Origin: a virus
Taxonomy: Duplodnaviria; Caudoviricetes
Virus record (IMG/VR): IMGVR_UViG_3300027896_002454
Location: 1-61,326 of that record
DNA length: 61,326 nucleotides
Strand: one strand, 5' to 3'
Shown: piece by piece, positions 1 through 61,326 of the stretch
Position numbering within the stretch: the first letter of the stretch is position 1
Layout of the letters: each line of letters opens with the position of its first letter
Translations under genes and position numbers: made by a program
Notes under the pieces: generated by a model
What the model saw: only the letters and a program-made list of their open reading frames with translations
What the model was told of the DNA's origin: nothing
Databases searched by the model: none

Positions 1-2628
1 TATATATGGAATGCCATCTTTACTTATAGCTTCTTTATAAAGTTTATAAGCTTCATATTTATCTTCTAAATCTTTGAATTTTTTAAAGCTTTCTTCAAAA
101 TTCTTTAAATTTTCTTCTCTAAGTTTTATTTCAGATTTCGTATTAATTAATTCTTCATTCTTCTTGTTTAATTTTTCGTTTACTATAGCTAATTTTTTAC
201 TATTTTCTTTTAAACTTTTAACATCTTCTATCTTGTCGTTAGCTTTTTCTTTCTTTTCTTTTAATTCTGCTAATCTAACATTATATAAAAATAAGTCATC
301 TTCTGCTTGTTTAAGTTTTATGTTTGCCATTTCAAACTCTTTTTTCAAAGAAAAATCAAACATTTTTATTTTTTCGTACTTTTGTAATTCTTCTCTTTTG
401 TTTCTTAAATCTTCTGGACTATTAGCATAATTTATTAATACATTTTCTAATTCATTTATTTGTTCTTTAGCGTCATTTAACTCAGATTTTATTGTTTTTG
501 CTTCTACAAAGAATTTACAATTTTGGCAAATTTCTGTAGTTTGCATCCATATTTGCTCGTCAAATGCATTTACAGCTTTGTCATCTCTATTTAATAAAGC
601 TTTTTTATCTGCTAACTCTACAAGAAGATTATGATAGTTTTCGACATTTTTTTCTAATTTTGATATTTCATTTAATATATTCTCTTTGTTGTATTTAGCT
701 AGCTCATTCGAAACAATTTCTAATTTATTAGTTTTATTTTGGATGTCACTAGAAATTGTCTGTATATTTAAAAATTCTATATCAATTCGTTCATTTACAG
801 CTTTAATTTCGTAATCATAATCTGTTAAATCTTCTTGATTAACTTTAGATTTTAATTCAATTATTTGATGTTCTAATATAGATTTTTCATCATTTACGAA
901 TTCAATATCAAAATTTAATTCTTTTAAAATATGATTTGCTGCTTTTAATTTTCTATCATTTTCTGCTATTTGTTTAGAAAAATCTAAATCTGCGTAAACT
1001 TTTAAAGCAGATTCTAATTCTTTAGCTTCCTCTTTAACTAAATTAAACATTGATTCAAAAACGTCTAAACCGAGAAATTTAGAAAATGTTTTAATTCTAT
1101 AAGATTCTCCAGTATTTTCTACAAAATTAGTAATTTTTCCTTGTAATCCAAAAGAAGTTAAAGTTAATTCTTCATAATTACCAAACATTCTTCGTATTAA
1201 TTTATCTGTATCTGTCTTTTGTTGTTCGTTTTCTGGATCTCCGTCAATTTCATAGAATCTTAAAGTTGTACTAGATGATTTCTTTTTCTTGTCTCCTCTT
1301 ATTACAGTCCTCTCTATTTTATATCTTTTGTCTCCTATAGAAATTACTACACTTCCAATACATTCAGACTCTTTATTGTTTACTACATTATAACTCTTCT
1401 TAAATTTACTATTTTTTCCAGTAATAATATGCAAAATAGAGTCTATTATACTACTTTTGCCAGTTCTGTTTGGCGCGAATATACCAACTATACCATTATA
1501 ATTTCTAAAATCTATTTTATTATTTAACCCATAAGAAAACATATTAGATATTTCTAATTCTTCTAAATTCCAAACTACATTTCTTAAAGAAATATCAGGT
1601 ACTTTCCAATACACTTCTTTATTTATGTCAATAATTTTTCTTATTATTTCGTCTTTTACTTTATCTTTTAAATGTTCGTTTAAAAGTTTTTCAATATTCT
1701 CTAATGTCGAAACATCTTCTAATCTAGATAAGGCATTATCTTTTTCTTCTTTTTCGTCTTTATGCTTTATAACTATTTCTTCTACATTATTCCATTTTTT
1801 TCTAATGTCTGCATAAACTTTTTGTATTTCAGAAACTGTAGGACTACTTAATATAACTCTAATTCTTGGTTTTTCATTTAATTCTATATTTGGTAACTCT
1901 TGATTATTTGATAGATCTATAGTATTATAAGTCCATTTGTTATGTATAATAATAAACTTGTTAGAAAAATTAGCTAAATTCCACAATAGATATCCTTTAT
2001 CTAAACTCTCACCATAATTTTGTTGGATAAGACTACCACAATAAAAAGCTTTTCCTATTTGTTGCCTTTTATGTATATCACCACATAATGCCAAATCATA
2101 ATTATCAAATATTCTTACATTATCATCTGGTGATTTTGATACTTGTTCATTTTCGTATACAGCTCCATTTAAAGAACCATGATATAAAGCTATATAATTT
2201 CTTAATTTATCTTTATCAAAATTAATTGGAAAATTTTCTCTATCAATTAAAGAAAATATACCAAAAGCTAATGACTCATCTATGTTTATAATACCACTAT
2301 TAGTATAGTAATGAATTCTTTTAGAATTTATATTTTTAACTATTGGAGTTAAAGCGTCTAATCTACTTTTATTTATAACAACTAAATCATGATTTCCAGG
2401 AATCATGTAAACCTCTGAATGTTCAGATAACATTTTTAAAAAATCAGAAGTTAAATCTACAGATTCTGGGCTTAATGATACTTTATTATGAACTACATCT
2501 CCACAAACTACTATAATATCTGGTTTATGTTCATGAAGTGAATCATTTAATTTAGAAAATATATATTTGTATTCTTCTTTTCGTTTAAATAAACGAATTT
2601 GAATATCTGCTAAATGCGCAATTATCAT
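1..2628 (-). CDS. Fused Mre11/SbcD nuclease - Rad50/SbcC ATPase (runs off window at position 1; absent from ORF track)
   Basis: Manual translation from ATG at 2628 (ATGA overlap with primase stop): MIIAHLADIQIR, CGDVVH, PGNHD, YHG, GDIH, YCGSLIQQNYGE (metallophosphoesterase), then in the same frame ISNMFSY, GIFAPNRTGKSS (Walker A), coiled coil and CQNC zinc-hook-like motif near 517-528. Confidence 0.9.
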   Translation of the reverse strand, partial: MIIAHLADIQIRLFKRKEEYKYIFSKLNDSLHEHKPDIIVVCGDVVHNKVSLSPESVDLTSDFLKMLSEHSEVYMIPGNHDLVVINKSRLDALTPIVKNINSKRIHYYTNSGIINIDESLAFGIFSLIDRENFPINFDKDKLRNYIALYHGSLNGAVYENEQVSKSPDDNVRIFDNYDLALCGDIHKRQQIGKAFYCGSLIQQNYGESLDKGYLLWNLANFSNKFIIIHNKWTYNTIDLSNNQELPNIELNEKPRIRVILSSPTVSEIQKVYADIRKKWNNVEEIVIKHKDEKEEKDNALSRLEDVSTLENIEKLLNEHLKDKVKDEIIRKIIDINKEVYWKVPDISLRNVVWNLEELEISNMFSYGLNNKIDFRNYNGIVGIFAPNRTGKSSIIDSILHIITGKNSKFKKSYNVVNNKESECIGSVVISIGDKRYKIERTVIRGDKKKKSSSTTLRFYEIDGDPENEQQKTDTDKLIRRMFGNYEELTLTSFGLQGKITNFVENTGESYRIKTFSKFLGLDVFESMFNLVKEEAKELESALKVYADLDFSKQIAENDRKLKAANHILKELNFDIEFVNDEKSILEHQIIELKSKVNQEDLTDYDYEIKAVNERIDIEFLNIQTISSDIQNKTNKLEIVSNELAKYNKENILNEISKLEKNVENYHNLLVELADKKALLNRDDKAVNAFDEQIWMQTTEICQNCKFFVEAKTIKSELNDAKEQINELENVLINYANSPEDLRNKREELQKYEKIKMFDFSLKKEFEMANIKLKQAEDDLFLYNVRLAELKEKKEKANDKIEDVKSLKENSKKLAIVNEKLNKKNEELINTKSEIKLREENLKNFEESFKKFKDLEDKYEAYKLYKEAISKDGIPYI

Positions 2629-3584
2629 GTTAATTTAGCTTTCATTAATTCATACTTATCATCTAATAACTTTGCGCTTTTAATATTTTCTAATATTTCT
2701 TGTCTAGTCATAGATCCTGGATCTTTTTTATTTATAATTACATTGTAAACTTTTATTCCAAAACTTAAAAATTTTTCAATTATATCAAGTTGTTTTTCAT
2801 ATGCATCATTATCAAGCATTAAATAAACAGTTGTTTTATGTTGCATTATTCTATCTTTAATTACAGAAGACTCTAATGCTGTCCCTAATATTGGAATGCA
2901 ATTATAATCAACTTTTAAAGCATCAAAAACACCTTCTACTAATATTACAGGACTTTCCCAACTTATAAATAATTCATTAAATACTATTAAAGATTTTCTA
3001 ATACTTGGATTAAGGTATTTTATACCTTCTCTATATATATTTCTTGCTATAAAGAAATTTATTTTTGCGTCTATGTCAAAACTTGGTACTATAATCCTAT
3101 TTTTATATCTTCCTTCATCACAATATTTTATTTGATATTTTTCGATTAACTTATCTGTAATACCTCTAGAATTTAGATAATTTTTAAAAGGATTTAAAGA
3201 ACTTTTATTATCAAGTATATTTTTACACTCATCTGGTAATTTAATTATTTCTGGTATTGGTTCTATTATTTCAGATGTTAATGAATTTTCTATTAATGAT
3301 TTCAAATCTACGTCTAATTGCCTCTCATTAGTTAAAGCTAACCACTCATTTAATAGATTTTGATCACCAAATCGTTTTATAAGAGGAACTACAGACTTGC
3401 CAGCAAAAGCTTTACCGCAAACCCAACACTTATAATAATTTTTGTCTATATTTATCATCAACTTCTTTTTTCTATGATGACAATTTGGACAATAAAAAGC
3501 TATTTCTGGTTGTGGGTATCTATAATCGCAATCACCAAGACATGATTCTAAAACTCTTACTTTTTTATAGTAATTTTCTATCAA
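2625..3584 (-). CDS. DNA primase (Zn finger + TOPRIM)
   Basis: CPNCHH...CWVCG zinc finger, YLNSRGI, RIIVP, LVEGVFDA and LDND TOPRIM motifs. Confidence 0.9.
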   Translation of the reverse strand: MIENYYKKVRVLESCLGDCDYRYPQPEIAFYCPNCHHRKKKLMINIDKNYYKCWVCGKAFAGKSVVPLIKRFGDQNLLNEWLALTNERQLDVDLKSLIENSLTSEIIEPIPEIIKLPDECKNILDNKSSLNPFKNYLNSRGITDKLIEKYQIKYCDEGRYKNRIIVPSFDIDAKINFFIARNIYREGIKYLNPSIRKSLIVFNELFISWESPVILVEGVFDALKVDYNCIPILGTALESSVIKDRIMQHKTTVYLMLDNDAYEKQLDIIEKFLSFGIKVYNVIINKKDPGSMTRQEILENIKSAKLLDDKYELMKAKLT

Positions 3585-4086
3585 TAAGTCCTACTTTCGC
3601 CATTGTATAAGAATCACACATGTCATAAGCTTCGTTTCTAATGTTATCTTTTGTATTTTTTAACCAAAAAATTTGTGGTTCTAATTTTACAACTTCTTTG
3701 AATACTTCTTTTTTGATGTCAAGACCTCTTGCATATGATCTACTATATGCTAATCTTCTTGCAGAAGATGCTGGATAATAAGTTGGCTTTATATTCTTTA
3801 ATTCATACATCATATAACTAACAATACCATTAAATCTAGCTAATGTAGTTATAACACTAGCAGAAGAAAAACCTTCATGAAATTTCTTAGAAATATCTTC
3901 TATATAAATATATTTTATATCATAATCTCTTAAAATATCTTCAAGCATAAATTTCAAAAATCTTGCTTTTTCTAAAAGATCTTCAAATCCACCAATTGAT
4001 ATGAATCCTATTCTTTCTAGTTTTCCTTTAATATCTAATATTGTATATCCTACAACAGAAGTACTAACGTCTAATCCGAGAATCAT
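3565..4086 (-). CDS. RuvC-like Holliday junction resolvase
   Basis: ILGLDVSTS, IYIED, LARFNGIV, DMCDS RNase H-fold acidic motifs. Confidence 0.8.
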   Translation of the reverse strand: MILGLDVSTSVVGYTILDIKGKLERIGFISIGGFEDLLEKARFLKFMLEDILRDYDIKYIYIEDISKKFHEGFSSASVITTLARFNGIVSYMMYELKNIKPTYYPASSARRLAYSRSYARGLDIKKEVFKEVVKLEPQIFWLKNTKDNIRNEAYDMCDSYTMAKVGLIDRKLL

Positions 4087-4466
4087 TTATCACCCGTTAT
4101 ACTTGTTTCTACTAAAAATTTAGCATCAATTTTATTTTGCTTATCTGTCTCGTCTAAATCTCTTAATAATTTATTATAATTTTCTGATGTTAATAAATTA
4201 GCTTTTTTACTTGTTATTGTATTAGTCTGAAGTCTTTGAATAACTCCAGCTAATCTAACAAGTATTTCACTATTTTTATTAGCTGTTTGTAATAAAAAAT
4301 TTGCTTTATCCATAAGGAATATAGCATCAGGACTACCATCAAGAATTTTTTGTTTTACTAATTCGTATATTTGTAAAGCTTCTTCTCTATCTTTAACAGC
4401 ATTTTCATAAACTTTTTTCAAAACAGTATTAACATCATCATTTGTATATCCAGTTACTTCATTCAT
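4083..4466 (-). CDS. Hypothetical helical protein
   Basis: ATGA-coupled ORF in operon. Confidence 0.65.
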   Translation of the reverse strand: MNEVTGYTNDDVNTVLKKVYENAVKDREEALQIYELVKQKILDGSPDAIFLMDKANFLLQTANKNSEILVRLAGVIQRLQTNTITSKKANLLTSENYNKLLRDLDETDKQNKIDAKFLVETSITGDK

Positions 4467-4819
4467 TCTGGTCCTCTATTTGCGCCTGTTCTTACTATTC
4501 CTAAAAATGCTTTTTCTTCATCTTCGACATCGTCTGTATAAACATAATTTTTATATTCATCATATTTTGTTAAATATGAATCTAATTGAGTTTTTACATT
4601 TTTACATTGTGTCATAACATCAAAAAATATTTCATCATAAACCATTATATTAGAATTAGTTATTCTATCTATAGATGATTTAAACCCATTTATATCATCA
4701 TTAAAATTTATTATAAATTTTTCTAAATCATTAATTTTTTGATTAAATTTATAAGCAACAAAAGATGCTATTGCTGTTGCTAAACCAAATAACACTGTTA
4801 ATGTTATTAATATCCACAT
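4463..4819 (-). CDS. Hypothetical protein with N-terminal membrane anchor and coiled coil
   Basis: MWILITLTVLFGLATAIASFVAY hydrophobic N-terminus. Confidence 0.65.
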   Translation of the reverse strand: MWILITLTVLFGLATAIASFVAYKFNQKINDLEKFIINFNDDINGFKSSIDRITNSNIMVYDEIFFDVMTQCKNVKTQLDSYLTKYDEYKNYVYTDDVEDEEKAFLGIVRTGANRGPE

Positions 4820-4820
4820 A

Positions 4821-5414
4821 TTAAACCTCGTCTAAAAATGCTACTTTTAAGTCTGCAAAATGCAACATATGAGATAATTTACTCATTTTATATTTAAAAC
4901 ATATATTTTCATCTGTATAAATGCTATCATGAGCTAATATTGCTAAATATTCATCATCAGTTAAATCAATACCATAATGAGATAACAATCTAACACTTCT
5001 CTGAGCATGAGTTAAACCATCTCTAATGATAGGATTTTTAATATACATCTTTCCTAATTTATCTTTATGCCATTGACTATCATTATCTATGTAAACATCT
5101 TCACCTTTTACAGTAGTTGCTTTTCCTAAATCGTGAAATAAAGCACAAATTATAGCAGATTCTAAATTTACATCTTTATACCATATAGAGCATATTTCTA
5201 ACATGCTCTTAGCAACTAAAATTGTATGTTTTATTAATCCACCAGCAAAAGCGCTATGTTTATTTAAATCTCCTGAAGCTGGAGCTGTATAAAATTGAGT
5301 TCCAATTTTTTCTAACATCTGTAAAATCTTTTCTTTTCTATCAGATATTATATATTTTTCTATTAATTTTACTACTATTGCTGCATTATCAGCTATTTCT
5401 TGTTCAGTTAACAT
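4821..5414 (-). CDS. HD-domain phosphohydrolase
   Basis: APAS..HSAFAGGLIKH, LFHDLGK, AHD, HFAD motifs. Confidence 0.85.
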   Translation of the reverse strand: MLTEQEIADNAAIVVKLIEKYIISDRKEKILQMLEKIGTQFYTAPASGDLNKHSAFAGGLIKHTILVAKSMLEICSIWYKDVNLESAIICALFHDLGKATTVKGEDVYIDNDSQWHKDKLGKMYIKNPIIRDGLTHAQRSVRLLSHYGIDLTDDEYLAILAHDSIYTDENICFKYKMSKLSHMLHFADLKVAFLDEV

Positions 5415-6132
5415 TTATAACCCTTTCTCTTATTGTTTTACTTGCATTATATAAACTTTCAAAAGTACCAGCATCAATCCAATCTCCTTTTATTACACCA
5501 TATGTAGTATGTCCTCTTTTCATTAACTCATTATTTAAATCAGTTATTTCGTATTCTCCTCTTCCTGATGGTTGTAATTTATCAATAATTTCAAAAGCTA
5601 TTGGAGAATAAAAATATAGACCAACAACAGCATAATTTGATTTTGGTTCTTTTGGTTTTTCTTCTATTTTGATTAAGTGATTATTATCATCGAACACTGG
5701 TACTCCGAATCTTTCTGGATCATTTACTTCTTTGAAGAAAAACATAGCTTCTAATTCATCTATTCTTTTAAAAGAAGGAGGTCCAAAATGACTATTTTCA
5801 AAAATATTATCTCCTAATATAACCGCAAACTTATCTTTTCCAACAAAATTTCTTGCTAATGAAACAGCATTTGCAATTCCAATTGGTTTACTTTGATATC
5901 TATATGTTAAATCTACTCCTAAATCTTCTCCATCTTTTAACAAATTTATTACGTCTCCAATGCTATTACCACCAACTATAATTAAAATTTCAGTTATCCC
6001 AAGTTCTTTTAATGTATTAATAGGATAATAAATCATTGGTTTGTTATAAATAGGCAGGATATTTTTATTTACAACCCTTGTAAGAGGATCAAGTCTTGTA
6101 CCAAGACCTCCACTAATGACTACGCCTTTCAA
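5404..6132 (-). CDS. rfbA: Glucose-1-phosphate thymidylyltransferase (RmlA/RfbA family)
   Basis: GGLGTRLDPLT, LPIYNKPMIYYP, LGDNIF, EEKP, SGRGEYEITD, WIDAGT. Confidence 0.92.
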   Translation of the reverse strand: MKGVVISGGLGTRLDPLTRVVNKNILPIYNKPMIYYPINTLKELGITEILIIVGGNSIGDVINLLKDGEDLGVDLTYRYQSKPIGIANAVSLARNFVGKDKFAVILGDNIFENSHFGPPSFKRIDELEAMFFFKEVNDPERFGVPVFDDNNHLIKIEEKPKEPKSNYAVVGLYFYSPIAFEIIDKLQPSGRGEYEITDLNNELMKRGHTTYGVIKGDWIDAGTFESLYNASKTIRERVINVN

Positions 6133-6140
6133 TGTTCACC

Positions 6141-6644
6141 TTACCATTCCCAAAAATTACCAAAGATATTCTTTGGAATTGTTGTTTTAGTTAATTGTTC
6201 GATATAATCATCTGGCAATGTAGATTTTATATCTGGTTTTGTTGTATATCTCTGCTCTACTGGTCTTTTAAACATATCTTCTGGCTTCTTTTCTATACCA
6301 GTATCTTTTTCTATTGTTTGGACTTTATATCCAATTTTGTTTAATCTTATCATCTTTTCTGGCTTATATGTTCTATAAGCAAAGCTCAAATTATAATTTT
6401 TTATTTGTCTATCATAGAAATATTTAGGATTATCTATCATATGAATATTATATAATTCATTTCCTAATATAACTTTAAGATATGCTATTTGAGCAGCAGA
6501 AAGATAATGCAAATTTATACCATGCACTAAATTTCTATATAAATTTAGAAATAACACAACAGGCCTTTGATCTGTCCCTGACATATAGTTAAAAGTAACA
6601 ATATCTCCTCGTGTTAATTGACTTACTTCTATTTTTTCTACCAT
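6141..6644 (-). CDS. Possible T4 gp2-like DNA end protector protein
   Basis: PVVLFL..HGINLHYL..YRTY resembles the gp2 family core (recalled, not searched). Confidence 0.5.
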   Translation of the reverse strand: MVEKIEVSQLTRGDIVTFNYMSGTDQRPVVLFLNLYRNLVHGINLHYLSAAQIAYLKVILGNELYNIHMIDNPKYFYDRQIKNYNLSFAYRTYKPEKMIRLNKIGYKVQTIEKDTGIEKKPEDMFKRPVEQRYTTKPDIKSTLPDDYIEQLTKTTIPKNIFGNFWEW

Positions 6645-6645
6645 G

Positions 6646-7230
6646 TTATTTATCCCATATTATAATAAAATCACAAGATAATTTTTTACATATTTCATTT
6701 TCTCTATCTAAATCTTCAAAAACTTTTTTATCATGTGCTTTCTCATATACTTCATAGACTGTATTAGTTTCTTTACAATATCCATCAACAACATAAACTG
6801 AGATTTGATATTGTCTTAAAATTTTACAATTATCTTTTACTTCTTGTTCATCTAATAATTGCTTTTCATGTTTACCAATTTGATACCAGGCTCCAGACTC
6901 TATATTTTGTCTTATTCGCGACTCTTTTAATCTTTGTCTAATCTCTGGTCTTTTTGAAACATTTTTATCACCTAATTTATTGTCTGCCATTTTTTTAATT
7001 CTACTATCTATTTGTTTTGTCAAACCTTTCATCCATGATTTATGTCCTTTTCGACCTATAATTTTTTTATTTTTAAATTGTTTGCTAACTCTATTTCTTT
7101 CTTTTTGTGTCCAAATATGATTATGATTTTTATTAGAGATTTGACAGCTTTTTGAACAAAATTTTTGATTTTCACGCCGCCATTTAAATGGCTCTTTACA
7201 CCATAAACAAAATTTTACTTTTTCAGCCAT
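6646..7230 (-). mobile_element. Free-standing homing-endonuclease-like gene (Zn ribbon + Vsr/DUF559-like nuclease domain)
   Basis: CLWC..FCSKSC, basic linker, RQYQISVYVVDGYCKETNTVYEVYEKAH..IIIWD; start taken at MAEK. Confidence 0.75.
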
Positions 7231-7759
7231 TTTCAATCATCTCTATAAATTCTTTATATTTTTTAATTCTTGGACCTTCCCAATCTTGATTCCAAGTTCT
7301 ATCCATACAAACTGCTAATCTATTTGTTTTTGCAAATTCTTCTAAATTTTTTGTTGAATCATCTAATAAAACATCTACATTAACTTTAAATTTTTCTGAT
7401 TCAAAAATCAATTTATCATATTCTATTTCATTATTTTTCAACCATTCTAATGTATATAATTTTGTTTCTTCATTTGGTTGACTTGTAACAATAATAATTT
7501 TATGACCAGATTCTTTTAATAATTCCATAAATTCTGCAGCTTGTGGATATTGATTTGCTTTCAAATATATTTCTTTTGCATGTTCTTTAAATGCAAAATC
7601 ATAAATTTTTCCACCAATAGGAAACCAACTTTTTAGATCATATTGAGTTCTATCTAAAATTTCATGATCTGGATAGTGTTTTTTGTATACTTCTTCAACC
7701 ATTCCCATAAAATTTCTTAAGACACCATCAACATCAATTCCTAGTTTCTTCTTCTTCAC
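7223..7759 (-). CDS. 5'(3')-deoxyribonucleotidase (HAD family)
   Basis: GIDVDGVL, IVTS, LLDDS, WNQ motifs. Confidence 0.88.
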   Translation of the reverse strand: MKKKKLGIDVDGVLRNFMGMVEEVYKKHYPDHEILDRTQYDLKSWFPIGGKIYDFAFKEHAKEIYLKANQYPQAAEFMELLKESGHKIIIVTSQPNEETKLYTLEWLKNNEIEYDKLIFESEKFKVNVDVLLDDSTKNLEEFAKTNRLAVCMDRTWNQDWEGPRIKKYKEFIEMIENG

Positions 7760-8276
7760 TATTATTTTCTTTCTTATTATTGTCTATATATTGCGGTATA
7801 GTATCTTTTAATGGATGTTTCTTATAATTCATACCAGAATGATCTGTAGCATAAATTATAGCATCAGATTCCATTGGTAAAATATCATGAAATGCTTCAT
7901 AAAAATCATCATCATTTAATGGCTTTATTCTATCTATTAATTTCTTTAATTCAATAGAATCTTCTTGATTATGTGTTGCCATTTCTAATTCTGGAATATT
8001 TTTTTGCATAAAATGTCTAAATTCATGCATAAAACTCCATTTTATTTGTCTTAATGTAGTCTTTGGAATTATTTTAATATGCATAGTATTTTCATCTGGA
8101 ACGAATTTACTATGCTCAAAATGATCTTGTTCTTCATCGTATTCAGATATAGACACTATAACATGAATAGGATATCTATCTTTAGGTATTCTATCAATAT
8201 CTCTTTTTATTTCTTTAATCCATTTATTAAATGGAATTTTTAATCCAGACTCATTTTTTATTTCAAGATATTTCAT
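7734..8276 (-). CDS. Putative zincin metallopeptidase
   Basis: FMHEFRH (HExxH) with downstream PMESDA. Confidence 0.6.
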   Translation of the reverse strand: MKYLEIKNESGLKIPFNKWIKEIKRDIDRIPKDRYPIHVIVSISEYDEEQDHFEHSKFVPDENTMHIKIIPKTTLRQIKWSFMHEFRHFMQKNIPELEMATHNQEDSIELKKLIDRIKPLNDDDFYEAFHDILPMESDAIIYATDHSGMNYKKHPLKDTIPQYIDNNKKENNSEEEETRN

Positions 8277-9172
8277 TCTATTTTACCTGGTTTTAGAGTG
8301 AAATTTTCGTCACTTTTAAATGCTGGCAATTCTAACAAACCTTTTGCAAAATTTTCTGCTTTCCAAGCTACTAATTCATTTATTTGTTTATTTGTTTCAA
8401 GCTTTTTTGGCAATTCAAATCTTATAACATATCCATATTTATTAAATGACTTATCTGCTGTTTGAAATGATTTATGAGAAACATCACTTGGTGTCGGATC
8501 ATCTTCATTTTCTTCTGATCCTCTAATAAAAATACTTCTATAGTGTTTTTGATTTAAATAAGCTATTTTTGGTTCTCCCCAATCCCAAAGTGGATATGCT
8601 CTAAAAAATGTTGGATTATTTTCTATCTTCTTTTTAAGTGTTTCTACTTGATCAAACACATAGCTTTTACCAAATTTTTTACCAACATCTTTCAAAAACG
8701 CTAATATATTTTCTGGAGCTTCTAGATAGTCTTTATATCGATCTCTTTTATATTGAACTGGTTTATGTTTATTAACAAATTGTTGAGTTGGTATAAAATA
8801 GAAAAATACTTCAAATTCTAAAGTATATGGTTTTGGACCCTTATTCAATACATATCCGTGTATTGTAACATCTTTCTTTATTGGTCTAACTACTGTAACA
8901 TAATCTGCTTCTTCTTTTTCTCTTTTATCAGATAATTTTTTATAAGCAGAAGTGTCTAATGGATTCTCAAATTTAGTAGTATCATCATCTTTATCAATAT
9001 AGCTTTTAATGCTTGGTTGTGGTATATCTTTTTCGTCTCCTGGGTCATATTCATCTTTTGGTAACTCTGGAGATTCTACATCATCTTCTTCGTCGTCATC
9101 TTTAACTTGTTCAAACAAATATTTCGGCAATAATTTCTTTAAACTAAATTTAGCCATTTCTATACTCTTCAA
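8273..9172 (-). CDS. Hypothetical protein with acidic N-terminal region (possible virion protein)
   Basis: 299-aa ORF coupled to neighbours; D/E-rich tract. Confidence 0.6.
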   Translation of the reverse strand: MKSIEMAKFSLKKLLPKYLFEQVKDDDEEDDVESPELPKDEYDPGDEKDIPQPSIKSYIDKDDDTTKFENPLDTSAYKKLSDKREKEEADYVTVVRPIKKDVTIHGYVLNKGPKPYTLEFEVFFYFIPTQQFVNKHKPVQYKRDRYKDYLEAPENILAFLKDVGKKFGKSYVFDQVETLKKKIENNPTFFRAYPLWDWGEPKIAYLNQKHYRSIFIRGSEENEDDPTPSDVSHKSFQTADKSFNKYGYVIRFELPKKLETNKQINELVAWKAENFAKGLLELPAFKSDENFTLKPGKIE

Positions 9173-9686
9173 TAAATTTCATTAATTCATCACCCGGACA
9201 AACTGGTTTATCTTGCAATTCTCTATGTCCATAGATTTCTTTATTCGTTACTCTAGTTAATAATTCTTTTGTAAGATAATCTAATAATTTCTTAAGGCTA
9301 TCTAATTGATCTTTATTTGGTTTTTTATTTTTACCTTTATGTTTTGCGTCTACAGAATCAAAATCACCTTGTAACATTATTCCAATAGAAACTGTATTAT
9401 AATTTTTAACATGCCACGTAACATCATCTAATTCATTACATTGACATATTTCACCATTTTTTCTTATAGCAAAATGATAACAAATATGCGGAGCACCATT
9501 TTTATCTAAATGATTATCTTCTGCTGGAGTTATATGATAATTATTTACAGATTCTATAGTTCCATCTGCTAATTCTTGATGAACTACAATCTTACTTATC
9601 TTAGATATAATTCTTTTATTCCATCGTCTTTTTGGATCTTTGTTATATGGAAGAATTTTTATTAAATCTTTAATGTCTAATTTCAA
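9150..9686 (-). CDS. N-acetylmuramoyl-L-alanine amidase (Amidase_2 / T7 lysozyme-like endolysin)
   Basis: IVVHQ, ICYHFAI, WHVKNYN..SIGI, GHREL..CPG Zn-amidase motifs. Confidence 0.9.
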   Translation of the reverse strand: MKLDIKDLIKILPYNKDPKRRWNKRIISKISKIVVHQELADGTIESVNNYHITPAEDNHLDKNGAPHICYHFAIRKNGEICQCNELDDVTWHVKNYNTVSIGIMLQGDFDSVDAKHKGKNKKPNKDQLDSLKKLLDYLTKELLTRVTNKEIYGHRELQDKPVCPGDELMKFIEEYRNG

Positions 9687-10030
9687 TGGGGTCCGTCCTT
9701 TTCATCATCTGAAACTTCAATATCAGTGATATTTTGCGAAAGCAAATTCAACTTTGTTACTATATATTGTTTTCCAATTATATATCCAAGCAATGAAAGA
9801 CCAACTGTCCACCAAGCAAGTGGAAGGCCTGCAATTACAACAATATCATGAGTCATCAACGAATCTCTAACTATCCAGCAAGTTAAATAGAACCAAACTA
9901 TAAATGATGTTCTACCTAAACTAAATTTCTGTCCATTATGACTTTCATAAAATATGTCAGTTAACAGCTTGGTTATCGCTCGAAATAGATGAGTCAACCA
10001 ATGGAATCTCACTTTGCTCTTTAATGTCAT
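9683..10030 (-). CDS. Holin-like membrane protein
   Basis: Two hydrophobic segments after SLGR; immediately upstream of amidase. Confidence 0.5.
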   Translation of the reverse strand: MTLKSKVRFHWLTHLFRAITKLLTDIFYESHNGQKFSLGRTSFIVWFYLTCWIVRDSLMTHDIVVIAGLPLAWWTVGLSLLGYIIGKQYIVTKLNLLSQNITDIEVSDDEKDGPH

Positions 10031-10223
10031 TGTTTTCCTCTTTTATATCAACATATTTTGCATCAATTATATGTTGACAAAAATAATAGATACCATCTTT
10101 ATGCAAAACAACATTAGAACCTGTATTAAATTTTATCTTTTCGACTAATTCTTTATTATCAAAGACTTTATATCTTCTATTTATTACAAATTTTTCGTTA
10201 TTAAAATCAATAATTTCTATCAT
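9957..10223 (-). CDS. Hypothetical protein
   Basis: ORF in operon. Confidence 0.6.
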   Translation of the reverse strand: MIEIIDFNNEKFVINRRYKVFDNKELVEKIKFNTGSNVVLHKDGIYYFCQHIIDAKYVDIKEENNDIKEQSEIPLVDSSISSDNQAVN

Positions 10224-10237
10224 AAATAAATATTGTT

Positions 10238-11110
10238 TTATACATCATGAATAACTGCTCTTCCCTCTTGCCGTTCCCAGTTTCGATCTTTTCTGATCTT
10301 ATCATTTATGCTATTAGCAGCTTTAGCTAATTCATCTGGAAATATAGGCTCTGCAAACTGAATAAAGTTATTAGAATCTTTTGGTAAGCAGTGGCCTCCA
10401 AATCCAAAATCTCCATCCCAACCAGGAACTACAGTATGTGATTCTCCAATTCTTGGATCAAAAAACATGATTTGTTTGACTTCGTCAAAATCTGCTCCGA
10501 GACCTTTAGAGACAAAATAATATTCGTTGAATAACGCTACTTTAACTGCAAAATACGTATTCATGAAATATTTACTCAGCTCTGAATTAATAGTTTTTGT
10601 ATGAAACATTCCTTCGCATTTCATTAATCCTCTATTATAAGCTCCAATAAAAATATCTTCTATTTGTTTCTTATAATATTCAGACATTGATTTTTCATAC
10701 ATTTCACTATCATGCCCAAGAACTATAGCTTTTCCACTTTTAAAATCTTCTACAGCTGTTTTTTCTGTTAAAAATTCTGGCATGTGAAATAAACAAACTT
10801 TATATTTTCCTGCTAAATATTTTGTAGTTCCAGGAGTTATAGTTGATCTTATAATAACTGGAGCCATTTGTCTAAGTTTTTCTATTTGAGATACAACAGT
10901 TTCTACAATAGAAAAATCACATGTTTTATTAGACATCTTCATTGGTGTTGGAACACAAACGAAAATTATATCTGAATTTTTTACTGTATCTTCAAAAGTG
11001 TGAGTTGATAATGCAGGATTTTTATCATACATTTTAAAATCTACAAAACTTTCTAAAACTGTCTTTAATGTACCGCCGAGAAATCCAGCGCCAATGCAAC
11101 CTATAGTCAT
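10238..11110 (-). CDS. ugd: UDP-glucose/GDP-mannose dehydrogenase family protein (short form lacking C-terminal domain)
   Basis: IGAGFLG, FVCVPTP, RSTITPGT, PEFLTE, SELSKY, GFGGHCLPKD. Confidence 0.85.
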   Translation of the reverse strand: MTIGCIGAGFLGGTLKTVLESFVDFKMYDKNPALSTHTFEDTVKNSDIIFVCVPTPMKMSNKTCDFSIVETVVSQIEKLRQMAPVIIRSTITPGTTKYLAGKYKVCLFHMPEFLTEKTAVEDFKSGKAIVLGHDSEMYEKSMSEYYKKQIEDIFIGAYNRGLMKCEGMFHTKTINSELSKYFMNTYFAVKVALFNEYYFVSKGLGADFDEVKQIMFFDPRIGESHTVVPGWDGDFGFGGHCLPKDSNNFIQFAEPIFPDELAKAANSINDKIRKDRNWERQEGRAVIHDV

Positions 11111-11115
11111 AATGA

Positions 11116-11448
11116 TTACCTTTCTTTATATTTGTTTAAGTAATTATCTACTGCAATTGAAACAATTTCTGCTTCATGATCTATATGATAGTAAGATAAA
11201 TTTGGTGTTTTAGAAAATTCTTTTTTGAGTTCTTCTACTAACAACAATATGTCGACGTTATTATTTTGTCTATATAATCTTGCTATAGCAGGTAACAAGC
11301 ATTGTAGAACTTGTTTTTCTAAAATATCTTTGTATTCTATTAAAAAATTACGAGCTTCATCTAATTTATTTGATAATTCTATTTTTTGATTATCATCTAA
11401 ATCTTTTAGTAAACCAGTTTTTTCCCAAGTTATATATTTTTCGATCAT
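11116..11448 (-). CDS. Small protein resembling the N-terminal segment of T4 gp23-like major capsid proteins
   Basis: WEKTGLLKDL...LPAIARLY similar to KWEKTGLLEGL...LPLVRRVF (recalled). Confidence 0.45.
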   Translation of the reverse strand: MIEKYITWEKTGLLKDLDDNQKIELSNKLDEARNFLIEYKDILEKQVLQCLLPAIARLYRQNNNVDILLLVEELKKEFSKTPNLSYYHIDHEAEIVSIAVDNYLNKYKER

Positions 11449-11451
11449 ATT

Positions 11452-11817
11452 CTATTTATATTTTGTCAAAACGTCTAGTAAATTTTTATAAAAAATCATC
11501 AATTTTGCTATATATTCATCTTCTTCTAAATTTGTATCTTTAAAGATTGTTATATTATAAGCTTTAACATTAGTAGAATTTAATTCGTTAAAAGAATCTT
11601 CATGTCCACTAAAAACTAATTCTCCATAAGGATGTTTATTTTTTAATATTTCGTTCAAATCACGAACAAAATCATAAGATCTATTATCATAAGTTAATAT
11701 GATAAATCTTATATTATTAGCTTTATTATTAATTCTAGAGAGTCTAGAAAAGCCCATATTACCCCAGCTTTTTCTAACTTTGTCAATTTGTTTATTCAAT
11801 TCACTGTATTTGTTCAT
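11452..11817 (-). CDS. Hypothetical protein
   Basis: ORF in operon. Confidence 0.6.
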   Translation of the reverse strand: MNKYSELNKQIDKVRKSWGNMGFSRLSRINNKANNIRFIILTYDNRSYDFVRDLNEILKNKHPYGELVFSGHEDSFNELNSTNVKAYNITIFKDTNLEEDEYIAKLMIFYKNLLDVLTKYK

Positions 11818-12136
11818 CTTCTTTTGGAACCAATTCTGGTATTTTCATACCTTTTTCTTCTTTCCACTTTATTTCAAAAAGACTTAAAAGTTTGTCTACA
11901 TTATATTCACATTGTTCTTTTACTAAAATGAAAAATGTTTCAAAACTAGCTCTAGTAGAATTTATAGATGCTAAAATAGCAGCAATTTTCATACAAACAT
12001 TAAAATCTTCATTCCCATCAAGTTCATTTTCGGCAACTCCTTGTAAAAGAGTCCTTTTTGTGGTATATAATTCTCTTAATTGTTTTATGAAATTTTCTAA
12101 TTTTTTTAATTCAATTTCTTTTTGATTTTCTTCCAT
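11801..12136 (-). CDS. Hypothetical protein, paralog of C-terminal part of 21535..22011
   Basis: Shared NEDFN(V/I)CMKIA and KWKEE.G.K.P.LV motifs. Confidence 0.7.
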   Translation of the reverse strand: MEENQKEIELKKLENFIKQLRELYTTKRTLLQGVAENELDGNEDFNVCMKIAAILASINSTRASFETFFILVKEQCEYNVDKLLSLFEIKWKEEKGMKIPELVPKEDEQIQ

Positions 12137-12148
12137 TTTTATCTTTCT

Positions 12149-12236
12149 AAAAAAATAGGGAAACGTGTAATCGTAATCAAATTTTTAGTTGTTTAGACTT
12201 TTAGGAGAGTTTGATTACAATACAAATTTCCCTATT
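12149..12236 (-). terminator. Long imperfect stem-loop followed by U-tract (terminator and/or structured RNA)
   Basis: AATAGGGAAA 12154-12163 pairs with TTTCCCTATT 12227-12236; inner GTAATCAAA/TTTGATTAC; U7 on minus strand at its 3' end. Confidence 0.6.
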
Positions 12237-12237
12237 G

Positions 12238-12351
12238 TTATGTAAAAAGAGGATCAACTTCCTCTTGTTCACTAGATTGCTTTAGTATTTTCTTAATTAT
12301 AAATATTGATGCTACACTTAACAAAGCAACTATTATAATACCTTTTTTCAT
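12238..12351 (-). CDS. 37-aa single-pass membrane peptide (not in ORF track)
   Basis: MKKGIIIVALLSVASIFIIKKILKQSSEQEEVDPLFT; ATG directly follows the transglycosylase stop. Confidence 0.55.
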   Translation of the reverse strand: MKKGIIIVALLSVASIFIIKKILKQSSEQEEVDPLFT

Positions 12352-12933
12352 TTAATTATCTTTTAATTTAGACCAAAATTCAAATACTTTATTAACATAT
12401 TGCCAATTTCTAGGCGGTTTGTTATTTTTATAATCTTCTTTTATAGCAACTGGTCCTGCTTGATAAGCTGCTATACCATATAATATGTTTCCATGAAATA
12501 TATTAGTGTAATCTTTTAACACAGAACATGACGTGAATCCATTAATTATAGGATTCATCAAACTATCTGCTGTTAATTTTGGATTTATTCCTTTAGCTGT
12601 TGGCAGATGAACTTGTCCTAAGCTAAAAGCTTTTCCACCATCTCCTTTAGCATTTGGATCCATTTTACTTTCTACCATCCATATACTATAAGGAATTTTC
12701 CAATCAAGTGTGTCTCTTCTCCCTGCTTCTTTTGCTAATTCATAGTAAAGTTTTTCTTGTAATGATGCTTTTGTTGAATCTAAAACTTTAATTTGATTTA
12801 CTAATGAATAAAAATCTTGTCTATTTATAGTGTTTTCTTTTTTTGTTTCTGCATTAGGATTATATATAATAGCAAATCCAATTATAAATGCAATACTAAA
12901 TAATCCTGCAAGAAATGTCTTTATCTTACTCAT
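12352..12933 (-). CDS. Lytic transglycosylase (SLT domain) with N-terminal membrane anchor
   Basis: VES.MDPNAKG, SLGQV, IAAYQAG, YVNKV; RBS AGGAG. Confidence 0.85.
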   Translation of the reverse strand: MSKIKTFLAGLFSIAFIIGFAIIYNPNAETKKENTINRQDFYSLVNQIKVLDSTKASLQEKLYYELAKEAGRRDTLDWKIPYSIWMVESKMDPNAKGDGGKAFSLGQVHLPTAKGINPKLTADSLMNPIINGFTSCSVLKDYTNIFHGNILYGIAAYQAGPVAIKEDYKNNKPPRNWQYVNKVFEFWSKLKDN

Positions 12934-12979
12934 TAATTTCTCCTATGTTAGTGTGTAGATAAGATAAATATAGAAAAAA

Positions 12980-13390
12980 TCAATTTAATGACTCTTTGAA
13001 ACTTTCTATATAGAAAGCTAAAGCATTTTCGACCACTCTAAGTACATCTTCGTCAACATTATCAAATTTTATTTCATTAGTTATTGAAACATATTTCAAC
13101 GCATTATGCAATTTACCTTTTTGATCTAATGGTAAATTTTCATAAACATTAATCATTTTTTGTGTGTCATCTTTCTTAAAACTTTTTACACCAAGAATAA
13201 ATTTATTAAGTTTTGGATGCAAAGAAACAAATAACAAAAATTGTCTTGGTGTCTTTGAAGACTTATGTAATAAAATTGCATGATTTTCTTCGTCTTCTAC
13301 AAGCACGTCTGAAAATTTTGATAGTAAAATGTCTTTATAAGTTTTAAGTCTAGTTGCTAATTCTTCTTCACTGACTATCGGCTTTGCCAT
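12980..13390 (-). CDS. Hypothetical protein
   Basis: ORF; start taken at MAKP after AAGGAAG. Confidence 0.6.
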   Translation of the reverse strand: MAKPIVSEEELATRLKTYKDILLSKFSDVLVEDEENHAILLHKSSKTPRQFLLFVSLHPKLNKFILGVKSFKKDDTQKMINVYENLPLDQKGKLHNALKYVSITNEIKFDNVDEDVLRVVENALAFYIESFKESLN

Positions 13391-14375
13391 GTAACTTCCT
13401 TTCAAAATATTTTTTGTATATTTCTGATTGAAACTGATTTAAATCTACTTTATCTGTTTCTTTTCTTTTTATTTGTAGTTGATACTTCATTACTAATAGT
13501 AAATCATTCCAATATGGATTTAATTTACGTTCTTTAAAAATATTTATATATTTTTCTGGGTGGAAAAGATCGTCAAAGCTTTTAAATGTTTCTTCTGCAT
13601 TATTTAATCCACCAATCATTTTTGGCATTTCATATGTATCAAAATTAACATTATCAATAATTCTTTTTGCTTTTTCTATATCTTTTTCATATAAATGAAA
13701 ACTTCCAGCAATATGATTATATTCTCCTAATTCACAATTTAATTCATTTGCTATTAATTCTTGAATCATTGTAAATGAAAATACATCTATAACATGTCCA
13801 AGCATAGCATCATTACTTCTCATATAAACATTCATATTTAATTTATTATCTCTTATCATAAAATGAAACATTACTGTACAAGGAACGTCTTTAGTCTTAA
13901 CATAATCTTTTGTAGGATCAAATATAGTCATTATTGCTTGCCTTGAATCTTTATCTGTTTTTAATTTGTGTATAACTTCTTGAAATTGATCTATTTTATA
14001 TTCTATCGGAGTATCGCTAAGTTTTAATTCCCATTTATCCATATATGATAATGATCTTAATCTTGGTCCATAAGCCCCTCTAAATACTTTTCCATCATCG
14101 CTAAATTGTTTTATGTTTGGAGTTAATGCAGCTAACATTTCGACTCTATCGTCTCCGATAACCATAGATAAAAATTCTAATATATTAAAACCAAGATTGA
14201 TATTTCTTACTTCATTATAGATTATTCTATTTCTAGGATTCTTTAAAGTAAAACAAAAAGGAGATAACTCAATAGTCTTTAACCCTCTTGGCTCTACTAT
14301 TGTTCCTTTATCTAAGAGTAATTTTAAAGAAGATTGATAACCATAATCAAATATTTCATGTTCAATTGTATACAT
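13368..14375 (-). CDS. Thymidylate synthase-family enzyme, dCMP-modifying type (dCMP hydroxymethylase-like)
   Basis: PRG, GAYGPR, DSRQA, DVPCT, MRSNDAMLGHVID (Asp at the ThyA Asn177 position), GSFHLY. Confidence 0.8.
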   Translation of the reverse strand: MYTIEHEIFDYGYQSSLKLLLDKGTIVEPRGLKTIELSPFCFTLKNPRNRIIYNEVRNINLGFNILEFLSMVIGDDRVEMLAALTPNIKQFSDDGKVFRGAYGPRLRSLSYMDKWELKLSDTPIEYKIDQFQEVIHKLKTDKDSRQAIMTIFDPTKDYVKTKDVPCTVMFHFMIRDNKLNMNVYMRSNDAMLGHVIDVFSFTMIQELIANELNCELGEYNHIAGSFHLYEKDIEKAKRIIDNVNFDTYEMPKMIGGLNNAEETFKSFDDLFHPEKYINIFKERKLNPYWNDLLLVMKYQLQIKRKETDKVDLNQFQSEIYKKYFERKLHGKADSQ

Positions 14376-14653
14376 TATTTCTTTTCATAAAAAATATGTC
14401 CACAACTATCACAAGTTTTAAATCCATTTATTAAAATTGATTGTTTTTTATAAGCTTCACTTAATTTTAAATTTAATTCATTAAGTAAATCATAATCATC
14501 TTTAAACTTTTCTGTTAAAGCTTTTTGAGCTTTTTCTTCTTCTTTCCATAATCTTCTATCTACTGTATTATACTTCTTATTTAATTTAAGAATTTCATTT
14601 CCTAATGATTTATATTCTTCTTTTTGAGCTTTTGTTAAATTTACTTTTTCCAT
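14375..14653 (-). CDS. Hypothetical coiled-coil protein with C-terminal CxxC
   Basis: ORF; CDSCG. Confidence 0.6.
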   Translation of the reverse strand: MEKVNLTKAQKEEYKSLGNEILKLNKKYNTVDRRLWKEEEKAQKALTEKFKDDYDLLNELNLKLSEAYKKQSILINGFKTCDSCGHIFYEKK

Positions 14654-14656
14654 TGT

Positions 14657-14833
14657 TTACCTCAATTTAAGTTCTGATTCGTGAAATGTTCCTAATTTAT
14701 TACCATTTTTATCTTCAAGTTCTACAGTACCATCTCTATTAACTTTTTTAACTTCTCCTATAACTTTTGCAGTTACAAAAGATGTTACATCGACTCTTTT
14801 TTCTACTAAATCACCTTTTTTAAGTTTATTCAT
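14657..14833 (-). CDS. 58-aa small beta-barrel-like protein (not in ORF track)
   Basis: MNKLKKGDLVEKRVD...GEVKKVNRDGTVEL...FHESELKLR fills the gap between neighbours. Confidence 0.6.
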   Translation of the reverse strand: MNKLKKGDLVEKRVDVTSFVTAKVIGEVKKVNRDGTVELEDKNGNKLGTFHESELKLR

Positions 14834-15362
14834 TATATATTTCTTTTAGCCTTTCTGTTATTTCTTTTACTTGTTTGTTTAAATCTTGATCAGTTGTATC
14901 TAAATATATATGCTTACATTTAGTAACTATAAAAAATTGAGTATAATTAAATTTTAACATATTATATTTATCAATATCAAATCTTTCATCTTTTTCTTCA
15001 TTATTAACTTTTTCGCAATAAACAATCGTAGTATTTAAATTAGAAAACATTTTATCAAGTTTTCCTATTAAATCTAAATCTACATTCCTATTAAACGTTT
15101 TACCATAAGCATATTCAGAAGGATATCCTCTATCTATAATCATTGAATATCCAGTTTGTCTTAATAATTCTGCTAAAAATGGTTGATCAAATTTTGTTGC
15201 TAATTCATATTCTGATTTATCCCAGTAATCATGAGCCGTAAACTTAAAATATGGTATATCTAAGACTTTAGATAATTCTTTAGCAATTGTGCTTTTTCCT
15301 ACTTTGTCCGGGCCCTCCATCAAAATTATTTTCTGCTTATTTTGCACTCTTAATCTCCTCAA
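14826..15362 (-). CDS. dNMP/thymidylate kinase-like P-loop protein
   Basis: MEGPDKVGKST, IIDRGYPSEYAYG; true start may be the GTG after GAGGAG. Confidence 0.85.
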   Translation of the reverse strand: MRRLRVQNKQKIILMEGPDKVGKSTIAKELSKVLDIPYFKFTAHDYWDKSEYELATKFDQPFLAELLRQTGYSMIIDRGYPSEYAYGKTFNRNVDLDLIGKLDKMFSNLNTTIVYCEKVNNEEKDERFDIDKYNMLKFNYTQFFIVTKCKHIYLDTTDQDLNKQVKEITERLKEIYNE

Positions 15363-16137
15363 GTTTCTTATTAAATCTATCAGTTAATTCTAAATCTTTA
15401 TTTTCTTTCATCAAAAACAAATCATCAAAAGTTACTTGTTCAAAATCATTTTCTGTTAAAATCTTAAACTTTTTTCCAAATTTCTTTTTTGCTGCATTAG
15501 TTTTAACTTTAATCTCTTTGATATTAAGCATTTTAGAATTTTTTATTTCTATATATAAATCTTCATCTATTAAATAAAAATCTGGATAATATGTTCTATC
15601 TTTTTTATTAACTTTATATTTGATTCCGTGTTTGCTAAGTTCACCAGTTTCAAAATTTATGCTATTGTCAATTAAATATTTTAAGTATGCAAGCTCCATT
15701 AAACTTCTAAAAAAATGTCCTTTATATCGTCCAGTCCATCCTTTACCAGCTTTAATTGACGGTGGTTTACCATACATAGGATTATTTTTTCCACTATTAG
15801 CTATTGACAATTTTAATTTTATATCTTTAGCTTTTTTAATACCATATTGTGATTCTAACGTTCCTAATCTTGGATTATCACCAAAACCATGCGTATACTT
15901 TGCGCCATAATTTGGATTACCTTTTCCAGAAAATCGTATCGATATTTCATTTTTTCTTTTCTCAGCTTTATTTGGTGATATTTCTTCAAACGTGTGTCCT
16001 TTGCAAACTTTTGCTGCATTCTTTATCATTTTTTCATGAATTTCTGGCATGTTTTCATATCGCCATTTATTAGAACAATGTTTGTCACAAAATCTCCATT
16101 TAGCTTTTTTCTTTCCACACCATTCACATTTATTCAT
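15337..16137 (-). mobile_element. Free-standing endonuclease (NUMOD3-like repeats + TnsA-like PD-(D/E)XK domain)
   Basis: SGKGNPNYG, SGKNNPMYGK, FRSLMEL, YYPDFY..IEIK. Confidence 0.75.
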
Positions 16138-16182
16138 TTTTCAATCTCCATAATGATAAATATATCGAAGGTCTTGATAAAG

Positions 16183-17307
16183 CTATATATTTTCTATAAA
16201 TTCATTGAATTTTTTAGCTGCTGATGCTACAACTTGATCCATATCATAATACTTATATTGTGCTAATCTACCTACAAAAATAACATTCTTTAAATCTTTA
16301 GTTAATTCTTCGTATTTATTATATATTTCTATATTTCTTTGATCTCTTATTGGATAAGAAGGATTTTCTCCTTCATCTTCTTTTGAATATTCTTTAGATA
16401 TAAATGTCTTATCAAATCTCTTTTCTGGAGTGAAATATTTGTGCTCAATTATTCTTGTCCAAGGAAAATCCATATCTGCATAATTCATAATTGAAGTTCC
16501 TTGATAATCTCCATCATGTATTTCTGTGCTCCAATAAGAAGACCTATAATCTAATTTTTCAAATTGTCTATCAAAATATTCATCAATTGGTCCAGTATAT
16601 ATAATATAATCAAATTTCGATGATTTGTAAACTGAAAAATTAGTTTCTAATTCTATTTTTATCTTTGGATGATCTAACATGTATTTTATCATTTCGGTAT
16701 AACCAGTAGATGGAATACCTTGATATTTAGCATTGTTAAAATATGTATCATCATAATTAAATCTAACTGGCAGTCTTTTTATAATAGATATTGGCAAATC
16801 TTTACATTTTCTTCCCCATTGTTTTTCAGTATAAAATCTATAAAACACATGATACATGTTATTACCAACAATAGAAATAGCATATTCTTCAAAATTCTTT
16901 GGTTCTACTAATCCAATTCTATCACAATCTTCTTTTGCAACTTTCTTTATAAATTCTTCAGCTTCTTTTGGAGTAAAAGTAGCGTTATATAATTGATTTA
17001 TTGTATGAAGATTAATTGGTAAAGAAAATATCTCGTTAAAAGAATTAACTTTTGCTCTATGTTTATATTCATTAAAATGAGTAAATCTATTTAAATAATT
17101 CCAAACACCATCATCATTTGTATGAAATATATGAGGACCATAAGCGTGTACATCTATTCCAGTTATCTGATCTTTATAATTAAAACAATTACCAGCTATA
17201 TGTTTTTTCTTGTCTATAACAAGAATTTCACAATCTACTTTTTCTGCAAGTAAATTTGCAAACACAGAACCCGCCAAACCCGCTCCAACAATTAATATCT
17301 TTTTCAA
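16183..17307 (-). CDS. glf: UDP-galactopyranose mutase
   Basis: VGAGLAG, HIAGNC, YGPHIFHT, YTEKQWG, RLPVR, YQGIP, TRIIEHKYF, GRLAQYKYYDMDQ. Confidence 0.95.
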   Translation of the reverse strand: MKKILIVGAGLAGSVFANLLAEKVDCEILVIDKKKHIAGNCFNYKDQITGIDVHAYGPHIFHTNDDGVWNYLNRFTHFNEYKHRAKVNSFNEIFSLPINLHTINQLYNATFTPKEAEEFIKKVAKEDCDRIGLVEPKNFEEYAISIVGNNMYHVFYRFYTEKQWGRKCKDLPISIIKRLPVRFNYDDTYFNNAKYQGIPSTGYTEMIKYMLDHPKIKIELETNFSVYKSSKFDYIIYTGPIDEYFDRQFEKLDYRSSYWSTEIHDGDYQGTSIMNYADMDFPWTRIIEHKYFTPEKRFDKTFISKEYSKEDEGENPSYPIRDQRNIEIYNKYEELTKDLKNVIFVGRLAQYKYYDMDQVVASAAKKFNEFIENI

Positions 17308-17864
17308 TTTTTATCCCAAATTATAATAAAATTACATTTTAATTCTTTTTGTATCTCTTTTTGTCGTTTTTTATCTCGTTTTTTCTTTCCTTCATGTCAT
17401 TTTTCATACACTTCATAAATTGTATTCGTTTCATGGCAATAACCATCAACTGTGTAACCTAACCCTTTTACTAAAAATTGTCTTTTTATCTTACAATTAT
17501 CAATTTTTTCTTGTTCATTTAACAATTGCTTTTCGTTTTTGCCTAATTGAGAATAAAAACCATCTTTCTTAATTTGTTTTACTCTTATAAGTCTATTCTT
17601 TTTGGATATTTCTGCTAATATTTTATTGTTATCTTTTGTTAAATTTTTATTCCAAATTTTTATTTCATTATTTTTATATTTTTCTTTTAATGTCTTTTTT
17701 ATCTTTGACTTAGTTTTTTCATTATGCCATTCATTACCATTTTTTAATCTTGTTTTCACAGCTTTATTAATAGAATCATTGTCTACTTTTTTTAGACCTT
17801 TATTCCACGGAATACAGCCTTTTTTAAATCTACCAGAGGCTTTATACCCTATAGCTTTCTTCAT
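17304..17864 (-). pseudogene. Vsr/DUF559-like homing endonuclease with premature in-frame TGA at 17397-17399
   Basis: ...IYEVYEK*HEGKKKRDKKRQKEIQKELKCNFIIIWDKN; homology to paralogs continues in frame past the stop. Confidence 0.8.
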
Positions 17865-19015
17865 TTATTTAAAACATCCTCTATATGATCTACAAAAAAT
17901 CTTGCATCAAATGAAAACAAATTTTCTGCTTGATCCCAAATTCTATCATTTCTATAATAATCATTATTTTTTAATTCATCTACTACTTTCATAAGTTCAT
18001 ATGAATCTTTAACTTTTAATGGTATATAACATTGTGGGTCATGATGTTCATTAAACGCAACTGGAACTGATCCAAACATTATAGCTTCTGCTGGTCTTGG
18101 TGTAGTAAATCCGTGTCTAAAGTAATCTCTTTTGCCAAGCAAAGGAACGCATACAGCATCTCTATAAACATCATGAAAATCTTTTGTTGTTATTCTTTTA
18201 TTGAAAACTATGCCGGGCCATCTTTGTTCTGCTTCGGCTAATTTATCTGGATAATCTCTCCAATTACCATAAAAATGAACTTTACCATGTCTTTCTTTTG
18301 CATAAGGTTTTATATATTGATCTATTACGTCATCTCTTTCATATCTTGAGCCTATATACACTAACTCTTTATCTGCAGACCATTTTTCTGTTCGAAATTG
18401 TACTAAATCTTCATATAAACAAGGAGCATTTACAGAAGTCCTATGTATATATTGATGCATTGGATCAAATGCAGTTTCAAATATTGCATCAGGACACCAA
18501 TCTTTTTCATCTTTATACGTTAATTTATGATCTAAATCCCATAAAATTATTTTTGTTCCAGCTTCTTTGTAATGATGAAGCAATCTTTCTTGTATAAATA
18601 AATCAGGTTGATATCTTAAATCAAATTTTCCATTTTCAATTGGGTATATAAATCCATCAGCTAAACAATTTCTTCCTGGTATTGGAAAACGCCATTCAAC
18701 TAATAGAATGTCTAACTCTGGCAGATTTAATCCTTCTTTTTCAAAGAAATCATATTTTTTAGTTTTACTATAAGCATTCCATCTTTTTTCTTGAGAGAAA
18801 GCTTTGAAAGCATCTTTTCCATATAGTTCAACGGCCTCGAAATCCCTATCAGGTTGTAGTTGCCACACTTCATAATTACGTTTTAGCAATTCATGTATAA
18901 GAGCGTAAGAAAAAGTTGCATTACCACAAGGTGTAGATATCTCTTCTCCGTCTTTTATTTTGTAATCACTTGTGAATCCCCAAAAGCTGTATCCCAAACG
19001 AAATCTTTTATTCAT
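17861..19015 (-). CDS. GT-B glycosyltransferase, T4 beta-glucosyltransferase-like
   Basis: LVYIGSRYER, VHFYGNW, PLLGKRDY, FTTPRPAEAI align with the BGT C-terminal domain. Confidence 0.7.
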   Translation of the reverse strand: MNKRFRLGYSFWGFTSDYKIKDGEEISTPCGNATFSYALIHELLKRNYEVWQLQPDRDFEAVELYGKDAFKAFSQEKRWNAYSKTKKYDFFEKEGLNLPELDILLVEWRFPIPGRNCLADGFIYPIENGKFDLRYQPDLFIQERLLHHYKEAGTKIILWDLDHKLTYKDEKDWCPDAIFETAFDPMHQYIHRTSVNAPCLYEDLVQFRTEKWSADKELVYIGSRYERDDVIDQYIKPYAKERHGKVHFYGNWRDYPDKLAEAEQRWPGIVFNKRITTKDFHDVYRDAVCVPLLGKRDYFRHGFTTPRPAEAIMFGSVPVAFNEHHDPQCYIPLKVKDSYELMKVVDELKNNDYYRNDRIWDQAENLFSFDARFFVDHIEDVLNK

Positions 19016-19190
19016 TTATGTCCCAAATTATAATAAATTTGCATTTAAGTTCTTTTTGTATCTCTTTTTGACGTTTTTTATCGTGTTTCTCATTTTTTAA
19101 GTGAGCCGACTCATATATTTCATAAATAGTATTAGTTTCTTGGCAATAACCGTCTACAACATAACCTTGATGTTTATCTGTTTCATTCAT
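19008..19190 (-). pseudogene. Truncated remnant (C-terminal nuclease half) of the same endonuclease family
   Basis: GYVVDGYCQETNTIYEIYESAH..RQKEIQKELKCKFIIIWD; closely similar DNA to 17311-17460. Confidence 0.75.
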
Positions 19191-19246
19191 ATTAAAACCT
19201 TTCTAAATTTATAGTATAATATAATACATTTTTCGTTAAAAGTAAA
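19188..19246 (-). repeat. Promoter-RBS-ATG cassette, copy 1
   Basis: 56/59 nt identical to 22009-22067. Confidence 0.9.
19218..19246 (-). promoter_or_regulatory. Sigma70-like promoter TTTACT-N17-TATATT
   Basis: Same hexamers and 17-nt spacing at four intergenic sites. Confidence 0.7.
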
Positions 19247-19255
19247 TATTTCGTT

Positions 19256-20395
19256 TTATTTTTTAAATACTTCATTCAACATATTTTCGAAAATTGTGTC
19301 TACTTTCAATTTTCTAAATATTTTTCTTTGTTCTTCTATCATATCTTGCTTTTGTTCAAAAGACTGTGATTTAAATTCTTCTAATTTTTTGAATACATCT
19401 TCTTTACATGAAACTATATTATCTTTTAAAATATATTCTTCGATTGTATTAATAGCCTTATCTGCCAATAACGGACAACCAACCATTACAGCTTCATGAA
19501 ATCCACCAGTTATATGACCATAATCTTCAGCCCATTTTGGTATAACTTTGCATGTTGCTAAAGCTTTATTTAATGTATCAAATCCCCAGTATTGAGCTAT
19601 AGGACCTTTTAATACATCTTTTGAATATTTTTCTGCGTATTTTTTAGTATTTAACCATTTTTCCCAATTACCATATATTTCAACTTTATATTCTGGATAT
19701 GTAGTTGCAAAATTGAAAAAGAATTCAATCATTTTTTCTCTTCTATCATAATCATGACCAATATAAACATAATCGTGAGTTCTATTATAAGCTGGAATTA
19801 ATTGCCATTCTTTAGATTCGTCATATGGTAAAGGAAAGAATAATTGATTTGGAAAATTCTTTTTCTTATATCTTGTCGCAACATATATATCTTTTGCTAT
19901 ATCAAATCCTAAAGCATGTGAAAATCTTGGTAATATCTTTTCTGTATGGTTATCATCATCTAATAATATAACTGGAATCTTATCTTTATAAGCTAACATA
20001 AGCATTAATTTATATGTAAAAATAGGAAATAAAGGATATCCAGCATTATCGATTATCAATAAATCTAATTTTGGCCATTTATATTTTTTAACATCTTTTT
20101 GTAATTTGATCCAAGATTCTTCTAAATTTATAGAACCGTCTAATGAAACCCATTGTATTTTAAAATTGCTTGGACTAAAAAATGTAGATTTAGATAAACA
20201 ATCAAATATTTTTCCTTTATGCCAAGCTCTTTTATCATTCATTACAACTATTTCATGACCCGTTCTATTAAGATAATCTAATTGTAACTCTCTATACCAA
20301 ATCGAAGATTCTATTTTTCCGTTCTTTTGAACAGTGTTGCCCTCGTCTCTAGAGAGAGCGCCATATGTATAATATCCTATGACCATTGATACCAT
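19256..20395 (-). CDS. GT-B glycosyltransferase, T4 beta-glucosyltransferase-like
   Basis: YVYIGHDYDRREKMIEFFF..VEIYGNW..GPI..HITGGFHEAVMVGCPLLAD resembles BGT YGGSFRSGQRESKMVEFLF..IEFFGN..GKIP..ITLRVWETMASDAVMLID. Confidence 0.75.
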   Translation of the reverse strand: MVSMVIGYYTYGALSRDEGNTVQKNGKIESSIWYRELQLDYLNRTGHEIVVMNDKRAWHKGKIFDCLSKSTFFSPSNFKIQWVSLDGSINLEESWIKLQKDVKKYKWPKLDLLIIDNAGYPLFPIFTYKLMLMLAYKDKIPVILLDDDNHTEKILPRFSHALGFDIAKDIYVATRYKKKNFPNQLFFPLPYDESKEWQLIPAYNRTHDYVYIGHDYDRREKMIEFFFNFATTYPEYKVEIYGNWEKWLNTKKYAEKYSKDVLKGPIAQYWGFDTLNKALATCKVIPKWAEDYGHITGGFHEAVMVGCPLLADKAINTIEEYILKDNIVSCKEDVFKKLEEFKSQSFEQKQDMIEEQRKIFRKLKVDTIFENMLNEVFKK

Positions 20396-20586
20396 CCGAA
20401 TATGTTAGAAATTAAAAAAACTACCCATAATGTTATGCTTGCTTTTTCTTTTTTGTCCATAAAATAACTTATCCATAAAAAATTACTTAATATCCATACT
20501 GGCCAACAATATATGATTTTATAAGCATTTAAAATTATACCAATTATAGACAATCCTGTTGCTATCCAATCTATTGTTATGTCCAT
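20377..20586 (-). CDS. Small membrane protein, PnuC-like fragment
   Basis: IDWIATGLSIIGIILNA..CWPVWILSN..FGWYQW; start taken at MDIT. Confidence 0.55.
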   Translation of the reverse strand: MDITIDWIATGLSIIGIILNAYKIIYCWPVWILSNFLWISYFMDKKEKASITLWVVFLISNIFGWYQWS

Positions 20587-20587
20587 A

Positions 20588-21508
20588 TTAACCTTTCTGA
20601 TATACAAAATAATCACCTGCAAGATTAAAACCAAAATCGCTTTTATCTAATTGAGTTAAAACTATGTTTCCTTTTACTAAAACGTTTGGTTTCCATTGAT
20701 TTCCCCAAACTATAAATGATAAAGTGTCTATACCATCATCTAATCTAGCTATATAATAAGGTTTGTTATTTTTAGTTGTTTTTTGAACAACATCTACAAC
20801 TTTACCGTATACCATATCGTCTTTAGATTCCCATTCAGATACTTTTTTAAAACCATATTTATCTAATTCACTTCCAGAAAATGTAGAAATACCAGTTATA
20901 TCATAATACCATTTCTCTTTTTCTACTTCATTTGGTTCTGGAATGCTAATAGATCTATCAACTTTTTTTCCGTTAGCTAGCCAATATAACAATAGATTTC
21001 TATTATACTCTAAGCTATCTAAAGCACCTGTTTTCATTAAACAATCTACAACTTTTTTATTTACTTTGCTCCATTTTATTTTTGATGCAAAAAATTCTTC
21101 CATTGTATTGAATGGACGATTATTCTTTATTTCTTCCCAAGCTTTCTCTCCAAATGATTTTATTACTTTTAATCCAATTCTAATTTTTCCATCATCTATC
21201 TTAAAATTAAAATCTGACTTATTTATATCTAGCGGAAGTATTTCAATGCCATTTCTTTGAATTAATTTTATATAATGAGGAACTTCGTCAACACCAGCTA
21301 ATGTCAAAAGACTTGTATAATACTCTAATGGATAATAATTTTTAAGATATAATGTTTGTATAGCCAAATATGCATATGAAAAACTGTGAGAATTTGAAAC
21401 GCAGATGTCATTAGCAAAAAACCAATGATTAGGATTTTCTAATTCTAAATCATAAGTTGGATGTGTACCGGCTTCTTCTATTTCTATTATTTTTTCGTAT
21501 TTAGTCAT
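20588..21508 (-). CDS. dnaE: DNA polymerase III alpha C-terminal part preceded by split-intein C fragment
   Basis: Intein end YDLEL..FFANDICVSN then SHSFSYAYL, YLKNYYPLEY, LPLDINKS, GLKVIKSFG, GALDSL, OB fold. Confidence 0.93.
   Translation of the reverse strand: MTKYEKIIEIEEAGTHPTYDLELENPNHWFFANDICVSNSHSFSYAYLAIQTLYLKNYYPLEYYTSLLTLAGVDEVPHYIKLIQRNGIEILPLDINKSDFNFKIDDGKIRIGLKVIKSFGEKAWEEIKNNRPFNTMEEFFASKIKWSKVNKKVVDCLMKTGALDSLEYNRNLLLYWLANGKKVDRSISIPEPNEVEKEKWYYDITGISTFSGSELDKYGFKKVSEWESKDDMVYGKVVDVVQKTTKNNKPYYIARLDDGIDTLSFIVWGNQWKPNVLVKGNIVLTQLDKSDFGFNLAGDYFVYQKG
21392..21508 (-). mobile_element. Split intein C fragment (39 aa)
   Basis: Blocks F/G TYDLEL..HWFFAND..VSN; +1 extein residue Ser. 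Confidence 0.9.
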
Positions 21509-21534
21509 TTTAATAATTTTTCATATACAAATTT

Positions 21535-22011
21535 TTATTTTTTTAATACTAATTTTGGAACTTTTATGCCATTTTCTTCTTTCCACTTTACATCAAACAT
21601 TTCTAAAAACACATCTGCATTATAAGAACAATTTTTTGCTTCAATAGCAAATGTTTGAAACGCTATTTTGTTAGAGTTTGCTGTTGCTAAAGTAGATGCA
21701 ATTTTCATACAAATATTAAAATCTTCATTTTCGTATAATTTATCTTCTGCGACGTTGTTTAAAAATTTTCGTTTTAAATCATACATATCTCTTAAATTTT
21801 TGATAAAAACATCTATTTTTTCTTTATTATATGCGTCTGGTCGTTGATAACTATTATTTTTACTATTATTAATGTTAATAATAATTTGTGCTATAGAATA
21901 AAATAAAAGACCAGCAAATACGCAAATCATTAAAAACATGCTATCAAATATTGCTGCAAGAAACAACAATAGTATTCCTTGTATATATACAATTGAATAG
22001 TTGTTAGTCAT
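21535..22011 (-). CDS. Membrane-anchored paralog of 11801..12136
   Basis: Two N-terminal hydrophobic segments followed by the shared domain. Confidence 0.7.
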   Translation of the reverse strand: MTNNYSIVYIQGILLLFLAAIFDSMFLMICVFAGLLFYSIAQIIININNSKNNSYQRPDAYNKEKIDVFIKNLRDMYDLKRKFLNNVAEDKLYENEDFNICMKIASTLATANSNKIAFQTFAIEAKNCSYNADVFLEMFDVKWKEENGIKVPKLVLKK

Positions 22012-22067
22012 ATTAAAACCTTTCTAAATTATTAGTATAATATAATACATTTTTCGTTCAAAGTAAA
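22009..22067 (-). repeat. Promoter-RBS-ATG cassette, copy 2 (promoter at 22039-22067)
   Basis: 56/59 nt identical to 19188-19246; TTTACT-N17-TATATT, AGAAAGG RBS. Confidence 0.9.
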
Positions 22068-22070
22068 CAA

Positions 22071-22289
22071 TTATTCATATTTTTTAATATTTTCAAGAAG
22101 TTTAGTAAGATGTCTTTCATATTCGTCATACACTTTTTGATTAACTTCTTCAATTGGAATTTTTAATTGTTCAGATGCTAAAGCTACAAGCATATCTTTT
22201 ATTGCAAAAATACAAGCTAACAAATGTGCATTAATTTCATCTGGTGATTGTGTGTTAAAATTTATATTAATTTCATTTTGCGTTGACAT
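22071..22289 (-). CDS. Hypothetical protein
   Basis: ORF with AAAGGA RBS. Confidence 0.6.
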   Translation of the reverse strand: MSTQNEININFNTQSPDEINAHLLACIFAIKDMLVALASEQLKIPIEEVNQKVYDEYERHLTKLLENIKKYE

Positions 22290-23121
22290 TAGCGTTTCCT
22301 TTTATTTTGTTTATCACTTCTTCTTTATTGTTTTTGAAATCGCTTTCCCAAATTCTTATCACAATATAATTTTGATTTTTTAAATAACTATCTTTACGTT
22401 TTTGATTTTTTACATTTTTATTTTGAACTTCTGACAATCGTGTGTGGCCTCTTTTTTTCATCCATTCTGGATTTGCATGCCAATAATCACCGTCAAATTC
22501 TATACAAATATTTGGCTCTATGAATACATCTACTGTATAATATCCTATTTGTTTATTTAATTCTGCATTATTATAAAATGACTTTATGTATTCATAAAAT
22601 TCTAATTGAACTTTGCTCGTTTTACTAAACTCGCCATTTGCAATTCTTGCAGATGTTTTTGCTCTTTGAATATTTTTTGACTCTTCTGTGTGCTTATGAC
22701 CGGTATGACCATGAACTTTTCTTTTTTTAGCACTATTTGATAATCTTTTTCTTAATTCTGTTGCTTTTTCATCTCCCATTATTTGCTCTAATGTTCCTCT
22801 TTTTTTACCTTTAAGAGCTTTTCTTATGTTTTCTCCCCATTGTTCTTTATCTTTAACTTTATGAACAGGATTATTTTCTCCCATTCTATCTTCTGACATT
22901 TGTTTAAGAGTTTCATTTGTTTCTTTCGTTAATCCAGTGTTCCAAGGCTTATTTCCTTTTTTCCATGTATATGGAGGCTTTTTATCTTTCCAAGGATATG
23001 GGCTACCTTTTTCATTTGTTTTCCATTTTTCATTGTATTCTTTGATAGTTAGATTATGCTTTCTTAAATGTTTCCAAGTCAAAAACTTATACTCATTATT
23101 ACATTCTAAACATTTTGACAT
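22273..23121 (-). mobile_element. Free-standing Vsr/DUF559-like homing endonuclease between dnaE halves
   Basis: CLEC..HLRKH, PWNTGLTKET, GENNP, GHKHTEESK, YTVDVF..IEFDGDYWH..IRIWESD. Confidence 0.85.
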
Positions 23122-23183
23122 TTATTTCTCCATTTTAAGTAAATGTATGTATATTATTAAATATAGAGAAGTTTTAATAAAAG

Positions 23184-25805
23184 TCATGCTATAGTTAAAA
23201 TTTTATCATTGTTTTCAATTATATCTTTTAGCGTTTTTAACCCATTTTTCGTCATTATCTTATGATTTAATGTACATATCAATTGCTTTCCAGACTCTGT
23301 CGTCAACTTATAAACTTCTTTTTTACCATTTATATGTTTATTCTTTATAGTATTATAAACTATATCATTGTTTTTATCAACAGTTTTAATTTTTCGTCCT
23401 ATATCTTTATTAGATATCTTTGATATTTTTTTCTTTTGTCCATTTTCGAATTCGACCTCAGAGTCTCCGTGTAAACATTTGTTAAATGAATATCCACTAT
23501 ACGATTCAATCCATTCAACAATTTTATCTACTTCATCATCAGTCATATCATTGTATGTTTTGATATCTTCTTTCAATTTCTTAATATATGAAGCATATTT
23601 TTCTTGTGCTTTACCTCTATCTAATAATTTTCTACCAGTTTCTGCTTGTGCGTATGAATAACCAGTCAATTTAGAAAGGATATAAATTAAAGTTTCTTGA
23701 TATACTAATATACCATGAGTTGATTTCAAATATTCTTTAAGAATTGGATGTGGTAAATCTATTTTACTCGGGTCATTTTTCCATTCTGCATACCTATAAG
23801 CCATACCATTACCTAACGTAGCAGGTCTATCTAATGCATTGATAGCTCCAATGTCTTCCCAACAGTCTGGCTTGACCTTCTTAATCAATTTTGACACGCC
23901 GGGACTTTCAAATTGAAACACTCCAACATTTTCTGCTTTAGCAAAGTCTTCTATTAATTTTTTATCATTAACATCTATATTATCAATAGCTTCTCTTAAA
24001 TCTATTCCCTTTGTTTGTTTAACAAGAGCCATAGTATACTTAAATAATGTCAAAGTAGACAATCCTAATGCATCAATTTTTAAGATTCCTAAATCTGATA
24101 AAGCTTTATTAGTCCATGATTCTTCAAATCCAGATACAATTTCTCCATGTATTCTATTAATTGGCATATAATTCCAAATTTGTTTTGGAGTGATTACTAT
24201 ACCACCAGCATGAGTTCCAAAATGTCTAATATTATTAAGCATTCTATCTGCATAGTGAACTATATCCTTATTCTCTTCTAGCCAAGTTTCTAATCTTAAT
24301 AATTCATAATGTTTATCTTTTAAAGACTCTCTTGTGTAATCAAGAATATCTTTAACTTTCCATTTTTTAATATCTGGATTAAAATCTGGAATACTTTTGC
24401 ATACAAAATCAACTTCTCCCTTTGATCTATTCAAAACTCTAACTAAATCTCTAAGAACTCCCTTTATTTGATATGTTCCAAATGTTATAACTTTAGTGAC
24501 ATGTTCTCTACCATATTTGTTTATAACATATTCACTTAATTCTTCTCTTCTTTCAGACTCGATATCAAAATCTATATCAGGATTTGCTACTCTTTCAGGA
24601 TTTAAAAATCTTTCAAAATATAAATCATTTACAATTGGGTCAATATCTGTAATACCAATCAAATATGATATCAAACTTCCGGCAGCAGAACCTCTACCAG
24701 TTCCTACTAAAATACCGTTCTTTTTTGCATAATCAATAATATCCCAAATTACTAAAATGTAATCAGTATAACCTTTGCTTACAAGAATATCATATTCGAA
24801 TTTTATTCTTTTTAGATAAATGTTTATTTTATTTTTATCTATTTTACCACTATCTATCTTTTTCTTTAAACCTTCTTTAGTAATTCTTAATATAAATTCT
24901 TCAGGTTTTTCTTCAGTTCCAGTAATATATATTGGAAAATTATTAACTCCAGTTTCTAATTCATAGTTGCACTTATCATTTATTTCTAAAGTATTATTTA
25001 AACAATCATCTATAAATGTTTCATGATAATCATACCCAAATTGAAGATTAAGCTTTTGAAAATCTTCTCTTGTTTGAAAGAAAAGATTTCTTGCATTAAG
25101 TTTCCAAGATTTTTCATCATCAGGATCTGTATTTCTTTTGATAGCGATAACTAAATCTTGAACTCTATCATCACCTCTTTGAGCATAATGGATATCACCA
25201 GTTAAAATTATTTTTGTCTTAGACTTAGTTGCCCAATCTATAAGTTTTCTATTTAATATTTTTTGATCAGATAATTCGTTTAATTGAATTTCTACATAAA
25301 AATCATCATTAAAATTTTCTTTATATTGATATAATAATTGTATTGCTTCTTCATCTTTGTCTTTTCCAAACAACTGATTAATTTCAGATATAGCACAAGT
25401 TGAAGTAACTATAAGACCTTTTCTATTCTTATATAATTCACTTCTTCTAACTAATGGTTTTCTATAAAAAGTCTTAGTAAATGAATCATAATTTAACTTA
25501 TTTGCATTAACAAAACCATCTTTATTTTTAACTAATACAATTTGATGAGATGTCGGAACTTTTAATTCATATGAATCATCAAACATAAAATCATTATATA
25601 AATAAAATTCACAACCAATTATAGGTTTCACACCATTTTTCTTCATAGTAGTGCAGAAATTATATACATTAGACATGTTGCCATGATCTGTAATACACAT
25701 AGCTTTCATGTCATTTTTCTTTGCTAATTCTGCATACTCTTCAATATTACCAGGTGAATCTAATGTAGATGCTGATGTGTGAGCGTGACAATGAACAAAA
25801 GACAT
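23184..25805 (-). CDS. dnaE: DNA polymerase III alpha N-terminal part (PHP + catalytic) ending in split-intein N fragment
   Basis: FVHCHAHT, ITDHG, GRGSAAGS, FERFLNPER, PDIDFD, HAGG, KIDALGL, GVFQFES, YQE, GYSFNK|CLHGDS. Confidence 0.96.
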   Translation of the reverse strand: MSFVHCHAHTSASTLDSPGNIEEYAELAKKNDMKAMCITDHGNMSNVYNFCTTMKKNGVKPIIGCEFYLYNDFMFDDSYELKVPTSHQIVLVKNKDGFVNANKLNYDSFTKTFYRKPLVRRSELYKNRKGLIVTSTCAISEINQLFGKDKDEEAIQLLYQYKENFNDDFYVEIQLNELSDQKILNRKLIDWATKSKTKIILTGDIHYAQRGDDRVQDLVIAIKRNTDPDDEKSWKLNARNLFFQTREDFQKLNLQFGYDYHETFIDDCLNNTLEINDKCNYELETGVNNFPIYITGTEEKPEEFILRITKEGLKKKIDSGKIDKNKINIYLKRIKFEYDILVSKGYTDYILVIWDIIDYAKKNGILVGTGRGSAAGSLISYLIGITDIDPIVNDLYFERFLNPERVANPDIDFDIESERREELSEYVINKYGREHVTKVITFGTYQIKGVLRDLVRVLNRSKGEVDFVCKSIPDFNPDIKKWKVKDILDYTRESLKDKHYELLRLETWLEENKDIVHYADRMLNNIRHFGTHAGGIVITPKQIWNYMPINRIHGEIVSGFEESWTNKALSDLGILKIDALGLSTLTLFKYTMALVKQTKGIDLREAIDNIDVNDKKLIEDFAKAENVGVFQFESPGVSKLIKKVKPDCWEDIGAINALDRPATLGNGMAYRYAEWKNDPSKIDLPHPILKEYLKSTHGILVYQETLIYILSKLTGYSYAQAETGRKLLDRGKAQEKYASYIKKLKEDIKTYNDMTDDEVDKIVEWIESYSGYSFNKCLHGDSEVEFENGQKKKISKISNKDIGRKIKTVDKNNDIVYNTIKNKHINGKKEVYKLTTESGKQLICTLNHKIMTKNGLKTLKDIIENNDKILTIA
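23187..23477 (-). mobile_element. Split intein N fragment (97 aa)
   Basis: Block A CLHGDSEV, GKKEVYKL, block B LICTLNHKIMT, then stop. Confidence 0.9.
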
Positions 25806-25808
25806 TAT

Positions 25809-25901
25809 TTACTTTCTTTTCTTAAAATCGTATATTGCATAAATCATTATACAAATTAATACTAAAAACAAAGTGAAATCTAATGGTTCTGGCATTTTCA
25901 T
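25809..25901 (-). CDS. 30-aa membrane peptide (not in ORF track)
   Basis: MKMPEPLDFTLFLVLICIMIYAIYDFKKRK; TAATG coupling to upstream gene. Confidence 0.5.
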   Translation of the reverse strand: MKMPEPLDFTLFLVLICIMIYAIYDFKKRK

Positions 25902-26242
25902 TATTCTTTCTTATTAGTATCTTCTACTGTTAAATTACTTTGGCTCACAATTTTTACAGGAGGAGCTAGTTGGCCAGCTATACTCATGATCTTCAATCTT
26001 TCCATAGCATAAAATATTCTTTCTATTGCTCCGCAAAGTCTCCAATTCCACACTGTTCTTTTTTCTTTATCTTTACCAGTTGCTATGATAACAAAATCTT
26101 CAATTTCTTCTAATCCTAAAAGTGTTTTAAGATATCCTTTAACTATTTCATTTACGTCGTTATAATAAGCTATTTCTTGTTCTTTAGTCTTTACTTCTGC
26201 TTTAACTTCTTTTGTTTCTTCAACGACTTTTTTCTTTTTCAT
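25901..26242 (-). CDS. Hypothetical protein
   Basis: Coupled ORF. Confidence 0.6.
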   Translation of the reverse strand: MKKKKVVEETKEVKAEVKTKEQEIAYYNDVNEIVKGYLKTLLGLEEIEDFVIIATGKDKEKRTVWNWRLCGAIERIFYAMERLKIMSIAGQLAPPVKIVSQSNLTVEDTNKKE

Positions 26243-26592
26243 TTTATAAACCTTTCATAGTTTTTATTGTTCTTTTTTACAAATTCTTTATATAATTCAT
26301 CTGCGTCCATACCCCATATTAAAGCTAAATTTATAACAAAATGGAATACATCTATTATTTCTTCTTTAATCTTAAATCTATCAGTATCAAAATGAGCTCC
26401 TGTATCTTTCCATTTAACTTCTGATAATACTTCGTGTATCTCGCTAAATAATTGCAACACAGTGTCTTTAGTCAAATTCTGCAAATCTTGTTCAGAGAAT
26501 GCAGCTTTATCTTTTAACAACTTTCCCAAATTTTTATCTAATGCTATTTGGAAATTCTGTTGTCTTTCAAAAATATTATTTAATTTATCCAT
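26239..26592 (-). CDS. Dimeric all-alpha dUTPase/dCTPase (MazG-like, T4 gp56-like)
   Basis: SEIHEVLSEVKWK..KEEIIDVFHF..KKNNKNYER. Confidence 0.8.
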   Translation of the reverse strand: MDKLNNIFERQQNFQIALDKNLGKLLKDKAAFSEQDLQNLTKDTVLQLFSEIHEVLSEVKWKDTGAHFDTDRFKIKEEIIDVFHFVINLALIWGMDADELYKEFVKKNNKNYERFIK

Positions 26593-26788
26593 TTAAAAGT
26601 TTTTTGTTTGGAGAGTTTGGACCTATATTAGATGTAAATACTTGATTACAATCAATGCATTTATATGTATATGTTCTTTCAGATATAATTTCTCCTTTTT
26701 CGTTTACTACAGTAGGAAATTTTTCTTCTGACATTAAAAAGAACTTAGTTGATTTACATCCAGACGTATTACATTTAAGTTTTTCCAT
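26585..26788 (-). CDS. Small zinc-ribbon protein
   Basis: CNTSGC...CIDC. Confidence 0.6.
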   Translation of the reverse strand: MEKLKCNTSGCKSTKFFLMSEEKFPTVVNEKGEIISERTYTYKCIDCNQVFTSNIGPNSPNKKLLNG

Positions 26789-27311
26789 TATTTTCTACCG
26801 AATTTTGTTCTTTAAACTGCTTATCTTTATTTAATGACTCTATTAGATCTTCAGTAGTTTTAATTTTAGTATACATACCATCTAATAGATGAGTAGGCCA
26901 CAATATAGTAATTCTACCTTTTTCATTTATAGTTTTAACACTTGACATTTTCTCATAATATTTTCTAAAAGACGACATCTTAAAATAATATGTAGAATAA
27001 TCATCTTGATAATTTTTATATTTCAATCTAACATATTTTGATTCTGTATTATTAAATAAAGCTTGTGGAATCTTTGTATACATTTTATAATCACCATTTC
27101 TTAAAGTACCACAAACTTTACATTCTATTTTTGTATAATTATATTCTTCTAAAGGAATGATAATATCATAACCAGGATTTAAACCTTCTGCATGAGCAGC
27201 TTCTGGAATATGTTTCTTTATTTCATCTAAAGTTTCTTTAGAAAAGCTATCACCAATTATAGATTGTTCTGAATCTGGATCATAAGTTGATGCTTTTTCT
27301 TCTTCGTTCAC
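26775..27311 (-). CDS. Hypothetical protein
   Basis: ORF with AGGAG RBS and GTG start. Confidence 0.65.
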   Translation of the reverse strand: MNEEEKASTYDPDSEQSIIGDSFSKETLDEIKKHIPEAAHAEGLNPGYDIIIPLEEYNYTKIECKVCGTLRNGDYKMYTKIPQALFNNTESKYVRLKYKNYQDDYSTYYFKMSSFRKYYEKMSSVKTINEKGRITILWPTHLLDGMYTKIKTTEDLIESLNKDKQFKEQNSVENNGKT

Positions 27312-27520
27312 TTAATTTCTCCTATTAAATCTTTTTCGGTTATATCTTTTAATTGTTTAGTCCAAATAACATTTTTATCATCATCTACTAATGAAAACTC
27401 TACATTTTCCCAAAGTTTAGCGCTTCTAACATTAACATTATTTAATTCTTTAATATAATTGATAACATTAACGTTAAAGAATAATTCCATACCTTTTACT
27501 GTTTTATATAAAATTTTCAT
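27308..27520 (-). CDS. Hypothetical protein
   Basis: Likely start MKIL at TAATG overlap (shorter than track ORF). Confidence 0.55.
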   Translation of the reverse strand: MKILYKTVKGMELFFNVNVINYIKELNNVNVRSAKLWENVEFSLVDDDKNVIWTKQLKDITEKDLIGEIK

Positions 27521-27873
27521 TAAAATAATGATATAATAAATGACGCAATTAATAGCATAATATATGTATTTGGAATAAATTGTCCAAACAATTTGAATCC
27601 ACCATAACCACCAGTAACCCAATCTGTTGATTCTAATTGATCATTTTTATTAAAAAGAAAATATGTAATATCTTCTACTAAAATCCATAATGGCACTGCC
27701 CATAAACAATTATAACAAGTTACTAATGATACTAAAAACATCCATATATGATAATTAAAATTAAAAAATCCTAAAAAATCAGCAGGACCAGGATGAAAAC
27801 CATGATCAAATGCATACTGTTCTGTTCTTCCAAATCCTATCGCAGATAACATTGCTAATATAAAATTAGACAT
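27520..27873 (-). CDS. Hypothetical membrane protein
   Basis: Hydrophobic segments; AGGAG RBS. Confidence 0.65.
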   Translation of the reverse strand: MSNFILAMLSAIGFGRTEQYAFDHGFHPGPADFLGFFNFNYHIWMFLVSLVTCYNCLWAVPLWILVEDITYFLFNKNDQLESTDWVTGGYGGFKLFGQFIPNTYIMLLIASFIISLF

Positions 27874-27894
27874 TATATTCTCCTAATTTGTATT

Positions 27895-27923
27895 AATATA
27901 ATAAATTTTTTGTTAAAAATAAA
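27895..27923 (-). promoter_or_regulatory. Sigma70-like promoter TTTATT-N17-TATATT
   Basis: Intergenic match to the repeated promoter consensus. Confidence 0.6.
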
Positions 27924-28181
27924 CTAATCTTTTTTGATAAATTTTCCAGCTAAAATAGTTCCTATATATAAACCAAGAATCCAAAATAAAGCAGAATATT
28001 TATTGTTAATAATACTTACTGTATAAAACCATGTGCAAAAACCAATTAATGAACTATATATAGCTGCAATATTATATCTTTTAATAATTAAATTTTTATC
28101 ATAGAAAACCCATAAAAAATCTATAATCATTCCAGAAATAAAAACAACAAAACTACATAATATAAATTCTAAATCAAACAT
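27924..28181 (-). CDS. Small three-TM membrane protein
   Basis: Three hydrophobic segments, GLYIGT. Confidence 0.6.
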   Translation of the reverse strand: MFDLEFILCSFVVFISGMIIDFLWVFYDKNLIIKRYNIAAIYSSLIGFCTWFYTVSIINNKYSALFWILGLYIGTILAGKFIKKD

Positions 28182-30157
28182 GTTTCACCATCACAGTATT
28201 TTTCAGTTAGTTCGTGTACGTCTTCTTTCAACTTTAATGGCTTAATCTTTGATATTAATCTTTCGTATTCTTTTTCTGTGATTGGAATGTATGGAGCTTG
28301 TTCATAACCATGATCTTCTAAAGGTAAAAAACTAACACTTTTAATTCTTGTCTCATATAGCTCTAATGCATCTTTTATTTGGTTAGCTTCGTCTTTCTTA
28401 AAACTAATTGTTACACTTACAGAATTATCACTCCAATAATATTGCATTTGAGCTGTATTTTCCATTTGCTCCCAAAGAGTAACATCTTGCTTTCCTTTAG
28501 TAAAATATTTTTCTTTAATTGGAAAACTAATAACTAAAGAATCTTTAGAATACTTATCTTTTTCTATAATATATCCAGCTTCTTTACAAATCTCTACTAA
28601 AGGACTGTTATCTGATATTCTAATATTTCTAACATAAAATTCAGATTCTGGATAGTGTACACCTGGAGGAACTCCTGGAAGTAATGATACTGTTCCTGAT
28701 GGCTTTACTGTTGTTACTTTAATAGATTTTGGAACGCACAACCAATCAGAATACTGTTCGTCTAACTCTTTAATATAATTATATCCTTTATCACACATTT
28801 CAAGAAATGCTCTTCTTCCAAATTTCTTAAATGCTTGAGTTATTCCACTCATGCTGGTACCGATTCTTCTATTACGCATCATTACTGCGTTTGTTCTTGG
28901 ATCGTGAGTCGGAATAAGAGTTACTGTTTTTGCATAAAGATAGGCATATTTTAAAGTTTTTTGAAAATCATCATATGTTTCATGATTAGAAGGAAATGTT
29001 TCTACTAAATTACATAATTCAAATGATTCAAGTGACATTTCTACGCAAGGATTAAATCCTTTTACTCTAACATCTTTTCCATTTGGTTTATCTTTCATTC
29101 TAGCATATCTTCTAGCATTGTCTAGCCAAACATACCCTGGTTCTCCATTTATTGCTGTAAATTTTGTAAATTTTTCATAATTCATTCCTGCTATGCAAGA
29201 TATGCTATTATTACTTGCCCACCTATGAGAATTAAGTTTTTCTTTATCTTGTTTTAACAATATAAAGAATTCATCTTCTGAATCACCTATAGCTAATTCT
29301 GCAGAACGTCTAACATTTCCGCTAACAACACACTTACCAATACAATTAAATATATCTACTATTTGAGTAGACGTTATTTTTAAAGATATAAAATCTAGTT
29401 GTGATTGAGAAAATGTTTGAATGTAATCTTTTGAAAACTCTGATTTAGTATTGTTTCCAGTAACAATACACATTATTTCATTAACTAATTGTGCTAATGG
29501 CTCTGGTCCAGATGACGTGCCGCCAAAAGTCTTTATTGGTTCTCCTTTTTTCCTAATTTTAGAATAATCTATAGTGGCAGGAAAGTCTGTATTTCCCATA
29601 AAACTTTCTAAAACTGTTTCTACTAATTTTACCCATCCTTCTCTTGTGTCTTCTACTACAAAAGTTCCATTAACTTTGGGTTTTCTTAAAGTAACAGTAT
29701 TTTTTCCTAACGTGTCAAATCCAACGCCAACGCCTAGCATAAGCATATCCATAGCAAATGTAAACGGTGCAGCAAATGAAACATTTATTTCATCTGTAGA
29801 AACAAACGCGCAATTATTAAGTGCACCAGAACCTTTTTTCTCTATTAAATCTAAACTCATAGCCCATAAACCTCTACCAGGCGGTAGAAATTTAAAATCC
29901 CACATACGTTGAAACATTTCTTGCGCAGATTTTTGAGCTTTGTTATCTTTCCACGGAAGTTTTAGTTGCTCACAATGTCTTTTCTGTATTGTATAAACTG
30001 TTTCTATTACTCTTTGTAATGTTTGCCAAAATTCTTCTGATTTTCCATTTTGTAACGTTCTTGCATAAGTACGTTTAAAAACAAAATATCCTAAGGGTCC
30101 CCATTTAGGTTGCTTATTTTTGAATTGTTCTACAAATGATTCTGTTAATCTAAACAA
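28169..30157 (-). CDS. nrdJ: Class II (B12-dependent) ribonucleotide reductase, monomeric RTPR type
   Basis: RTYAR, PPGRGLW, NNCAF, VVSGNVRRSA, NPCVE, LCNLVE, VKPSGTVS, C-terminal CDGETC. Confidence 0.93.
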   Translation of the reverse strand: MFRLTESFVEQFKNKQPKWGPLGYFVFKRTYARTLQNGKSEEFWQTLQRVIETVYTIQKRHCEQLKLPWKDNKAQKSAQEMFQRMWDFKFLPPGRGLWAMSLDLIEKKGSGALNNCAFVSTDEINVSFAAPFTFAMDMLMLGVGVGFDTLGKNTVTLRKPKVNGTFVVEDTREGWVKLVETVLESFMGNTDFPATIDYSKIRKKGEPIKTFGGTSSGPEPLAQLVNEIMCIVTGNNTKSEFSKDYIQTFSQSQLDFISLKITSTQIVDIFNCIGKCVVSGNVRRSAELAIGDSEDEFFILLKQDKEKLNSHRWASNNSISCIAGMNYEKFTKFTAINGEPGYVWLDNARRYARMKDKPNGKDVRVKGFNPCVEMSLESFELCNLVETFPSNHETYDDFQKTLKYAYLYAKTVTLIPTHDPRTNAVMMRNRRIGTSMSGITQAFKKFGRRAFLEMCDKGYNYIKELDEQYSDWLCVPKSIKVTTVKPSGTVSLLPGVPPGVHYPESEFYVRNIRISDNSPLVEICKEAGYIIEKDKYSKDSLVISFPIKEKYFTKGKQDVTLWEQMENTAQMQYYWSDNSVSVTISFKKDEANQIKDALELYETRIKSVSFLPLEDHGYEQAPYIPITEKEYERLISKIKPLKLKEDVHELTEKYCDGETCLI

Positions 30158-30158
30158 T

Positions 30159-30386
30159 TTATTTCTCCGATTGATCTGTCTTTTTTATGGTCCACCCTCT
30201 ACGTTTCACTTTTTTAATTTCTTCAGATTCTAATTTATATATTAAATCTAAAATATCTTTTATCTCTTTGTGTATTTCTTTTTTAGTTTGTAAATTATTT
30301 CCACAACCTACAAATTTTTCTAAAAGATTATGTAATATATTTTGCAAATCTTTTGTACTATACTCTATCATATAGATTACCTTCAA
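30159..30386 (-). CDS. Hypothetical protein
   Basis: ORF in operon; start uncertain. Confidence 0.5.
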   Translation of the reverse strand: MKVIYMIEYSTKDLQNILHNLLEKFVGCGNNLQTKKEIHKEIKDILDLIYKLESEEIKKVKRRGWTIKKTDQSEK

Positions 30387-30564
30387 AATCCTTTCTATAA
30401 GTTTTAAATTTGTAAGTTTTTTTATCTGTTCTTGTTATAGAAGTAACAAAATTTTTATCTTTATAAAATAAAAAATGCCCACAAAGATATTCTTTTCCTA
30501 TTTTCATTCTATTAGTGTTTTGTTCTATAAAATGTATTTGTTTTAATTCTTTAATGTTTCTCAT
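30358..30564 (-). CDS. Hypothetical protein
   Basis: TAATG-coupled ORF. Confidence 0.5.
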   Translation of the reverse strand: MRNIKELKQIHFIEQNTNRMKIGKEYLCGHFLFYKDKNFVTSITRTDKKTYKFKTYRKDFEGNLYDRV

Positions 30565-30872
30565 TAATGATTATCCTTTGGCATAATATTTTGATAAACA
30601 TCTGAAGATTTTGTTCCTTTTGCTTCTTCTTTCATTAAAGAGGATGTATCTTTTAAAGATCCAGTTGAGTCTCTATGAAATTGTGGTGTCCATCCATCAC
30701 CTTTAAATGAAACCATAGCAGCTGTATATAGCCTTTTATGTTTAGCTTCAGCTCCACATTTAGGACATTTTAGTAATTTTAAAGTGTTTATGTAATCACT
30801 ATATTCACTAAATGGCATTAATTCTTCAAAAGAAGCACTACATGAATTACATAAAAATTCATAAATAGGCAT
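30564..30872 (-). CDS. FmdB-family zinc-ribbon protein
   Basis: MPIYEFLCNSC..FE..CPKCG..FKGDGW. Confidence 0.85.
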   Translation of the reverse strand: MPIYEFLCNSCSASFEELMPFSEYSDYINTLKLLKCPKCGAEAKHKRLYTAAMVSFKGDGWTPQFHRDSTGSLKDTSSLMKEEAKGTKSSDVYQNIMPKDNH

Positions 30873-30873
30873 A

Positions 30874-31254
30874 TTATGCTGCACCTTTCACAGTCAACAA
30901 TGTGTCTCTTACAAGTTCTAAATCTTGCTGTTGCTTTTCTAACATGTGATCTGCTTCAAAAAACCTATATGCAGTCTTTGAATCTAATTCTGAAACTTCA
31001 TATTTGAAATATATATCTCCGCCGCCTAATGCATAAAGAGTATATTTGAATAAACTAGATTTTTCGTCTAGTTTTCTAACTATCTTCAATTCTAAAAGTC
31101 TGCCGTGTACTCTATTCTGCAAATCTAATCTAGATGATATGTCAAATAAACAAGTAACTGTATCGTCATCCATTTTTGCAAATTTATCTGGTTGCTTTTC
31201 GAATAAGTCGTATATTAAAGAAACAATTTGATTTCTTATTGTAAATTCGTCCAT
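30874..31254 (-). CDS. Hypothetical protein
   Basis: Start taken at MDEF after AAAGG. Confidence 0.6.
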   Translation of the reverse strand: MDEFTIRNQIVSLIYDLFEKQPDKFAKMDDDTVTCLFDISSRLDLQNRVHGRLLELKIVRKLDEKSSLFKYTLYALGGGDIYFKYEVSELDSKTAYRFFEADHMLEKQQQDLELVRDTLLTVKGAA

Positions 31255-31258
31255 ATTA

Positions 31259-31498
31259 TTACCTTTTGCGTTGTGATGGGTCAAAATTGCCAGGCCCTGT
31301 TATGATACCACTATTTATTCTATTTTCTAATTGTTCTATTGCTTTCTTTTCTAAATACTGAGTAGCAAATTGTTTCATAAAATTTCTATATCTTTCTTCA
31401 ATAACAGCAGCTACTTCAATTCTGTTATTTTCATTTCTAAAATCTCTATCTTGAAAATCAGATAAAACTTCAAATGCTATGTCTTTTAATTTTGTCAT
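31259..31498 (-). CDS. Hypothetical protein
   Basis: ATGA-coupled ORF. Confidence 0.6.
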   Translation of the reverse strand: MTKLKDIAFEVLSDFQDRDFRNENNRIEVAAVIEERYRNFMKQFATQYLEKKAIEQLENRINSGIITGPGNFDPSQRKR

Positions 31499-32859
31499 CT
31501 TGAACTTTCCTTCATTTCTCTATATCGTTGTCTCATGTGATCTTCTGTTGCTTTTTTATCTGAAAATTCTATCATTGGATTTATATCTTCTGGTTCTAAT
31601 ATGTCTATCTTTGCTGTAGTTGTATTCATTATAACTGGTAATACTAAACCGTCTTCACCAGCTCTATTTTTAGCTACATATATCTTGCCTTTGTTTAATC
31701 GTTTATCTTCATATCTTCTAGATAATGAAATTATAACATCTGCAACTTGAGCTTTTGCAAAAGATTCTGCTATACTTGATAAAACTACAACTTCTTCTTC
31801 CATTCCACCTCTATTAGTTTGAGATGCAGTTATAACAGGAATCTTTAACTCTCCACCCAAAGCTCTAAGATCTTCATAAACACTTTCTAATTCATATCTT
31901 TTTTGTTCATAATTCTTTCTAGAATTCATTAAATCTGCATAATCAACAATAACAATATCTGGATATATTCCATAATGATTTAACTTATTTATATGATTTC
32001 TAATTGTTACTACATTAGCTGTTTTAGTTGGGTATTCTTTAATTATAAGTTTACCATTTGTTTTTTCACTATGCTCTAATAATCTTGCTCTAACTAATTC
32101 TTTATTTGCAGTTATTTGTTGTATCGGAATACCAGATACTATAGCATCATATCTACCACCAACTTGATGTTCATATAATTCAAACGTATAATGTAATGCT
32201 GTCTTACCCTGATCAATAGCTGCTTTTCCAGCATAACACAATAACCATGATTTTCCAATTCCAGTACCAGCTAATATCACAGACAGCTCACCTCTACCCC
32301 AACCTCCATTAAGAACTTTGTCTAACACTTTCCAACCAGTACTAATAGTAGAACGATTTGCCATTAAAATTCTTTTATCAAAATGTTCGAAATAATTATG
32401 ACCAATATCATAATTTTCTCCAGCATTTAAAGCATCTTTAATAGTTTTATATATTTCTTCAAATCTACCTTGTTGTAAAAAATCAACAGATTCTAACAAG
32501 GCTTTTTTCATTTTTTGATTTCTACAAAATTCTAAAGCTTTATCTTTTATATATGTTAAATCACTTATTGGATTCTTTTTTATTTCAGAAAGTATTAAAG
32601 AAGATGATTCTCTTAATAAATGATCTTGTATTAAATTAACACTTACCTCTAATATATCTTCAGATGGTACAATTTTATATTTTTCATAATAATCAAGAAT
32701 TACTTTATACAAATTTGAGTGAGATTCTTGATCAAAATATTCTGATAACATTATACCATAAGTTTTTTCGAAAAACTGTTGATCTATAATAATAGCTTGT
32801 AAAACTTTTGTTTGAAAATTTGTTCCAAAAATACTAAAATTATCTCTTTTTTGAGGCAT
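31495..32859 (-). CDS. dnaB: Replicative DNA helicase (DnaB / T4 gp41-like)
   Basis: TGWKVLD, AGTGIGKS, YTFEL, IKEYPT, VDYADL, TASQTNR, AES, KNRAG. Confidence 0.93.
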   Translation of the reverse strand: MPQKRDNFSIFGTNFQTKVLQAIIIDQQFFEKTYGIMLSEYFDQESHSNLYKVILDYYEKYKIVPSEDILEVSVNLIQDHLLRESSSLILSEIKKNPISDLTYIKDKALEFCRNQKMKKALLESVDFLQQGRFEEIYKTIKDALNAGENYDIGHNYFEHFDKRILMANRSTISTGWKVLDKVLNGGWGRGELSVILAGTGIGKSWLLCYAGKAAIDQGKTALHYTFELYEHQVGGRYDAIVSGIPIQQITANKELVRARLLEHSEKTNGKLIIKEYPTKTANVVTIRNHINKLNHYGIYPDIVIVDYADLMNSRKNYEQKRYELESVYEDLRALGGELKIPVITASQTNRGGMEEEVVVLSSIAESFAKAQVADVIISLSRRYEDKRLNKGKIYVAKNRAGEDGLVLPVIMNTTTAKIDILEPEDINPMIEFSDKKATEDHMRQRYREMKESSR

Positions 32860-32861
32860 AT

Positions 32862-33910
32862 TTATGCTAGGTCAGTTTCGTTTTTGATTTGATTAAATTG
32901 CCAATTTAAACGCAAGAACAATCTGTGCCAATCGTCCATCCGTTTTATTTGTGAATGTAAGCTATCTTTTAGGAATAAAATCATTAATTGTGAAGTAGAT
33001 AGCATAGGTTTTTGATTTATTAAAAGTGATTTAATTTTATCAACTGATTGTGAATTTATATTATGATTTCTTAATTGAACTAAATCGAAATTTCTTTCAA
33101 GAGTCTTTTTCGATTCTTCGGTGAGGAAAACTTGATATTTTTCTTCATCTTTGTGTTGCTCAGCGTAGTTTGTTAAATCTTCTAATGTATAAATATTATC
33201 TTCATTTAGAAAAGGAAACATTTTCACTAAAGTTTTTTCTCCGAGTCCTTTTTTTAATTTTGGGATTCCATCACTTGCATCACCAATTGCAGATTTAAGT
33301 AATGCATGATTTTTTGGATAAACAAAAGTTCTTTTTAATACTTCTTCTTTTGTTATGATCTCTTTTTTTACTGGTCTGTAAACTCTTGTTTTTTCATCTA
33401 TTAATTGATAATAATCTTTATCTGAACTAACAATAATTTTTTCATCATCTTTAAATAAATTGTTCGAAACATATGCTATAACATCATCTGCTTCTAAATT
33501 TTCAATTTCTAATTGATAAACTGGTAATATCGTAAAGTATTCTTTCGTTTTCAATAATTGAGTAACAAAATTTTGTTTTTCTTCTTCTGGAGTAGAAAAT
33601 TCAAATACTTTAGATAAAGAACCTCGTGTTTTTCTTCCCTCTTTATATTCTGCGAATACTTCTCTTCTCCGTTTTCCTGAATTTTTTCCTTCCCAGCACC
33701 AAATAACTACATTTGGATTAAATATTTCAACTAAATGTTTTATCGTTTGTAATACGCCAAATACTCCACCAAAAAATTCTCCATTGTCATTTACGACTCC
33801 AACAACAATAAAATTACGAATAAACTGATTTATAGACCGTCGATCAATAAAATCCTACGAACAGGTTTTATTGCGACGGTACTCTCCTTATGCTCGACTG
33901 CGTTATTCAT
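32862..33910 (-). CDS. 5'-3' exonuclease (FEN / T4 RNase H-like), interrupted by a frameshift and stop at 33830-33832
   Basis: ORF1 33830-33910 MNNAVEHKESTVAIKPVRRILLIDGL*; ORF2 frame continues NQFIRNF..GGVFG..WEGK..RR..EYKEGR..EADDVIAY..SSDKDYYQL..GDASDGIP..GLGEKT. Confidence 0.88.
33836..33880 (-). promoter_or_regulatory. 45-nt mRNA hairpin immediately 5' of the frameshift/stop site
   Basis: ACCGTCG-CAATAAAA-CCT-GTTCGT-AGG-A-TTTTATTG-AT-CGACGGT (18 bp). Confidence 0.75.
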
Positions 33911-34583
33911 TTATTTCCTTTTTAAATATCTTGTTTAGCAAAGCTTTATTTTTATTTATTATTTCGTCTATATCTCTACTATCTAATAATATTCTATAAA
34001 GTGTAAAATTATTTTTTGCTGCTATTTGTTCTTTTAATTCATCTACAATTTTAACTCCAGCTCGAGAATGCCAATACTCTCCATCACATTCTATAAGTGT
34101 GTTATTATACTTTCCATCATAATATTTATCATTTAAACAAAATTGTCTTTCTATCTTAACATTAAAAATGTTTTCTAATTTATTTAATAAATTGTCTTCT
34201 AACTTTGAAGATATTTTAAAATTTATTTTTCCATTACGCATTCTTTTTATTGCAGATTCACTCATTTTCTTTTTAGATTCTTCAGAATAAACTTGTAATT
34301 TTCTCTTCTCTCTCATCTTTTGCTTAGTTTCTTCACTATGTTTTTTACCATACATAGCATTATTTTTTCCACTAATCTTATCCTTTATCAAAAATAAAGC
34401 TTTTTTAACAGATTCACTATCTTTTCTTTTGTGCTCGTCTGTTAGAGTTATTCCAGTTTTCGTTTTCTTATTAACATAAGATATTACGCAACTTCTTGAG
34501 TGAAATCTTGTTCCTCTCTTTATTTGAGCTTCTGATAATTTTTCGCTGCAATATTCACAAAACTTTATAATTTGAGTTTCCAC
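33903..34583 (-). mobile_element. Free-standing NUMOD3 + Vsr/DUF559-like homing endonuclease
   Basis: CEYC, SGKNNAMYGKKHSEETK, RQF..YYDG..IECDGEYWHS; start taken at GTG after GAGGAAG. Confidence 0.8.
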
Positions 34584-34885
34584 TCTTCTTCCTCTTTTAA
34601 TCCATATTGCGCTTTTAATTTTACTATAGCTACTTTCCACATATCTGTAGTTATAGCAGTTGTAGAAAATAATCCTATTAAATCAGAAAGTTTTGGTCCA
34701 CCGATGTCTATCATTAATTTATCACATTGTTCTAGTGTGCTTTTTGATCCAATATGAACAATTTCATAAAATTTTTCTCTACATCGCTCATGCACTTCAT
34801 AGTGTTCAATGCTATGTTCAAAATAATATTGCAAATATTCATGGTTTCTAAACATCCTTTTGTTACATACGAAACATTTTTTCAT
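34565..34885 (-). CDS. Hypothetical zinc-binding protein
   Basis: CFVC..HERC. Confidence 0.6.
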   Translation of the reverse strand: MKKCFVCNKRMFRNHEYLQYYFEHSIEHYEVHERCREKFYEIVHIGSKSTLEQCDKLMIDIGGPKLSDLIGLFSTTAITTDMWKVAIVKLKAQYGLKEEEEWKLKL

Positions 34886-35437
34886 TTAATTATTCCATTT
34901 TATTTGAATTTTCTTTATAAGTTTAAAATATACTTCTTTCAAAAGTCTTGCATCTTCTAATGCTCCATGCTTTTGACTTCTAAGATTAGACATATTTAAT
35001 TTATCTAAACATTCGTCTAAACTAACTCTATCAAAATATTTAGCATCTCTAAACAAGTTTGCTAAAGTAACTGTATCTAAAAAATATTTAGGTTGATCTC
35101 TAACTCCGACTCCATGAGTAGATAAAAATGCTGACAAAAATGATCTATCAAAAGCTGCATTATGAGCATATATATTATCAGCATTTTTTAATATTCTATT
35201 TACTTCTAAAGCTATCTTATAAGGATTTCCAGCTTTGCTACCCCATTTACCGACATGATATCCATTAACTCTAGCAGCTTCTGGATTGATTCCTCTTGTA
35301 GCTTCCATGAAAAAATTATGTTCTTCTGTAATTTTTTCTGTTAAACTATCTGCTATTGCTATTCCTATTTCAATTACTTCGTCTCGTAAAAAATTAAGAC
35401 CTGTAGTCTCTATATCTACAAATGCTATCTTTGACAT
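34886..35437 (-). CDS. DEDDh 3'-5' exonuclease (DnaQ-like)
   Basis: FVDIETTGL, AHNAAFD, LDT, HGALEDA. Confidence 0.9.
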   Translation of the reverse strand: MSKIAFVDIETTGLNFLRDEVIEIGIAIADSLTEKITEEHNFFMEATRGINPEAARVNGYHVGKWGSKAGNPYKIALEVNRILKNADNIYAHNAAFDRSFLSAFLSTHGVGVRDQPKYFLDTVTLANLFRDAKYFDRVSLDECLDKLNMSNLRSQKHGALEDARLLKEVYFKLIKKIQIKWNN

Positions 35438-35445
35438 ATTATTCC

Positions 35446-35577
35446 TTATGATGGCGTTAATCTAAATGATTCTAATTCTACTAACAATCTTTTAAGTGTT
35501 TCTGCAGGACTTTCATTGTTCTTCTTTTCTTCAGATAAAAGTTCTACTAATTCATTATAGTTTGCTTTATATTTCAT
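35446..35577 (-). CDS. 43-aa protein, possible ribbon-helix-helix (not in ORF track)
   Basis: MKYKANYNELVELLSEEKKNNESPAETLKRLL; ATGA overlap with recA stop. Confidence 0.55.
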   Translation of the reverse strand: MKYKANYNELVELLSEEKKNNESPAETLKRLLVELESFRLTPS

Positions 35578-36767
35578 ATTTCTACCTCATTGTCTTCCTT
35601 TAGTTTAGCATTTCCTGATTCATCTACATCTACTTTTGCTTCATCAAAATTAAGTATATTTTTTTCCATAACTTGTTTTCTTAAAAATTCTTCTAATCCT
35701 GGAGTATTTATAACATTCTCTCTCCATTGAGTAGTCCTAAATTTAAGAGTTTGACCATTGAACTCTAATTCATAAGATTGAGTAGTTGGTTTTCTAATTA
35801 CTTCTAAATCAACTAACGTGTTGAAATTACTTTCTAAATCATCGACTCCTTTATTAAAATAAACAGAAAAATGACAATCTCTACCAGGAGAAGAAACTCT
35901 ATTTTTTGCTATCTTTGCCTTTACTCCAGCACCAATAGTATTATCTTTATTATCTTTTATCACTCCACTTTTAAGTAATTGAATTCTAACAGATGCATGA
36001 AATTTAGGAGCATATCCACCAGGAGTTGTAGTTGGATCACCGAACATTACTCCAAATTTTGATCTAATTTGATTAGTGAATAATAAAAGAACTCTTTTCT
36101 TTCCAATTAATGGCATAAGTTTTCTTAAACCAAGAGATAACATTCTTGCTTTAACTGCCATCGTGTGTTCATCATATCCTTTTTCTATTTCTTCTTTAGT
36201 CGGAGTTGATGCAATAGAGTCCCAAACAATAGTTATAAGCTTGTCTGAATTTAATTCTCTAACTTTATTGATTATAGATTCTATTCCTTCAAACACTCCC
36301 TCAACAGAACCAACTTGAAGATAGACTAAGTTGTTTAATCCAGCATTTCTAGCTTCTTGTCCTATCTTCATACCCATTCTTCTCAAAAATTCTATAGATG
36401 TTCCGTTTTCTTCGTCAAATAATATAGGAACTCCACCTAACTTTTGAGTGTTAATTAAAACATGATTTGCTAACAAACTTTTACCAGTTTGATTATCTCC
36501 ATATATTTCAACAAGGCGGCCAACAGGAAGGCCGCCATTGTCTAATCCTAACTTTTTATATAAATCATTTGAAATAATGGAATCTAAAACTGTGCATCCA
36601 GTAGAAACTAATTCATCTAGATCTGTAGGAGTTGCTTCTTCTCCTAATGCATAAGCTATCTGTCCATATTTTTTATTTAAATCTTCTATTAAAGCTGAAG
36701 AGATAGCATTATTGTCTAGTGATGCCAGTAAATCATTGGCATCAGCCATTATTTTTTTTCTTGCCAT
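35574..36767 (-). CDS. recA: RecA/UvsX recombinase
   Basis: STGCTVLD, GGLPVGRLVEIYGDNQTGKS, WDSIA, TNQIR, MFGDP, TPGG, KFHASVRI, KNRV. Confidence 0.93.
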   Translation of the reverse strand: MARKKIMADANDLLASLDNNAISSALIEDLNKKYGQIAYALGEEATPTDLDELVSTGCTVLDSIISNDLYKKLGLDNGGLPVGRLVEIYGDNQTGKSLLANHVLINTQKLGGVPILFDEENGTSIEFLRRMGMKIGQEARNAGLNNLVYLQVGSVEGVFEGIESIINKVRELNSDKLITIVWDSIASTPTKEEIEKGYDEHTMAVKARMLSLGLRKLMPLIGKKRVLLLFTNQIRSKFGVMFGDPTTTPGGYAPKFHASVRIQLLKSGVIKDNKDNTIGAGVKAKIAKNRVSSPGRDCHFSVYFNKGVDDLESNFNTLVDLEVIRKPTTQSYELEFNGQTLKFRTTQWRENVINTPGLEEFLRKQVMEKNILNFDEAKVDVDESGNAKLKEDNEVEI

Positions 36768-36772
36768 AGTAT

Positions 36773-37573
36773 TTAGCTCTTCTTAAATATATCGTCGAAT
36801 TCTTTATCTAAATCTGTAACTACTTCAGTTTTATCAGAAATAGTTTCTTTACTTGGAGCTATTACAACACCAACATCACCAGCTTCTTTTTGCTCTTCAG
36901 TAGGAGGATTTAAATAATTATTAAGAACTTGCTCTAATTCAGTATATGATTGTTCTGGATATACTTCAAATATATTTGGAACTTCTTTCAAAATCTTAAC
37001 AATCATAGCTTTATCTTGATGTAATGGACTGCTATTCCTCTTTGGAAATACTTCAGTTTTTCCATACAAAAGTTTATCACTTTTTCCAGTAAATTTAACA
37101 ACTATATCAGTTCCATCTATTGGATGAGTTATATCTCCGTACTCTGGATTTGTAAAGAAATTTAACAATGTTTCATAAACTTCTTTTCCAACTCCCCAAA
37201 ATTTAACACCTTCATCTTCTTTACCTCTAACTAGAATAGGGATATATACTCTTGTTTTAGCTGCAATTTTCTTAAATGAATTAAAATCTTCTTCAGTTTT
37301 CTTTGCTCTAAGTTTTTGAGCAAAATTACATATAGGACATTCTTTTGCAAAATTAGCTGCGCATAATGCTGTTCTATTACCAACATCATAATGAAACAAT
37401 AATTCATTAAAAGGATCTTTTGCATGTTTATAAGGAACAATTCTAACTGTAGATTCACCAACTGGTGCTTTCCAAGTCATGCTTTGACGTTTATTTGAAG
37501 AATTAAGTTGTTGAAGTTTCTTTTTGATTGAATCTAAATCGACGGGCGTAAATGTTGTTGACTGTGTAGACAT
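36773..37573 (-). CDS. Single-stranded DNA-binding protein (T4 gp32-like)
   Basis: VRIVPY, HY..C..CPIC, VRGKEDEGVKFWG, YGDITHP..G.DI; acidic tail DKEFDDIF. Confidence 0.85.
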   Translation of the reverse strand: MSTQSTTFTPVDLDSIKKKLQQLNSSNKRQSMTWKAPVGESTVRIVPYKHAKDPFNELLFHYDVGNRTALCAANFAKECPICNFAQKLRAKKTEEDFNSFKKIAAKTRVYIPILVRGKEDEGVKFWGVGKEVYETLLNFFTNPEYGDITHPIDGTDIVVKFTGKSDKLLYGKTEVFPKRNSSPLHQDKAMIVKILKEVPNIFEVYPEQSYTELEQVLNNYLNPPTEEQKEAGDVGVVIAPSKETISDKTEVVTDLDKEFDDIFKKS

Positions 37574-37624
37574 GATATTTCTTCCTTGTTAGTTTTTATT
37601 TCTATAGTTATTAAATTATGTTTA

Positions 37625-37653
37625 AATATAATAAATCTTTATTAATAAGTAAA
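37625..37653 (-). promoter_or_regulatory. Sigma70-like promoter TTTACT-N17-TATATT heading the replication operon
   Basis: Intergenic consensus match upstream of SSB (AAGGAAG RBS). Confidence 0.7.
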
Positions 37654-37661
37654 TAATTATT

Positions 37662-38210
37662 TTATTGTTTATTATTATTTTGTTCAATTATATGATCGAG
37701 TATAGTGTGAAGCAGATACTCGTGCGTTAATTCTACTACTCTATAAGAATTTGATTTTACATATATGTTTAATTTTCCAAGTCTCCTAAGAAGATTTCCT
37801 TCATGAAATCCACTAAGAGTTACTACATTCACCCCCTTTTTATTTGCTGTATTTGCTGCATTTAATATATCTTTTGATTTACCACTACTTGAGATGGCTA
37901 TCAACAAGTCTCCTGGATTGCAAAATAATTCAACAGTTTTTGAAAACATATTATCAAATCCATAATCATTTGCTAAACATGTAAGCATTGGTGCGTCAAA
38001 AAATGACGCTGCTCTAATATTTCCATTTTTTGTGTAATCTATAGCCATATGTGAACATATAGCATTAGACCCACCATTACCAATAAACACAATCCAATTT
38101 CCAGCTTTATGTGTTTCTAAAATTAAGTTTTCTAATTTATTTAAATCGTCTTCAGATACATTAAAAATAGAAGTAACAAAATCCATTTTTAAGTCAGCAT
38201 ATGTTTTCAA
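37662..38210 (-). CDS. gmhA: Phosphoheptose isomerase (SIS domain)
   Basis: GNGGS, TCLANDYGF, ISSSGKS, LSGF, E..H. Confidence 0.88.
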   Translation of the reverse strand: MKTYADLKMDFVTSIFNVSEDDLNKLENLILETHKAGNWIVFIGNGGSNAICSHMAIDYTKNGNIRAASFFDAPMLTCLANDYGFDNMFSKTVELFCNPGDLLIAISSSGKSKDILNAANTANKKGVNVVTLSGFHEGNLLRRLGKLNIYVKSNSYRVVELTHEYLLHTILDHIIEQNNNKQ

Positions 38211-39643
38211 GATATAATTCCTTTGATATATGTATAAATATTAGAATAAGTTATGTAATTCTCATTTCCTACATATTTTGTGTCTAATCCACCTGCACAG
38301 TTCGAAATAAAAGCCAATAAATCGTCTGGACAGCCTACATAAACTAATAAAGATGCTATAGAAAATACAGCGTCACCAGCTCCGACTGTATCAATCACAT
38401 TCTTAGCTAAACTTTTCGAATTATTTATAGTATCTAATTCGAAATTATAATAATTTAAGCCACTTTCACCAAGTGTAACTAAAAATTTATTACAAGCTGT
38501 TAAAAATTTTAACTTTTTAGTTAAATCATCTACATTAGATTTTGCATCAGAAAATGGTAATCTTAATTCTCTTTCATCTAAACAAGCAAAATTAAAAAAT
38601 TTATATTTAGTTACTGGATTAAATCCAAAATTTGCTGAATTTGTTTGAACATTAACTGCAACAAATTTTTCTTTATGTCTTAAGCATAAATCTGTCATTT
38701 CTTTTGTTACAAAGCCATGTCCAAAATCACAAACTAAAACTAAATCTACTTCATCAAGATTATTATTAATATAATCTAACGCTTGTTTATTCTCTTCTTT
38801 TAATATTTCTTCTTTTGGATACGAACAAACCTCAAATAATTTAGTATTTTTATAATTTTTTGTAATAAATCTTTCTTTATAAGCCCAGATATCTTTTGAA
38901 CATGCTAAATAAACAAGATTGACAAAATCTTTCACATGATTAGCTATTGCGACAGCTCCGCCTTCCATTTCTTTTTGATCAATAGCCTCAACAGATAAAT
39001 TAGGAGATTTCATAGCCATATTTTTAGCATAAACATATGTATATATATCTAATATCGGATCTCCTATAACCATTACTTTAAGAGATTTTAGCTTTTTTAA
39101 CCAAAATTCTATATCATCAATAGTGTATTTAGATTTAATATCATCTATATATTGTTTTTGTTCTTTAGTAAAAATATTAAATTCACTATTTATAATATTT
39201 GTAGATGAAATATTTTTTGTTTCTGTAAATGCTAATTCTCCACCATATTTTTCGACACATTCTTTTTCAAATCCAATTTTATTAGTTACATCTACTTTAT
39301 CTCTATATTCTGCACCTTTAAAATAAAAATTTGGTTTTAATGCGTCTATAACATCACAAACAGATCTATCGTTATTTATAGAAACTACATCTATATAATC
39401 TATATGTGATAAGTATTCAGCTCTTATTTTTTCATTAAAAATTGGTCTTCCTGGTCCCTTATTTATAAACTTATCTGGAGTTATTGATACAACTAAAAAA
39501 TCACATTTTGATTTTGCTTGTCTAAAATGCTCTATATGATCAATATGAACTAAGTCAAAAGCACCATGACACAACCCAATTTTATAATCTTTCTTTTCTA
39601 ATCTATATGCGCTAAGTTCTTCTAATGTCAGTATTTTTGCCAT
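38207..39643 (-). CDS. Bifunctional HldE/RfaE-like nucleotidyltransferase + PfkB kinase (transferase domain N-terminal)
   Basis: HGAFDLVHIDH, NKGPGRP, KGAEY, SST; GDPILD, DFGHG, VTLG, DTVGAGDA. Confidence 0.85.
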   Translation of the reverse strand: MAKILTLEELSAYRLEKKDYKIGLCHGAFDLVHIDHIEHFRQAKSKCDFLVVSITPDKFINKGPGRPIFNEKIRAEYLSHIDYIDVVSINNDRSVCDVIDALKPNFYFKGAEYRDKVDVTNKIGFEKECVEKYGGELAFTETKNISSTNIINSEFNIFTKEQKQYIDDIKSKYTIDDIEFWLKKLKSLKVMVIGDPILDIYTYVYAKNMAMKSPNLSVEAIDQKEMEGGAVAIANHVKDFVNLVYLACSKDIWAYKERFITKNYKNTKLFEVCSYPKEEILKEENKQALDYINNNLDEVDLVLVCDFGHGFVTKEMTDLCLRHKEKFVAVNVQTNSANFGFNPVTKYKFFNFACLDERELRLPFSDAKSNVDDLTKKLKFLTACNKFLVTLGESGLNYYNFELDTINNSKSLAKNVIDTVGAGDAVFSIASLLVYVGCPDDLLAFISNCAGGLDTKYVGNENYITYSNIYTYIKGIIS

Positions 39644-39644
39644 A

Positions 39645-40223
39645 TTATACCGTGCAGATTGCTATATAATTATAAGCACAAATGTAATTAAATGCTCCTA
39701 TTTCTGTATCTAATTGCGAAAATATAAATGATCTTTCAAAAGCATCATCTAAATCTTCTTTTAATTCACCTATTGTATATTCATGAACATGATATTTTTT
39801 TCTATTTTCAGATACTTTATCCATTTTTCTTGGAGTAGATATAAATACAATACCATTGTCTTTTGTCATTAATGACATCTTCTGCATTAATGTTAACGCA
39901 GTTTTTCTTGGCATATGTTCTATAACTTCTAAACATACTATTGCTTCATACTGTTTTTCTTCTGGATTGTAATCTGTAACATAATTAATGTTTGATTTCT
40001 TATAATTTTCGTTAGCATATTTTATAACTTCTTCATCAGAGTCTTGAGCTGTGATATAATGACAATAATTCGATAAATATCTTGAACCATATCCTGTTCC
40101 GCAACCTATTTCTAGTATGTCATCTGTTGGTTTCAAAAATTTTGAAACAAACCTATATCTTGCTAAATGGAACAAAATATCTTCTTGATTGTCTTTTGAT
40201 AATAGTAAATCTGTTCTTTTCAT
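39645..40223 (-). CDS. SAM-dependent methyltransferase
   Basis: HLARY, LEIGCGTGYG, LEVIEH, ISTP, HVHEY; start taken at MKRT. Confidence 0.88.
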   Translation of the reverse strand: MKRTDLLLSKDNQEDILFHLARYRFVSKFLKPTDDILEIGCGTGYGSRYLSNYCHYITAQDSDEEVIKYANENYKKSNINYVTDYNPEEKQYEAIVCLEVIEHMPRKTALTLMQKMSLMTKDNGIVFISTPRKMDKVSENRKKYHVHEYTIGELKEDLDDAFERSFIFSQLDTEIGAFNYICAYNYIAICTV

Positions 40224-40969
40224 TTTAATCCTTTTTCTATTAAGTCTATTATAACTTGATAACTTTCTTGTTCGAATGTTTTTATTTTCCAAGCTGGGTG
40301 CATGTAATAAGCTTGATGTTCATGTTTCTTCATTATAACAGGAACATTATTTGTAGATGCTACAAAATTTAGAAAACCCGCAAATCCTAAAAATAAATCA
40401 GCGTGTTTAACTATATTCATTTTTGTTCCTAAGTTCAAATCTTTAAGATTTGGTGCTTCTGTTTTTATGTCATCGTTACCTATAACATAAACATTTGCAT
40501 TAAACTTTTGTCTTATTAATTTTGATAAATCATTTATATATGCAACTGATGACCATGCTCTATCTGGTCTTTTATTTATCCCTAATCCCGCAGATGATTG
40601 AATTAATATATATGGCTTTATTAATATTACTTCTTGTGATTTTATTTTTATTCTATTGCCTATAAAAGGATCTGGCCATCCTTTATCTTCTATAATTCCA
40701 GATCTTTTACCGTCCCAAGATGTAGATAATGCTGTTAAATCACCTCTATGTTCTTTGAAATAACTTTCTGGTTCTGTTTTCTTTATTATTTTATAATCTA
40801 TTCCTTGCATATCTAAAAATTCTTTATGAAAACTATCATCATAATCTGCTAATCCTAAACAATGTTCATAATTAAATCTATAATCTAACTTATTATATGC
40901 TAGAGCTTTGCAAAAACAAATATAAAGATCACCAAGTCCTCCGGACCCGAAATAAGTTACAAATCCCAT
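40220..40969 (-). CDS. GT9/heptosyltransferase-like glycosyltransferase
   Basis: GGLGD, RAWS, ADLFLG; paralog of 60015..60788. Confidence 0.6.
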   Translation of the reverse strand: MGFVTYFGSGGLGDLYICFCKALAYNKLDYRFNYEHCLGLADYDDSFHKEFLDMQGIDYKIIKKTEPESYFKEHRGDLTALSTSWDGKRSGIIEDKGWPDPFIGNRIKIKSQEVILIKPYILIQSSAGLGINKRPDRAWSSVAYINDLSKLIRQKFNANVYVIGNDDIKTEAPNLKDLNLGTKMNIVKHADLFLGFAGFLNFVASTNNVPVIMKKHEHQAYYMHPAWKIKTFEQESYQVIIDLIEKGLK

Positions 40970-41610
40970 ATAATTTTAACCTCACATTTCAATTTTTCTT
41001 CAATTTCTTTTTGTCTTTTTAAATCATATTCTTTGCGTTTTTTCTGAGAATGTTTCTTTTCATACACTTCATAAACGATATTAGTTTCTTGACAATAACC
41101 ATCTACTATATATTTGTCAATTTGATATTGGCGTAAAATTTTACAATTATCTTTTAATTCTTGTTCGTCAAGTAATTGCGTTTCGTGCTTACCTATAGAC
41201 AAGCACTGTCCAGATTTTATAAATCTTTTAAGTGATTCAATTTTTAATTTTTCTTTAGTTTTTTCATTATGTTTTTTATTATAAAAAGAATTATTAATTC
41301 CAGATGTTAATTCACTTCTAATAATTTTTTGTTCTTCTGTCAGATTTGCTTCGAATTTTTTCCCTGCAATTCTTAACTTTTCTTTATGCTCATCAGATAA
41401 TTTACGTCCTTTGCTATTCGTATTACCAATTCTAGCTTTAGACATATTTAATCTAGCTTCTTTAGAAAATTTTCTTCCGACTCCTTTACTTTTCCCCTTA
41501 AGTTTAATACTAATTTTTCTTTTGTGTTCTTCAGATAATTTTCTTCCTTTACGAGCCTCAGAAGCTTTTTTTCTGAATTCTTCTGTCCTTATGTAACTAC
41601 CATTTTTCAA
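40957..41610 (-). mobile_element. Free-standing NUMOD3 + Vsr/DUF559-like endonuclease
   Basis: GRKLSEEHK repeats; IGKHETQLLDEQE..RQYQIDKYIVDGYCQETN..IIWD. Confidence 0.8.
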
Positions 41611-41924
41611 TTTAACTCTTTCCTATTTTCTAATAAGCTTATCAATAAATCAACTTCTGAATCTTCCCAAACTGCGAATTGTTGTTCAAAATCAAACATA
41701 CCCCATCTTCCACTACAATCTTCAAAAACTCTTTTTTCATTTCCTTCATTATCTAATTCAAAACAAGGACTTAAATCTTGATAAAAAAAATCAATTGCAA
41801 CTTCGTCAACATCTTTAATAGTTTTTAATTTAATATGAATTTCATCAAATACCTCTGGTTCATAATATGAATAAACTGTTCCAGATGGTTGATCACAAAA
41901 TTCATAAAAATTCATTATTTTCAT
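41607..41924 (-). CDS. Hypothetical acidic phage protein
   Basis: Coupled ORF. Confidence 0.6.
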   Translation of the reverse strand: MKIMNFYEFCDQPSGTVYSYYEPEVFDEIHIKLKTIKDVDEVAIDFFYQDLSPCFELDNEGNEKRVFEDCSGRWGMFDFEQQFAVWEDSEVDLLISLLENRKELN

Positions 41925-43045
41925 AGGATCTCTAAATTTATGTAATATTTTAGTAATTTGTTTGATAAATATTGTACTATTTCTTCGTTTACGTTATAAC
42001 CTAATTTATTAGATAATTCTTCTTTTATCTCTAAACATTCTGGTTTAGCAAAAACATAATGACCAGCTATTAAAGCTTTTGATTCATCTGGTAATTTATC
42101 GTTAACAATCCATCTTTCCCATTTTTTCGACTCATAAGCTAATTTTAAGAATCTTCTATATAAATCTATTGATTTTGTTTCAAAGAATTTATTAACTAAG
42201 AAAATTGTCTCTGAATACCCGAACTCTGGAGCTATGTTTAAAGCATTGACTCCAACTGTTTTATGTAATTGCAAATTTTCTGTAGATAAATAATCTGCAT
42301 TATGTTCTTTTAGATGTACATAATCAAAATGATTTTTTATTTCAGATAGCAGATATGAATGTCCGGGAATAAGCTCACCCATATTTCTAGTTTCTTTTAC
42401 ATGCGTGCCAGTTTGAGCTACGCAAAATAATGGAAGTTTTAATCCATTTTCTGTAATATACTTCATAGATTTATTCAAAAATGAAGAAAATTCAGTCAAC
42501 GACATTTGCGTACCGTCAGACGATTCCATACCTATTTCAAATTCTATTCCTCTAAAATCTCTTCGAAGTATTGCTATTTGCTCAAAGCAATAATCATACA
42601 AATCAAATAAGCACTCCATCATTTCTGAGTTGTCTAAAAGAACATTATCTTCGGGAAAAAAATCTAATTTAACCTTAACTGTATCTATATGAATGATATC
42701 AAATCTACATTCTATATCTGTTTTAAATGAAGCTTTTGCATCAATTATAGATTCTTCATAATCGTCAAATTTTATAGAACCTTGATTTGGTCCACCATGA
42801 TCTCTACATAACACTATTCTATTCTCTTTATCTCTATCTTTAACATATTTAACGTATTCTTCAGTTGTCCAATTATTAACATATCCACCATTATAATCTA
42901 TCTGTCTTCTACTTGCTATTAATGGTAAAAATGTTTTAAAATCATAAGCAAATTTAATAGCAGCATCTACTAAGTTTTTACTTATTGGTCCAACAAATAA
43001 CACTGACTTATTATCAGCTAATCTTTGTTTTATTTCTGTAATCAT
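41921..43045 (-). CDS. GatZ/KbaZ-like (tagatose-phosphate epimerase/kinase family) TIM-barrel protein
   Basis: IASRRQID..GGYVNNW, RDHGGP, IHID, EIG.E, KEHNADYL, NIAPEFG, KWERW. Confidence 0.75.
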   Translation of the reverse strand: MITEIKQRLADNKSVLFVGPISKNLVDAAIKFAYDFKTFLPLIASRRQIDYNGGYVNNWTTEEYVKYVKDRDKENRIVLCRDHGGPNQGSIKFDDYEESIIDAKASFKTDIECRFDIIHIDTVKVKLDFFPEDNVLLDNSEMMECLFDLYDYCFEQIAILRRDFRGIEFEIGMESSDGTQMSLTEFSSFLNKSMKYITENGLKLPLFCVAQTGTHVKETRNMGELIPGHSYLLSEIKNHFDYVHLKEHNADYLSTENLQLHKTVGVNALNIAPEFGYSETIFLVNKFFETKSIDLYRRFLKLAYESKKWERWIVNDKLPDESKALIAGHYVFAKPECLEIKEELSNKLGYNVNEEIVQYLSNKLLKYYINLEIL

Positions 43046-43793
43046 TTAAACACTCTCTCATTCCATTATAAACTTGATAAAAATTTGTTTGTGTGTATCT
43101 TTCAAATTGTTTTGCTGCCTGAAGCAGTGTTATATCTATACCTGTTATAATCTCTTTCTTATATTCTTTTGCCATTTTTGTAAATGTTGGATCAAAATTT
43201 AATCCAACTGGACAATCTATAACTATTTTTGCATTTTTTATTAAATCATATACTCCAAAACTAGTATAATCATACTCGTTCATACCAATTGGAGTTGCAT
43301 TTATAATCATAGTATATGGCTTTTCGAATATAAATTCTTCAACCTGTTTATGGTTTAATATATCTAATTTATCATATTTTTTTTCTAATGCAATTTTAAA
43401 GTTTTTTGCCATTGCTCCATTACCAAATATGCAAATAGATTCAAACAAATTTGGATGAAGACTACTCAAAACTTTTTTTATAGCAAATAAATCAGTACTA
43501 TAACCCCACAATTCATCTTTAATTTTATATATTGTATTTATGTTATCATATTCTTTTTTATTTTTTACATATCTAATTGCTTCTTTTTTGTATGGCATTG
43601 ACACACTACAACCAATAACATTTGGAGTTGCATTAACCCATTTCATAGTAGATTTAAAATTTTTAGTAGCTAATGGTAAATAAACATAATTTAATCCAAA
43701 TTGTTCGTAACAATAATTATGAACTAATGCGCCAAAATTACCAGGTTTAGAAGCTACTGATACACATATTTTTGTATCTTTATTAATTACCAT
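43014..43793 (-). CDS. Shikimate dehydrogenase-like oxidoreductase
   Basis: HN..Y, SVSMPYK, INTI, STD, GNGAMA, INATPIGM, QAAKQF. Confidence 0.8.
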   Translation of the reverse strand: MVINKDTKICVSVASKPGNFGALVHNYCYEQFGLNYVYLPLATKNFKSTMKWVNATPNVIGCSVSMPYKKEAIRYVKNKKEYDNINTIYKIKDELWGYSTDLFAIKKVLSSLHPNLFESICIFGNGAMAKNFKIALEKKYDKLDILNHKQVEEFIFEKPYTMIINATPIGMNEYDYTSFGVYDLIKNAKIVIDCPVGLNFDPTFTKMAKEYKKEIITGIDITLLQAAKQFERYTQTNFYQVYNGMRECLNDYRNKTKIS

Positions 43794-44256
43794 TTTCTTT
43801 CCTAAGAAATAAATTTATTTCTATACAAGCTTCAGCTAGACATCTATTACCGCCAGAATTATGAGTTACTACATTAGCTTTATTTCTAGTATATAACCAA
43901 CCGTCGTACGGACATACAGAAAATTTAACATACTCAAAAGTTTCTCCATCATGCCAACCATCACCAATATATATAGTTTCTTCTAATTTATATCCATATT
44001 GTTGCATATATTGCCATCTATGTTTTGATGGCATATATTCTATTCTATAACCCATATCTTCAACTCTTGCTTTACTTATTTCAAAACCTCTTTTATCAGC
44101 ACTAACAAAGACTATATTAAGATCTGGCCATTGTTCTTTAAGCCATTCTAAAGAATCTGTATCATCTGGACCGAATGATTTATATTCTTTTCCGTCTTTA
44201 GAATATATCATTTTGCCATCTGTTATAACACCATCTACATCAATTATTAGATTCAT
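43783..44256 (-). CDS. KdsC-like HAD phosphatase
   Basis: IIDVDGVITDG..YKSFGPDD, YIGDG, GGNRCLAE. Confidence 0.82.
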   Translation of the reverse strand: MNLIIDVDGVITDGKMIYSKDGKEYKSFGPDDTDSLEWLKEQWPDLNIVFVSADKRGFEISKARVEDMGYRIEYMPSKHRWQYMQQYGYKLEETIYIGDGWHDGETFEYVKFSVCPYDGWLYTRNKANVVTHNSGGNRCLAEACIEINLFLRKENGN

Positions 44257-45862
44257 AGTGTTTCTCTACCCATTTATGTAGTTTTCTTTTACCTAAATAA
44301 TATAATAATTCTCTATATGGACTTGGATGCAATGGAGACATATTAATGTAAACTATAGCAGTTAAAAGCTCTACTCTACTCCAATCTAATCCTTCTCTAA
44401 TAGCAAACCATTCTAATTGCTTTGCATATTCTTTAAGTATATCATTCTCGTCATAACCATACCATATATGACCATTTATAGTTTTATCTACTACAAACTT
44501 ACCTTTTGATAATGATTTATGCGGTAAAATAAATGCATGTAACATTTTTGCTAAATCATAATACATATCACCAATATCAATTCTACCATTCATATTTTGA
44601 CGCCAATCTATCAAATGAAATTTCTTATCTTTATCAATTATAACATTTCCAATATGTAAATCTCCATGAAATGTTTTTGGTAGCATATATATCAAATGCG
44701 GTTTAACTAAGTCTAAAAGTTGTTCTAAATGTCTTGTTTTAACACCATTGATTACATCTTGCCCATCTTTTATATCTGTTGTTGAATATAATTGTTTCAT
44801 TCTTTCTAAAGTCTTAAAATAATAAAATTCTGCTGCTGTCTCTTTCATCAAATCTTCATCTATTATTATATCTATCCATAAATTTTCTGAACACCAATTT
44901 AAAAATTTTATAAACAATACAGTATCTAATTTTTCATTTAATAAATTAGAAAGCAATTCACCATCTACTTTATCATAATAAAGAAAACTTCCCCTTACTT
45001 TTGATTCTGGAACTAATTTATTAAGTATTTTAGATCTTATTAATCTGTCTGATATCCATTTTTTATTTGCATTAAATTTAATTATTTTGTTATCGGCTTC
45101 TACAGTAAATTCATCCATTTTTCTAAATGGATTTACATCATTTACACTTTTTCTTGCTTTTTCTAAACTTTCTCTCGTTCCGACATCTTGCCATGAATAA
45201 CATAATTTAGCGTCAGTTGTTAATCCTACAAATCCAGAAAGTATTTGAATTTCATTTCTTATTAACTTTGACTCTTTAAGATTTTTAAAGTATTGTTTAT
45301 AATCTCTTATACCAGCACATCCTATAAAAGCATAAGTGTCTTTGTTAACATCAGAAGACCAACTATAACTTTTTGCTTTCATTATTCCATGTATTAATCT
45401 TTTAGCATCACCTTTTCCAAAATCTTCACCTTCTGCTATCACTTTTGAATAAAAAGTGTGACTACCTTCAGCCTCACGAATTCCAACCCAATTATTTTCT
45501 AAATCTAACAAATCTTCTTTATCTATTAATGTATCACATGTAAAAAAATAAAATGGACATTGCAAATATTCTTCACATTTAAGCAAAGCATAACCAGGAC
45601 CGTATCCTTGTCCTATATTGTCTACTTCTACATAAGTAAAATTTCTATCTGGATATGCGATTTCAACAAAATCTTTAATAGTATCAGCTTTGTAATTATT
45701 TGCTAATACTATTTCAACATCGTCATCAAACAATTCTATAATCTTAGATAAAGCAGTTTTATTTCCAATAGTTATAAGAGCTTTATTATAATAATTAGTT
45801 TCTGGTTGGAGCCTTTCACCGCGTCCGGCAGTTAATATTACAACTTTATAATTTTTTTTCAT
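44240..45862 (-). CDS. Bifunctional sugar nucleotidyltransferase + APH/choline-kinase-like phosphotransferase
   Basis: LTAGRGERL..NKAL, WQDVG; FHGDLHIGN, LIDWR, YYDLAK. Confidence 0.85.
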   Translation of the reverse strand: MKKNYKVVILTAGRGERLQPETNYYNKALITIGNKTALSKIIELFDDDVEIVLANNYKADTIKDFVEIAYPDRNFTYVEVDNIGQGYGPGYALLKCEEYLQCPFYFFTCDTLIDKEDLLDLENNWVGIREAEGSHTFYSKVIAEGEDFGKGDAKRLIHGIMKAKSYSWSSDVNKDTYAFIGCAGIRDYKQYFKNLKESKLIRNEIQILSGFVGLTTDAKLCYSWQDVGTRESLEKARKSVNDVNPFRKMDEFTVEADNKIIKFNANKKWISDRLIRSKILNKLVPESKVRGSFLYYDKVDGELLSNLLNEKLDTVLFIKFLNWCSENLWIDIIIDEDLMKETAAEFYYFKTLERMKQLYSTTDIKDGQDVINGVKTRHLEQLLDLVKPHLIYMLPKTFHGDLHIGNVIIDKDKKFHLIDWRQNMNGRIDIGDMYYDLAKMLHAFILPHKSLSKGKFVVDKTINGHIWYGYDENDILKEYAKQLEWFAIREGLDWSRVELLTAIVYINMSPLHPSPYRELLYYLGKRKLHKWVEKHYESNN

Positions 45863-46163
45863 TCTCTTTTATTAATCCATTTAAAAGTAACAAATAATTA
45901 ATTGCATCTTGAATTCTTGTATCAATTTTTTCAGATTTTAATTCACCTTTTTTAACAAATGTCATAATAGCATCTACGTGTTTATGGAAATAAACAGACC
46001 AAACTTGTAATGGTGTCAACCCAGTTGTATGAGCAACTAATTTAAAATTAGCTAAAGCATCATCATCTGCAGCTCCTGTATAGTCGTGCCCTTTAAAATC
46101 AAGTAATTTAAGGCATTCTACTATTACCTCTTTATTTAAAGTATTAAATTCTTCTACTTTCAT
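45846..46163 (-). CDS. MazG-like all-alpha protein (nucleotide-modification-associated / dNTP diphosphohydrolase-like)
   Basis: KGHDY..ALANF..KH..IQDAINY. Confidence 0.65.
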   Translation of the reverse strand: MKVEEFNTLNKEVIVECLKLLDFKGHDYTGAADDDALANFKLVAHTTGLTPLQVWSVYFHKHVDAIMTFVKKGELKSEKIDTRIQDAINYLLLLNGLIKENEKKL

Positions 46164-46543
46164 TTTTCATATCCTTCATTTAACTTTTTTAATTTTTCAA
46201 TTGGAACGTCTGGTAACACTGTTCTTCCGTAACTGTCTTCTGTTCTTATAACATCATTTAAATGTGGTGTAGACGCTTCAAATAACAAAGAATCTTCTAA
46301 AGCTTCAATTCTATGCACTTTTCCGGGTTCTAAATCAATAATAGTTCCTTGATTTGCTTCTGTTGTTGTAGTTCCGATTGTTACTTTAATTTTTCCACTA
46401 AAAAGATAATTTGTTTCTTTTTTATAATTATGATATTGCAAACTTGTTTTAAATCCTTTTTTTATGAATATCTCTTTCATAACATATTGATCATTATGGG
46501 CTATCCATTTTTCATAACCCCAAGGTTTTTCGACTAAAATCAT
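46160..46543 (-). CDS. Cupin protein (mannose-6-phosphate isomerase type II C-terminal-like)
   Basis: VEKPWGYE, SLQYH..K.ET, HRI, EASTP..DVIR..D.YGR. Confidence 0.85.
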   Translation of the reverse strand: MILVEKPWGYEKWIAHNDQYVMKEIFIKKGFKTSLQYHNYKKETNYLFSGKIKVTIGTTTTEANQGTIIDLEPGKVHRIEALEDSLLFEASTPHLNDVIRTEDSYGRTVLPDVPIEKLKKLNEGYEK

Positions 46544-48162
46544 GTTAATTGTTCCTTAATATTTTGTATTAACAACTTATTCCAGCTACTTCTATCAACT
46601 ACATTATTGCTATACCACTCATATGGTATAGCCATTCCTGTTTTCTTGCTATTGTATTCAAGAAATTGATTCATATTAAATTTAATACTTTCTGCCTTAT
46701 TTGTAAACAGTTTTTTTAGTATGATTTTTCCTTTTTTACTATTCCAAGTACAAATAGATGGTAATGAAAAAGCAAACTTTATGATATTTTTATCAAGATA
46801 TGGACACCTTAACTCTATTGAATGAGCCATCGTCATTCTATCTGATATCTGAAGCAATGGTTGTAATCCTATAGAGAACTCTAATTTTTTAATATTCCAA
46901 TGCAAAGGTCTATTATGATTCCACACAGCCCCTATTGTATTAATCATCCAATCTAAATCTTTACTGTCATTATGTCTTGTGTACAATCTAGCCAATCTTT
47001 CTATAATATTTCCCAGATACTTATCTCTAACTGGTTCATATCCTTTAAATTTGAAATCATTATACCACATATCATTTTCAAATAAAACTATTTCATTTCT
47101 TGTGTAACCGTTAAATAATTCATCTGCGCCTTCACCAGAATATACTACTGGAACTTTAAACTTTTTCATTGCTTCTGCTAATGCCCACCAAATAGGGACA
47201 GATAGATGACCAACTGGCATTTCTAAATGATAACATATTTCTGGTAATCTTCTTTGAAGTCCTTCTTTGCTATCATATGACATAGATATGAAAGCAGATT
47301 TTAATCTTGTCATTTCATCTACTATATCACGAGATTTATCTTTTAAGTCATAATAAGCAACAGTGTCTGGTTGTAGCATCAAATATATTAAGCTTGAGTC
47401 CCAACCACCAGATAAAAATTGTCCTATTTGAACATCTGATCTTTTTCTTAATTCTATAGAATTTTTAAGTAATCTATCTAATTCTTCTACAGCTTCATTA
47501 AAAGTTATTTTATAGTTTACATCTATATCATCTATATCAAAATATTTATATCTTTTATGAAGTTTATGTTTTAAACTTTTTGTAAAAAATGTGTAACAAT
47601 ATGCTGGTTCTATTTGATAAACATTTTCAAAACATGTTTCATCATCTACACAGAATTCCCAATATTTAACAAATTCTGTTTCTTTATATTTCAAATTATC
47701 AAAAGTTTTTATCTCAGAAGCAAATTCTATATAATTATTTGTCATTCTATAAAATAATGGTTTCTTTCCAGCTATATCTCTAAATGCGTAAACTTTATTA
47801 TTATCATGCCTATTAATTAAAACAATAGCAAACATACCAATAAATCTATTTACACATTCTTCTCCCCATTCTTCAAATGCTTCTAATACGACTTCGGCAT
47901 CACAAGTAGTTTTAAAAATATGTCCTAATTTTATAAGCTCTTCTTTTAACTCAATGTAATTGTAAATCTCACCATTATACAATAACCACCAATTATGATT
48001 ACACCAAGGTAATTCTTGTTTGTTAAGATCTAATATAGAAAGTCGCCATTGATATAAAGACAACTTGTCATCAATATGACTTCCATACTCATTTGGTCCT
48101 CTATGTTCTAATGAATGAGCTGACTTCTTATTTTTACCTATACATCCGTAAAATCCGCACAT
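46540..48162 (-). CDS. asnB: Asparagine synthetase B-like glutamine amidotransferase
   Basis: MCGF, HRGP, RLSILDL, YNGEIYNY, RDIAGKKPLFY, LSGGWDSS, SGEGADELF, DRMTMAHSIELRCPYLD. Confidence 0.9.
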   Translation of the reverse strand: MCGFYGCIGKNKKSAHSLEHRGPNEYGSHIDDKLSLYQWRLSILDLNKQELPWCNHNWWLLYNGEIYNYIELKEELIKLGHIFKTTCDAEVVLEAFEEWGEECVNRFIGMFAIVLINRHDNNKVYAFRDIAGKKPLFYRMTNNYIEFASEIKTFDNLKYKETEFVKYWEFCVDDETCFENVYQIEPAYCYTFFTKSLKHKLHKRYKYFDIDDIDVNYKITFNEAVEELDRLLKNSIELRKRSDVQIGQFLSGGWDSSLIYLMLQPDTVAYYDLKDKSRDIVDEMTRLKSAFISMSYDSKEGLQRRLPEICYHLEMPVGHLSVPIWWALAEAMKKFKVPVVYSGEGADELFNGYTRNEIVLFENDMWYNDFKFKGYEPVRDKYLGNIIERLARLYTRHNDSKDLDWMINTIGAVWNHNRPLHWNIKKLEFSIGLQPLLQISDRMTMAHSIELRCPYLDKNIIKFAFSLPSICTWNSKKGKIILKKLFTNKAESIKFNMNQFLEYNSKKTGMAIPYEWYSNNVVDRSSWNKLLIQNIKEQLT

Positions 48163-49418
48163 TATACTATTCCTACTTCTCCTACTGGTATGATAAACTT
48201 ACCACCTCTATTTTTGAAATCTACTTCTTTATTCATTATAGTGTCTCTATAGTTCCAAGGAAGAATTATAATATAATCAAAATCTAATTTCTCTGCTTTT
48301 TCTCTTGATAAAATTGGTATATGATTTAACGGAACATACATATCTTGTTTAGCTGGCGAGTCATCAATACAACAAATTAAATCATCTTGTCCTAACTCTG
48401 ACATGTTAAGAATAGTAAATCCTTTAGCTGCAGCTCCATATCCAGCTATAGTTCCGCCATCATCTACAATTTGTTTAACAAGCTTATTCAATTTCTTAGC
48501 AGATTGTTTAACACTTTTAGCAAATTTCTTACAAGTTTTTAATGAACATAAATCTGTATCTACTTCTCTTGTTAGCCATGCATCAACTCTATGTAATCCA
48601 GTTATATTTGCTTCATAATCTTCTCTTGCTATTGTCATTCTCATTGAACCACCTTGAGCTGGTGTTACAATAGCATCAATTAATTTAAATCCAAATTTAC
48701 CTAAAAATCTATTCCATACACTAAATGTAAAATATGAAAAATGATCATGATATATTAATGAATAATTAGTATTATCAACCATTCCGCCCCAATAATTAGC
48801 TTCTACAATAAACACTCCATCTTTTGCTAATAGTTTATCTACACCTTTCATTAAATCATCTAAATCATTTAAATGAGCTATACAATTATTTCCTATAATA
48901 ACTTTAGCTTTACCCCATTCTTTTTCAATTTTCTTAGCTACATTTTCTGTAAAGAAAGCTGGAATTGTAGGAATTCCTCTTTTTAAAGCTCTGAGGACTA
49001 CGTTTGTTGCAGGATCTACTCCTAATACTCTATATCCAGGATTATGAATTTTGTAATCATGTTGTAATATGTTTAAAAGTATACCATCATTAGAACCTAT
49101 TTCAACGACTAAATTGTCGCTAATAAGATATTTTTGAACAGATTCTTTAATATATTGTGAAAAATAATCCCTTAATCCAGGCATATCACTAGAAAAATAT
49201 AGATAATCTACGTCTTGATATATTTTTGTAGCTACAATAGGATTGACTATTTGTACTAATCCACAATCATTACAATAAGAAACCACTAATTTATATGATT
49301 CTTCTGGTGATTTAAGTTCTTCTTTTGTTAAAAGACTATTAACTAATGGTTGTTCTCCCATGTTTAAAAACGGAATAACATTACTTGATTTACACATTCT
49401 ACAACGTTTAGTTTTCAT
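48162..49418 (-). CDS. NDP-sugar C-methyltransferase
   Basis: CRMC..CNDCGLVQ zinc site, EIGSNDG, GVDP, IYHDH, YGAAAKG, PWNY. Confidence 0.88.
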   Translation of the reverse strand: MKTKRCRMCKSSNVIPFLNMGEQPLVNSLLTKEELKSPEESYKLVVSYCNDCGLVQIVNPIVATKIYQDVDYLYFSSDMPGLRDYFSQYIKESVQKYLISDNLVVEIGSNDGILLNILQHDYKIHNPGYRVLGVDPATNVVLRALKRGIPTIPAFFTENVAKKIEKEWGKAKVIIGNNCIAHLNDLDDLMKGVDKLLAKDGVFIVEANYWGGMVDNTNYSLIYHDHFSYFTFSVWNRFLGKFGFKLIDAIVTPAQGGSMRMTIAREDYEANITGLHRVDAWLTREVDTDLCSLKTCKKFAKSVKQSAKKLNKLVKQIVDDGGTIAGYGAAAKGFTILNMSELGQDDLICCIDDSPAKQDMYVPLNHIPILSREKAEKLDFDYIIILPWNYRDTIMNKEVDFKNRGGKFIIPVGEVGIV

Positions 49419-49633
49419 TTTTTACTCCATGAATTTTTACATATAAAGTGTAACTCTAACAACTCTTTTTCTGTCAATTTTTTAACTTCATTTGCTTCCC
49501 ATCGCCATTCGTCTACAAAACCACCGATCCAATGTCCACATTTTTTCACTAATGAGTTTTCAAGAACTGAATAATATGGAGAGCTGCCCAAAACTAAATC
49601 GACAAGAGATTCTTTGTCTAAATCAATTTTCAT
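49415..49633 (-). CDS. Hypothetical protein
   Basis: Coupled ORF. Confidence 0.6.
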   Translation of the reverse strand: MKIDLDKESLVDLVLGSSPYYSVLENSLVKKCGHWIGGFVDEWRWEANEVKKLTEKELLELHFICKNSWSKK

Positions 49634-50534
49634 TCTTTAATACCTTTCTATATTCTTTAAGCCATTCTATGACTTCAGTTTTTGGTCTCCAATTCAAAAC
49701 ATCAAACGTATTTGTCATATCTGCTTCATGTCTTTCTACTTCAAAATTTCTTTTAGGAATAAATTTAACTTCTGCCCCTAAAGCTTCTGCTATTTCTTTC
49801 ATTGTATTAACTTTACCAGTAGCTATATTTAAAATTTCTCCATGACCAGTTCTATTAGATAGAGCAGCCTCTTCGCAAGCTTCTGCTAAATCTCCTGCAT
49901 ATATAAAATCTCTTTGACCAGTATCAAATGAAGATTGTGCAGTTGTTTTTGTTAAAGTTATTGGTTGATCATTTTTAACTGCTTCAAAAAACTTAAATAA
50001 GGCTGTATCATTTCTTTGATTTTCTCCATAAACTTGATAGAATCTAAATACTGTAGTTTTTAGTCCATAAAGTTTTGAATATAATTTACAATAATGCTCT
50101 ATAGTCAACTTTTGAAGACTATAAGGTTCTATTGGAAACGGTTTCATATCTTCTTTCCAAGGAGTTGGATTTTCACCATATAAAGAAGCTGTTGAAGCAA
50201 ATAAGAATTTTTTGATTTTAGCATTTTTAGATATCTCTAGCATATGCACAGACATATCAATGTTATCCTCTGTAGTTTCAACTGGATGTTCTATAGAATT
50301 TGGTATATTTGTAACAAATGCTAGATGAAATACATAGTCTATATTAAAATTTATTAAATTAGCATCTTTTAAGTGAAAAACATTCATTTTAAAGAATTTA
50401 AAATTTTCATGTTTTTTAATAAGAGGACAATCTCTAATGTCAATTCCTAATACTTTATGTCCATCTGCCAATAATCTTGGAATTAAATGTGACGCAATAA
50501 ATCCTGCACAACCTGTAACTAAAAAACTACTCAT
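49623..50534 (-). CDS. NAD-dependent nucleotide-sugar epimerase/dehydratase
   Basis: LVTGCAGFIASH, HLA, YSLQK, RDFIY. Confidence 0.9.
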   Translation of the reverse strand: MSSFLVTGCAGFIASHLIPRLLADGHKVLGIDIRDCPLIKKHENFKFFKMNVFHLKDANLINFNIDYVFHLAFVTNIPNSIEHPVETTEDNIDMSVHMLEISKNAKIKKFLFASTASLYGENPTPWKEDMKPFPIEPYSLQKLTIEHYCKLYSKLYGLKTTVFRFYQVYGENQRNDTALFKFFEAVKNDQPITLTKTTAQSSFDTGQRDFIYAGDLAEACEEAALSNRTGHGEILNIATGKVNTMKEIAEALGAEVKFIPKRNFEVERHEADMTNTFDVLNWRPKTEVIEWLKEYRKVLKNEN

Positions 50535-51386
50535 TTATTTTACCTTTCTCAATGACACGTTAATAGTTGCATAATCTTCATAAATTCTTAATATTTCATA
50601 TTGATAATTTGCTCTATCTAAATAACCTAATATACAATGAATATCTTCTATATCAAATAAAGGATTTCCAGAAAACCAATCATAGTTAGACGATACACAT
50701 AAATCAAAATCTATATCTGGATTGTACCAACATCTGAATAAATTATTATGAACAAATCTTTGAAGATCTACTTCTTCTCCAAGTTTTATATTTAAATCAT
50801 ATAAAGCTTTCCCAAATTCAGTCACTGTTATAGCAAATTTCCATAATTGTTTTGGAGTCATTTTACTAGCTTTTTCGAAAATTAATTCATCAACACGATC
50901 TCTATTCGAATTTTTCTTTTTACATACAGAAAAAGTGACTACACCGTCATCATTTAGATGATCAAAAAAATGTACTAAAGTTTTGCCTGGATCTGGTGTG
51001 TGATGTATTACTTGATCACACGATATAAAATCAAATTTCTCGGGATATTTAAAATTAGTGACATCTCCTTGCAAAATTTCACAATTTTTAAACTCTTTTA
51101 AATGCTCTTTTGCAACTTTTAAAGCATTTTTACTTTGATCCATTGCGACTATATGAATTTTATCATTAAGTTGCGCAAACATTTTAGAATCTCTACCCAA
51201 ACCGCAACCAGCTTCAAGAACATATTTTTTATCTTTTAAAAATTTCTTTAAATTAGTTAACGTATTATATCCATATCTTTCAAGATACCATTCTCTATAC
51301 ATTTGTTCTGTATCTTTTGCCCAATTTGGTACAACTTTCCATTTATAATCAAAAAACTTAAATGTTATTTCTTTCTTTGGTTTCAT
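50535..51386 (-). CDS. SAM-dependent methyltransferase
   Basis: LEAGCGLG, DQVIHHTPD, YDW. Confidence 0.85.
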   Translation of the reverse strand: MKPKKEITFKFFDYKWKVVPNWAKDTEQMYREWYLERYGYNTLTNLKKFLKDKKYVLEAGCGLGRDSKMFAQLNDKIHIVAMDQSKNALKVAKEHLKEFKNCEILQGDVTNFKYPEKFDFISCDQVIHHTPDPGKTLVHFFDHLNDDGVVTFSVCKKKNSNRDRVDELIFEKASKMTPKQLWKFAITVTEFGKALYDLNIKLGEEVDLQRFVHNNLFRCWYNPDIDFDLCVSSNYDWFSGNPLFDIEDIHCILGYLDRANYQYEILRIYEDYATINVSLRKVK

Positions 51387-52447
51387 TTATTCCTCTTATA
51401 ATCTTGTTCTCTTATGTCTGATACTATTTGCAAATATTTTTCAAAATCATTCCAATCTCTAATATAGAATTCTTTCCAATTATTCCTGCCCCAAACTATA
51501 GGATTGTGCATTGGAACCCACGCATATATTTTACTTGCTTTTTCAAATCCATAAGTATTAAATAAATCTTTCATTAAATCTATTCTATAATCTTGCCAAC
51601 CTATAAATATAGTGTAATCTAAATCTTCATATAAAGTGAAACATTTATTTGGGAGCTTTATCATTATTCTGTCTAATAATGGTCTTGTGAACAAATCAAA
51701 TGTTGTATTTAATACATCAACATTAAACATTTTATTACCTTCTTTACCTAACATAGCATCCATTAATTTATAATGATAGTGCTTTATCAAAGTATCAGAA
51801 AACGAAATATATTGAAAATGTAATACGCAATAAGTATTATCACTTACAGTCTTTAAGTTTGCTATTGGAATCGGAATAGAAAGTATGCCGTATTCTCTTT
51901 TATCTTCAGTAAAGTTTAAAACATTTTTATATGAGACTTCTGGTCCGTCTTTAAATAAATACTGTTGATGCATAGATTGCCCATAATAATCATTTCTAAT
52001 ATTATTATCTTTATCTAATACATCATTCCATTTTAAAGTTATTCCGTATCCCTCTTTTATTGACTCAGTTATAGATTTTAATCCATTCTTTCCATTTCTA
52101 TAAAACATAGATGATGGTAATTCATCTAAACTTGGTCTATAAAATATAGTTCCACCATGTCTTCTACCAGCTTCTAATAATTTAGTGTATACTATATAAT
52201 CATTACTATATTTTGACGTATCTGCGTTGTTATCAAAGTCATTCTTAAAACTATGTTGTATAGGAACTTCAGAGTTTATGATTTCGACTATGTTACACTC
52301 TTCTTTTAGTCTATTAAGAACCTCTAAAGTATTATCAGAACTTGCATCATTATTAACTACAAATCCATCAACAAATAATTTAGTTTTTCTTAAAAAATAT
52401 TCTAAAAATTTACCACCATTTCTCACTGTTAAAAGAGCTAAAAACAT
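51383..52447 (-). CDS. GT2-family glycosyltransferase
   Basis: TVRNG, DASSDNT, LDE, LHFQY. Confidence 0.7.
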   Translation of the reverse strand: MFLALLTVRNGGKFLEYFLRKTKLFVDGFVVNNDASSDNTLEVLNRLKEECNIVEIINSEVPIQHSFKNDFDNNADTSKYSNDYIVYTKLLEAGRRHGGTIFYRPSLDELPSSMFYRNGKNGLKSITESIKEGYGITLKWNDVLDKDNNIRNDYYGQSMHQQYLFKDGPEVSYKNVLNFTEDKREYGILSIPIPIANLKTVSDNTYCVLHFQYISFSDTLIKHYHYKLMDAMLGKEGNKMFNVDVLNTTFDLFTRPLLDRIMIKLPNKCFTLYEDLDYTIFIGWQDYRIDLMKDLFNTYGFEKASKIYAWVPMHNPIVWGRNNWKEFYIRDWNDFEKYLQIVSDIREQDYKRNK

Positions 52448-53130
52448 TAAACAAGTCTCCTAAGCCAAATCATTCCCCAGCGATTACTATCTGGATTAAA
52501 TCCCCAATCCCATTTTCCTTCATTTAAATCAACAAATTCTTTAACAGGCCCTCGATGATTTTGCCATTGATCAGGAGTATCACCGCCGTGATCTTCTCCC
52601 CATACTTTGTCATCCCATGAATTTCCCATATCATGTAAAGCAACAAATCCACCAATTTTGACCTTACTAAGACAATTTGATTCAAACATCCAATAATGCA
52701 TCTGTTGATAATTATGTGGAGATGTATCTATATGCATTAGATCACAAGTTTCTGGTAGAAATTTATTTATAAAAATTTCTCCGGCTTCTTGACTAAAATG
52801 AAATCTTTGATGTTCATGTGGTAATTGCGGAAAATTAGTTATATCACATCCGTACAATTGTCCATTTGTTACATCTAATGCATCTAACATTGCTCTTGTA
52901 GATGCTCCTTCTCCAACACCTAGCTCTATGACATATTTAATATCATGCAATACAATAAGCTTTTTAATAAACGAAGAATTGCCATCACCAAATGTCCCAC
53001 CAGAATCCCATGGATTAGCTGGTGGAGATAGTTGTCCTACTCTACCAGTTGTATGAGGTATAGGAAACTTTTTTGAAAATGATTCTTTATTATTATATAA
53101 TAATTTGTAATCCATAGTGTTAACCTGCAA
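52447..53130 (-). CDS. Methyltransferase (Methyltransf_24-like)
   Basis: IELGVGEGAST, MHIDTSPH, GGFVALHD. Confidence 0.8.
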   Translation of the reverse strand: MQVNTMDYKLLYNNKESFSKKFPIPHTTGRVGQLSPPANPWDSGGTFGDGNSSFIKKLIVLHDIKYVIELGVGEGASTRAMLDALDVTNGQLYGCDITNFPQLPHEHQRFHFSQEAGEIFINKFLPETCDLMHIDTSPHNYQQMHYWMFESNCLSKVKIGGFVALHDMGNSWDDKVWGEDHGGDTPDQWQNHRGPVKEFVDLNEGKWDWGFNPDSNRWGMIWLRRLV

Positions 53131-53773
53131 ATTTAGTAAAAATTATTAAACCACAATAAAAATGTATTGAATTTATGTGTTCGTCTAATGCATTATATTC
53201 TGGTAATAGGACAGCTGCTACGCTTCTAGATCTTTTGAAATCATTAATTTGTGATTTTCCGTAAACGTTTAATCTATCTATCATTGCCTTAAATATTTCT
53301 ACTATTCTATTTTGATTCATAATTCCTCCACCATATCTTTCGTCATATGATGTTTGAATATCTTCGACAGCATATAAACCACCAGGACATAGCGTTTGAA
53401 AAAAGTATGCTATAGATTTTACTTGATCTTTAGAAACATGACTACCATCATCAATAATTATATCAAATCCAGTTTGATGATTTTCAAAAAAATGTTTTAA
53501 AAATTCTTCATCTCCTTGATCTGCAATTATTACTTCTGTTCTATCTGTCGCATATTGTGCACACCTTGGATTTATGTCTATTGCTGTTATTTTTGCATTT
53601 GGAAAATATTCTTCCCAAATTTTTATAGAATCACCTTTATCTATTCCTATCTCTAATAATTTAACAGGAAGATCTCTAGCACCTTTAAAATATGATTCAT
53701 ATATAGTCATATATGAATGTCCTAAGGAAGACCTAGGAGATTTGTATTTTACTGCTATTTCATCTAATGTCAT
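53120..53773 (-). CDS. Sugar O-methyltransferase-like protein
   Basis: LLEIGI..GDS..W..YF, ADQ, DIIIDDGSH, GGLYAVEDI. Confidence 0.85.
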   Translation of the reverse strand: MTLDEIAVKYKSPRSSLGHSYMTIYESYFKGARDLPVKLLEIGIDKGDSIKIWEEYFPNAKITAIDINPRCAQYATDRTEVIIADQGDEEFLKHFFENHQTGFDIIIDDGSHVSKDQVKSIAYFFQTLCPGGLYAVEDIQTSYDERYGGGIMNQNRIVEIFKAMIDRLNVYGKSQINDFKRSRSVAAVLLPEYNALDEHINSIHFYCGLIIFTKFAG

Positions 53774-53963
53774 TTTTTTCTCTATATAATTTTGAATTTT
53801 CTACTAAATCTTCAATTGCATTATGTAATTCTTTTCTTATGTCTAAAAAATGATACCATTTATTAATATCATCAATATTGTTGTTATTTTTATAACTGTC
53901 ATATGTCTTCATAGCTTCCCACCAACCTTCTGCTAACTTGCAAACAATTTCACTATATTTCAT
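53760..53963 (-). CDS. Hypothetical protein
   Basis: Coupled ORF. Confidence 0.55.
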   Translation of the reverse strand: MKYSEIVCKLAEGWWEAMKTYDSYKNNNNIDDINKWYHFLDIRKELHNAIEDLVENSKLYREKNDIR

Positions 53964-54211
53964 TAGAATTTTATCCTTTTATATGTCTTAGGAATCTTTT
54001 TGCCAGTTAACCAATCCTCAACAATTTCGTCTAATTCTTTGCAAAAATCATTTCTTTGTTTATTAGAAGTCTCTATAACATTAAATAATTCTATTTTTTC
54101 TTTATCAGTTAAAGAAGTATCATTTTCTAATTTATCTCTTAATCTGATAATCTTAATTACTTCAATTACAAGCTTGTCAGTTAGAGTCGCTAAAGTTTCC
54201 ATATTTATCAA
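53963..54211 (-). CDS. Small helical protein (DUF4254-like)
   Basis: ETLATLTDKL.I..IK...N.QRN....ELDE. Confidence 0.55.
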   Translation of the reverse strand: MINMETLATLTDKLVIEVIKIIRLRDKLENDTSLTDKEKIELFNVIETSNKQRNDFCKELDEIVEDWLTGKKIPKTYKRIKF

Positions 54212-55166
54212 ATCTCTCGTCTGTTATTATTTTTCCTGTTTTATCTATATAAGGAGAAAAATCTAAAATTTTTCCATTATAACTCATTCCAAGCCAAGTA
54301 TCTTTTCCCATACAATAATCAGAATTTATATCAATATAATCTGCTATATCACCTTTTCCATGCATACCATGTGAAATTCCAGTTGGCCAACCGTTGCCAT
54401 GTATCATTTCTGGTCCGTGAAACAGTTGAACACCGTGAAGAGCAAATGGTTCGTCTAAATGAGCTTTGAATTTGTATTCATTATATAATTTAGCATTTTT
54501 TCTTTGATTAAAATCTTGATTATTAACAAATTGAGTTTGTAACCAATTCTCACATTCATTTTGATTTTTTTGATTAGGATATTTACCTATTCTTTTCCAT
54601 ATATTAGTTCTATAAATATTTGGACCATGAGAAAAAGGGACTTGCCAAAGTGGCCATAATAACTGATTATCTTTTGTTAATAAATGCGCTCTAACATCGT
54701 CTGAATAAATAGTCTTAATATACTTTTGTGAATTGTATTCTGTGAATATATCATGACCGTATAATTTTAATCCACCATAATATTCAAAACCTTCTCCTGA
54801 TATTAATGTTATCTCTTCAAATTTTAATAATAATTTAATAGCATCTTTTAACCAATTTTTATTTCTAGCTATACAGTATTGATCATCTTCTAATCTTAAA
54901 GCAAATGGAGTCTTTATACTATCAATTGCTCTATTAAAATCTGTTGAAGCTTTTCCGTCTATAGTATTTTGATAATCATAATCTAATTCTAAACTTTCTA
55001 ATACTTTTCTATTTCTATTTGTTATATCTTTATTATTATCACCATCTACTATTAAAATTTGAACATAATTTTGACTTAAATCTGTTCTTGCTACTAATCT
55101 TTTAAGATTTAACTCTAAAGATCTAGTACGTTTATATACTGGCAGGAATATAGTTACTAATTTCAT
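54177..55166 (-). CDS. GT2-family glycosyltransferase
   Basis: VTIFLPVYKR, ILIVDG, LEDD; start taken at MKLV. Confidence 0.75.
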   Translation of the reverse strand: MKLVTIFLPVYKRTRSLELNLKRLVARTDLSQNYVQILIVDGDNNKDITNRNRKVLESLELDYDYQNTIDGKASTDFNRAIDSIKTPFALRLEDDQYCIARNKNWLKDAIKLLLKFEEITLISGEGFEYYGGLKLYGHDIFTEYNSQKYIKTIYSDDVRAHLLTKDNQLLWPLWQVPFSHGPNIYRTNIWKRIGKYPNQKNQNECENWLQTQFVNNQDFNQRKNAKLYNEYKFKAHLDEPFALHGVQLFHGPEMIHGNGWPTGISHGMHGKGDIADYIDINSDYCMGKDTWLGMSYNGKILDFSPYIDKTGKIITDERFDKYGNFSDSN

Positions 55167-56037
55167 CTTCGAATGATTTCCATAATTCTTTATTTTGATT
55201 GCAAACTGTAGGTCTTGAGTTGTCAAATCTTTCTTTTATCATTTCTAATGAATTATATTCTTCATATTTCTTAGACATGATACCTTTTTCTAAATCAGAT
55301 TCGACTAAAGTTCCTTTGAATTTATTCATACCATCATTTTCATGCTCTTGATGATATATCAGTGTATTGTATTCAGTTTCTTGTTTTACATTAAGTCTTC
55401 CAGTTCTTTCTTTTATATCGTCTTCTTCACTTAATGGTCCATAAAATCTTAAATCATATCCACCAATAGTCTTAAATAACTTTGTTTGAATTGCATAAGT
55501 TAAAAATATATGCGTATGAATACCATAAACATAAAGATTTTCAAAATTATGCCCTATGTTATGTGGTATCCTTTTAGCTAATGTTAACAATTCATTTTCA
55601 TGTATTTTTTCTAACCATTTATCATAATCTTCTATAACATTATCAACTATAGAATATTTTGTCCATACAAATGGTGGAGCTATTATTCTAAACTTATTAC
55701 CTAATTTGAAATTTTCGTCTATTGCTTCTACAGCATTTTTGCTTATCATTGTATCAGAACCAACAAAGAATATAGTATTTCCTTTAGCTTGATAAGCTCC
55801 TAAATTATTAGCCCATCCAAGCGAAAAATATTTATCTTTAAATTGAGGATAATATCGATAAGATGACACAAATCCATATTTTGAAACTATAGCTAATTGT
55901 TTTTCATAATTCTCTTTAGAAGAACCAAAATCAACTATAATTAATTCAAAATCTTTTGTTTGTTTTGAAAGAGATAATATAACATTTTCGAAACGATAAT
56001 CTGATCTGTTTCGAAACCCTAGTATAACACTAACCAA
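55132..56037 (-). CDS. GT2-family glycosyltransferase
   Basis: VSVI..FRNR, IIVDFGS, NLGA, IGGYDLRF.G..EEDD, HQEH. Confidence 0.85.
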   Translation of the reverse strand: MVSVILGFRNRSDYRFENVILSLSKQTKDFELIIVDFGSSKENYEKQLAIVSKYGFVSSYRYYPQFKDKYFSLGWANNLGAYQAKGNTIFFVGSDTMISKNAVEAIDENFKLGNKFRIIAPPFVWTKYSIVDNVIEDYDKWLEKIHENELLTLAKRIPHNIGHNFENLYVYGIHTHIFLTYAIQTKLFKTIGGYDLRFYGPLSEEDDIKERTGRLNVKQETEYNTLIYHQEHENDGMNKFKGTLVESDLEKGIMSKKYEEYNSLEMIKERFDNSRPTVCNQNKELWKSFEDEISNYIPASI

Positions 56038-57001
56038 TAGTTACTCCTCTCCATTTCAAAATATCATTAATTATATCATCTATTGTAAACCATTGCAAAT
56101 TATTTTCACCAAGCACTTCTTTTAACGTATCAATGTTAACAAGTCTTCTTGGCATATCTTCAAATGCATCATTATAATATAATTTTTCAGAATTTAATAT
56201 TATTTTTGATTCACTTTTTGTTATTTCTTTTACTTTGTTTGCTAATTCAAGAATAGTCATTTCTTGACCACTACCAATATTTATAACCTTTCCATAAGAT
56301 TTACTATTACCTATTAATCTAAATATAATCTCACATACATTATGTATGTGAGTAAATGTTCTTTTTTGTGATCCATCAAAAAATACTGGAATTGGTTCGT
56401 TTTTTAAAGCTTTATCAATAAATCTTGGAACAACCATACCATAATCACTTACTTGTCCAGGTCCAGTAATATTAAAAAATCTTAAAATAGTAGCTGGAAT
56501 TCTATACTTATTATACATGTCTAAAGTTAGAAATTCATCTATATATTTAGATGCAGCATAACTCCACCTGCTTTTATATGAAGTTCCGTATGTTACATCA
56601 CCAGCTTCTTTTAATTCATTATTATTCTTACCATAAACTTCAGAAGTAGAAGCTATCAAGCATCTTTTTCTATATTTTTTACAAGCTTCTAATATAGTCT
56701 CTGTTGCTTGAATGTTATTCATAATACATTCATATGGATTGTGCATCACTAATCCAATACCAACAGTAGCAGCTAAATGTAAAACAACATCTGCTTGTGA
56801 AACACATGATTCAACTTCTTCTTTATTTTCTTGACATACTTTAAATTGAACAAAAGCACAAGTTGTTCCAAATAAATTTTCTGCTCGTCCAGTAGATAAA
56901 TCATCTATAACTATGATTTCTATATCTTTAGAAAGTTTGTTTAAATAGTGAACAAAATTCGCGCCTATGAAACCAGCGCCACCAGTTACTAATATTCTCA
57001 T
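56030..57001 (-). CDS. NAD-dependent epimerase/decarboxylase (UDP-glucuronate decarboxylase-like)
   Basis: VTGGAGFIG, HLAA.VG, ASTSEVYG, RWSYAASK, RFFN..GP, YGMVVPRF. Confidence 0.88.
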   Translation of the reverse strand: MRILVTGGAGFIGANFVHYLNKLSKDIEIIVIDDLSTGRAENLFGTTCAFVQFKVCQENKEEVESCVSQADVVLHLAATVGIGLVMHNPYECIMNNIQATETILEACKKYRKRCLIASTSEVYGKNNNELKEAGDVTYGTSYKSRWSYAASKYIDEFLTLDMYNKYRIPATILRFFNITGPGQVSDYGMVVPRFIDKALKNEPIPVFFDGSQKRTFTHIHNVCEIIFRLIGNSKSYGKVINIGSGQEMTILELANKVKEITKSESKIILNSEKLYYNDAFEDMPRRLVNIDTLKEVLGENNLQWFTIDDIINDILKWRGVTIG

Positions 57002-57132
57002 TTTTTAACCTCTTCTAATGAAACAATTCTATACGGCCAAATCCAATCACCACAAACTCTTTTTATTTCTTGATAATTTGGCAATTTTTCAAATTTTATT
57101 ATATATTTTTTCTTTTCATTATTGTTTGTCAT
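56998..57132 (-). CDS. 44-aa hypothetical protein (not in ORF track)
   Basis: MTNNNEKKKYIIKFEKLPNYQEIKRVCGDWIWPYRIVSLEEVKK; ATGA overlap with downstream gene. Confidence 0.5.
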   Translation of the reverse strand: MTNNNEKKKYIIKFEKLPNYQEIKRVCGDWIWPYRIVSLEEVKK

Positions 57133-57209
57133 ATTTGTTACCTAATTAATCATTTTTTAATACCACAAGTGGCCTCAGCATCACGACGTTGACTGCTGCT
57201 AAACTTTAA

Positions 57210-58130
57210 TCATAAAGTGGAATAGTTTAATATACCCTCTTCTAGTGATACTCGGGGCATCCAGTTTAACATTTCACTTGTGTAATCTATGTCGGCTGCT
57301 AATGTTTCTTTTGCTTCTCCTTTTCGTTCTGGTATGAAAATTATGTTATCTGTAATCTTTTTTGCCAAATCAAATATAGAAATGTTTTCACCAGTTCCTA
57401 TATTAAAAACTCCAGAGATTATATCTGATTTAGCTGCTAACCAATTAGCCATTGCAACATCTGATACATGTATAAAATCTCTTTTTTGTAGACCATCTCC
57501 TGTTATGTCTGCTGGTAGTCCTCTTTCTCTTTCGTCTAGAAATATTCCTATTACACTACTATAAGCATTAAATTTATTTTTTGGATTATAACTTCTTTTA
57601 CCGTATACATTAAAATATCTTAAAGCAACTACAGGAATATTATATCTTTGTCCTAATTGTATTAAATATCTTTCTGCTGTATATTTTTGAAGTCCATAAG
57701 GACTCAATGGATCAACTGCATCTCCAACTTTTGATGGATAATTGTTGCCATAAACCGCTGAAGAGCCAGAATACACAATCTTTGTTTTTAATTTATTATC
57801 TATAACAGCTTTTATAATGTTTATAGAGCCAACAACGTTTACCATTTCATGAAGAATAGGGTCTTCAAATGATGGTTGAATTCTTGGTAAAGCAGCAAAA
57901 TGCCATATGACATCTGGTTCTAATTGTCCGATTATATCGTTCATACTTACTGCATCAGATATATCAGATTTAATTAATGTGATTCTACTATCATTACTAA
58001 GATAGTCTAAAGAACCTGTTGATAAATTATCTATGACGTATATTTTATCATCATCTTTTATTTTAGTTAACAATAAATCTACGAAATTACTGCCTATAAA
58101 ACCAGCACCACCTGTTACTATATAGTTCAA
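57210..58130 (-). CDS. NAD-dependent nucleotide-sugar 4-epimerase-like protein
   Basis: VTGGAGFIGS, DNLSTG, SPYGLQK, RYFNVYG, GDGLQKRDFIHV. Confidence 0.9.
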   Translation of the reverse strand: MNYIVTGGAGFIGSNFVDLLLTKIKDDDKIYVIDNLSTGSLDYLSNDSRITLIKSDISDAVSMNDIIGQLEPDVIWHFAALPRIQPSFEDPILHEMVNVVGSINIIKAVIDNKLKTKIVYSGSSAVYGNNYPSKVGDAVDPLSPYGLQKYTAERYLIQLGQRYNIPVVALRYFNVYGKRSYNPKNKFNAYSSVIGIFLDERERGLPADITGDGLQKRDFIHVSDVAMANWLAAKSDIISGVFNIGTGENISIFDLAKKITDNIIFIPERKGEAKETLAADIDYTSEMLNWMPRVSLEEGILNYSTL

Positions 58131-58519
58131 GCTGCATCCTCCTTTGGAACTATTGCGAAATATAATAATTTATAATTATAAACTTTACCATCTTTGCCTA
58201 TTTCTGCGATTCCTACTGGTCTAATCGCTGCCTTTTTAGCTTCTATAAAAGCTTCTGCATGATTAAATCCATATTTTATGTTGTTTATTGTTTCTATTTT
58301 TACTTTAAGAAAATTATCTTCTATTTTTGCTTCTTTTACAAGAAACATAACTTCTCCTAAATCTAAAGCTGCACTTTGTCCATATCCAACTCTTCCAAGC
58401 GCTCTTTTTTCATCTATCAATTTTTGATAATCTTTTAAGACTTCTTGCCATAATTCTGTTGTGTAAATTCTACCATTTAAATTAGGTTTATTTAACTCTA
58501 TTTTATCTTCAAACTCCAT
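58127..58519 (-). CDS. T4 gp21-like prohead protease paralog, apparently lacking catalytic residues
   Basis: NLNGRIY..YQKLIDEKRALG; expected ELDHP, SH and SSRG motifs replaced. Confidence 0.6.
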   Translation of the reverse strand: MEFEDKIELNKPNLNGRIYTTELWQEVLKDYQKLIDEKRALGRVGYGQSAALDLGEVMFLVKEAKIEDNFLKVKIETINNIKYGFNHAEAFIEAKKAAIRPVGIAEIGKDGKVYNYKLLYFAIVPKEDAA

Positions 58520-59312
58520 ATTTTTCTTTCAGTTGTTTTGTAAATTCTAGATTTATATTATCTAGTCCTTGTTTTCCTAAAACAGATAACCAATCTATAA
58601 CTACTTCTTTATTCTTATCAGATAGATTACTTTCTTGTTTAAGCCAAAGATTAGAATCTCCTTTTTTATCATTAGAAATATTATCTGGTTGACAAGCTAC
58701 TTTGCCGATCCACGTTTCAGACTTACATGGTTCGAACCATGCTTTATCCCATTGTTGTCCAATTATTCGATTTCTAAATTCTATATCACATATTCTTAAC
58801 CATTCGTGAGGAGTTATATTTCTTCCTTCAAGATACTTTAATTCTCTATACTCTATGTCTCCATCAGAACCATCTTTACCTTGCAATAATAAATTAAAAT
58901 AACCCATTTTCAATATAACAGATTTATGATATCCTTTGCTACATCTACATAATTGAGCTATTCTATCAAAACCATTCTTAAGAATCCAAATCATTGTATT
59001 CTTCAACCAATCAGGTTGAAAATATACTTCATCATTATTATGTATAATATAATCATTTTTTGCATTAAATAAAATAGAATTGTGATTAAAAGATAAACTT
59101 TCTATTTTATTATTTCGTATAATCTTATACTCATTGTTTTTTAACCAGTGCTTAATTTTAGAATCTAGATCGAATTCGCAAGCATTATCTATAATAGTGA
59201 AACTAAGATCTTTAGATAATTTGTCATTTTCAAAACAAGAACCAAAAAATGTATCTATATTAAAGTCTCTCTTCGTGAATACTACACCTATTGTTATATC
59301 TTTAATATTCAA
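58509..59312 (-). CDS. GT2-like glycosyltransferase
   Basis: IIDNA, N.I, IIHNNDE..F.PDWL, GYF. Confidence 0.6.
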   Translation of the reverse strand: MNIKDITIGVVFTKRDFNIDTFFGSCFENDKLSKDLSFTIIDNACEFDLDSKIKHWLKNNEYKIIRNNKIESLSFNHNSILFNAKNDYIIHNNDEVYFQPDWLKNTMIWILKNGFDRIAQLCRCSKGYHKSVILKMGYFNLLLQGKDGSDGDIEYRELKYLEGRNITPHEWLRICDIEFRNRIIGQQWDKAWFEPCKSETWIGKVACQPDNISNDKKGDSNLWLKQESNLSDKNKEVVIDWLSVLGKQGLDNINLEFTKQLKEKYGV

Positions 59313-59560
59313 ACTTTTATTTCCTTATAAAGTCTATGTAATTTATGACCGTAATCAATTTTCCACCCATCATCCCAAAGTTTATCAAGTTGAGGATCTT
59401 CTGAAATTAATCTACAATCACACATACAATGTTCTTCAAACCAAGCTTGAATTTCTTTATCATACTCTGATAAATAACTAGCTGTACAAGTTGGATTAGA
59501 TATGAAAAACGCTATAGATTCTCCATGTTTATCACACACTGCATGTAACCATTTTTTCAT
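59309..59560 (-). CDS. Hypothetical protein
   Basis: Coupled ORF with C/H clusters. Confidence 0.55.
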   Translation of the reverse strand: MKKWLHAVCDKHGESIAFFISNPTCTASYLSEYDKEIQAWFEEHCMCDCRLISEDPQLDKLWDDGWKIDYGHKLHRLYKEIKV

Positions 59561-60018
59561 AATTTTTTTCTCTTATTACTTGAAGATTCTTTATGACTAA
59601 CCCATCTACAGTTAGCTGGTTCGTAATTGCCATTATGATTTATTCTATCTATACAATACCACTTTTCTCTTTGTCCCATATCTTTAAGAAAAGTTTCAAA
59701 ACTATTTATCCATTGCTCGCAAACAATTATTCCTCGAGCACCATAAGATTTATAATTGTGAGCGCTCTTATTATAACATCTTCTCTTCATTGCTTGCCAA
59801 GTTCTATATGTTGGAGTATTAGTCATATCATGAGTAGTTGCTTTAATCTTTATTTTCAATCTAACATCAGCGCGCTTAGCAGGATTTCCATCACCAGAAA
59901 ACATTTCTGATAATTTTCTTTTTACACTTTCTGGACATTTATCTTTTCCTGTTTTTCGTCTAACTTCCCAATTTTTTAAAACACTTTCGCTAATTTTCTT
60001 TCTTGTTTCTTCAGTCAT
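59557..60018 (-). mobile_element. Free-standing HNH-type homing endonuclease
   Basis: W.AMKRRCYN..YGARGIIVCEQW..F..DMG..IDRINHNGNYEPANCRW. Confidence 0.85.
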
Positions 60019-60788
60019 AATTTGTCCAAGATTTCAGTATATGACTCGTTGTACCAAAATTTTACATTGTTTTCTAACCATACTGGATGAAAGTAAAACT
60101 CTTTAGCCGCATCTCCCTCATATTTACATATAATTTTCTTATTCTCAAAACAAGAAAATAGATGAACAAATCCACTAAAACATATAACAGCTTCAGAATT
60201 AGCTATATAAACTAATTCTTCTGGTAGACTAAGATCTCTAATATCATAACAATAATCATATTTTTCATCATCTTGTATACCCATAAGATATATTTGATAT
60301 CCTAATTTTACATTTAAAAATTTAATCAAATCTTGCAAGAACTTTTTAGAACTCCAAGATCTTCTAGGATCATCTCCATTTCCTGCGAATGATGTTATAA
60401 CAATACGTTTTTTAGCATCAAGAAAAGTTTGATCATATAATTCTGGCAGTTTGAATTTTATATATGGTTGGCTGTCTGACCTTATAGAATTAGGTCTTAA
60501 AAGAAATTGATTTACTTCTCCATAAACTTGTGGACTAAATGCAAAATCATATTCTTTTCCATGATCTTGGTAATATTCAAATTGTTTTGCAGATATGATA
60601 TTATAATCTATATTCTGTAGTTTCAAAAATTCATCAGAATATTTTGTATAATCTACTTTTGTTCTTCTATTTGTTACTTCGTCGATATAAGTGTAATGGA
60701 ATCTTTCATCATCATTAATATGATTAAAGCACTTACTAAAACATATCAACATGTCACCTAAACCACCAGAACCAAGAAATGTTTTCAA
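60015..60788 (-). CDS. GT9/heptosyltransferase-like glycosyltransferase
   Basis: GSGGLGD, RSWSS, ICFSGF, YFHPVW; paralog of 40220..40969. Confidence 0.6.
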   Translation of the reverse strand: MKTFLGSGGLGDMLICFSKCFNHINDDERFHYTYIDEVTNRRTKVDYTKYSDEFLKLQNIDYNIISAKQFEYYQDHGKEYDFAFSPQVYGEVNQFLLRPNSIRSDSQPYIKFKLPELYDQTFLDAKKRIVITSFAGNGDDPRRSWSSKKFLQDLIKFLNVKLGYQIYLMGIQDDEKYDYCYDIRDLSLPEELVYIANSEAVICFSGFVHLFSCFENKKIICKYEGDAAKEFYFHPVWLENNVKFWYNESYTEILDKL

Positions 60789-61052
60789 TTAAAAGTATAC
60801 TCCTCCAATTGATCCACTTTTTTCACAATCTGCATTTAAATCATTACCAGATCTATATGGAACTAAAAGTTCTCCATTTGCTCCATGTATGTGATTTGTA
60901 AGTTTTCTAATCTCTTTTCTCAAATCTTCGATTTGTTTATCTCTACGTTTAATTTGTTCTCTTAATCTTTCAATCTTTTTATCTTGAGATATTTCATCCC
61001 AATACCATGGTTCTTTTTTATCTTCACTCTTTATTTTTATATTTTCTTCCAT
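60789..61052 (-). CDS. Hypothetical coiled-coil protein
   Basis: ORF in operon. Confidence 0.6.
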   Translation of the reverse strand: MEENIKIKSEDKKEPWYWDEISQDKKIERLREQIKRRDKQIEDLRKEIRKLTNHIHGANGELLVPYRSGNDLNADCEKSGSIGGVYF

Positions 61053-61324
61053 TCTTTTTCTATATCCTTATATCTTTCGTTTTGAAAAATCTGTTTAGCC
61101 TTGTTTTTAACATGGATAGAATGCAGCCCAGGTATAAAGTAAGCATTTTTAAATCCTATTACATGATGGTGAACTGGATGAATATCGTGTCTTAAATACG
61201 TTTTAAATAATCTTTCTTGAGGATCTGGATAATTAATCCATTTAAAAAATGGTTGCACATTCCAATTATATTTTCTAACTAATTCGTCGTCTAGATCTTC
61301 TATGATATTAATTCTTGGAGTTAA
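61037..61324 (-). CDS. C-terminal part of a probable GT2-family glycosyltransferase (enters from beyond the window)
   Basis: Frame open to the edge: TPRINII..WINYPDPQERLF..VH..H.K..Q..QN..Y. Confidence 0.65.
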   Translation of the reverse strand, partial: LTPRINIIEDLDDELVRKYNWNVQPFFKWINYPDPQERLFKTYLRHDIHPVHHHVIGFKNAYFIPGLHSIHVKNKAKQIFQNERYKDIEKEWKKI

Positions 61325-61326
61325 AA

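What the first reader, a model, noticed from the sequence alone, without database searches (positions are those of the whole stretch)
33828..33910. Candidate ribosomal recoding cassette in the 5'-3' exonuclease: hairpin, stop codon and 2-nt insertion beside a homing endonuclease
Seen: the gene starts in the endonuclease's last codons and reads ...RRILLIDGL then TAA (GAC GGT CTA TA AAT CAG). Skipping 2 nt gives LLIDGLNQFIRNF, the expected family motif, and 322 further codons. The second frame has a TAG about 8 codons upstream and no ATG/GTG/TTG start for ~90 codons, so the switch must occur in this short window. An 18-bp GC-clamped hairpin with a GUUCGU loop (33836-33880) ends one codon before the stop, with AAGGAG just 5' of it. 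Known: T4 gene 60 bypassing uses a stop codon and a UUCG hairpin, and the insertion travels with the adjacent mobA endonuclease and protects against it. Inference: a minimal +2 slide or -1 shift driven by hairpin refolding; alternatively hairpin-bridged initiation at ATA (which would lose the first catalytic Asp), or an assembly error.
Basis: partly seen in the sequence, partly recalled or inferred. Interest (0 to 1): 0.8.

Follow-up and report, generated by a model that had tools for sequence, protein, structure and literature searches.

The report
Phage exonuclease gene needing a ribosome hop
A phage DNA-repair nuclease gene is interrupted at its active-site motif by a stop codon and two extra bases beside a selfish endonuclease gene, and dozens of other phages carry a related "Leu-stop-Leu" interruption with the same upstream RNA hairpin, which points to a natural ribosome-hopping signal.

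Summary
On the minus strand a 26-codon ORF (33910-33833) ends ...RRILLIDGL-TAA. The 322-codon body of a 5'-3' exonuclease (FEN, PF02739) continues two bases out of register with NQFIRNF. A -20.8 kcal/mol hairpin and an AAGGAG lie just upstream, and a NUMOD3/Vsr-like homing endonuclease (HEG) gene abuts the start. An independent Logan assembly repeats the sequence exactly. A 95%-identical relative (L084) has an intact gene, no HEG and no hairpin. Four relatives are broken at the same codon: three read Leu-stop-Leu-Asn in frame, and one has an 11-nt gap ending in a Leu codon. A motif scan of IMG/VR gave 80 of 80 hits in FEN genes reading DGL-stop-LN (36 clusters). All carry a hairpin whose 3' arm encodes (V/I)LIVDG. 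Stems covary at synonymous sites, an SD-like motif is enriched about 29-fold, and the same HEG family lies upstream in about a quarter. Best reading: a mobile HEG-linked translational-bypass ("stop-hop") cassette, analogous to T4 gene 60/mobA. The window holds an atypical +2 variant with no landing Leu codon, which may instead be a decayed copy. Nothing has been tested at the bench. My literature searches found no description of it.

The parts
34886..35437 (-). DnaQ-like 3'-5' exonuclease gene. It is the left flank. In the HEG-less relative L084 the FEN start codon lies inside its last codons.
   Evidence: PF00929 RNase_T, E 6.6e-17. L084 layout.
34565..34885 (-). 106-codon ORF of unknown function (Cys/His-rich N-terminus). 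It is part of the DNA present in the window but absent from L084.
   Evidence: ORF list. No Pfam or PHROG hit. No likeness to the L003 HEG.
33903..34640 (-). Free-standing homing endonuclease gene: NUMOD3 DNA-binding repeats plus a C-terminal ..IECDGEYWH.. nuclease module (Vsr / REase_MTES_1575-like, weak hits only). Its stop overlaps the leader ATG.
   Evidence: NUMOD3, E 2e-11. PF18741, E 0.056, below cut-off. PHROG homing-endonuclease families, about 1e-3. Homologous to the L004 HEG (E 1e-10, 29% id) and the L003 HEG (9e-7).
33916..33920 (-). AAGGA Shine-Dalgarno motif of the leader ORF, 5 nt before the ATG.
   Evidence: Read from the sequence.
33833..33910 (-). Leader (frame A, 26 codons) that encodes the FEN N-terminus, including beta-strand 1 and the first catalytic Asp: ..RRILLIDGL.
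   Evidence: Motif match to intact orthologues. The D aligns with the D of ..LLVDG.. in Taq polymerase residues 11-27. In the window versus L004, the ILLIDGL codons differ at 5 synonymous and 0 non-synonymous sites.
33884..33889 (-). Internal SD-like AAGGAG at the 5' foot of the hairpin.
   Evidence: An SD-like 5-mer lies within 18 nt of the stem in 22 of 39 cassette lineages, against 76 of 1795 background windows.
33834..33883 (-). 5' 'driver' hairpin. The core is 33880-33836, with a UUCG loop at 33861-33858. The 3' arm is the coding sequence for RRILLIDG, and the last 2 bp capture CU of the take-off codon.
   Evidence: Folding results. Pair table. In the lower stem, 35 of 35 cells are paired and 4 of 7 pairs are compensatory. 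Cassettes versus intact alleles, p 1.6e-20.
33833..33835 (-). Proposed take-off codon CTA (Leu).
   Evidence: A Leu codon directly before the stop is also seen in L004, L076, L003 and L085. In the 36 scan clusters the CTN-stop-CTN arrangement was specified by the search pattern itself.
33830..33832 (-). TAA stop in the A site. Its first two bases (33832-33831) are the 2 surplus nucleotides. Its last A is the first base of the resume codon.
   Evidence: Comparison with L084.
32865..33830 (-). FEN body (frame B, 322 codons from AAT), followed by the stop at 32864-32862. It has no start codon for the first 92 codons.
   Evidence: PF02739. dN/dS 0.048 against intact L084, with dS 0.72. It is the only FEN in the window.

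Best explanation
The stretch is the recoding core of a mobile cassette: [Vsr-like/NUMOD3 homing endonuclease] - [short leader with its own start, an internal SD-like motif and a long hairpin] - [Leu codon + stop + short gap]. The cassette has replaced the 5' end of a phage FEN (5'-3' exonuclease) gene at the codons for the catalytic LLIDG|LN motif.

Proposed mechanism (inferred):
1. Ribosomes translate the leader and melt the hairpin.
2. They stall with peptidyl-tRNA(Leu) on CUA and the stop in the A site.
3. The GC-rich lower stem re-zips behind the ribosome and drags the mRNA forward. Its last pairs compete for the take-off codon.
4. The tRNA re-pairs downstream and decoding resumes at the Asn codon. 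One Leu is inserted and the canonical ...ILLIDGLNQFIR... enzyme is made.

In the common form, 9 nt (CUN-stop-CUN) specify one Leu, a +6 'stop-hop'. In L004 the hop is +11 onto CUG. In the window it must be +2 onto AUA, which matches 2 of 3 anticodon positions.

By analogy with mobA and gene 60, the gap probably disrupts the HEG's target site and so protects the carrier. The SD-like motif at the hairpin's 5' foot may pair with the anti-SD once the stem has re-formed, and so set the landing register.
For: **Shown**
1. The surplus is exactly 2 nt, and the FEN motif is split between the two frames.
2. The sequence is reproduced by a second assembler at about 10x depth.
3. L084 (95% aa identity) is intact, lacks the HEG and ORF106, and has no hairpin (-6.8 kcal/mol, z -0.3). 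L041 is 98% identical to the cassette-bearing L076 and is intact without a hairpin.
4. The same codon is interrupted in L004 (CTT TGA AGAAG CTG AAT), L076 (CTT TGA CTA AAC), L003 (CTT TGA CTC AAC) and L085 (CTG TAG CTC AAT).
5. The pattern D-G-L-TRR-L-N-x-F/Y-x-R gave 81 stretches in IMG/VR. My script recovered 80 matches in them. All 80 carry a true stop (none TGG) followed by an FEN-like LNx[F/Y]xR reading, with an ORF of 237-327 codons wherever the locus extends far enough. All 10 sampled downstream ORFs hit PF02739 from profile position 10-23. They fall into 36 clusters at >=90% aa identity. Stops are TAG 16, TGA 11, TAA 9. Take-off is CTT in 30 of 36.
6. A control pattern of similar information content, written for the window's own 2-nt form, gave 44 stretches and 0 FEN genes.
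7. The hairpin is specific to cassettes. Median dG is -25.6 kcal/mol (46 unique segments, all <= -18.1) against -9.6 (95 unique intact segments), Mann-Whitney p 1.6e-20.
8. The stems covary. In the 5-sequence lower stem, 35 of 35 cells pair, 4 of 7 pairs change on both sides, and only 1 of 500 shuffles reaches the score. In the 46-sequence table, the third-codon positions -1, -4, -7, -10 and -13 each show 3-6 pair types. G-U pairs are frequent, so the structure is in the RNA sense strand.
9. The D-G-x-N spacing holds in every FEN locus that was not interrupted: 70 of 74, 78 of 80 and 12 of 12. The 6 exceptions are the four broken genes, two of them fetched twice. Readthrough (+2 aa) or frame-keeping shifts (+1 to +4 aa) would therefore give unnatural proteins.
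10. The FEN body is under purifying selection: dN/dS 0.048 (window vs L084) and 0.024 (L076 vs L041).
11. The HEG family lies directly upstream in the window, in L004, and in 9 of the 36 scan clusters (one of them L411 = L003), all E < 1e-18, plus 1 weak hit. Two of the 36 have under 500 nt of upstream sequence. Among 175 loci from the protein-based scans it lies upstream of none of the roughly 170 intact genes.
12. An SD-like 5-mer is present in 22 of 39 cassettes against 4.2% of background windows, p 2e-19.

**From the literature**
- Gene 60 uses a stop after the take-off codon, a 5' stem-loop that forms on exiting mRNA and drives forward movement, and an SD that aids landing. Its gap protects against MobA.
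- Synthetic stop-hops, where 9 nt encode one residue, work at low level in E. coli.
- In the window, the 5' side of the UUCG loop lies 26 nt from the take-off codon. Wills et al. quote the same figure for the gene 60 5' stem-loop.
Against: - No protein, RNA or reporter data exist. No RNA run holds the stretch.
- The window lacks the matched landing Leu codon present in all 39 other lineages. Its +2 landing on AUA mismatches at codon position 1.
- No second 2-nt allele was found in IMG/VR, so the window could be a recent 4-nt-deletion derivative that no longer works.
- The DNA of its closest broken-looking relatives (P0001 at 79% and P0009 at 85% identity, both called N-truncated) could not be fetched.
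[quoted passage not shown] While CUA is in the P site, most of the 3' arm is inside the ribosome, so the drive depends on progressive re-zipping, which is not demonstrated.
- The SD-like motif is absent from 17 of 39 lineages, so it is not essential.
- A few intact alleles (L276, L307) keep a comparable hairpin without any gap, so the hairpin may have another role or outlive the gap.
- X1 is probably the source sample, so one search is not an independent sample.
- For the in-frame members, stop-codon readthrough cannot be excluded by sequence alone.
Confidence: 0.55

Rival explanations
1. The cassette family does bypass, but the window's own copy is a dead derivative. A 4-nt deletion in an ancestral CTA-TAA-CTN-AAT gap removed the landing codon and broke the frame. 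This phage lineage then makes no FEN from this gene, or only a trace.
For: The window is the only one of 40 lineages without a landing Leu codon. No second 2-nt allele turned up among 44 pattern hits. The record is a single metagenomic contig at about 10x depth. Low dN/dS against L084 could be inherited from before the deletion.
Against: The 322-codon body has no stop or indel despite dS 0.72 to its nearest relative. The hairpin, SD-like motif, leader start and HEG ORF are all intact. The stem's last 2 bp capture exactly the 2 nt (CU) whose removal from the P site would leave AUA there, which is the +2 register. L004 shows that out-of-frame gaps are tolerated in this clade. This is the only FEN in the 61 kb held, although the record is only about 29% complete.
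Confidence: 0.22
2. Termination-reinitiation, or hairpin-bridged SD initiation. The 26-residue leader is released at TAA. A ribosome held by AAGGAG across the folded hairpin then starts at the overlapping AUA (UUG in L004). This gives a FEN without beta-strand 1 and the first Asp, or a two-piece enzyme with the leader bound in trans.
For: AAGGAG sits at the 5' foot of the hairpin and AUA/UUG at its 3' foot. With the stem collapsed the spacing is about 5-8 nt. The AUAA/UUGA overlaps resemble coupled stop-start sites. Hairpin-bridged SDs are known for T4 genes 25 and 38 (recalled, not checked here). HEG insertions are known to split genes whose pieces reassemble.
Against: L076, L003 and L085 have no ATG/GTG/TTG in frame at the stop or the landing Leu codon (L085 has an in-frame ATG two codons beyond it, inside the N-M-Y-I-R motif). 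The landing codon of all 36 scan clusters is CTN, which the search pattern specified. AUA is a very poor initiator (general knowledge). The leader's ILLIDGL codons are kept by purifying selection (5 synonymous, 0 non-synonymous changes) and supply a catalytic Asp. A truncated enzyme would probably be inactive. A 26-residue trans fragment is unprecedented for this fold.
Confidence: 0.1
3. The stop is read through by a near-cognate or suppressor tRNA (for the in-frame members), or the shift is a -1 frameshift (for the window and L004). The result would be FENs with 1-4 extra residues after DGL.
For: UGA-C and UAG-C are leaky contexts in E. coli (general knowledge). The window and L004 are both in the -1/+2 frame.
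Against: All three stop codons are used, and the window encodes no tRNA. None of the 80 hits has the sense codon TGG at that place. The Leu codon that follows the stop in L004, L076, L003 and L085 would have no purpose; in the scan hits it was specified by the pattern. The D-G-x-N spacing holds in all 160 uninterrupted loci examined. There is no X XXY YYZ slippery site, and tRNA-Leu would re-pair badly on UCU. Known readthrough and -1 stimulators lie 3' of the site, not 5' (general knowledge).
Confidence: 0.08
4. A sequencing or assembly error put two false bases into an otherwise intact gene.
For: The record is a single metagenomic contig. The only full holder among public runs is probably the source sample.
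Against: An independent k-mer assembly of that run gives the identical sequence across 33183-34700 at depth about 10, with no indel listed. The break coincides with a stop codon, a hairpin, an SD-like motif, a new leader and an HEG, all of which recur in 39 other lineages. The HEG-less relative lacks every one of these.
Confidence: 0.03

Closest known systems
T4 gene 60 50-nt translational bypass with the mobA homing endonuclease (Huang 1988; Bonocora 2011; Manning & Atkins 2022 preprint, sections read)
   Same: A free-standing HEG lies immediately upstream. A new short N-terminal coding piece is followed by a take-off codon, then a stop, then a non-coding gap inside a conserved catalytic motif of a DNA-metabolism enzyme. 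[quoted passage not shown] An SD-like element is present. Cassettes persist after HEG loss, and HEG-less alleles are uninterrupted. VSR-type nucleases are noted as alternative mobilisers.
   Different: The target gene differs (FEN, not the topoisomerase II large subunit). The gap is 2-11 nt rather than 50. The tRNA is Leu, not Gly. There is no take-off stem-loop enclosing the take-off codon on its 5' side; instead the take-off codon ends the 3' arm of the 5' hairpin. The SD-like motif is upstream of the hairpin, not inside the gap. The leader is too short (18-27 residues in HEG-bearing copies) to carry the KKYK-type tunnel signal 25-30 residues back. The target gene is not split into two polypeptides. 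No sequence homology to the gene 60 cassette was looked for or seen.
Synthetic 'stop-hops' in E. coli (Weiss, Dunn, Atkins & Gesteland 1987, as described in PMC5009743 and 10.1101/2024.12.09.627546; passages read)
   Same: Matched codons flank a stop, so 9 nt specify one amino acid. A slow-to-decode stop sits in the A site. I recall Leu codons among the original examples, but I did not see this in the passages read.
   Different: Those were engineered, unstimulated and low-level. The 2016 review states that no natural occurrences are known. Here the arrangement is natural, conserved in at least 39 lineages, lies in a gene likely to be essential, and has dedicated stimulators.
Candidate bypass of 10-nt UUA inserts in the Streptomyces phage Hau3 terminase gene (PMC10732093; passages read)
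   Same: A short frame-disrupting insert lies in an essential phage gene. The proposed 5' stimulators are a stem-loop plus a flanking Shine-Dalgarno motif. The flanking sequences are contiguous in relatives.
   Different: The trigger there is a hungry UUA codon, not a stop. A regulatory role is proposed. No HEG is involved. Only a handful of cases are known, and it is not proven.
prfB (RF2) programmed +1 frameshift (recalled from general knowledge, not checked here)
   Same: The site CUU UGA C with an upstream SD. L076 and L003 read CUU UGA CU. tRNA-Leu slips forward at a poorly terminating stop.
   Different: The +1 frame is closed within 1-11 codons in the window, L004 and L076. A 45-nt hairpin separates the SD from the site. 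The outcome needed is +2, +6 or +11.
Mitochondrial 'byps' of Magnusiomyces capitatus (as summarised)
   Same: Short mobile inserts are rendered harmless by bypassing. Imperfectly matched (2 of 3) take-off and landing pairs are tolerated, which is what the window would need.
   Different: Those inserts are 27-55 nt, lie in a mitochondrial system and have an unused sense codon in the A site. They show no HEG link and no conserved 5' hairpin.

Membership tests
FEN / 5'-3' exonuclease (Pfam PF02739 + PF01367) | Profile match over the N-terminal resolvase-like domain | tested here: met
   Frame-B product: PF02739, E 8.4e-25, 87.8 bits (cut-off 34.3), profile positions 12-162. Found again.
FEN / 5'-3' exonuclease (Pfam PF02739 + PF01367) | N-terminal hydrophobic strand plus catalytic Asp (..LLxDG..) continuous with N-x-F/Y-x-R | tested here: not met
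   The motif is present but split between two frames by TAA plus 2 nt. It is continuous in L084 and in orthologues P0003 and P0005-8. The D aligns to ..LLVDG.. of Taq polymerase. Its catalytic role is recalled, not tested.
Programmed translational bypass cassette (gene 60 type) | Take-off codon immediately followed by a stop or hungry codon | tested here: met
   CTA TAA in the window, and Leu-stop in L004, L076, L003 and L085. The 36 scan clusters also read Leu-stop; the pattern fixed the Leu and allowed TGG, which never occurred.
Programmed translational bypass cassette (gene 60 type) | Matched landing codon directly 5' of the resume codon | tested here: not met
   The window has no Leu codon before AAT. 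The +2 triplet is AUA (2 of 3 match). The feature is met in L004 (CUG), L076, L003 and L085; in the 36 scan clusters the search pattern specified it.
Programmed translational bypass cassette (gene 60 type) | [quoted passage not shown] | tested here: met
   The geometry differs from gene 60: the take-off codon closes the 3' arm of a 5' hairpin.
Programmed translational bypass cassette (gene 60 type) | Nascent-peptide signal acting in the exit tunnel | not testable with these tools
   Leaders differ widely upstream of (R/K)xILLIDGL. Basic residues before the motif also occur in intact orthologues.
Programmed translational bypass cassette (gene 60 type) | A single polypeptide spanning the gap is actually made | not testable with these tools
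   No RNA or protein data. Only indirect support: purifying selection on both sides of the gap.
Programmed translational bypass cassette (gene 60 type) | Linked homing endonuclease, and uninterrupted HEG-less alleles | tested here: met
NUMOD3 / Vsr-like (PD-(D/E)XK) free-standing homing endonuclease | NUMOD3 DNA-binding motif | tested here: met
   PF07460, E 2e-11, 44 bits (cut-off 20.4).
NUMOD3 / Vsr-like (PD-(D/E)XK) free-standing homing endonuclease | Recognisable nuclease domain | tested here: inconclusive
   PF18741 REase_MTES_1575: E 0.056 in the window and 3.4e-7 (30.7 bits, cut-off 38.2) in L003, both below cut-off. PHROG 'homing endonuclease' families at 1e-3 to 1e-10. The ExDGxYWH/EFNGTYWH motif was read by eye.
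Canonical -1 programmed frameshift | X XXY YYZ slippery heptamer with a 3' stimulator | tested here: not met
   The site is C GGU CUA U. No slippery run is present, and the structure is 5', not 3'.
prfB-type +1 frameshift | An open +1 frame that continues the protein | tested here: not met
   The +1 frame ends after 5 codons in the window (AAA UCA GUU UAU UCG UAA) and after 1-11 codons in L076 and L004.

The most novel reading that the evidence does not exclude
Phage FEN genes host a widespread, HEG-borne family of minimal translational-bypass modules. If so, this is the first natural 'stop-hops', in which 9 nt (CUN-stop-CUN) encode one Leu.

The modules would be driven by a roughly 20-bp hairpin that re-zips behind the ribosome and strips the take-off codon. 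In many lineages an SD-like motif at the hairpin's foot, bridged across the stem, would set the landing register.

The window would then show that the module still works without any landing codon, as a hairpin-measured +2 slide. That would make it a second, independent HEG/bypass symbiosis beside gene 60/mobA, and a 60-nt portable model for ribosome sliding.
Probability: 0.5. Interest if true: 0.92.

Novelty: new variant of a known kind. Interest (0 to 1): 0.88.

Why it matters
**What was known.** Efficient programmed bypassing in bacteria has rested on one element, the T4 gene 60/mobA cassette and its homologues, all in topoisomerase genes. The 2022 survey calls that cassette 'unique'. Short 'stop-hops' have been known since 1987 only from synthetic constructs. 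The 2016 review says no natural occurrence is known, although counterparts had 'long been presumed'.

**What this would add.**
- A second, unrelated, HEG-linked bypass family with at least 39 diverged natural variants. Between them they use all three stop codons, several Leu codon pairs, gaps of 2, 6 and 11 nt, and copies with and without an SD-like motif.
- That gives a ready-made mutational series for testing the 'exiting-mRNA pairing drives forward sliding' model.
- It would show how a selfish nuclease can protect its own target site at the cost of recoding an enzyme's active-site motif.

**Practical consequence.** Gene callers truncate or miss these FEN genes. Examples are P0002, P0004 and P0022, and probably P0001 and P0009. 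Phage annotations are therefore systematically wrong at this locus.

Tried and rejected
**Searches that found nothing useful**
- DNA-level search of GenBank phages: no match. tblastn there gave 102 records, all below 60% identity.
- Close relatives of P0001 in GTDB genomes: 61 loci, all <=37-39% identity, none useful.
- First narrow DNA pattern: 7 stretches, of which only the L004 contig was real and 6 were chance.
- HEG protein scan: only distant NUMOD3-type hits. These were not analysed further, except as part of the heuristic scan.
- P0126, whose protein starts MNLFIRNF, looked like a possible Met-stop-Met case. Its own contig is not in IMG/VR, and its 12 relatives are all intact.
- My own heuristic scan of 325 held loci (1.87 Mb) for Leu-stop plus hairpin plus long downstream ORF gave 77 candidates. 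Only the five FEN cassettes had the full signature. The rest were out-of-frame noise.

**Analyses set aside**
- MAFFT alignment A6 of 37 cassettes put the 5' arms in different columns, so I did not use it for pair counts. The 46-sequence pair table comes from each sequence's own MFE fold. Its pairs are therefore canonical by construction, and only the diversity of pair types at synonymous sites is informative.
- ORF106 as a frameshifted N-terminus of the HEG: no similarity.

**Explanations rejected**
- Suppressor tRNA: no tRNA in the window, though the record is only about 29% complete.
- Transcriptional slippage: there is no homopolymer run at the site.
- Alternative genetic code: all three stops occur across lineages, and the downstream ORFs are otherwise open.

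**Limits on what could be checked**
- RNA evidence: no RNA holder was listed for the stretch. Run X2 held only a small share, and its two short contigs lay elsewhere in the stretch.
- I did not fold any protein or run complex prediction. The leader is under 30 residues, and a joined hop product may not be typed.
- Supplementary files of the papers were not opened. The supplementary tables of Manning & Atkins could bear on the novelty claim.
- 'Not in print' rests on searches of the open-access library only. Subscription journals are not covered.
Full report
**1. What is in the window**

The window is a 61,326-bp IMG/VR viral record, about 29% complete. It has 27% G+C, and all 57 ORFs of 120 aa or more lie on the minus strand.

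On that strand the gene order is:
- a RecA/UvsX-like gene;
- a small ORF;
- a DnaQ-like exonuclease (34886-35437, PF00929);
- a 106-codon ORF of unknown function (34565-34885);
- a 245-codon ORF with NUMOD3 repeats and a C-terminal ..IECDGEYWH.. module (33903-34640);
- the finding itself;
- a DnaB-like helicase.

- ATG 33910 overlaps the endonuclease's last codons and has its own AAGGA five bases upstream.
- Frame A reads MNNAVEHKESTVAIKPVRRILLIDGL and stops at TAA (33832-33830).
- The -1/+2 frame opens after a TAG eight codons upstream and reads ..S-I-NQFIRNFIVVGVVNDNGEFFGG... for 322 codons from AAT (33830-33828). It has no ATG/GTG/TTG until 33554.
- That product is a 5'-3' exonuclease (FEN): PF02739, E 8.4e-25. 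The match starts only at profile position 12.
- AAGGAG (33889-33884) precedes a hairpin. Its core is 33880-33836 with a UUCG loop closed by G-U. The MFE fold extends the stem by two pairs onto CU of the CTA codon. The fold is -20.8 kcal/mol, z -3.8, with 1 of 200 shuffles as good.

**2. Are the two extra bases real?**

Orthologues at 60-68% identity read R[RK]ILLIDG[LM]N[QN]FIR[NS]F without a break. The window therefore has exactly two surplus bases between the Leu and Asn codons.

One public run (X1) holds all sampled words of the stretch. Logan's independent assembly of that run gives a 6,565-nt contig at depth about 10. It covers 33183-34700 with no difference and no gap. X1 is probably the source sample, so this rules out an assembler artefact but is not a second sample.

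**3. The relatives decide it**

*An intact, HEG-less relative.* A groundwater contig (L084) carries a FEN 95% identical in protein. Its gene is intact (MEQLKEIKQPRRILILDGMNQFIRNF...) and starts inside the last codons of the DnaQ-like gene. It has no ORF106, no endonuclease and no hairpin (-6.8 kcal/mol, z -0.3). Nucleotide identity between the two is high from the Asn codon onward and poor upstream of it.

*A second broken relative.* An IMG/VR contig (L004, 65% identity) has the same architecture as the window. A homologous endonuclease (29% identity, E 1e-10) overlaps the ATG of a leader that is again 26 codons long, MTLIVNEGEKTITTRKSRNILLIDGL. TGA follows, and then the FEN body in the same shifted frame. 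The gap here is 11 nt and ends in a Leu codon: GGT CTT TGA AGA AG CTG AAT. A GAAGGAG motif and a -22.7 kcal/mol hairpin (z -4.6) occupy the same places. Between the window and L004 the seven ILLIDGL codons differ at five synonymous sites and no non-synonymous site, and the stem changes are compensated in the 5' arm.

*Three in-frame cases.* I checked the in-frame sequence upstream of the FEN match in 74 loci. Of these, 70 are intact with the spacing D-G-x-N. Four are broken at that very codon: L004 and three new ones. The three new ones are in frame:
- L076: GGC CTT TGA CTA AAC
- L003: GGC CTT TGA CTC AAC
- L085: AGC CTG TAG CTC AAT

Each has an SD-like motif and a hairpin of -25 to -31 kcal/mol (z -3.9 to -7.0). 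The intact L041 is 98% identical to L076 in the FEN body and has neither. L003 carries a 341-codon endonuclease of the same family overlapping its leader ATG. L076 has none. A second set of 80 loci added no new case: 78 intact and 2 duplicates of known ones.

**4. The family is large**

A degenerate pattern for D-G-Leu-TRR-Leu-N-x-F/Y-x-R returned 81 stretches of IMG/VR, and my script recovered 80 matches in them.
- All 80 carry a true stop at the TRR position and none carries TGG.
- Each stop is followed by an FEN-like LNx[F/Y]xR reading, with an ORF of 237-327 codons wherever the locus extends far enough.
- All ten sampled downstream ORFs hit PF02739 from profile position 10-23.
- The hits collapse to 51 unique cassettes and 36 clusters at 90% aa identity or more.
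- Stops: TAG 16, TGA 11, TAA 9.
- Take-off codons: CTT 30, CTC 3, CTG 3.
- Landing codons: CTC 13, CTT 9, CTA 7, CTG 7.

As a control, a pattern of similar information content written for the window's own 2-nt form returned 44 stretches. None is a FEN.

**5. The hairpin and the SD-like motif are selected features**

*Stability.* Over the 66 nt ending at the take-off codon, 46 unique cassettes fold at a median of -25.6 kcal/mol, and all are at or below -18.1. Ninety-five unique intact alleles fold at a median of -9.6. The Mann-Whitney p is 1.6e-20.

*Covariation.* In the five first-found cassettes the 7-bp lower stem is paired in 35 of 35 cells. Four of its seven pairs change on both sides. Only 1 of 500 shuffles reaches the covariation score, and slid registers collapse. 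In the 46-sequence table anchored on the 3' arm, the third positions of the Gly, Asp, Ile/Val and Leu codons each show three to six canonical pair types. G-U pairs are common, which places the structure in the sense RNA rather than in DNA. That table uses each sequence's own MFE fold, so only the diversity of pair types is informative.

*SD-like motif.* An SD-like 5-mer lies within 18 nt 5' of the core stem in 22 of 39 lineages, against 76 of 1,795 background windows in the same genes. The odds ratio is 29 and p is 2e-19. The spacing is mostly 3-5 nt. The motif is enriched but not universal.

**6. Link to the endonuclease**

The endonucleases of the window, L004 and L003 are homologous: NUMOD3 plus a weak REase_MTES_1575/Vsr-like C-terminus, with PHROG 'homing endonuclease' hits.

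By local tblastn the same family ends 53-148 nt before the take-off codon in 9 of the 36 pattern clusters (E < 1e-18). One more cluster has a weak hit, and two have under 500 nt of upstream sequence.

Among 175 FEN loci from the protein-based scans, the family lies upstream of the FEN only in L004 and L003 (L003 fetched twice), both of which are broken. Two intact loci have a partial hit more than 2 kb downstream.

Cassettes without an endonuclease keep the native long N-terminus. Cassettes with one have a short new leader. This is the 'hit and run' pattern described for mobA and gene 60.

**7. Is the broken gene used?**

- dN/dS is 0.048 between the window and intact L084 (dS 0.72), and 0.024 between L076 and L041 (dS 0.56).
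- No cassette-bearing body has a second stop or indel.
- The Asp of ILLIDG aligns with the Asp of ..LLVDG.. in the Taq polymerase 5'-nuclease. I recall this as a metal-binding carboxylate.
- The window holds no second FEN.

**8. Mechanism**

One reading fits gaps of 2, 6 and 11 nt, all three stop codons, the Leu codon before the resume codon and the invariant D-G-x-N spacing. In it, peptidyl-tRNA(Leu) leaves the codon before the stop and re-pairs downstream, so that decoding resumes at Asn. This is translational bypassing. In its common form it is a 'stop-hop', with 9 nt for one residue.

The alternatives each fail somewhere.
- Readthrough would add two residues that no intact homologue has, and it gives the Leu codon after the stop no role.
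- Reinitiation has no start codon at the stop or landing Leu in the in-frame cases I read (L076, L003, L085), or in the 36 clusters, whose landing codon is CTN as the pattern specified.
- A -1 shift has no slippery site.
- The +1 frame is closed.

The roles I assign to the hairpin and the SD-like motif are inference, guided by the gene 60 literature.
- There, a 5' stem-loop forming on exiting mRNA drives forward pseudo-translocation, an SD six bases before the landing codon restrains the ribosome, and a stop in the A site is needed.
[quoted passage not shown] Re-zipping should therefore both pull the mRNA forward and compete with the anticodon.
- In the window the stem captures exactly C and U, which would leave AUA in the P site. 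That is the +2 register.
- With the stem collapsed, the SD-like motif lies about 5-11 nt from the landing codon: roughly 5 in the window, 8 in L076, L003 and L004, and 11 in L085 (my count).
- The 5' side of the window's UUCG loop is 26 nt from the take-off codon. Wills et al. give the same figure for the gene 60 5' stem-loop.

**9. Caveats for the window itself**

- It is the only lineage without a landing Leu codon, and no second 2-nt allele was found.
- It may be a working minimal variant, or a recent 4-nt-deletion derivative of CTA-TAA-CTN-AAT.
- Its nearest broken-looking relatives (P0001 and P0009, both called N-truncated) could not be inspected.
- A few intact alleles (L276 at -22.6 and L307 at -21.8 kcal/mol) keep a comparable hairpin ending on the Leu codon with no gap. 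These may be healed cassettes, or the hairpin may have a further role.

**10. Comparison with what is known, and novelty**

- Manning & Atkins (2022 preprint; abstract, introduction and four discussion sections read) found gene 60-type cassettes only in topoisomerase genes and call the cassette unique.
- Atkins et al. 2016 (passages read) state that natural stop-hops are unknown.
- The Streptomyces phage Hau3 terminase case (passages read) is a candidate short bypass with a 5' stem-loop and SD, but it is triggered by a hungry codon and has no HEG.
- Five full-text searches found nothing on a bypass in a phage exonuclease.

I therefore class this as a new variant of a known kind. It works like gene 60/mobA but shares neither the target, the gap, the tRNA nor the stem geometry. 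Its common form matches the long-predicted natural stop-hop.

**11. Verdict**

Confidence that the family is a programmed bypass is about 0.7. Confidence that the window's own copy is decoded by a +2 move is about 0.5. Interest is 0.88.

Noticed in passing
L084:2981-3718 (+): The HEG-less relative carries a different 245-codon endonuclease-like ORF between the FEN and the DnaB-like helicase. In the window those two genes abut. It was not hit by the window/L004/L003 HEG queries at 1e-5.
   Followed up: partly
L004:3948-6056 (+): The DnaB-like helicase is 702 aa here against 454 aa in the window. By eye it contains an intein-like insert (..TA|CFHGDTEI...HNYALSCGIIVKN|SQTNRGG) with an HNH-type motif (HHIDHDKTNDHPDNL). 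This would be another mobile element in the same replication module.
   Followed up: no
L276:~2435-2500 and L307:~2435-2500 (+): Two intact FEN alleles (..VLVIDGLNTF.., ..ILILDGLNTF..) keep a -22.6 / -21.8 kcal/mol hairpin ending on the Leu codon but have no stop-Leu insert. L276 also has GAAGGAAA upstream. They may be 'healed' cassettes.
   Followed up: partly
L085:127-240 (+): The endonuclease remnant upstream of this cassette has an in-frame TAG (..GYGIFVI*QHDWDLL..). The contig is short (2,253 nt) and its name states coverage 2, so this could be HEG decay or a sequencing error.
   Followed up: no
window 34565-34885 (-): ORF106 is part of the DNA absent from L084. It has a Cys/His-rich N-terminus (CFVCNKRMFRNHEY..HSIEHYEVHERC) and overlaps the HEG ORF by about 75 nt in another frame. 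It has no family hit.
   Followed up: partly
proteins P0002, P0004, P0022, P0001, P0009: Public gene calls for cassette-bearing FENs start at the first downstream ATG/GTG/TTG and lose 0-100 N-terminal residues. The locus is systematically mis-annotated.
   Followed up: partly
L076:2857-2937 (+): In the HEG-less cassette carrier, a GC-rich terminator-like hairpin (ACACCCGAGTTCTTCGGGTGT followed by a T-run) lies between the RecA-like gene and the FEN leader.
   Followed up: no
window, whole: All 57 ORFs of 120 aa or more lie on one strand. G+C is 27%. Only 17 of 57 have a 4-5-mer SD core upstream of the first ATG. AAGGAG occurs 15 times on the coding strand.
   Followed up: partly
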